DNA of 33,576 nucleotides from Vitrella brassicaformis CCMP3155 (lineage: Eukaryota; Protista; Chromerida). This document shows positions 1 to 33,576 of the stretch, in pieces. A program made the position numbers and the translations under genes. The stretch's first letter is position 1. Every line of letters begins with the position of its first letter. Where the stretch lies: positions 1 to 33,576 of the forward strand of contig CDMY01000670.1 of assembly GCA_001179505.1 (NCBI GenBank), written 5' to 3'. Below the pieces are notes generated by a model. It made no database searches and was not told the DNA's origin. It saw nothing but the letters and a program-made list of their open reading frames with translations.

Positions 1-3000
1 CACCTACTACCAGTATGGCGCCCACAATCTGACGGATTTCCTCCTGACAAATGCCGAGTGGACGTCCAAGGTCAACTATTACGACGCCTTCCTCGACGTT
101 TGGAGCAGCGACCTGATCGCCGATTACAACGCCTGGCCCAACCGCACCACGGACTACGATAGGCTTGTCAATCAGCACATCCACGCAGGTAGGCAAGCCA
201 CCCATCCATCCATCCCCAGCGGGCAGCGGGCGAAGGGATGACATGTGTATTTGTGCGTGTTTGCACCTTCATTCATCAGTGCATCTGCTGGCGATTGCCA
301 TTTCGTTTCTGACCGAGTGGAGTCCCGACATGGACACGAACCGGGCGGCCATCAAGCTGGAGCTCTGGCGTAACAGCTTCGACACCTTCTGGGACGCCAA
401 CCTGCGGTTCGACAAGGATAATCGACTGAACGGAGCCTTTGTCATGCTCCAGCAGTTCCCGGGGACCACAAAGTTCAGCGATCTGAAGGCGGTGGCGCCC
501 GAGAGCGTTGCAGAAGTCCCCATTCAGATCCCCATGCCGAGCTTCGAGTCAAGATTTGTGGGTTGCACACCTGGCACTTTTAACGATGGTATGTGCAGCT
601 GATGTTGCGCCTTTGTAATGGTCGCAGAGAGAGGCACTCTTCGGACTAGATCATTGACGGATTGTGTCCGCCTTCATTTGTCGTCTGTCTGTCTGTTTTC
701 AGGATTAGAATGTCAGAACTGCTCGGCCAACACCTTCAGCGACCGCACTAATGCCTCAGTGTGTGAGTTGTGTCCTGCGGGGACGGGCCAGCCCGCCGCG
801 CGGCAGACGGGATGCATCGACTGTCCGGTCGGACATTTCAATCCGGGCAGGTCACTGGCGGGATGCCAGGCGTGCCCACTGGGCACCTTTTCAAACACAA
901 ATAAGACCGTGATGTGCTCCAAATGCCCTTTAGGTAATCAGATGCTGTACGTGTGTGGGCATTCTGGGCATGTGTACATTCCGTAGGCACCTACAGTGAC
1001 AGAGAGGGCTCCACGGAATGCACCGCCTGCTCGGCTCACCAGACGACCCGCGTCACCGGGCGGACGTCCATCAGCGACTGCGACTGTGAACCGGGATTCT
1101 ATTTTCAGCCACGACACAATGCGTCGGCGGATGGGGGGAGCTGCCAGCGATGCTCAGAGTATTTCGCCTGCCCAGGTACACACACTGGCAAGCAACGAAG
1201 CTGCCTGCCTGCCTGCTTGCTTGCTTGCTTGCTTGCTCGCTTCATTCATTCAGTCATTATATTTATTGGTGCGTGTGTTGATCCAGGTGGTCAGATGGAG
1301 CTCTCTCGCGTGAGCGACGTGCTGCTGCCTGGCTACTATCTCGATGGCAACGTGACGAGCGTCGATTCGGTTTATCGGTGCCGCATTCCGACCAGCTGTC
1401 CTGGCCAGGGCGTTAGGCAATGCGCAGCCCATGCCCACGCGATCGGCTGCGGCAAATGTGACCCCCAGTTTTACCGCTGGGGCCCGAAAAGAGGCTGCCG
1501 CAAGTGCATTCTCAGGTCTCACTCGGCGAGTGTGTTGGTGGTCTTGGCTTTTTTGAGCGTCACGCTGCTATTCCTAATCACGGTTGCGATTCTCTTGTAT
1601 TCGCGGACGTACATTAGCGAGGCTCATCTGCCGGCCACGCTGACACGGAAGACAGAGAGACATGGATCCAAATCCGCCGTGTAAGCAACACTCACTTGGA
1701 TGCGTATATGTCTCTTGTCTCATCCTGTGTCCGACGCCCTGTCTGGGCATTTATGAATCGACCGTACAGGGCGATCGTATTGAGTTTCGTCCAGGAGGTG
1801 GCCGCCTTTTATGGTCTCACAGTGACAACCACAAACAATAGCATCTTGGGGCCCTTAGGGAACCAGCTGTCATTGCTCTTTCTGGATACGAATGTGTTGG
1901 GGCTGCCGTGCTGGGCTTCCGCCCTCGCTGACTACGAAGGCCACGTCGTCGCTACCACAGTGATGCCGCTGCTCTATGTTATCATCGTAATCGCCCTACA
2001 CATCATCATGTGGGTGAGTAGCCAACGTGTGTAAATGCCATATATGAACTTGTATGTCATGCTGGGTCAGCTGTGGTCGGAGCCCATCCTTCGCTTCCTT
2101 GAAAGCAGGCGGGCCGATAGCCTGTCGCGTGGATTGAGCTGCGACGCCAAGCAGCGCACAAGTCTGCTGGCCTGGGTCGCAGAGAGGACTGTGAGTGACT
2201 TCTGGCTCCGGAAACTCGCCGAGTGCGCGTCTGGACCTCACCCTTTGACAAGGGAAAGTGATTGGCTCAATGACTGATACGCCCGCGTCATGCGCTCACG
2301 GGCGGGTGTATCTGTGTGTGGTGGCTGGACGATCAGGTATGTGCGTGTCTGACAGCGACAGCCTCTCTCTTCTACGTCATTCTGGGCCGCCTGGCGTTCA
2401 CGGGCATCGACTGCTTCGATGTAAAGGGTATGATACATAAAGGGTGCCAAGACGCACACACGCACACACATGATGGATCGCGTTATGTGCATTTTGTCTT
2501 GCTGCACCGGCTGCCAACCGACAGCATCCCAACGGCACGGCGAGCGTACGTCAGTTCCCCCATGTGCTGTGCGGGCTCAAGAGCGGCTCACCCGAGAGGC
2601 GGACGACCCTGCCGCTCACCGTCCTCAACATCATACTCCTCGTCGCAACGCCGCTCGCGGCCACCACATTCGCGGCGCTCTATGGCCAATGGACGCTCAC
2701 AGCACAGACAAAGGGTACGCGCACTTATCCATATATGTGCGGGCTCATGTGTGTGTGTGTGTGTGTGTGCAGGCGGTGCGATCCAGTACCAACTCTGCGA
2801 CCCATTTCGGTATTTCTACCAGCGATTCTGTGAGTCGGCGCCCTGGTGGGAGATCATCCGAATGGGATACAGGCTCTTGATTGTCCTTGCAACCGTCGTC
2901 CTGCCTGACAACGGCAGCCTCCAATTACTGTAAGAGCTTGCCTGTCTCCGTCTCACTCATGGCTTGGCTGCCTGGCTGGGTGCAGCTACGTCTCGGTGCT

Positions 3001-4255
3001 AGTCGTGGCGTACATGCTAGGCCTCGTAAGCACACACACTGACGGAGTGTGCAAAGCGGAATGGACTCTGAGCAATTCTTGTGTCTTTCCTTGTGTGATT
3101 GTGTACGATGGATGCAGTTCGTCATCGTACCGTGGCGCAGCCGACGAGACAGCGCATTCGATATGATACTAAAGATCTTGTCATTGCACATGATGTATGT
3201 GAGATTCATCTCACTAATGCTCTCACGCACTCACTGATCCTATCAATGTCCTTTCAGCGGATTGCTCGGGATCTTTTTCATCGAAGAGCCCATCCGTCCC
3301 GCAGACTACCCAATCGCCATCACCTTCGTCGGTCGGCTCCCCCCCCNNNNNNNNNNNNNNNNNNNNNNNNNNNNNNNNNNNNNNNNNNNNNNNNNNNNNN
3401 NNNNNNNNNNNNNNNNNNNNNNNNNNNNNNNNNNNNNNNNNNNNNNNNNNNNNNNNNNNNNNNNNNNNNNNNNNNNNNNNNNNNNNNNNNNNNNNNNNNN
3501 NNNNNNNNNNNNNNNNNNNNNNNNNNNNNNNNNNNNNNNNNNNNNNNNNNNNNNNNNNNNNNNNNNNNNNNNNNNNNNNNNNNNNNNNNNNNNNNNNNNN
3601 NNNNNNNNNNNNNNNNNNNNNNNNNNNNNNNNNNNNNNNNNNNNNNCCCCCCCCCCCCCCCCCCCCCGCAATGCCATGCACACGGACGCACTTACGGATA
3701 TGTTTCTCTGTGTGTGTGTGTGTACAGCTGTGCTGCTTCTTCTTGAGTTCCTGGTCGTCATACCCGCCCTGAGCATTAACGTCCTCAATCTGGCAAGGAT
3801 GGCAGACATCACATAGATGGCTGTCCGTCGTGATACTCTCTGCCTGCATGTGTGCCTCAGGTGCGTCCGGCGCGGGAGGATCTGACGATGTCGCAATTCG
3901 GACCGAGGATGACGTGGCGCAATTCAATTAAGTCGGTCGGAGACTCACAAGGCTGCCAGGCAATCGTCCCACAAGAGGCCCAGACATCTACATACGACCC
4001 CGCTGCACCACCGCAGGTAAATGGGCCTGGCCAGTTTGCTCTCCCATCTCTCTCTCACACCCTCTTTGGTTTGTGTGCGTGTCTCTGTGTGTGCGTGTGT
4101 GCGTGCAGTTCTCATGCGAGATGCCTGCGAGAGGTGGGGCATTCTTTGACGACATCATTCGGTGTGAGCTGCCGCATGTGCTTGGCGTACTGTGGGCATA
4201 CGCTTCGGCTGACTGTCCCGCTGAGGAGGCGGCCCACACCAATCGCGCACTGCAA
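1..4255 (+). CDS. 5'-truncated multi-exon membrane receptor-like protein: periplasmic-binding/Venus-flytrap-like C-terminus + GCC2/GCC3 (ephrin-receptor-like) Cys repeats + about 9 TM module + cytoplasmic tail
   Basis: Hand-spliced exons <1-188, 280-588, 703-933, 987-1175, 1287-1680, 1770-2013, 2071-2190, 2337-2420, 2525-2714, 2773-2929, 2986-3025, 3118-3194, 3258-3331, 3728-3792 (or to TAG at 3816), 3861-4016, 4109-~4255 keep one frame. Motifs: FDTFWDANLRFDKDNRLNGAFVMLQQ; repeated CxxCPxGT/HF units; TM-region motifs IVLSFVQ, DCFDHPNGTASVRQFPHVLC, FRYFYQRF..WWEIIRMGYRLL. The 3' end is uncertain and may extend to about 4800. Confidence 0.8.
3347..3646. other. Assembly gap (300 N) flanked by poly-C, inside an intron
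   Basis: N run. Flanking exons (end 3331, start 3728) are phase-compatible, so no missing exon is required. Confidence 0.95.
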
Positions 4256-5411
4256 GTGATTCCCCGGCAGTCCCACCACTTGCCCCCCCTGTCAGACCAA
4301 CGCCACACACACATAAGCCTCGAATGCATTGACTTCCTCTGCCTTGTCGCCGTCCCATCCGCTGCTACTGATGCTGATGCTGATGCCGGTGGGACGTGTG
4401 TGCGACGTCTGAGCTATGGCGTTCTCAAAGCCCTCTACAGCGGTCACACAGAAGGTAGAAGCATCGTCCATGAGCCCTGTGGAGGAGACACAGCCGAAAC
4501 GGAGTCCGGGCCACGCCAGGAGCACAATGGGGATGACCAAGGGCAACGACCGCATGACGATCACCAGCAGGTGGACGCTGGTGGTGCCGATGGTGGTGAC
4601 AGGGAGAGAGCGGTGATCATTGCATGCCTGCCCGCCCCTCTGCTGGCGTTCCTCAGCGACAGACGCATCAAAGTCCACTGACCAAGTGAACTGCATAAGC
4701 GCCGGGCGGGTGGATCATGCTCCTCCCGTTGGTGCTGTGCTGCTGCCGTGTCTCGCCATGCTTCCACCTGCTCTGCAAGGGGTGGTCCACTCACTGATCA
4801 AATGAAGCGCATGCACAAGCTTGACAAGCAGGGGAAGGAGAGGGAGAGGGAGAGGGAGAGGGGGGAGTGGGTGTGTGTACACAGGTGTAGATAGGTACAC
4901 AGAAGCAAGCGTGGTGTCGCATACCGGCCCATCTACCTGTTCTGGCTGCATTCATTTATGAGTCGTGTGTGGATGTGTCTCAGCTTTATTTATCTCCACC
5001 CATGTGTCTCTGTCTGCTGAGTAGACAATAGTGGTCCAATTATGGTCCAATTAATTGGAATGCATGGGTAGGGGGCCGCACGTGGCATGGGGGTAGAGAG
5101 ACAGCGTGTAGCCACCGGTTGTAGCGTGGCCTGGTCTATTTTTTGTCCCATTTGGTCTTGCGTACGAGGGCTAGGCCTAGTGAGGTGGTGCATGGTGTGT
5201 TGAACTGAACTGTGCGGCTGGCGCGGCTGATAAAATGATGGATGGATGGTTCACTGTTGATCGAACTGAGGTGCCTCACTGTGCGGCGCGGTTTTCGTCG
5301 CATTCAGATTTGAGTCTCCGTCCACCCCACTATGTACAAATCTGTTCGCACGGGTCTCGCGAGCGCACACAATGCAGAAAGGCTCGTGTGCAACCACACA
5401 CGTCATCCAGA

Positions 5412-5435
5412 CACGACTCGCAGCACGACTCGCAG
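5412..5435 (+). repeat. 12-bp direct repeat CACGACTCGCAG x2
   Basis: Exact tandem copies. They contain CTCGCAG, the core of the promoter motif seen elsewhere in the window. Confidence 0.7.
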
Positions 5436-5612
5436 CAGACACACGCGGCCGCCAGCCTGTGCTTATCTAAAGCTTGACCGGCTTGTGGTCGTGGACAGTG
5501 TCCACGACCACATGTGCACAAGCCGGCCACATTTTCATGATCAAGCCATAATACGCACACACCAGCGCACACCTACACAAGGAATGGCTCGTCTGTTTGT
5601 TTTGATTGAAAG

Positions 5613-5749
5613 GTCACACGGGTTACGTGACGATAGCCACGAAGGAGGCGCCACAGGCCGAGCAAGCGCAGCAAAAGCCGCAGGAGCAGGGGGAGGGGAC
5701 GGGGACGGGTCAACAACAAGCAGAAGAGGGCAACGATAAGAAGGGCTAG
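5613..5749 (+). CDS. Putative isolated terminal exon (G)HTGYVTIATKEAPQAEQAQQKPQEQGEGTGTGQQQAEEGNDKKG*
   Basis: Follows a T-rich tract ending in AG (gtctgtttgttttgattgaaag). Open to TAG at 5747-5749 with coding-like composition. No upstream exon could be assigned. Confidence 0.4.
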
Positions 5750-6013
5750 GCGTGTCTGTTGCATAGTGATTGGCCGGGCGTGTGGGTGGCTGCATTGCAT
5801 TGCTGGCTGGAACGGTGGATGCCTGACATTTGTGCTGCATGTGTGTATCATATGCGCCACAAATAAATCTTCACACTCATTGGTCTCGCAACGCACGAGT
5901 CAACCGCGTGTGAACAATTCGCACGTCCAAAAGCCGGCCAATCATCAGCCAAAAAATCGCATACAGATGACACAGCTGTCCGCCTCCCTCCCTCCCTCGC
6001 TCTCCGCTCCCCA

Positions 6014-7338
6014 TTACAGCTTGAGCTCGATCCCATAATGTGTGAACTCGCAGTCGAAGCCCATGTCCTCGAGAATGTCCGCCACGCGGCGGCCGAGCAG
6101 GTCGCCTCCGACCTGTCTAAGCTGCTGTTTCAGCCAATTGTCGTGTTGCACCCAATTGGTCCAGCACCCGATGTCCAGCACCAACTTGCAGGCCAGGCTC
6201 TTTGCCATGTACTCCAACATGAATTCGTTATCACCTGAAACGGACTTTTTCTCATGATAAAACAGACTTCAGCGTGCGCTCTTGTGATCGCTCTGCTCCT
6301 CTTTAGAGGTCTCATACATCAGTGTAATGACAGTGATTCTGCAATGGGACGGGCCGCTGGATGAGACATGAACGAACGAATCACTCTGTCATTCTCTCGA
6401 GTCACACGAGCGTGTGCTTGTCAGTCAATCAGTGAATCAATCAATGATGGGTCAAGAGTGGGCAAGTGGCGCCGGGGAAGCCGACGGGGGAGGTGGGTGG
6501 GTGTTTCTCTATGTGGTGGCCGGCTATGTTGACCATGTATGGCTGATGTGAGACACTCATGGCCGGCCACCTCGTGGCCAGTCAGGCCAGGATCACGGCC
6601 GTCTCCCAAGCGAAGCAACCGAGGAGGGTTGTCTGTAGTGATGCAGTGATTCACTAAATGATTGAATGAATGAATGAATTGAATCAATTCATTGATTGAC
6701 TGACAAGCAAGCACACACTTATGTGACGCGAAGTGTTTTGTGCTTGCGTCATGGCTGGGTCGTTTGTGAGTTTCGCACAAGCACTTCACTGCAAATGCGT
6801 CGCATTCGGATCATTCGGGCCTGTAAGGGCTCAAGGCTTGCCTGACGCTGCAAGAAGTCTGTTTCATCATGAGAAAAAGTCCGTTTCACGTGATAACGAA
6901 TTCATGGCGTGTTCTGCCTCCTCCTGCAGCTGGATCATCTTGCCGTTGCGGATGCGGCTCACCTCTGCGAAAGGCACCTTGCTGATGGCGATCTTGTCCT
7001 CGGGCATGTCGATGTTGAAGTAGCTGAACTCCTTCTGCAGCTGGGCCTTGCTGATGTTGTGGGGCACGTGCACGGGAGTCCCGCGGCGGTAGAAGTCCAG
7101 CACATACTCAAACAGATCTCCATTGGCATCTGACAACACACAGACCTGACGGCAGTGCTCGTCCTCTCTCTACAGCGATGCTTCGCCACGCACCGATGAA
7201 GATGGATTCGGCCTGGCTGGGGCGCCACTGGTCGTCGACGAGTTTGGCCAGCAGAGTGTTGGGGTGCTTGCTGAGGGTGGACTTGGCCACCTCGTACGCC
7301 TTGCCGCCCACATTCAACTTCACGACCTCGACAGACAT
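6014..7338 (-). CDS. BTB/POZ (KCTD/T1-type) domain protein, interrupted by a TIR element that is probably spliced out
   Basis: Exon 1 7338-7194 (MSVEVVKLNVGGKAYEVAKSTLSKHPNTLLAKLVDDQW..IFI); GT-AG intron 7193-7130; exon 2 7129-6890 (DANGDLFEYVLDFYRRG..LQKEFSYFNI, a classic BTB_2 pattern); proposed intron 6889-6235; exon 3 6234-6014 (DNEFMLEYMAKSLACK..ELKL*). Confidence 0.88.
6222..6902. mobile_element. Non-autonomous TIR (MITE/foldback-like) element of 681 bp, introner-like
   Basis: 6222-6270 is the reverse complement of 6854-6902 (49 bp, 2 mismatches: 6235/6889 and 6259/6865). CATG flanks both sides (6218-6221, 6903-6906). Removing the element plus one CATG gives the in-frame ...AEHAM-LEYMAK.... 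No transposase recognised inside. Confidence 0.85.
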
Positions 7339-7969
7339 GCCGGAGGTGGGGATGCTGGTGATGGCGGACTCTGAAGGACGGCTGCTGATGCTGCAACGGG
7401 TGCCAGTATTCCTGCAACATTCTCGTTTGTTTTGTGGTGGTGGCGGATGGGTGCTCTAACGTCACGGCCGGGCGGCCAGGATCCCTGTCCAGGGCAGGAT
7501 CAGTGATGCGTGTACGTGGGGCCGGTACGTTCGTTGCACTGCACTGCCGCACACAAGAAGTGTCAGTGTCTACCCACCTCGTCCATCCATCCAGCCAGGT
7601 AGGAGGTAGTCAGGAAGACATGTACACGCACCTTCCTTCCTGTTAAGCACCACTTGCAAGCGTCTACCGCTGATGCAAAAACCAGCATCCCAACCATCCC
7701 AAGAGGGAGGGAGGGAGGGAGGGAGAGAGGGATGAGTCAGTCAGTCGTCAGTCGGTCAAGAGAAACCTACACCAACAGCTGGCCAGCTGCCCGGCCTGAC
7801 CTAAACTGACTGACGTGCAGGACCGACCGGCAGGACAAGACACGGCTGCCTGTCGGTCTGTGTGTGCAAGACTCGCTCCCAATGGCTGAGCTAACTCGCC
7901 ATCCCAATGAACGCACACTCACACACAAATACTCAGTCAGTCAGTCACTGTGGAACTGCAGTTGCTTAG

Positions 7970-10900
7970 TCAATCACCCTCCTGTTGAGGCTGCTCCTGC
8001 TGCTGCGGCTGTTGCTGCTCGACGGCATGTCCGCCCTCACTCTCCATCTGGCCCTTGCCCTCCTCCTTCACTTCTGCTGCACCGCCCGACTCCTCAGGCG
8101 CCGCAGCAGCAGCGGCAGCGGCAGCAGCTTTCTCCCCACTGCCACCAGCCGACTCGCCTTCGGTCTCCTGGGGTGCAGGTAGGGGTGGGGGCGGTGCAGC
8201 AACGTCAGCCATATGCTCATCGTCAACTTGACCAGCTGGCGCTGCAGCAACAGGAGCGGCAGCAGCAGAGGCAGCCGATGACGCCCCTCCGTCGTGATGA
8301 GAGGGCATGGCATTGGGTGGTGGGATGAGGGGTGGAAAGGGTTGGGGATGGGATGCGAGGAGAGCGCTGGATAATGGGGGCTGTGGCTGGGGAACCTTGC
8401 CCTCGTTGATGCAAGTCGGGCAGTAATACTTCTCCGGCTCCTCCTGAACGAAAGACAAGCATGGAAGAAAGAGGCGATGGCCTCTGTGTGTGGTGGTGGT
8501 GCTGTCTGTTGTCTCACCGTCATGTTGATGCACTGCCTGTGGAAGACCTTGGGGCACGTCTCGCAGCAGATGACGTCACCTGCCTTGTGGCAGACGCTGC
8601 AGTGGTAATGCCACCCGTCCGGACCCACAGCCTCCTGACACGCAGTTCAACAGACAGACAGACAGACGGCCATGCCAAACATACGAATGCAATGTGTCCG
8701 AGCCTCCGACTGACCAGGTCAGCGGGACCCTCCTCGGTCTCCGCCCTGGCAGCAGCAGCAGCAGCAGCAGCAGCGCCGGCCCTTGCAGCCCTACGCCCAC
8801 GCCCAACCTCCTCGTCCACCGGGTCCATCCGTCGGCTGGGCCGCCCTTTGGCCTCAGAGCACCGCCGGAGGTTCTTCATGACCTGCTGCTCGCTCGACTC
8901 ACTGTCCATCAAAGACTCGTCGTCGCTCGTGTCGCTCTCGGCCGAGCTCTCCTCCTCAGAGTCCTTTGCGCGGCGACGTGGGGCGTTGCGGCGGCCGCGA
9001 CGGTCACGGTGACGGTGACGCTTGGGGGGCTGGTTGAGACCCTCTAGCCGCCGCTTGTGCCTGAGTTCTCGCTCCATCGCCTGACGACGCTGCTTCTCCT
9101 CACGGTCCTCCTGCAAAAGGCCAAACACAACACGTGAGAGTGTTGTTCCCATGCGCCGCTGTGTGTGTATAGGAGTGTCTTGGTGTGGTGTCTGCGACCC
9201 ACCCTGGGGATGAATATGTCGGAGAATGCGTCATGGTCGGAGGGCTCTCTCATGCGCCGCTCCCGCAGGCCGTATCGCCCCTCCACCTTCATCTGCTCAC
9301 GCCTGGCGCGCCGCAGCCCCCGCCCACCCATGCCACCCACATCGCCCCCACCCAATGACGACATGCCGCCCCACTCGTCGGCACCCAACGATGCATCGTC
9401 CTCGTGTGCTGCTGCAGCAGCTGCTGCTGGGGGAAGGGGTGGTGGGTGTGGCTGTTGTGCGAGGAAATCGGCCATGTACTGCATGCGCCTGGGAGGGAGG
9501 TTCTCGAGCTCTTCGTTGGTCCATGCCATCTGGCCCCTCCGCTGCCTGTCCTCCTCTCGCCGGGTCTCGTACGCCAGCTCCAGCTCCCTTTGGCGCGCCT
9601 CGTCGGCGTACTTGCGGTGCCGCGCCTCGTGCGCCTTGAGGACGTTCTCGCGCTTCTTGACACACACCTGCAATCTGCAAAGGAACACACAGACAGACAG
9701 ACAGTGTGGCGTGATGTGGGGGGGAGTTGGGTGGTCGGATCGTTACTGACCTTTTGAGCAGCCAGAGGGCGCATGTGGTCAGCGTCGATATGGTCGATGC
9801 GTGACTGACATCCTGATGATATCGCCACACAAAAGACACACACACACACACACTGTGTATGAGGGAGATCTGGCCTCCTTGCCCACTCCCCAGCCGCCTC
9901 TTCCGTCGCTGGCTGACCTTCCTCCATGCGGCCTGCTCTACCCCTGTGCCGTCGAACACCTCATCCACGAGCTGCCACGACTCCTCGGGCGCAGCCTCCC
10001 TGAGGTCGCCATGATAGTAGTCGACATCCATCGCCACATACGACGGGGCAGCAGCAGCTGCAGCGGCTGCTGCTGCCGCTGGGACTTCTGCCGGGGGTGG
10101 GGGTGCGGCTGCCGCCGCTGCCGCTGCCGCTGCAGCTGCTGGCGGTGCTACTGGTGCACTGGCTCCCTCATCCTGCTGCTGCTGCTCTCCATCTTCTTCT
10201 TGGTCTCCGAAGACATCTCTGAGCCTCTTCTCGTCCATGTCGCCACTGACAGCGTCCTGCGCCGCCTGTGGCATGTCTGTGTCGCGGCGATGGTCGTGGT
10301 CGTGGTGGGGGTGAGGTTGGTTCTGCAGCTCAGGTGGCGGGCTGGTGGGCTTGCTCGACGGGGGTAGGCTCCTGTCGGCCCGCCGCTTCTCGCGCTCCCG
10401 CCGCTCTTCGTCCTTCCTGCACCTGGAGGCGTTCAGGGCCACCTGCACCGACGACTCGAAGGCCAGCAGCGCCGCTCGAACGTCGCCCGGGGACAGCTCG
10501 TGGTGATCGTCCTGCATCGCAAACACACGAGCAAGTTTGCTGGAACGGTGCTGGGCTGTACCTACCATGTTGTCGACGATCGTGAGGCTGAGATCGTCCC
10601 GCCAGTTGGGCATGTCGTTCATGAAGGCGTAGAGCGGCGTGGTGGGGTACTCGTCGCGCACCAAACCCGTCTCGCGCATGCGCCGAGCCGCAACACGCAG
10701 GCCATCGAACACGTCACGCGCACCTGCACACGCAAAACACAGAGAGGGTTGGGNNNNNNNNNNNNNNNNNNNNNNNNNNNNNNNNNNNNNNNNNNNNNNN
10801 NNNNNNNNNNNNNNNNNNNNNNNNNNNNNNNNNNNNNNNNNNNNNNNNNNNNNNNNNNNNNNNNNNNNNNNNNNNNNNNNNNNNNNNNNNNNNNNNNNNN

Positions 10901-13900
10901 NNNNNNNNNNNNNNNNNNNNNNNNNNNNNNNNNNNNNNNNNNNNNNNNNNNNNNNNNNNNNNNNNNNNNNNNNNNNNNNNNNNNNNNNNNNNNNNNNNNN
11001 NNNNNNNNNNNNNNNNNNNNNNNNNNNNNNNNNNNNNNNNNNNNNNNNNNNNNGGGTGAGGGTACAGGTGTTCGTGTGCTCACTCACCGACAGAGACTGT
11101 GGGAGGGTATCCATCGGTGTCGAAGGGGCATGCGTGGTCGACGGGGATGGCGAAGGGGGCGATCTCAGCCGAAGGACGCACACCCCTGTTGTGCCACACC
11201 TGACCATCAGGACACACACACACACACACACAGCCATTCCTCCAACCCTCTCAAGTCACCGGCACCCACCCAGTCCTCTCTCTCTCTCTCTCTGTCTCTC
11301 TGTCTGTCTCTCTGTCTGTGTCTTACCCTCCTGTAATGGTTGGTGTAGGTATTTGCGTCCTCTTCAGGCGCCTTTGGCATGGGCACCTCGACTACCACCG
11401 GCTCCGCTGCTGCTGCCGCCGCTGCAGCTGGCGCAGCGGCGGGTCTCTCCTTCCTCTCCCTGAATGAGTATGACCTCGGCTCAATGAAGGGCATGTTGGA
11501 CTTGTTGCTCTCAGAGATCTTGTCCAAACCTTCACCCTCACCGCCACCCTCAGCACCACCCTCAACCGTCACGTCAACGTCCATCGCTACCGCGCTGGTG
11601 AGGCACCACAGAGGATGGGTGGGGGCTTCACACACGTGCCAGTGGGTGGTGGGTAAGTCGCTCGCTCACCTTTCAGGCAGCCCTCTCTCGAAGATGGGCA
11701 TCCTGTCAGCGAGCCTTTGCTACGCACACACACACACACACACACAAAAGTGCAGGCAGGCTGCTGACTCTCGAGTGCGTTTGTTGCTCGCTGAGTCAGC
11801 TGGCTGGCTGACCTTGAGGTCTTTCTCTCTGCGGCCCCTGGTGACCAGGCTGTCGTGCAGCTCGCCCACAGAGCTGCGGTGGTCATAAGAACTCCACTGA
11901 CCTGTCAGTCAGGCAGACAGACAGCCACACCACACACAGGTCGACGACTGTTGCCATAGTGTGCCCGCCTCGCTCACCGTTGTCCTTCTCTTGGCGAAAG
12001 AGGGACGGGTGTGAGGGGAAGCTCTGAAGGCAGAGATGCGCGTCTTGTGGGTCCCCGTGTGTGTGTGTGTGTGTGTGTGTGTTGCGCTGTCTGGTGTGGG
12101 TCGGTGGTGGTGTGTGCGGGCGTGGCGTACGTAGTAAGTGTTGCGGTGTCTGTCTTTGCCGAGTGGCTCCACCCGGACCTTGCCGCACACGTCATCCAGC
12201 TCCTTCATGTGCCTGCAGCCACACACACACACGAACACACACCCACACCCACACAGGGGCGACATATGAAGGCTAAGGCAATGAGTGTGATGTGTGTCCG
12301 AGTGGCATTCCTTGCCTGTACTGCCGCTCCCGGGCCTTTCTGGCGCTCCTCCGTTTCTTCTCCTCCTCAGCCAGCAGCTCGCTCTTCAGCCTCTCAAGCG
12401 CCTTGAGCTTCTCCAGCCACTCCTGCACACACACACACCCACCACAACACAACACATATCGACGAACAAGGCACACGGGCTCCCACACCACGCCCACATG
12501 CACACCCACCCACCCACCGGGTCAGTCTCCTTGAGTTTGTCCCTAGTCTCCTTGGGTATGCTCTCGGGCGGGTCGTCGTACGACGCAGGCACGCCCAGCA
12601 AAGACGCTATCGTCACCGCGCCCGTCATGGGCAGCCGCAGAGCAGCAATAGACGCGTCGGCAGATTTCCCACCACCACCACCACCAGCACCACCACTGCT
12701 GCCGCTGCTGGCGCCCTTGGAGGGTGCGGATGTGGCCTGGGGCTGTGGCTGTGGCTGTGGCAGGGGGGGCTTGCCCTCTCTCTTGCGCTTTTGCGAGAGG
12801 AGGTCACGCAGCTGTTTGAGGCGGGCGGCGGAGGCCTTCGGATCGTCCTTGTCGTTGCCGGCGGGGTCTTTGTCTTTGTCTTTGTCTCTTGGAGTGTCGT
12901 CCTGCGCTGCGCGGGCCCTCAGCTCGACGTGGCTCTGTCCGGTGGGAAGGCACAGCATAGGAAGGAAAGCCGTGGTTGGCATGGTGCGTGTGTGTGTGTG
13001 TGTGTTGTGTGACCGACCTTCTCCATGGCGTCGATGTGCTCCTTCATGAGCGGCAGCTCGAAGGTCAGATCTACCAGGAAGCGCAGGACCTGCACACACA
13101 ACACAACACAACACAGCACAACACAGAAGATTGCTGGGGCTGGTGGATCCACACACGTGCTGTCTGACCCACCCCACTGGCTGACCGTGACTCTGTGGCT
13201 GAGTGAGAGGTCGACGTACGGCGTCTGGTGCAGGGCGTGCAGCGCCTCAGCCACCTTGACACTTCCCTGCCCACCCACAAGACACAACACAACACGACAC
13301 AACACAACACACCGTCGACAAGCAGACCTGTGTGGGTGTGCTGAGGGGTGACTTTACTGACCATGTCACAACCGTCAAAGTGGTCGCAGTCGGGCAATGT
13401 CGAGAAGAACTGCACACACACCACAGACCACACACACACACACACGGTGTCACCACTCAGGCCATCTCTCTCTCTCCCTCCGTCTCTCTCTCTCTCTGCC
13501 TACGTGTATTGCCTACGAGTTGCTGCACGAGTGGCATGTTGGCCAGCCGCAGCACCACGTCGGGCCAGCACACGTGGTACAACACGTCACTCGGGGACAT
13601 CTTCCCTTCCTACGCCATACACACCACACACCACACAACACCCAACACCACTCAGGTCCACGAAAATGTCGTTGCTCCCCGGCCACTGTCTGTCCGCTGA
13701 CCGACCGCGATTGCCCTGATAGGCCGCATGGACATGACGGGCGGCAGCCGCTCCTTGGGTATCAGCACGGTGGTCTTGCGCCCCTTCTTGCCACGCCTCA
13801 CTGCCAGACAGATGTGATCACCACACACAGAACCTACACCTCCCCCACCGCCACCGGCAGCAGCAGCGGCAGAAGCGGCAGAAGCGGCAGCAGGAGGGGC

Positions 13901-16216
13901 CATTTCTTCGTCCTCATTCTCTTCGTCGCTGCCGTGGCCGTGCTCGCCGCCAGCGCCTTTCCGTGAGGTGTGTGTATGGTGGGTGTCGGCGTTGATCTCG
14001 TGGAGATCTGTGAGGGGCTCATCTGGGTCACGGAAGCAGTTGATGTGGCGCAGAAGGGTCTCCTGTGTACAAACAATCACACACACAGACAGACAGAGAG
14101 AGGGGACACATGAGAGAGAACGTGGGAGCGGGTGGTGGGTTACTTACGAGTAGGCTGAGATGGATGTTGGCCAGCAGACGGGGGCCGACACACGCCTGTC
14201 GGTCATCCTGAGGGGGAATGAGTAAGAGGTGACGGAGGGGGGAAGGGGAGGGAGGGAGGGAGGGAGGGAGGGAGGGACGTATGGTGTGGTGTTGCGGGGT
14301 GTGTGTGTGTGTGTGTGTACCAGTGCGTTGACGAACGCCTCCAGGGTGAAGGGGAAGATTCTCAGAACCCTGCTGAACGACTGACATCCATCCATCCATC
14401 CATGGATGGCACACACACAGATTGAATGAGTGACATGTGGATGCTCTGCTCTCCCTCCCCCCACTGATTTAACTGACCCTGCAGTAGTTCCATATCATGA
14501 GGATATCGGCGGCGATGCCGCCATCCACTCCCTCGAGCCAGGCGCGGTCAGGGCGGGGAAGCGACAACTGCACACACACACATGAGGCACATACACACAG
14601 GAAGGATGCCACTCCCTCCCCTCCCTCCCTCCCTCCGTCCGTCCCTCCGTCCCACTCTCTGACCGCCACACTACCTGGTTGGCGAGGAAGGGTCCGTGTC
14701 TGCGGATGGCCTCGTCTGACGCGAACAGCTCGCTGTCCGATATGGGGTACTCGACCTTCTTCTTGGTCTTCTTGGGCCGGGGCTCCTTCTCCTTCTTGAC
14801 GCCATCCTTCTCCTTGACCTTTTCCTTTTCCTTTTCCTTGCCAGGCTTGACCGACTTGGCCTTGACCTTGCCGTGCTTCTCATCACCCTGGCCAGCAGCT
14901 GCTGCTGCAGCTGCTGCTGCTGGTGTGGTTTTCTTCTTGTTGCCCTTGTCGTGGTGGTGCTTGTCGCCCGCCTTGTGCTGCTTCTTCTTGTTGTTGTCTG
15001 CAGGGGAGGGGGACAGGGAGGTGGAGGGCTTGCTGCCCTTGCTGCCGCTGCCGCCGTCCCCGCCGGTATGAGCGTGTTTTTTCTTCTTTTTGGGCGGCCG
15101 CTCGCCGGCCCCCTCGCCGTCGTGCTTCCTCTTGCTGGCCGCACCACCAGCCGCCTCACCGTCGCCAAGGCCGTTGACCATCGGGACACCATCTGCTGCT
15201 GCTGCCGCTGCTTCTTGTCGCCGCTTCTCCTTCTCGGCCGCTCGCTTGAGCCGCCGTGCCTCGTTTCGCTTCTTGCGCCGCTCCTCCTTCTGCTCCTCGC
15301 GCTCACCTGTGAGTGAACCACCATACACACACACAAAGGGGGCTACGGTGGTGCTGGTTGTGTAGAGTACAATGGGTGTGTGCGTGTGGTCTGTGGTGGC
15401 TGGTACGTTGTTTCCGTTCCTTGTCCCGCTCCTTAGCTTCCCGTCGCTCGATCACAGGCCTGGATGACATGAAACATACAGAACAGACACAGACACAGAC
15501 ACACGCATGACATGGTGAGGGTGGTCGGTGGGTCGTTGGTGAGTTTACCCACCTGCAGTGTTTGCAGTACCACTTATCGAGGTGCTCCACACTCGCCCGG
15601 TCGATGCCCAGACACGCAAAGTGAAACGCTAAACACACAACACACACCCTCTCTTGTCGGCTGTGTGTGCTCACGTGGTCTCCCCCCTCGCCCCTCCACA
15701 TCAACCTTCCTCACCTCTGGGGCAGTTGTCGCAGCACAGGAGCTCCCCCGGCTTCTTGCACTCGTTGCAGTTGGCACGGTTGCCGTCACTCACCGCCTCA
15801 CCACGACCATGACCATGCTGCTGCTGCTGCTGCTGCTCCCGACCACCCTCAGCAGCCTCCCCCTCGGGCACCGCCTCTTCCTCCTGTTCCTCTACAGACG
15901 GGCTGCTGTCCTCCCTCTTGCCACGATGGTCACGATGACCCGCAGACGCCCCCGGCCCCTTCTTGCCGCCGCCATCCTTAGCGCCAACCCCATTGCTGCC
16001 GCTGCTGCCCTTCCTCCCGCCCTTGCTGCTGCTCCCACTGCTCCTCATGGCGTGCTTAGACGCCGCCTTGGACGACCGCTTGGCCGCTGCCGGCTCGGCA
16101 CGCGGCGGACCGCCAATTCCCGGCTGTCTCTCGCCCTCTGGATGGCCCCGGTGGCCATCGCCTTCGCCCTGTGGTTGGTCGGCGGCCTCGATATGCTCCG
16201 ATGAGGCCATTGACAT
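7970..16216 (-). CDS. BAZ/ACF1/WSTF-like ISWI-partner chromatin protein: PHD - DDT - WHIM1 - WHIM2/3 (WSD) - helical motif - PHD, with many exons
   Basis: N-terminal PHD CNECKKPGELLCCDNCPR|AFHFACLG..WYCKHC (~15790-15545); DDT DILMIWNYCR|SFSRVLRIFPFTLEAFVNAL (~14520-14320); WHIM1-like LHQTPYVDLSL..VLRFLVDL; RVEPLGKDRHRNTYY; WSFYDHRSSVGELHDSLVTRGRREKDL; WRK|DVSHASTISTLTTCAL; C-terminal PHD CSVCHKAGDVICCETCPKVFHRQC..YYCPTC (~8610-8410); stop at 7970. Confidence 0.88.
10754..11053. other. Assembly gap (300 N) flanked by G runs, inside an intron of the BAZ-like gene
   Basis: N run. Flanking exons (..PPTVSV G|ARDVFDG..) join in phase. Confidence 0.95.
12058..12082. repeat. (GT)n/(CA)n intronic microsatellite, representative of dozens in the window
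   Basis: Pure dinucleotide tract in an intron of the BAZ-like gene. Similar tracts occur at ~2750-2770, 17040-17060, 19005-19025 and 26222-26248. Confidence 0.9.
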
Positions 16217-16696
16217 CGAGATTGAGGGGCGGGGAGAGGCGAAGAGGGCAGTAGGGGTGCTGACGGGGCTCGAGCGTGCCTCGCAGAGATCAGCAGGGCT
16301 CCTTGGCGCGTGCTATGGGCTGTTTCCGCAGATGGGTGTGCAATGGCGCGACGGGCGGCTGTTGTCGGCCGAGTGAGTAGATCCGCTTCCACGGGCGTCA
16401 GAGAAAGGCGGGCGCGCGTCGTCAGTGCGGCAGAGAGGAGGATTCAGATTCAGCCACATGCACCAGTGGCTGCATCAGGCCGAAAACGAGAGAAGCGCCG
16501 ACGGCATCGGGTGATCTCAGCTCCTCTCTGACTTCGGCATTCCCACAGACCTTCTCCTCTTCCTCTGGCATTTTCAAGCTCGCATGTTTGTTTTACGTCA
16601 CCGCGTAGGGCAAGACACAGAAGGCGTGTTCGTCTGTCTATCTGTCGTCCATTGACTTGGTCGTGACCTGTGTGTTGCCGCGACCTAGCAACAAGG

Positions 16697-17145
16697 ATGG
16701 ACGTCGACTTGCTGAATCCGGATCCCAAGGAGGAGAAGCAGAAGCACAAGCTGAAGCGGCTGATCCAGCAGCCCAACTCGTTCTTCATGGACGTCAAGTG
16801 CTCGGGGTGCTTCCAAATCACCACCGTCTTCAGCCACGCCAACACAGCTGTCACCTGCCCGGGGTGAGTCAGGGAGCCAGCCGATGACGGAGGGGAGGGG
16901 AGGGAGGCACTGACACAGACACAGACACACACAGACAGGAAAGGAGTCGAGGAGGGGCGAGATCTGTCGTGTCTTGGGCATGTGCGTGGCTGTGGGAGGC
17001 GTGGTGGCATTGGGGACTCACCTGTGTGTCTTCTCTGTCTGTGTGTGTGTGTGTGTGTGTCAGGTGCAACTTGGTTCTGTGCCAGCCCACGGGTGGCCAC
17101 GCCAAGCTGACCGAGGGCTGCTCATACCGGAGGAAAACGGAGTGA
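16697..17145 (+). CDS. RPS27: 40S ribosomal protein S27 (eS27)
   Basis: join(16697-16863,17064-17145): [82 protein letters not shown], with the C4 zinc ribbon and a GT-AG intron. Confidence 0.98.
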
Positions 17146-18313
17146 TTCATCGACGACAATCCCACGCTGACAACGGCCAGTGACGCGACTGACTGACTGA
17201 CTGGATGACGACGAGCGACTGACGAACGGGCCCCTTCAAGCGATGCATCCGTACTTGTCTGCTGCCTGCCTGCCTCCCTCTCTGATGTGTGACGTCATGG
17301 CCCTCGTCAGGTCAGATGGGTCGGGTCGGTGTGTGTGTGGCCGTGAAGTGTCCGCTCACAGTCTGTAGCGGCAACCAGTGGCCGCCTCGCTGACTCACTC
17401 ACTGGCTGGCTGGGGGCGGATGGGATGGTGAGGGCGATGCGGTGCGTGTGGAGCGAGTTGGTGGACGGAATGGATGGACGAGTGGGCAGGCAGGCAGGGC
17501 GCGTGAGTGGTCCGGTCCCCTGACTGAGTGACGTGCGTGTCGCGTCGCGTTGCATGGTGTGGTGTGTGTGCATGTGTGAGCGGCAAGACTCTCGTGCCTG
17601 CGTCAGTTAATTTTGAATGAATCCGTGTTGCGTGAGCTCACAGGCAGAGATCAGTCCTGAAACACACGTATACCTCCTCCCAACACACTCAGACGCGCAC
17701 CAACAAGGTCTGGCCGACCACCACATCCATCCATCCATCAGTCCATCTACTCTACTTGATTAGACTCTCAGCCAGTATCAATCAACAAACACCGAGACAG
17801 ACACGAACACCCCACAATGTTGGCCTCCCTCCGGATGGTTAGCTGCTAATGGTGCATGGTAGACTGACTGACATCGCGGCCGCGGTGCCGCGCTGCGCTG
17901 CGGCAGGGGTGTGTGGGATGGACTTCTGCTGGCTCGATGTTTCTGAGTTTCCACTGATGCATCCACTGCACGTTGATATGAGAAGCCAACATCGACATCA
18001 CGAAGAGAGGTCCTTGCGATGCGATGGGGTCAGGCAATCGATGGAATGGTTGGATGGGGTTGATGCTGCGTCGCAGCCAGCCACACCAACCTACCTACCT
18101 ACCCTTGCCCTACCCTGCCCTGCCTTCGAGGCTCAACAACAAGACATGCACACGTTCGCATGAACGGATGAACACGCACACGCACATCAATGCATCCATC
18201 CATCTCTGACGTCCATCCATCCCTACGCCATGTCATGTCGGCTATCTGCCTGTCTGTCTGTCTGTCTGTCTCTCTATCCCTCCTCCCCTCCTCATTGGCT
18301 GTCCGCCGCCCCG

Positions 18314-21300
18314 TCACACCTCCATGTCGACCGTCTGCACACACAACATAACACAACACAACACAACACACACACAGAGAGAGACAGGGAGGGAGGGACG
18401 GAGGGAGGGAGGAAGAGACATGATTGCGCATTACACTCGTGCCTCCCTCGGTCGTGGCCATGACGTGCCTTTGACAGGTATATGTCGTTGTAGGGCGTGT
18501 CCTGTCGCGCTGTGAGGTCTCCCCCGGTGATGAGGACCAGAGTGTGGTAGAAGGCCAGGGCGGCCGTGCCGCGACTCACACGCCCGGGGGGGAACACCTC
18601 GTGGAACCGCACCTCGGGACGGCCGCCGCCACCACCGTCACCGCCCACCATATCATGTTGCTGCTGCTGCTGCTGGTTGGGAATGCGATGCTCTACGTAC
18701 CTGACGACACAGACACACACAGAGAGAGAGAGAGAGAGTGGGGTGTGTTGTGTGCTGTTTGGTGTTTGGTGTTTGGTGTGTGTGTGTGTACTGTCTCATT
18801 TTGATGGTGAGGAGGTCGTATCCGTTGGGGTGGCCATCGGGGCCCTCGGCCGCCGCATTGGCGGCACTCTCGCCCGCCATGGCACCCAACACGCCCCCAA
18901 GGCCGCCGTCCACGCCGTCATCTGTCGGGGGCATGGGACAACACAACACATGGATGGACACCCACACACACCCACACACATAGAGATGCTGTTTTTGTTG
19001 GTGCACTGTGTGTGTGTGTGTGTGTGCGTGCCTTGCTGCTCGAAGAGCTTCTGAAGGTCTGCCGGGGTGTCCATCCCGACATACGCCGCACCTACGTCTC
19101 TGGACCAATGGGAAACAGCACACCACAGCACAACACACACTCATGGACAGCTGTGGGTGTGGGTGTGTCGTGGGTGTGGTGTGTGGGTGGACATGTCGTG
19201 TGGGTATGCGATGTCTCTGTCGAGGTCATGGTCGTTGTTGTTCCTCATGCCGCCCAGCGATGAGCGGCGGCCCGCACGCCCAGCCATCGACGGGCGACGG
19301 CCAGCCTCATGATCTGACCCCAAGAAGGAGACACACACACACAAAATGGTGTGTGGCATGCAGCTCATGTGTGTGGGCCTTCCTTCTTTGTTGTGTGTGT
19401 GTGCGAAATCGACCGTCGTCAGTGAGGCGCTCCTGCTGCTCTACGTCCTGCAGGTGGTGCACAGGCAGACACAGCCACATATGTGCGCGTGTGATGGTGG
19501 TGTGTTGAGTGTTGACCGCACCCATCCCCCGGCCCGCCCGCCCTCCAGCCCACCATGTGTATGGCGTCGGCGTCAGCGGCCGCGTTGTCCCCCCGCACAC
19601 GCTCGATGCCCTCGGCGTCCAAACCGCCCTCCTCCTGCTGCTCCTCCTGCTGCTGGTGGTGGTGGTGGTCGGCCACGAACTCGGGGAAGTCGGGCGGCAC
19701 GCCGTCACCTACACCCTCACCCTCACCTACACACACATCCACACACACACACACTGCAATGGGTGGGTGCAGGGCAGGCTGTGGGGTGTGGCGGCATATA
19801 TACTGGTTGCGCGTCTCTGTCTGTCTCTGTCCTGCCAGGACTCCTTTTTCTTGTCGGTCCGCGGGCGGCGCTTGTACCGTCGGAAGCGGAACATCGGCCC
19901 GCTCCCCCAGTCGCTCGACTCACACACATATCGACCTGCGCATCAGTCAACACGTACGCCGACTCATGAGGTGGGATGCACAGAGGGGAGGGTGTGTGTG
20001 TATGTGTGTAGTGTGGGTGTTGTCTTTGTCAGTCTGACCGAACATGAGCATCTGGAGTCTCTTGCCCAGAGGCAAACCGGCCTGCCGATATATAGAACCA
20101 CCACACAACACACCCGCTATGCCTGCCAGCATGGCATTGCTGATGCCTGAGGGGGCCTGTGCGCTGGCTGACTCACCGTGAGCAGAAAGGGTTCGTACAT
20201 TCGCCGCAGCATCGCCTCACTCTGATGGCACGCAGACACAGCGAGACGCCAATGGCTTCCGGGTGGGTGTGTATGCGTGTTTTGTTGTGGGTATGTGTTG
20301 GTCTGTGTACTGTACCTACGTACCTCGTCAGGCGACTTTCTGGGCACTGTGATGTCTGAGGTGTCGTGCAGCCAGCCCTCCATAACCTCGTCCGACAACA
20401 TGGTATCCTTATCCACATCAAACACCTGCACACAACCACACACACACACACATGGCATACACACACATACACGCGTGTGTGTGTGTGTGTGAGACGGGTA
20501 CCTTCTTGAGTTTGCCGCCCTTCCCCTTGGCGCCTCTTTTGGCTTCGCTATTGGCTATGACCCCCTCGCCCCCAGTATCACCATCCTCCTCCCCACCACC
20601 ACCAGCACCAGCACCAGCAGTGCCGCCCTTGGCCTTGCGGCCGCCCCTCTTACCCTTAGTGCCCTTGGAGCGCCCCCGCTGACCCCCAGCGCCACCACTG
20701 CTGCCGTCCCCCTCTCCCTCGTGCTGCTGCTGCTGGTTGGCGGTGAGGGGGTCGTCCGCCGCGATGCCCATGTCGCGCCAGAAGGCCGCCTCGGTCTCGG
20801 GCTGTTCGACCGTGACACACATGACATGGGGGCGTGGGAGTGTCCATGTGTGTGTGTGGGTATGTGTATGGGTATGGTGCGGTGTGTAGGTTACGTTCAT
20901 GAAGGCCTCGTCAGGTTCCTCTGGAGGGTGCTCAGGGTGCTGCTGCTGCTGCTGGTCGGTGTCCATGCCCTCCCCCTGCTGCTGCTGCTGCTGCTCCTGT
21001 TGGTCTTGGTCTTGGTCTTGGCCTTGGCCGCCGGCACTCTGCTGGTCCTCCCCAACACCCACACCCATACCCACACCCACATCGCCGGCCGGAGAGAAAT
21101 CCTCAAACCTGACACCACATGACACACACATGGATGCCGGAGGGGCGGATATGTGTGTGGGAGGAGGAGGAAGGGGAGAGAGGGGGAGAAAGGGGTACAA
21201 GTGTTACCCTGCCGGCATGGGTATGTCTGCCTGTCCGTCTGGGTGCAGGTCGTTGTGTTGGTGGTCTGCGAACTCGTCCTCAAACATGCCCATGCCGCCC

Positions 21301-22700
21301 AGCAGGGGCGGACCGCCAAACTCATACTGACACGACACACGCACCAAAGAAGATGCATGACATGAAAAAGCATGACACACACACAGGCAGGCCATATGTG
21401 CGTGTGTTGTTGTGTGTCGTGTGTCGTGTGGGTGCCTGGTCGTCATTGAGGTTGATCGAGTGGCGGCCTGCACACACCCAAAAGAGCCGTGCGTGCGTGG
21501 GTGGTTTGTCTGACCACCATTCCGCCTTCTGTCTGTGTGCGAGATACCTCCGGCCGCGCCGCGAGGCGAGAGGGGTGGCTGCTCGGGCGGTTGACCAAAC
21601 TGCGCAGACACACACAAATACATACAGATGACTGATGCCCCTCCCACCCCTCCATGTGTGTTGTGTGTGTTTGGCTACGATGTCCTCATCCGGGTCTCCG
21701 ATGAGTCCGCCGCCGTGCGACTGTGTGGGGTCCATTCCGCCGATGGCTGGGAGGCCGTCGCTGCCCTCATCGCCGTCGCCCAGGCCGCCTTTGGACTTCT
21801 TGGTGTTCTTCCGGGGGCGGGCCGCACTCTCACTCGTCGTCTTCAACTGATGCATCCGTCGACACAACACAGCACAACACAACACAGAGAGGGGAGGGAG
21901 GGGGTGGGGGCATCCGCTGCCGCGTGTGTGTGTGTGTGTTGGGTGACACACCTTGTAGAGGCAGTCAAGAACGTCAGTCTCCAGATAGACACACTGACTG
22001 CAACACAGCACAGGACACACCACACGCCATCCACGCCACACATGGCACCACCTCCCCCTCCCCTCCCCTCCTCCCATGTGGTGCGCACCGGTCGAAGATG
22101 AGTACGATGCCGTTGAGCAGCACGCCAGCCGTCCGCAGTTGAAGCTCACGATCCTATGGATGAATGGACGGATCCATGAGTGGATAGCAGATACACAGAC
22201 GTCGTCATCCGCCATCCATGAGTGGATGCGTGTGTGTGGTCGTCTGGCCAATGTGCAAGTGATTCCACACCAGCTGCATGAGTTGGTCGCAGTGCGTCGA
22301 CAGCGAGAGGCCCTCCACACTCTTCTGCACCACACAGATGGATGGATGGATGGATGGATGGATCCATGGCGCCATCCAGCCATTCCATCCCGGTGTGCTG
22401 TGGGTGTGTGTTTGCCTTGGTGAAACATTTCCGCTTCAGGCCGCCCGTCCTGCCCACACACAAGGGAGGGGAGGAGGGAGGGGATGCACATACGTATCCA
22501 TGCCAGAGATCTGATCTGCAGGCCTCATGGCTTTGTGGTGCGGCGGGTGCGCTGCTCACCCGGCCAGCCAGATGCGTGCGAACTCGCCTGCACAACCAAC
22601 AGACCGTCAGGAGCGGCAGGGACCATGCATTCCGGTGGCCATCGCCGCTGTGTGCCGCCGGCGTACCTTTCTTCTTCAAAATCTCCGCCGTGCCCAACAT
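18314..22700 (-). CDS. Rad21/Rec8-family alpha-kleisin (cohesin subunit)
   Basis: Spliced N-terminus (exons 22700-22667, 22587-22560, 22449-22416, from 22324): MLGTAEILKKKGEFARIWLAGTGGLKRKCFTKKSVEGLSLSTHCDQL..LQLRTAGVLLNGIVLIFDRQCVYLETD matches Rad21_Rec8_N. C-terminal winged helix: FHEVFPPGRVSRGTAALAFYHTLVLITGGDLTARQDTPYNDIYL. Last exon (TVDMEV*, 18334-18314) assumes a GC donor at 18468. Rad21 versus Rec8 is not resolved. Confidence 0.92.
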
Positions 22701-22744
22701 GATGGTGATGGCAGAAAAAGCGGGAAGATGTAAACAGGCCAGGT

Positions 22745-22765
22745 TCTGCGAGCTAAGCTCGCAGA
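22745..22765. promoter_or_regulatory. Palindrome TCTGCGAGCT-A-AGCTCGCAGA in the divergent promoter between the kleisin and the orphan gene
   Basis: Perfect 10-bp arms with a 1-nt spacer in the 224-bp head-to-head interval. Related sequences occur at 16576-16584, 29592-29605 and 33241-33253. Confidence 0.55.
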
Positions 22766-22924
22766 GAAGGCGATTCAGTTGTCAGGTGTACCGCTTTCTG
22801 CTATAGACATCTGCAGCACGGCCGTTGATTCGTCACCCAGCACACGTAAGGAGGCAAACCAGGCGCACTCACATCCCGTCTGTATGCCACTCTGTGTTGT
22901 TCATGCTGAACAGAGATCTCAGTC

Positions 22925-23959
22925 ATGGCGTCCGACTCTGTTCCCTCTCTGTGGGAGCTCTCACTCAAGAAGGCCTCACACATACTCGATGACCCCACCA
23001 GGCGGCCGGCACTCGTCAGACAGATTGACAAGCAGCCGCCCACAGAGATCCCCAGAGGCGTCACCCTGCCGGCCGTCCTGCAGGAGCGCATCGAAAGGGC
23101 CATGCACCCCGAGGACCTTCATGACCACTTGGCCTTCGACATTCCTGACTTGGCGGGGGCCCTCAAGACGGCCCATGTGCTGGAGCGATGCAGCGGCCAC
23201 TGGAAGCTGATCAAGCCCTTCATCCGGCTGGCCTTCATCTATCAGCTCACACCACTCAATGCGACGCGGCCCCTCCTGCTGTCGGCTGATTCGCTGCCCA
23301 TCACTTCAGCATTCGATGAGCTGCCCCTCACAATGGCCACCTACAAGACGTTCGGCCACGTGCTCAAGTACAGAGGGACCAGCCTGGCGCTGCGGCGAGC
23401 TGACAACGGAGAGTATCGCATCGGCAATAAGGTGTTCCGTGTGGTGCCGTTGGATGAGCTGCCGGCCGACCATCCCTACCGCAGCACACATGAGGAGAGC
23501 GATCCCGTCATCTGCTATGTGGACTGGCTCTATCCATCCTTCACAGCATTCGCCACGTGGATGGTCGTGACGCGGTGGTCTGACCAAGAGGGAGTGGGAC
23601 AGAAAGAGGTGCTGCGTGCTTATGTCGGTCGTGACGACACTCGCTTTCAGAGGCTGCTGACAGCCGGCGACGTCCCCGAGCAGCTGGGCATCACAGCTGA
23701 CGACCGCCTTGAAGGCGGGGACCTGACTGTCGCGAATCGTTATGTGATCGTGAGCGGCTTTCGCCCCACCGATGCCGTCGCTGCCTTTGTGCTGGTGGCG
23801 TGGGGGGACATCGAGCTGTGGACGACCGAGTCGGCTGCTGCTGGCGCGTCTGCCTCCCTCGATGAGCGTTTCCCGATGTCGATGCCCCGGTGGCGCAGTG
23901 TGCTGAGGCGATTCGAGCTGGAGAGTGACGTCATCGATGTGGGAGAGGTGCTGGTGTGA
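22925..23959 (+). CDS. Intronless 344-aa protein of unknown function
   Basis: Uninterrupted ATG-TGA ORF with normal globular composition and no microsatellites, unlike the surrounding spurious ORFs. No family recognised. Confidence 0.85.
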   Translation: MASDSVPSLWELSLKKASHILDDPTRRPALVRQIDKQPPTEIPRGVTLPAVLQERIERAMHPEDLHDHLAFDIPDLAGALKTAHVLERCSGHWKLIKPFIRLAFIYQLTPLNATRPLLLSADSLPITSAFDELPLTMATYKTFGHVLKYRGTSLALRRADNGEYRIGNKVFRVVPLDELPADHPYRSTHEESDPVICYVDWLYPSFTAFATWMVVTRWSDQEGVGQKEVLRAYVGRDDTRFQRLLTAGDVPEQLGITADDRLEGGDLTVANRYVIVSGFRPTDAVAAFVLVAWGDIELWTTESAAAGASASLDERFPMSMPRWRSVLRRFELESDVIDVGEVLV

Positions 23960-24537
23960 CAGACACGTGTTGGGCAGTCGGCAGTGTGCGTGACACCGAA
24001 CACCGACTGGATGTGAAGGGACCGGTCGTTATGGGTGGGTCTATCATGAGGGCGGCTTCCTAGTGGCAGTGCATTCACGTCTTCGAAGTGCTTGAATTGA
24101 CACTTTGTACCCCATCAAATGAACCATGAATTAAATGTGTCGCCGTGCTTCTTGCGTGCGCCCGTCGACTGCCGTCCCGAGAGAAGACATTCACACCATC
24201 CATCCATCCAGCGGCCCGTCCATGTGTCAGTCAGTCAGTCGCATGAGTGCATGCCTTCCAGCATCGGTCCACGGTAACGTGTCCCCTGCGTCCCCCCTCC
24301 GGCAGCGGGGTGGCTAGCTGGGCTGCGATATTCAGCATGAGTGTGTGTGCGGAGGGTTTGCGAATCTGGCATATGTGTGTGTGCAGGACGGAGTGGAGGG
24401 CATAAAGGCAGACACGTGCAAAGACAGAGGCTGGGGCAGGAGGAGTGGGGCCATCCATCCATTTCACCCATCACGTGTGTCAGTCAGTGTGTCATTCATT
24501 CATTCATTCAGTCAGTCAGTGTGTCACTCATTCATCA

Positions 24538-26204
24538 TCATTTCCACCGGTCATATATTCTCTTTCTGTGTGCGAGGGCCGTCGTGACGATGACGGCCGC
24601 CGTGATGGCCAGCAGCGACACGCTCAGCAGCGGGTAATTGAACGTAGAGCTCAGCACATCGAACCCCTGCGCACACACACACACACACACACATGCACAC
24701 ACGTACCGACAGGGCTGGATGGGATGGGCGGAATGACGTCTGTCTGTCTGTCTGTCTCTGTGTGCTCATCGTGGATTGCGTGCCTTTGCGGGCTGCACGG
24801 GGGCGAAGAAGAGGTCGAGGCCGTAAGCGAAGAGCAGAGAGGTCGACTCGAGCTCAGTGGGGTAGGTCGATATGCCGCGCAGATGACACACCTGTTGATT
24901 GGACAGATCGACACACACACACAGGCACAGACACACACAGAAGGTCCGTTGCGTAAGTGTCTGTGTGTCATTCATTGACTACTCCCTCACCTGTTGGTAG
25001 TAGGAGAGCATGTCTGTGTGTGTGATGGGCAGTGTGGGGGCGTAGGGCGGGATGCCCTCCTCCCTCTCGGCAGCCGACAGCTTCTTCGGCTTACTGCCCG
25101 CACGAGGCGGCGCCACCACCGGCCGGCGCGCATTCAACACGTTCTTGGACGCGCCGTAGATGTGACCGCTCGACAGCCCCTGACACACACACACACACAG
25201 GCACACGCCATCCATCCATCAAAGGGACCTCTTTGCCTGCCTGTCCCGTCTTTGTCGGACTGACCAGTAGGACGATGCGTGTGGTGACGCCCCTTTGTGT
25301 GGCGGTGACGCCCATCAGCCGAATGCCGCTGGGGAAAATGAACGTCGCGTTGAAGGCCGTCGGGCTCGGCAGCGAGTGGGCCGACACGGCAGTCCGCATC
25401 TCACGCACCACGGTGTGGGGCAGCCTGTGTGTCACTGTGGGCTGCACGGCTGCTGGTGGTGTTGAGGACTCGCCTGTCGATGGGCCGGTGGCCCAGCCGT
25501 CGCCCAGCAAGATGCCCAGGGGACCTGGTCGGGTGGTGCAGAATTTATGTGACTCCATTGCTTGTCTGCCATGGACGCAGTGAGTGCGCTGATTGATCGC
25601 TTTACCGACCGGTGTCCCGTTGTGGGTCGAAGAGCTCCACGACGTGCATTTCGAACCGCGGCACCATGCTGTGGTGCGAGTCCAGCGCGTTGAAGTAGTG
25701 AACTGCCACCCAGTTGTCACACACCTGCAAGATGTGCCACACACTCACACACACACAAATATCCACACACACCCACACAGGCCCTTCGCGCCGCGCCCTC
25801 GGCTCACCGCCATGTGCACCGGCAGGGCGGCGCCGATGGGGAGGGTCTCGGACAGCAGCATGGCCCCCGTGACGCCATCAATCAGGTGCAGAGTCAGCCG
25901 GAAGTCCATCGCTGCCGCCTGCGCCTGCACCCCTCCATCCATCCATCCATCCATCCCTTTGTGTGTGGGTGACAATTCTAGTGTGGTGTGGTGTGTGCCT
26001 ACGTTGTAAGTATATGCGTCCCACTGCGGTGGTGGTGCGTCTGTTGTGACGACGGCGAGTAGGTTGGGGTTGAGGTAGCGATACAGCACCGTCACGTCGC
26101 CCTTGACCTGCACCGGCACGTGCTCGAAGTTGCGATGGAGAGAACTCGCCACGCCTGCACCATTGACGGATTGAACATCGTGTGTTGCGTGCTGTGCTGT
26201 GTTG

Positions 26205-26240
<36 letters not shown>

Positions 26241-29200
26241 TGTGTGTGCGTTGCCTGCGATGTATTTCTTGGCCGCGGCGAAGTTGGTTTGCCATCTTGG
26301 GACAACACGAAGGGAGCCGTCTGTGCGATCAACACCGAATCCTGGTTGACAGACAGAGAGACCGAGAGACCGAGAGAAGGACGCACACACGCGGTGGTCC
26401 GCATGTAAGTCTATTCCCAATCCCCCCGCCCCACACGCGCGCACACGCACCGGTGATGATGCTCTCATTGGTCTGCACCCGATAGTACGAGAACATCTCC
26501 GGCAGCCACTCCACCAGCTGACACACGCATCACACACAAATTTGCAGGTGGGAGTGAGCCCAACGCAGCAACACCGCCCACTCACCTTTGGCGACGGTGG
26601 GTAGAGCGCGACGGTCCCATTCCTCTCCACCACCATCACAGGATCCACGTCGCCATGCAACTCCATCTCCCATCCCTCCAAGCCACCACCACCACCAGCA
26701 CGATCACCGCCGCCCTTGACGCTCGCAGCCATGTGTGTGGCGTGTCCCGGCAGAGCCAGCGGCAGCACGTCGGCATCGGGGCTCACGTGGACCTGCCGCC
26801 TTGTGTGGCCGGTGAGCGTGTCGAGCCAGAGGAGGGAGGGGGAGGGCTGCAGGGGGAAAGCTGTGTGTGCGCAGATGAGCACCTCTGGCCACCGCCGCGA
26901 TAAAGGCTTGAGCAGGGTGATGGGGCCGTCTTGAAGGTTGTGGCTGTTGGACAGGCTCTCTGTGAGCTGTGTGTTGGTGGTGTGGAGCCGCGCTCTGGGT
27001 CTGCATTCGGGCGGTGGGTGGTGGTGCAGGACGGCAGAGGTGATGTCCCACACAGTCTTGTGCCACAGGATCCGCCCACTCGACGCATGCAGCCCATACA
27101 CCTGCACACACACATCCACACACACAGAGAGAGGGAGAGAGAGAGAATCGGCACACGCATTACCATCAACCAGTAGCCCGCCTTACCTTGCCGGCACACG
27201 TGGCCAATACGATCACGTCACTGTCGCCAAAGCGATGGTGGCCGATGTGCCCCTTGCGCGCCGTCAGCATCGCCTCCCTCAGCCGCTCCCGCGCCCCCAT
27301 CCCAACTGACATGTCCCCACCACCACCACCACCACCACCCACACCCACACCCACCAGCAGCGGGCTCCGCCCCTCTGTCTGCCGCCTGACGGCCATCTGG
27401 TCTTTGCCCTGCCATCGCCGCACGTCAACCAGCTCCCCCAGCGACCCCACTATCAGCCCGACAGACGCCAGCACATAGTCGCACGTGAGCATGAGATTGG
27501 CCCACAGGCGGGAGAGGGGGGAGGGGGTGCTGGCTGTGCCGGGGGAGAGCAGCGACAGAATTAGGGAGAAGAGCGGCAGGGGCTCGGCGAGGATCTCGGC
27601 TTCTTCCTGGGCCTCCTCCATCTCTGGTGAGGCGTGTGGGGTGGTGGGTGAGCGCATGAGGTAGGAGAGGAGGGAGGGGGGCAGGTGGTAGAAGGATGAC
27701 GCCTTGACCGACCCAAGGGCCTCTTCCCTGATCCACGACACGCCAGCCTGCCGAATCAGCGCCAGGGAATGGTCCGCACACGACACCGACACGCGCCTGA
27801 CTCATGAAACAGACGCAGAACAGGCAGGTGTGCACACAGACTGTCTGTCTGTCTGTCTGCCTGTGGGTCGCTCACACGTCAGAGGAGCTTTCTCTCACCA
27901 GCGCGACCATCGCTGGACCGCGCTCTGTGTTGCGGAGAGACGAGTCTCTAACAGCCAGACAGACAGACAGACAGAGGTGCATTCATGTGTGTGTGTGTTC
28001 TCTCTTTATGTGTGTGGTGTGATGGGTTACGCACTCGAGTACAGGCTCGGTGCCGCCGGTGGTCAAGTCGATCTTCTCCACGTGTGTCTTCTCGTGACCA
28101 ATCAACACACCGCCTAGCAACGTCCTGCGCACAGACACACACACACACACCAGAGAATGATGAGTTCACATGGCTTCCTGCTCTGTCTGTCTGTCTGTCT
28201 GTTGGGTCGGCTCACGTGGATGGCTCCCGTGTGTTGGTCGCATAGAACGGTGCCAATGCCCAGCGACCCTCCTTCGACTGACCGACCAATGACAACATGG
28301 CACCCATACACACACACACTCGTGTGTCGCCCACTCTCCATTGGTTCTCTCTCTCTCTCCCTCTCTCCCTCTCTCTCTCTCTCCCTCTCTCTCCCCGCCC
28401 ACCCACTGGCTCACCCATATGTTGTTGAGCCGCCCCTCTGTGCCCTTGATGAGAGCGTAAGACCGCCGCGAGTCGGCCAAAGTCAGCACACCGTCGACAG
28501 CGCCCCTCTCGCCCAGAAACCTCACCCTTCCTCCGCCCCCGCCCACAGAATGAGAGTAGCTCGTCCCCCTTCCGTCTTCCTTCATGTCCACCGCCTTGAT
28601 CGTCCCCTCGCTCTCCACCCACCCCACCAGTGTGCCCGCGACCTGCACCACATTCTGCTCCTCACCAACAGGCGTCATGGTGACCTTGCCCAGCGTCGTT
28701 GGCTTGCCAGAGGGCTGCTGCCTGCTGTCGTCTACCGTCTTGTGAATGGACGCTACCAGGGAGGAGGACGAAATGTCGCGGCCAATGAGAGCAAACGAGA
28801 TGGCGTCGCCGTCTTGGTCGTCGAGAGGGATGACGCGGGAGTAGCGGACAGACCCGTGACTGGCACTAGTCGCCCAATCTCGCAGAATGCGGCCGGAAGT
28901 GGCGTGGCGCAGCTGAGCGCCCCTCTCAGTGGCCAGCAGCACGGCCTCGCCCCCACCGCCGTCACTCGGCACGATGGCCACGTCCACCAAGGCTGCAGGC
29001 CGCTCACCATCGCTCTGCTGACTGTCCTGGGTGATGGTCTCCTGCCACAAGAGATCGCCGTTGTGCACATGCCAGCACCGAACAGAGGTCGACGACCTCC
29101 CACCACCATCTTCATGGCCGTCGTTGACACTCAGCGAGACCAGGATGGCCTTGCCGATGGCGAGCCGCGATACCCTCTCACCTTCATCTTTGCCCTCCCG

Positions 29201-29500
29201 TCGCCACTCGAGTGCGCCGGTTTTGGTCTGCAGTGCGGCCACGATCCCCTGCGCTGTGCCGACATAGAGGCGCCGCGAGTGGGTCGGCAGGGGCGATGTG
29301 ACGAGATGGGTGACGCGGCCGACCGTCTGGATGAGCCAATCGCGCTCGCCGGCCTCGTCTTCGTAGAGCGCATGGGTGACCCGGGGGAGGGAGAGGAGAA
29401 AGAGGATAGACCACAGGGCGGCGAGGCGGGTGAACAGGGTGAGTGTGGGATGACTCATCGGCATCTGCATGAAGCTGCTGCCGCTGGTGGAAGGATCCAT
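24538..29500 (-). CDS. EMC1: ER membrane protein complex subunit 1 (EMC1)
   Basis: Signal peptide followed by ALYEDEAGERDW (EMC1 N-terminal motif); beta-propeller-like middle; VQVKGDVTVLYRYLNPNLLAV; NARRP..EEGIPPYAP; TELESTSLLFAYGLDLFFAPVQPAK|GFDVLSSTFNY; C-terminal TM then RKRIYDRWK* (stop 24540-24538). The start ATG could be 29500 or a nearby downstream ATG. Confidence 0.93.
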
Positions 29501-29591
29501 AGATCTGGCGGTCAGATCCACATGCCTGCCGTCACCTTCGCCTCGTGTAGCCTCCTTGGTTGGTTGGTTAGAGAGTCCTTAAAGCTTCGGT

Positions 29592-29605
29592 GCTAAGCTC
29601 GCAGA
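29592..29605 (+). promoter_or_regulatory. GCTAAGCTCGCAGA motif in the EMC1 / CCCH-gene divergent interval
   Basis: 14-bp identity to 22752-22765. Confidence 0.45.
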
Positions 29606-29719
29606 AGGGGTGAAGGGTTTGCTCTCGGATTCAGGGTTTGGTGACGCTTGGGCTATTGAGCCGCCCCTTTCTTCACATTCGTGACATTAGGAGGCCAACA
29701 GCGACGCTCGTGTGTCGGC

Positions 29720-32700
29720 ATGTCGTCTCAGAGGCTAAGATGGGTGACATATGCGTCACGCATTGCACGCACAAGAAGACGCACACGAAAGGAAAGAGCC
29801 TGCCTCAGGCACTCACCCAGGGCCTCATGTACTTACACGCATTTATGACGCTGGATGCATTGTAAAGCGTTCTCGTTCTGTGTGCCATCGCTCGCCTTTC
29901 AGAGACGAAAAGAAGAGCCGCCCGTGTCTGTTCTGGGCGAAGGGACAGTGGTGCCGCCATGGCAGCGAGGTGGGCAGGGCACCGAACACGCGTCATTCAC
30001 ACACGACACACTCACTCATTCCTCTGCGAGGCATGACTTATGCTGCTGTCCGTGTGTGTGGGTTCACTCAGTGCGCCTTCTCGCATGCCGAGAGCTGGAG
30101 GTCGAATGGGGGCGCGGTGTTGCTGGCGCAGCTGGACAAGGGCGCCACCCGGCAGCCCTCACATTGTGGGTTTAGGGGCACTTACCACCCGAGGCCCTCT
30201 CTCTTAGCATCCAATCGCTACGCCACTGGCGGCCAAGGGCTGCACCGGCCATCGCACGAGCCGTTGTTTGTCTCAAGGAACGACGAGCCAGGCCGCGACG
30301 AGAGGGCGAATCGGCCCGTGCAGCCAGGCAAGGCCACGCCGGCGCCGGGGCCCCGCTGTGTGCCCTTTGAGTCACCAATGGGTGCCCTGATCGACCGGAA
30401 TATGTCGCTGGCCAAGGCCACGTTTGTCCACGTATCGGATGGGCAGCCGGCGAGCCAGCACCGATCTGCGTCCGCCCCGCTCTCCTCTCCGGCCGTATCC
30501 CAGCCGACACCGACCCACCACCCCGACCAACGCCAGCAGCACCGCATCAGCACATTACAGGTGCAGCACACTACGGACTTCATGCCCCAGGAGGAGTCCA
30601 TTCCGCAGATCGGGCGGCCGCTGTTCCTGAAGAAGGGCGACAGGATGATTCTGAACACCTACAAACAGACCAATGAGTGGTATGCACAGTGTCCACACCA
30701 ACACGGCCATGCAGTCATATGTATGAGTGCACATGAGTGTGTGTGTCGGTGTGTGCTGCTTGGTGTTGGTGTGCTGATTACGTAGGTCGTGGGGTGAGTG
30801 TGTGGGGGGCGAAAACGAGGGGCTGTCTGGTTGCTCTCTTTCGTTGTGTGTCCGTTACGACGGTGCCGTGTCCGAGAGCGGACCTTCCCACCCCACAGCA
30901 ACACCAGAACTCAACGGCAGCCACATCGCAGACGCGGACGGCGACCAAGTGGCCGACAATGAGATGGTATGGCATGACCAGCCAGCCATCGAGCGATTCA
31001 TATGTCCACCGACACCGCACGTGTGCACGTGTTACATGTTTTGTGTTTTCAGGAGGTCGCTGGGATTTACGGCGCGTCCAGGCCTGACGACGGCAGCTCT
31101 TCTTATGATGACCACCGCCAGCAGCAGGCTCCGCGTGACGAGGCCAACGTGAGCAGCAAACACGCCCGCGCACTGTCGCTCCTAGCGCGGATGCACTCAC
31201 AGCTCCTGGTGGGCCGTGCGCTGGCCGCCTGGACGACCACAGTGCGGGAACGGCGAATGGCTGCGGTGCTGGCGGGGGAGAGGCGACGCCTGCAGAGGAT
31301 CATGCTCTCATGGAAGAGGCTCCAAACGGCGAGCCTGGCCGAGCAGGAGGTAAAGAACGGACCACTTTACCACATATGGGGACAGGCATAATGTCATCTC
31401 ATCCGTCTCTCCTGATCGCTTTATGCATCAATCAGGCTAAGGTGATGGCCTTTCGTGTTGACTGCCATAACCGTCTGCTCAAGCGCGTCTGCGCTAAGTG
31501 GTACCGCACCATCAACCTCACCATCGCCAACCGCGAGCCCTCCATGAAGGCCCTCAGCATCGAAGCACTCCGCAATGGCCTCTCTCTCTTGAGGCGCCAT
31601 GCCATCCTGCGGCAAGCCGACCGCGGCATCCCGCCCCCGCCCAGTTCCATCGCACACTCCGCCGCCAGCCATCGTTATGCCCTCTATCAGCGGCGGCATA
31701 AGGCTGAGACCAAACTGGGCCGTCTCGCCCAGCAGCTGACCAAGCAGAGGGCCTTCCAGCAGTGGGGGGCGTGGGTGGGAGAGAGGCGCCGGGTGAGGGC
31801 ACTTGTGACCGCCCTGCAGGCGAGGCAGAGGGCGGATCGCGAGAGGCTCACGAGGCGGGCAGTGGGCGGCTGGAGGGATGCGGTAGCCCACAAGAGGGCA
31901 CAGCAGAGGGGGGCCGTCGGTGCGATGGCGGCGGCGCTCCAGAGGCTGTCGAAGCGCGTGTTGGCTGACTGGAAGACGACTGTCGAGGACATAAAGGTGA
32001 GTGCAGCGAGTGGGGGCCAACAAAGGGAAGACACAAACATCAGTCGAGTGACGGGTGTGTGTGTGCAGGAGAGGCAGGGTGTCAAGGAGGCCGCCGAGCG
32101 CGCCGCCCGAGTTAGCGCACAGATCCGCAGCAAATACGTCTGCAGGGTGCTGAAGATACCGCACTCTGAAGGTACGCACATAAGGGGCACCGCATGGCAT
32201 CGACGCTGCAGAGACAGGCAGGCAGGCAGGCAGGCAACGTTCACCGCACGTGTTGCCGTCTGTCTGCTGTCCTGTCACTTGCTTCAGATCTGGCGCCATC
32301 GCAGTCGACGACCGCTGCCGACAGCGTACCCACACATATCAACGCTGCCCATCAGGTATGTAAGGTCGATCCCGTCACGCACAGACACGCAAGGCACACA
32401 AGTGATGCATGCGCCTGGATGTGTGTATTGTGTCTTTCGTTTCGTCCGTGCGTGTGTGCAGGAGATGGACGAGAGCGGTGCCATCGCCATGGGGACCCGT
32501 TCCAGGCTGATAAACAGGCTCGACATTGCTCACAGGTGGGCGGGGCGACACGTGTGTGCGTGTGGGGACTTACTCATCCATGTGTGTGTCTGGTCTGTTG
32601 TGTGTAGCTCGCTTGCCTTGCGCAGCCGTGCCTGGGGGGGATCGGCAAGGGCCGCCTCCCTCCACCAACACGATGACCGCACCCAGGTATGTAAGTGGGC

Positions 32701-32869
32701 CCACAGTGGGTGGGGACGGATGGCCACCCATGCCTCTGTCCATCGACATGCTGGTGGGTCTTGTCTGTCTGTGTGGCCTGCCTGGCTGCTGCAGAGATGC
32801 GGCCCTGGAGTCTGCTGGGCCCTGAAGGCCGCCTGGCGATGGGCGGTGCGACTCGTGAGGGGCAATTGA
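29720..32869 (+). CDS. Multi-exon protein: CCCH zinc finger + SH3-like segment + Trp-spaced helical (Sfi1-like) repeats
   Basis: Exons 29903-29969, 30072-30679, 30786-30966, 31053-31349, 31436-31996, 32069-32171, 32288-32355, 32462-32535, 32608-32686, ~32794-32869 keep frame. Spliced CLFWAKGQWCRHGSE|CAFSH is C-x8-C-x5-C-x3-H. PLFLKKGDRMILNTYKQTNEW|SWGECVGGENEGLSG is SH3-like. R/A-rich helices carry W every 27-34 aa. The start exon(s) are uncertain. Confidence 0.72.
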
Positions 32870-33359
32870 CTCACTCGCCTACCCCTCACTCTCCTCACTC
32901 TCTGCTCTCACTCACTCACTCCTTGACTCAGTGTTAGCTGATCGCTGGCCTGGCCTGCCTCTCTGCATTTGGTGTGCCTGTCAATATCGGTCGCATTTGT
33001 GTGTTTAGTGTCTGGCTGGCCTGGCTAGTTTGGTTGGCGCCCTGGCTGTCTGCTGTCTTGCATGGCATGAGTGACTGAAAGGGTGGATAGGTGCCCTGCC
33101 AGACTGTGTGTTTTCGGGTCTGTCTGTCGTTCGTTCGTGAGTGTCAGCATTTCGGTGCGTCATGAGTGTTATTTGACTGCCATGGCGGGACTGAATTTCA
33201 AAGACACCCTGAGAGGGAATTGAACCTGCACTGAACCCGCAGCTTAGCTCGCACATGCGATAACTCAGAGGGCGTGTGTGCGACGCTGTGTGCCTGCTTG
33301 TATGTGGCCGTCGTTCGCAGCGCATTGCATATCCTCCTCTCTGCTGCATCTGCCTGTGC

Positions 33360-33576
33360 GAAAAGGCCGGTGAGGACCTTTCCTGTAGTTAGCTGAATAG
33401 AGGATCTGCTGGGCGGTAAGTCCCAGAGTAAGAGTGCTTTTACTTTAATAAGACCGATGGACTGGCCAATCAGTCAAAGTTGTTTCTGTCCATGTATGGT
33501 ATCATGAAGGGTGGTCAACACAGATCTCACTTCGGTGATGGCTGATAAGATCGTGTCTCCTCAGAATGCTTTCCTT
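33360..33576 (+). ncRNA. Candidate structured non-coding RNA, truncated by the window end
   Basis: Microsatellite-free, hairpin-dense segment: CTGGG/CCCAG (33409-33426), GACTG/CAGTC (33460-33475), TCAC-TTCG-GTGA (33527-33538), GATCT/AGATC (33523-33552). Identity unknown. Confidence 0.3.

Follow-up and report, generated by a model that had tools for sequence, protein, structure and literature searches.

A young MITE-like insertion splits the last coding exon of a BTB gene in Vitrella brassicaformis

The last coding exon of a BTB gene in Vitrella brassicaformis CCMP3155 is interrupted by a transposon that inserted recently and belongs to a multi-copy family; we regard all of this as secure. As to what became of the gene, we think the probable answer, though by no means a certain one, is plain disruption by a recent insertion without effective rescue. 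According to this explanation the host gene, which belongs to a small paralog family of BTB/K-tetramerisation type, was hit in its last coding exon by a non-autonomous, MITE-like TIR element, which inserted at a CATG and duplicated those four letters. In the reference strain, transcripts would then run on into the TIR, where the reading frame ends after 11 foreign codons; the outcome would be either a 135-aa BTB-only product or a transcript that is degraded by surveillance, and the loss would be tolerated because paralogs exist. A GT/AG pair lies 13 nt inside each end of the element and would be a by-product of one inherited TIR mismatch. In-frame splicing between these sites is possible, but they are probably not used efficiently.

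The window, that is, the whole stretch of 33,576 bp that was analysed (all of contig CDMY01000670.1), carries the host gene on its minus strand. The gene encodes a BTB_2 domain (PF02214) that spans exon 1 and exon 2. Exon 1 (7194-7338) starts with the ATG at 7338 and holds the first half of the domain. It is followed by an ordinary intron of 64 nt (7130-7193; TCG/GTGCGT...TGTTGTCAG/AT); no other solution yields the 135-aa protein of the annotation. The upstream part of the interrupted exon (6903-7129) continues through the second half of BTB_2 to ..EEAEHAM, and the downstream part (6014-6221) reads MLEYMAK...GIELKL, followed by the stop codon. Homologous sequence forms the C-termini of the paralogs. 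The element thus splits the last coding exon exactly at ...AEHAM/LEYMAK... (upstream context ...QLQEEAEHAM), as a reading made from the sequence alone had proposed. The public annotation gives a 135-aa protein (CEM29310.1 / A0A0G4GHU1), which ends at a TGA inside the TIR (6867-6869, minus strand), and a separate 68-aa gene with no domain (6220-6014). The latter is an annotation artefact of the insertion, being the orphaned 3' half of the BTB exon.

No gap opens at the insertion site when the host gene is aligned with three paralog-type proteins, P0004, P0002 and P0007 (...EEA..M/LE.YM.K..; for example EEADDLM-EQYMVK), which share a C-terminal ..LEDLGF.. motif; P0004 (213 aa) and P0002 (231 aa) are confirmed Vitrella proteins. 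The gapless alignment indicates that the downstream 68 codons originally belonged to the host gene and that the ten extra residues of the predicted spliced product, NSLSRDNEFM, are not ancestral. The expectation that paralogs would lack this insert is borne out, the alignment being contiguous across the site. Three Vitrella BTB paralogs, the host gene among them, are 53-55% identical and their intron positions do not match. The host gene has its intron at IFI/DANG (7130-7193), P0002 has one at TKDQ/LKKEF (L005, 10241-10342) and P0004 (L002, 10001-10642) has none, a pattern that points to apparently recent intron gain or loss within the BTB paralog family. Such turnover speaks in general terms for the idea, discussed below, that the element may itself have become an intron.

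The element occupies 6222-6902 on the minus strand and consists of 681 bp of non-coding DNA bounded by 49-nt TIRs that differ at two positions (TIR positions 14 and 38). The left TIR (6222-6270), which we call 'C-type', reads ..ATCACCTGAAA.. on the plus strand and on the coding strand supplies a candidate acceptor; the right TIR (6854-6902), 'G-type', reads ..ATCACGTGAAA.. on the minus strand and supplies a candidate donor. A CATG lies directly outside each of them: the copy on the left-TIR side (6218-6221) provides the ATG for the M of MLEYMAK, and that on the right-TIR side (6903-6906) the ATG for the M of AEHAM. As CATG is palindromic, each 49-nt TIR and its CATG form one arm of a 53-nt inverted repeat (6218-6270 and 6854-6906) with 96% complementarity. 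This is the sole inverted repeat free of low complexity in the 33.6-kb window, in which the TIR occurs at these two sites alone (0 matches expected by chance). Every coordinate of the 681-bp insert, its two-mismatch TIRs and the doubled CATG first noticed in the sequence proved correct. Between the TIRs lies an inner inverted repeat (6397-6441, partner 6687-6731) of 45 nt and 76% complementarity, which rises to 96% over a 23-nt part. The element has no Pfam domain, no Rfam match and no homologous protein for its internal ORFs, and its longest ORF retrieved 0 matches when used as a protein-search query. We rejected an RNA gene or coding cargo inside the element, given that there was no Rfam match and no protein domain. 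Elsewhere in the window, positions 3347-3646 are an assembly gap (a run of N with poly-C on both sides), which produces an apparent low-GC bin at 3001-4000.

To describe the family, contigs of four sequencing runs (X1, X2, X4 and X8) were placed on window positions 5500-8000 and their depth was summed. Inside the element the summed depth was 240-872 in X2 against 21-24 in the flanks, 50-179 against about 6 in X1 and 86-385 against about 11 in X4; in X8 it was 23-165. From read depth the family has roughly 10-40 copies. Contigs from other copies, carrying several distinct foreign flanks, leave the locus at 6221/6222 on the left and at 6902-6904 on the right, and these positions are therefore the true ends of the element. 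The suspicion that the TIRs mark a multi-copy family is borne out, the depth in all four runs exceeding that of the flanks 10-40 fold and foreign flanks occurring at each end. Depth is highest over an internal core (6508-6675), at about 25-50x the flanks depending on the run (about 30-36x in X2), and this core may be shared with further related elements. In the contigs of the four runs the stretch 6424-6507 is variable and close to single-copy.

The palindromic target had left it ambiguous whether the duplication was CATG or AT. Some copies already diverge right after 6902, which sets the conserved element end at ...GAATT and favours the longer form: the duplication is most likely the 4-bp CATG, and the 2-bp AT is less likely. 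In two other copies the letters directly after the element end, in right-hand flanks, are GATC and CGCG. The family may prefer palindromic tetranucleotide targets, a suggestion that rests on two or three cases. In other copies 6249-6316 is replaced by GGCCT (window positions 6248-6317); this variant accounts for roughly a quarter to a half of the copy depth there. Some contigs share just the outer 30 nt of the TIR (6872/6873) and then run into a different interior, ..TTTTTCTATAGGGTGGCCGGCTTTTTCTAT. Together the GGCCT variant and the contigs with a different interior suggest that there is at least one related subfamily, or else a foldback relative.

Searches with a 22-mer of the TIR drew a blank in JGI metagenome contigs, GTDB genomes and IMG/VR, and neither the rest of the window nor a further 40 kb of Vitrella DNA from around the paralogs contained another copy. 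Woo et al. (2015) reported about 0.17 Mb of class II elements in the Vitrella genome and described no such family, and the family is probably undescribed so far. By every testable criterion (TIRs, a duplication with a matching empty site, small non-coding sequence and multiple copies) the element qualifies as MITE-type. Like MITEs it is short and non-coding, with long near-perfect TIRs, a short duplication, many copies, presence/absence polymorphism and strong foldback. Unlike the MITE families against which it was tested, it combines a palindromic 4-bp CATG duplication with AATTCGTTATCAC... termini, and a 4-bp palindromic duplication is only a hint as to superfamily.

The age of the insertion is shown by a marine-sediment metagenome, X8, which contains DNA of the organism at at least 99% identity. 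One X8 contig (depth 2) joins position 6217 to 6903, skipping 685 nt, and four letters at the joint could belong to either side. Its structure is precisely that of the allele before insertion, with one CATG. We take the joint as real because the 26-letter short side of the contig is what a bubble in a k = 31 graph would leave (26 + 4 = 30). We rejected the joint as a spliced form, since the ends of the skipped segment are not GT..AG on either strand. The same metagenome contains the filled right junction (6873-6952, depth 6.3) and a flank contig that stops at 6221. Filled and empty alleles are thus both present in X8, indicating that the insertion is young and still polymorphic; together with the paralogs that lack the insert, the exact empty site upholds the proposal of a recent event. 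In this environmental sample the filled allele seems to outnumber the empty one (depth about 6 versus 2), a finding that would be easier to explain if the insertion were harmless and that counts against plain disruption.

The three culture DNA runs contain filled junctions alone (5618/5975-6250 and 6873-7696), and no empty-site contig was found in them. These data bear on whether the inverted structure might be a misjoin in the assembly, with the gene intact in the organism. Such an error might be suspected, as no single run contig spans the whole element, the repeat having collapsed in the short-read graphs. Both flank-TIR junctions are nevertheless present in each of the three independent culture runs, and the filled junction recurs in the unrelated metagenome X8, making an assembly artefact extremely improbable. 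DNA 95-100% identical to the locus (6056-7569) was also seen in X8 and X11-X17, marine-sediment and microbial-mat metagenomes from different studies. It follows that the alga, or very close relatives, occur free in sediments and carry at least two alleles at this site.

The main alternative to plain disruption is that the element is an introner-like intron gain, in which the asymmetric TIR brings a donor and an acceptor 13 nt inside the ends and splicing is the main fate of the transcript. The gene would then keep its function, and its product would be a 201-aa protein with the ten-residue insert NSLSRDNEFM. We regard this as unlikely, although several features of the sequence favour it. The candidate 5' splice site is a GT at 6888-6889 and the candidate 3' splice site an AG at 6235-6236 (GTCCGTTTCAG/GTG), both on the minus strand, where the interrupted exon reads HAM, then aattcgttatcac/GTgaaa ... 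gtccgtttcAG/gtgataacgaatt, then catg ttg gag for M LEY. Joining 6890 to 6234 is predicted to give an open frame of 201 aa, with the junction ..TTATCAC/GTGATAAC.. (in longer form ..AATTCGTTATCAC/GTGATAACGAATT..). The predicted remnant is 30 nt, made up of 26 nt of TIR and the 4-nt duplication, and is in frame, whereas the unspliced frame stops after NSLSRETDFFS (TGA 6869-6867). On all of these points the sequence-only reading was accurate: both dinucleotides are present, the AG exists owing to the TIR mismatch alone, the frame arithmetic of HAM-NSLSRDNEFM-LEY is right, the joined frame is open and the unspliced stop lies where it was placed.

Both the GT and the AG hinge on a single C/G asymmetry at TIR position 14. 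A mismatch is required for such a pair, because in a perfect TIR a GT at one end could not be mirrored by an AG at the other. Among the 294 possible single changes to the TIR, five give a mirrored GT/AG pair in a given orientation, and just one of the 294 does so while preserving the frame with a 4-bp duplication. With two mismatches, a mirrored in-frame pair would be expected by chance roughly once in 150 cases, before any discount for its having been noticed post hoc, and this rarity lends the intron-gain idea some weight. Further points in its favour are that the 26 nt left over from the TIRs form a perfect palindrome with two of its three frames open, that the element sits in the sole orientation in which the candidate sites work, and that the acceptor (TTTCAG/G) is good, with a CTGAAG about 30 nt upstream. 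Positions 6235 and 6889 show no reported variant letters, and both C-type and G-type ends occur at many times single-copy depth. It is therefore probable that the whole family has inherited the asymmetry, which would then not be private to this copy, as far as short contigs placed by best fit allow us to infer, and family-wide asymmetry would again suit an introner. So would the commonness of the filled allele in the environmental sample.

Other features of the sites are less favourable. The donor, CAC/GTGAAA, has no G at -1 and none at +5, and U1 pairing normally relies on a G at one or other of these positions. It is weak next to the verified local introns TCG/GTGCGT, CAG/GTGGGA and GGG/GTGAGT, a small sample in which only three or four introns were trusted; CAG/GTGGGA comes from comparing transcript L006 with genome L005. 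Only genes with a single intron escape ambiguity when exon structures are derived from gene ranges and product lengths; for other genes there are up to 10^18 solutions. In the predicted fold, both candidate sites are buried within the 53-bp stem formed by the two TIRs, with the donor G opposite the acceptor G as the only mismatch near the predicted base of the stem, and both sites would be sequestered once the 3' arm had been transcribed. The length of the proposed intron, 655 nt, is also a point against intron gain. Vitrella introns total 16.4 Mb in about 22,800 genes with a median of six per gene and average about 100 nt, so that this one would be about six times the usual length in the genome.

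The annotation weighs on the same side. Augustus produced the gene models for Vitrella, with RNA-seq junctions from TopHat2 serving as intron hints (PMC4501334); had a 655-nt GT-AG junction been well supported, one would expect the two gene models to have been merged. Instead, this copy, the only one inspected, is annotated as exon plus intergenic DNA rather than as an intron. That the annotation gives a 135-aa protein and a 68-aa gene despite the RNA-seq hints is one of the points that favour disruption; the split model could, on the other hand, reflect low expression. The four runs X1, X2, X4 and X8 are all DNA, as the 64-nt intron of the gene is not skipped in them and depth is flat over exons, intron and intergenic sequence, and a run marked 'RNA?' contained none of the sampled words of the locus. 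When the 135-aa and 68-aa proteins were used as queries, a collection of 5.8 billion proteins returned just the proteins of the annotation and the paralogs, with no joined or spliced product. The same collection yielded no assembled transcript of the host gene, either spliced or unspliced; paralog P0002 is present in it from MMETSP and JGI transcript assemblies. A 24-mer of the predicted spliced footprint had no match in JGI contigs, which we assume to include the two MMETSP transcript assemblies of Vitrella. In addition, the supplementary table of Gozashti et al. (2022) scores Vitrella_brassicaformis_CCMP3155 as aquatic and without introners, with Aureococcus and Symbiodinium positive.

Taken as a whole, the evidence leans against efficient splicing of the element, in so far as this can be judged from the sequence and its annotation. 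Of the proposal that an intron gain had been caught in the act, the recent TIR transposon in a BTB exon stands, and actual splicing does not find support in an RNA-seq-guided annotation that splits the gene. The name introner fares similarly: the in-frame GT/AG is there, and against it are the weak donor, the missing spliced footprint in JGI contigs and the negative survey. It accordingly seems doubtful to us that Vitrella hosts an active introner family whose insertions, when in the right orientation, would become 655-nt introns that add ten codons.

Splicing might also take place in some less orderly way, through other pairs of sites or in a minority of transcripts, leading to frameshifted or shortened products and no clean rescue. 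By enumeration, 64 GT-AG pairs across the insert would keep an open frame, including 6962/6251 and 6962/6245. The exonic donor at 6962 (GAG/GTGAGC) is far closer to the local consensus than that at 6889. Joining it to the best acceptor, at 6235, would break the frame; joining it to the AG at 6251 or 6245 would keep the frame but delete 24 codons. Transposons in exons, as with maize Ds1 and dSpm, are often spliced imprecisely through several alternative sites, and mis-splicing from 6962 appears as plausible as tidy rescue. Set against this is the annotation, which shows no hint of such an intron, and we consider cryptic splicing of this kind rather improbable as the fate of the gene. Plain disruption thus remains the reading that we prefer.

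Known systems offer partial parallels to the element. Introners of Aureococcus bring their own donor and acceptor, and the mRNA gains 12 bp (Gozashti et al. 2022, PMC9860276, Fig. 2F-G). They share with the Vitrella element the proposed logic that residual bases and duplication add up to whole codons (here 26 + 4 = 30 nt), and they are a published precedent for the intron gain proposed at this site. In Aureococcus, however, splicing is documented and many copies are annotated introns, whereas the Vitrella element has a weak donor and lies in a gene annotated as broken. Dinoflagellate introners with TIRs and 4-bp duplications are known from Symbiodinium microadriaticum (PMC9860276, Fig. 2B) and also from Polarella and Amoebophrya (PMC12130899, PMC7789003). 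Compared by description, the dinoflagellate introners resemble the Vitrella element in their TIRs and 4-bp duplication and in coming from marine algae of a related lineage (Myzozoa), which again provides a precedent. They differ in that one splice site comes from the duplication and the mRNA is restored exactly; splicing of the Vitrella element would leave 30 extra nucleotides.

The maize elements Ds1 and dSpm are likewise transposons in exons that have a usable donor and acceptor in their terminal repeats and are removed imprecisely in a way that can keep the frame. Their splicing has been shown with cDNA, typically uses several alternative sites and gives partial function, whereas the sites of the Vitrella element are read from its sequence.

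Overall these results describe a clean, datable transposon hit on a coding exon in a compact, intron-rich genome that is poor in DNA transposons (about 0.17 Mb of class II elements), with the filled and the empty allele both still present in nature. What is new here is the family of about 10-40 copies, the empty and filled alleles in a metagenome and the paralogs whose alignment runs on unbroken through the site. Should the predicted splice prove true, it would be a new instance rather than a new principle, as a mechanism of this kind has already been published for other algae. It would nonetheless extend intron-generating transposons to the chromerids, photosynthetic relatives of apicomplexan parasites, and would mean that the birth of an intron is still segregating in natural populations. 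The locus would then offer a segregating filled/empty pair with which to measure directly the cost of a new intron and its rescue.
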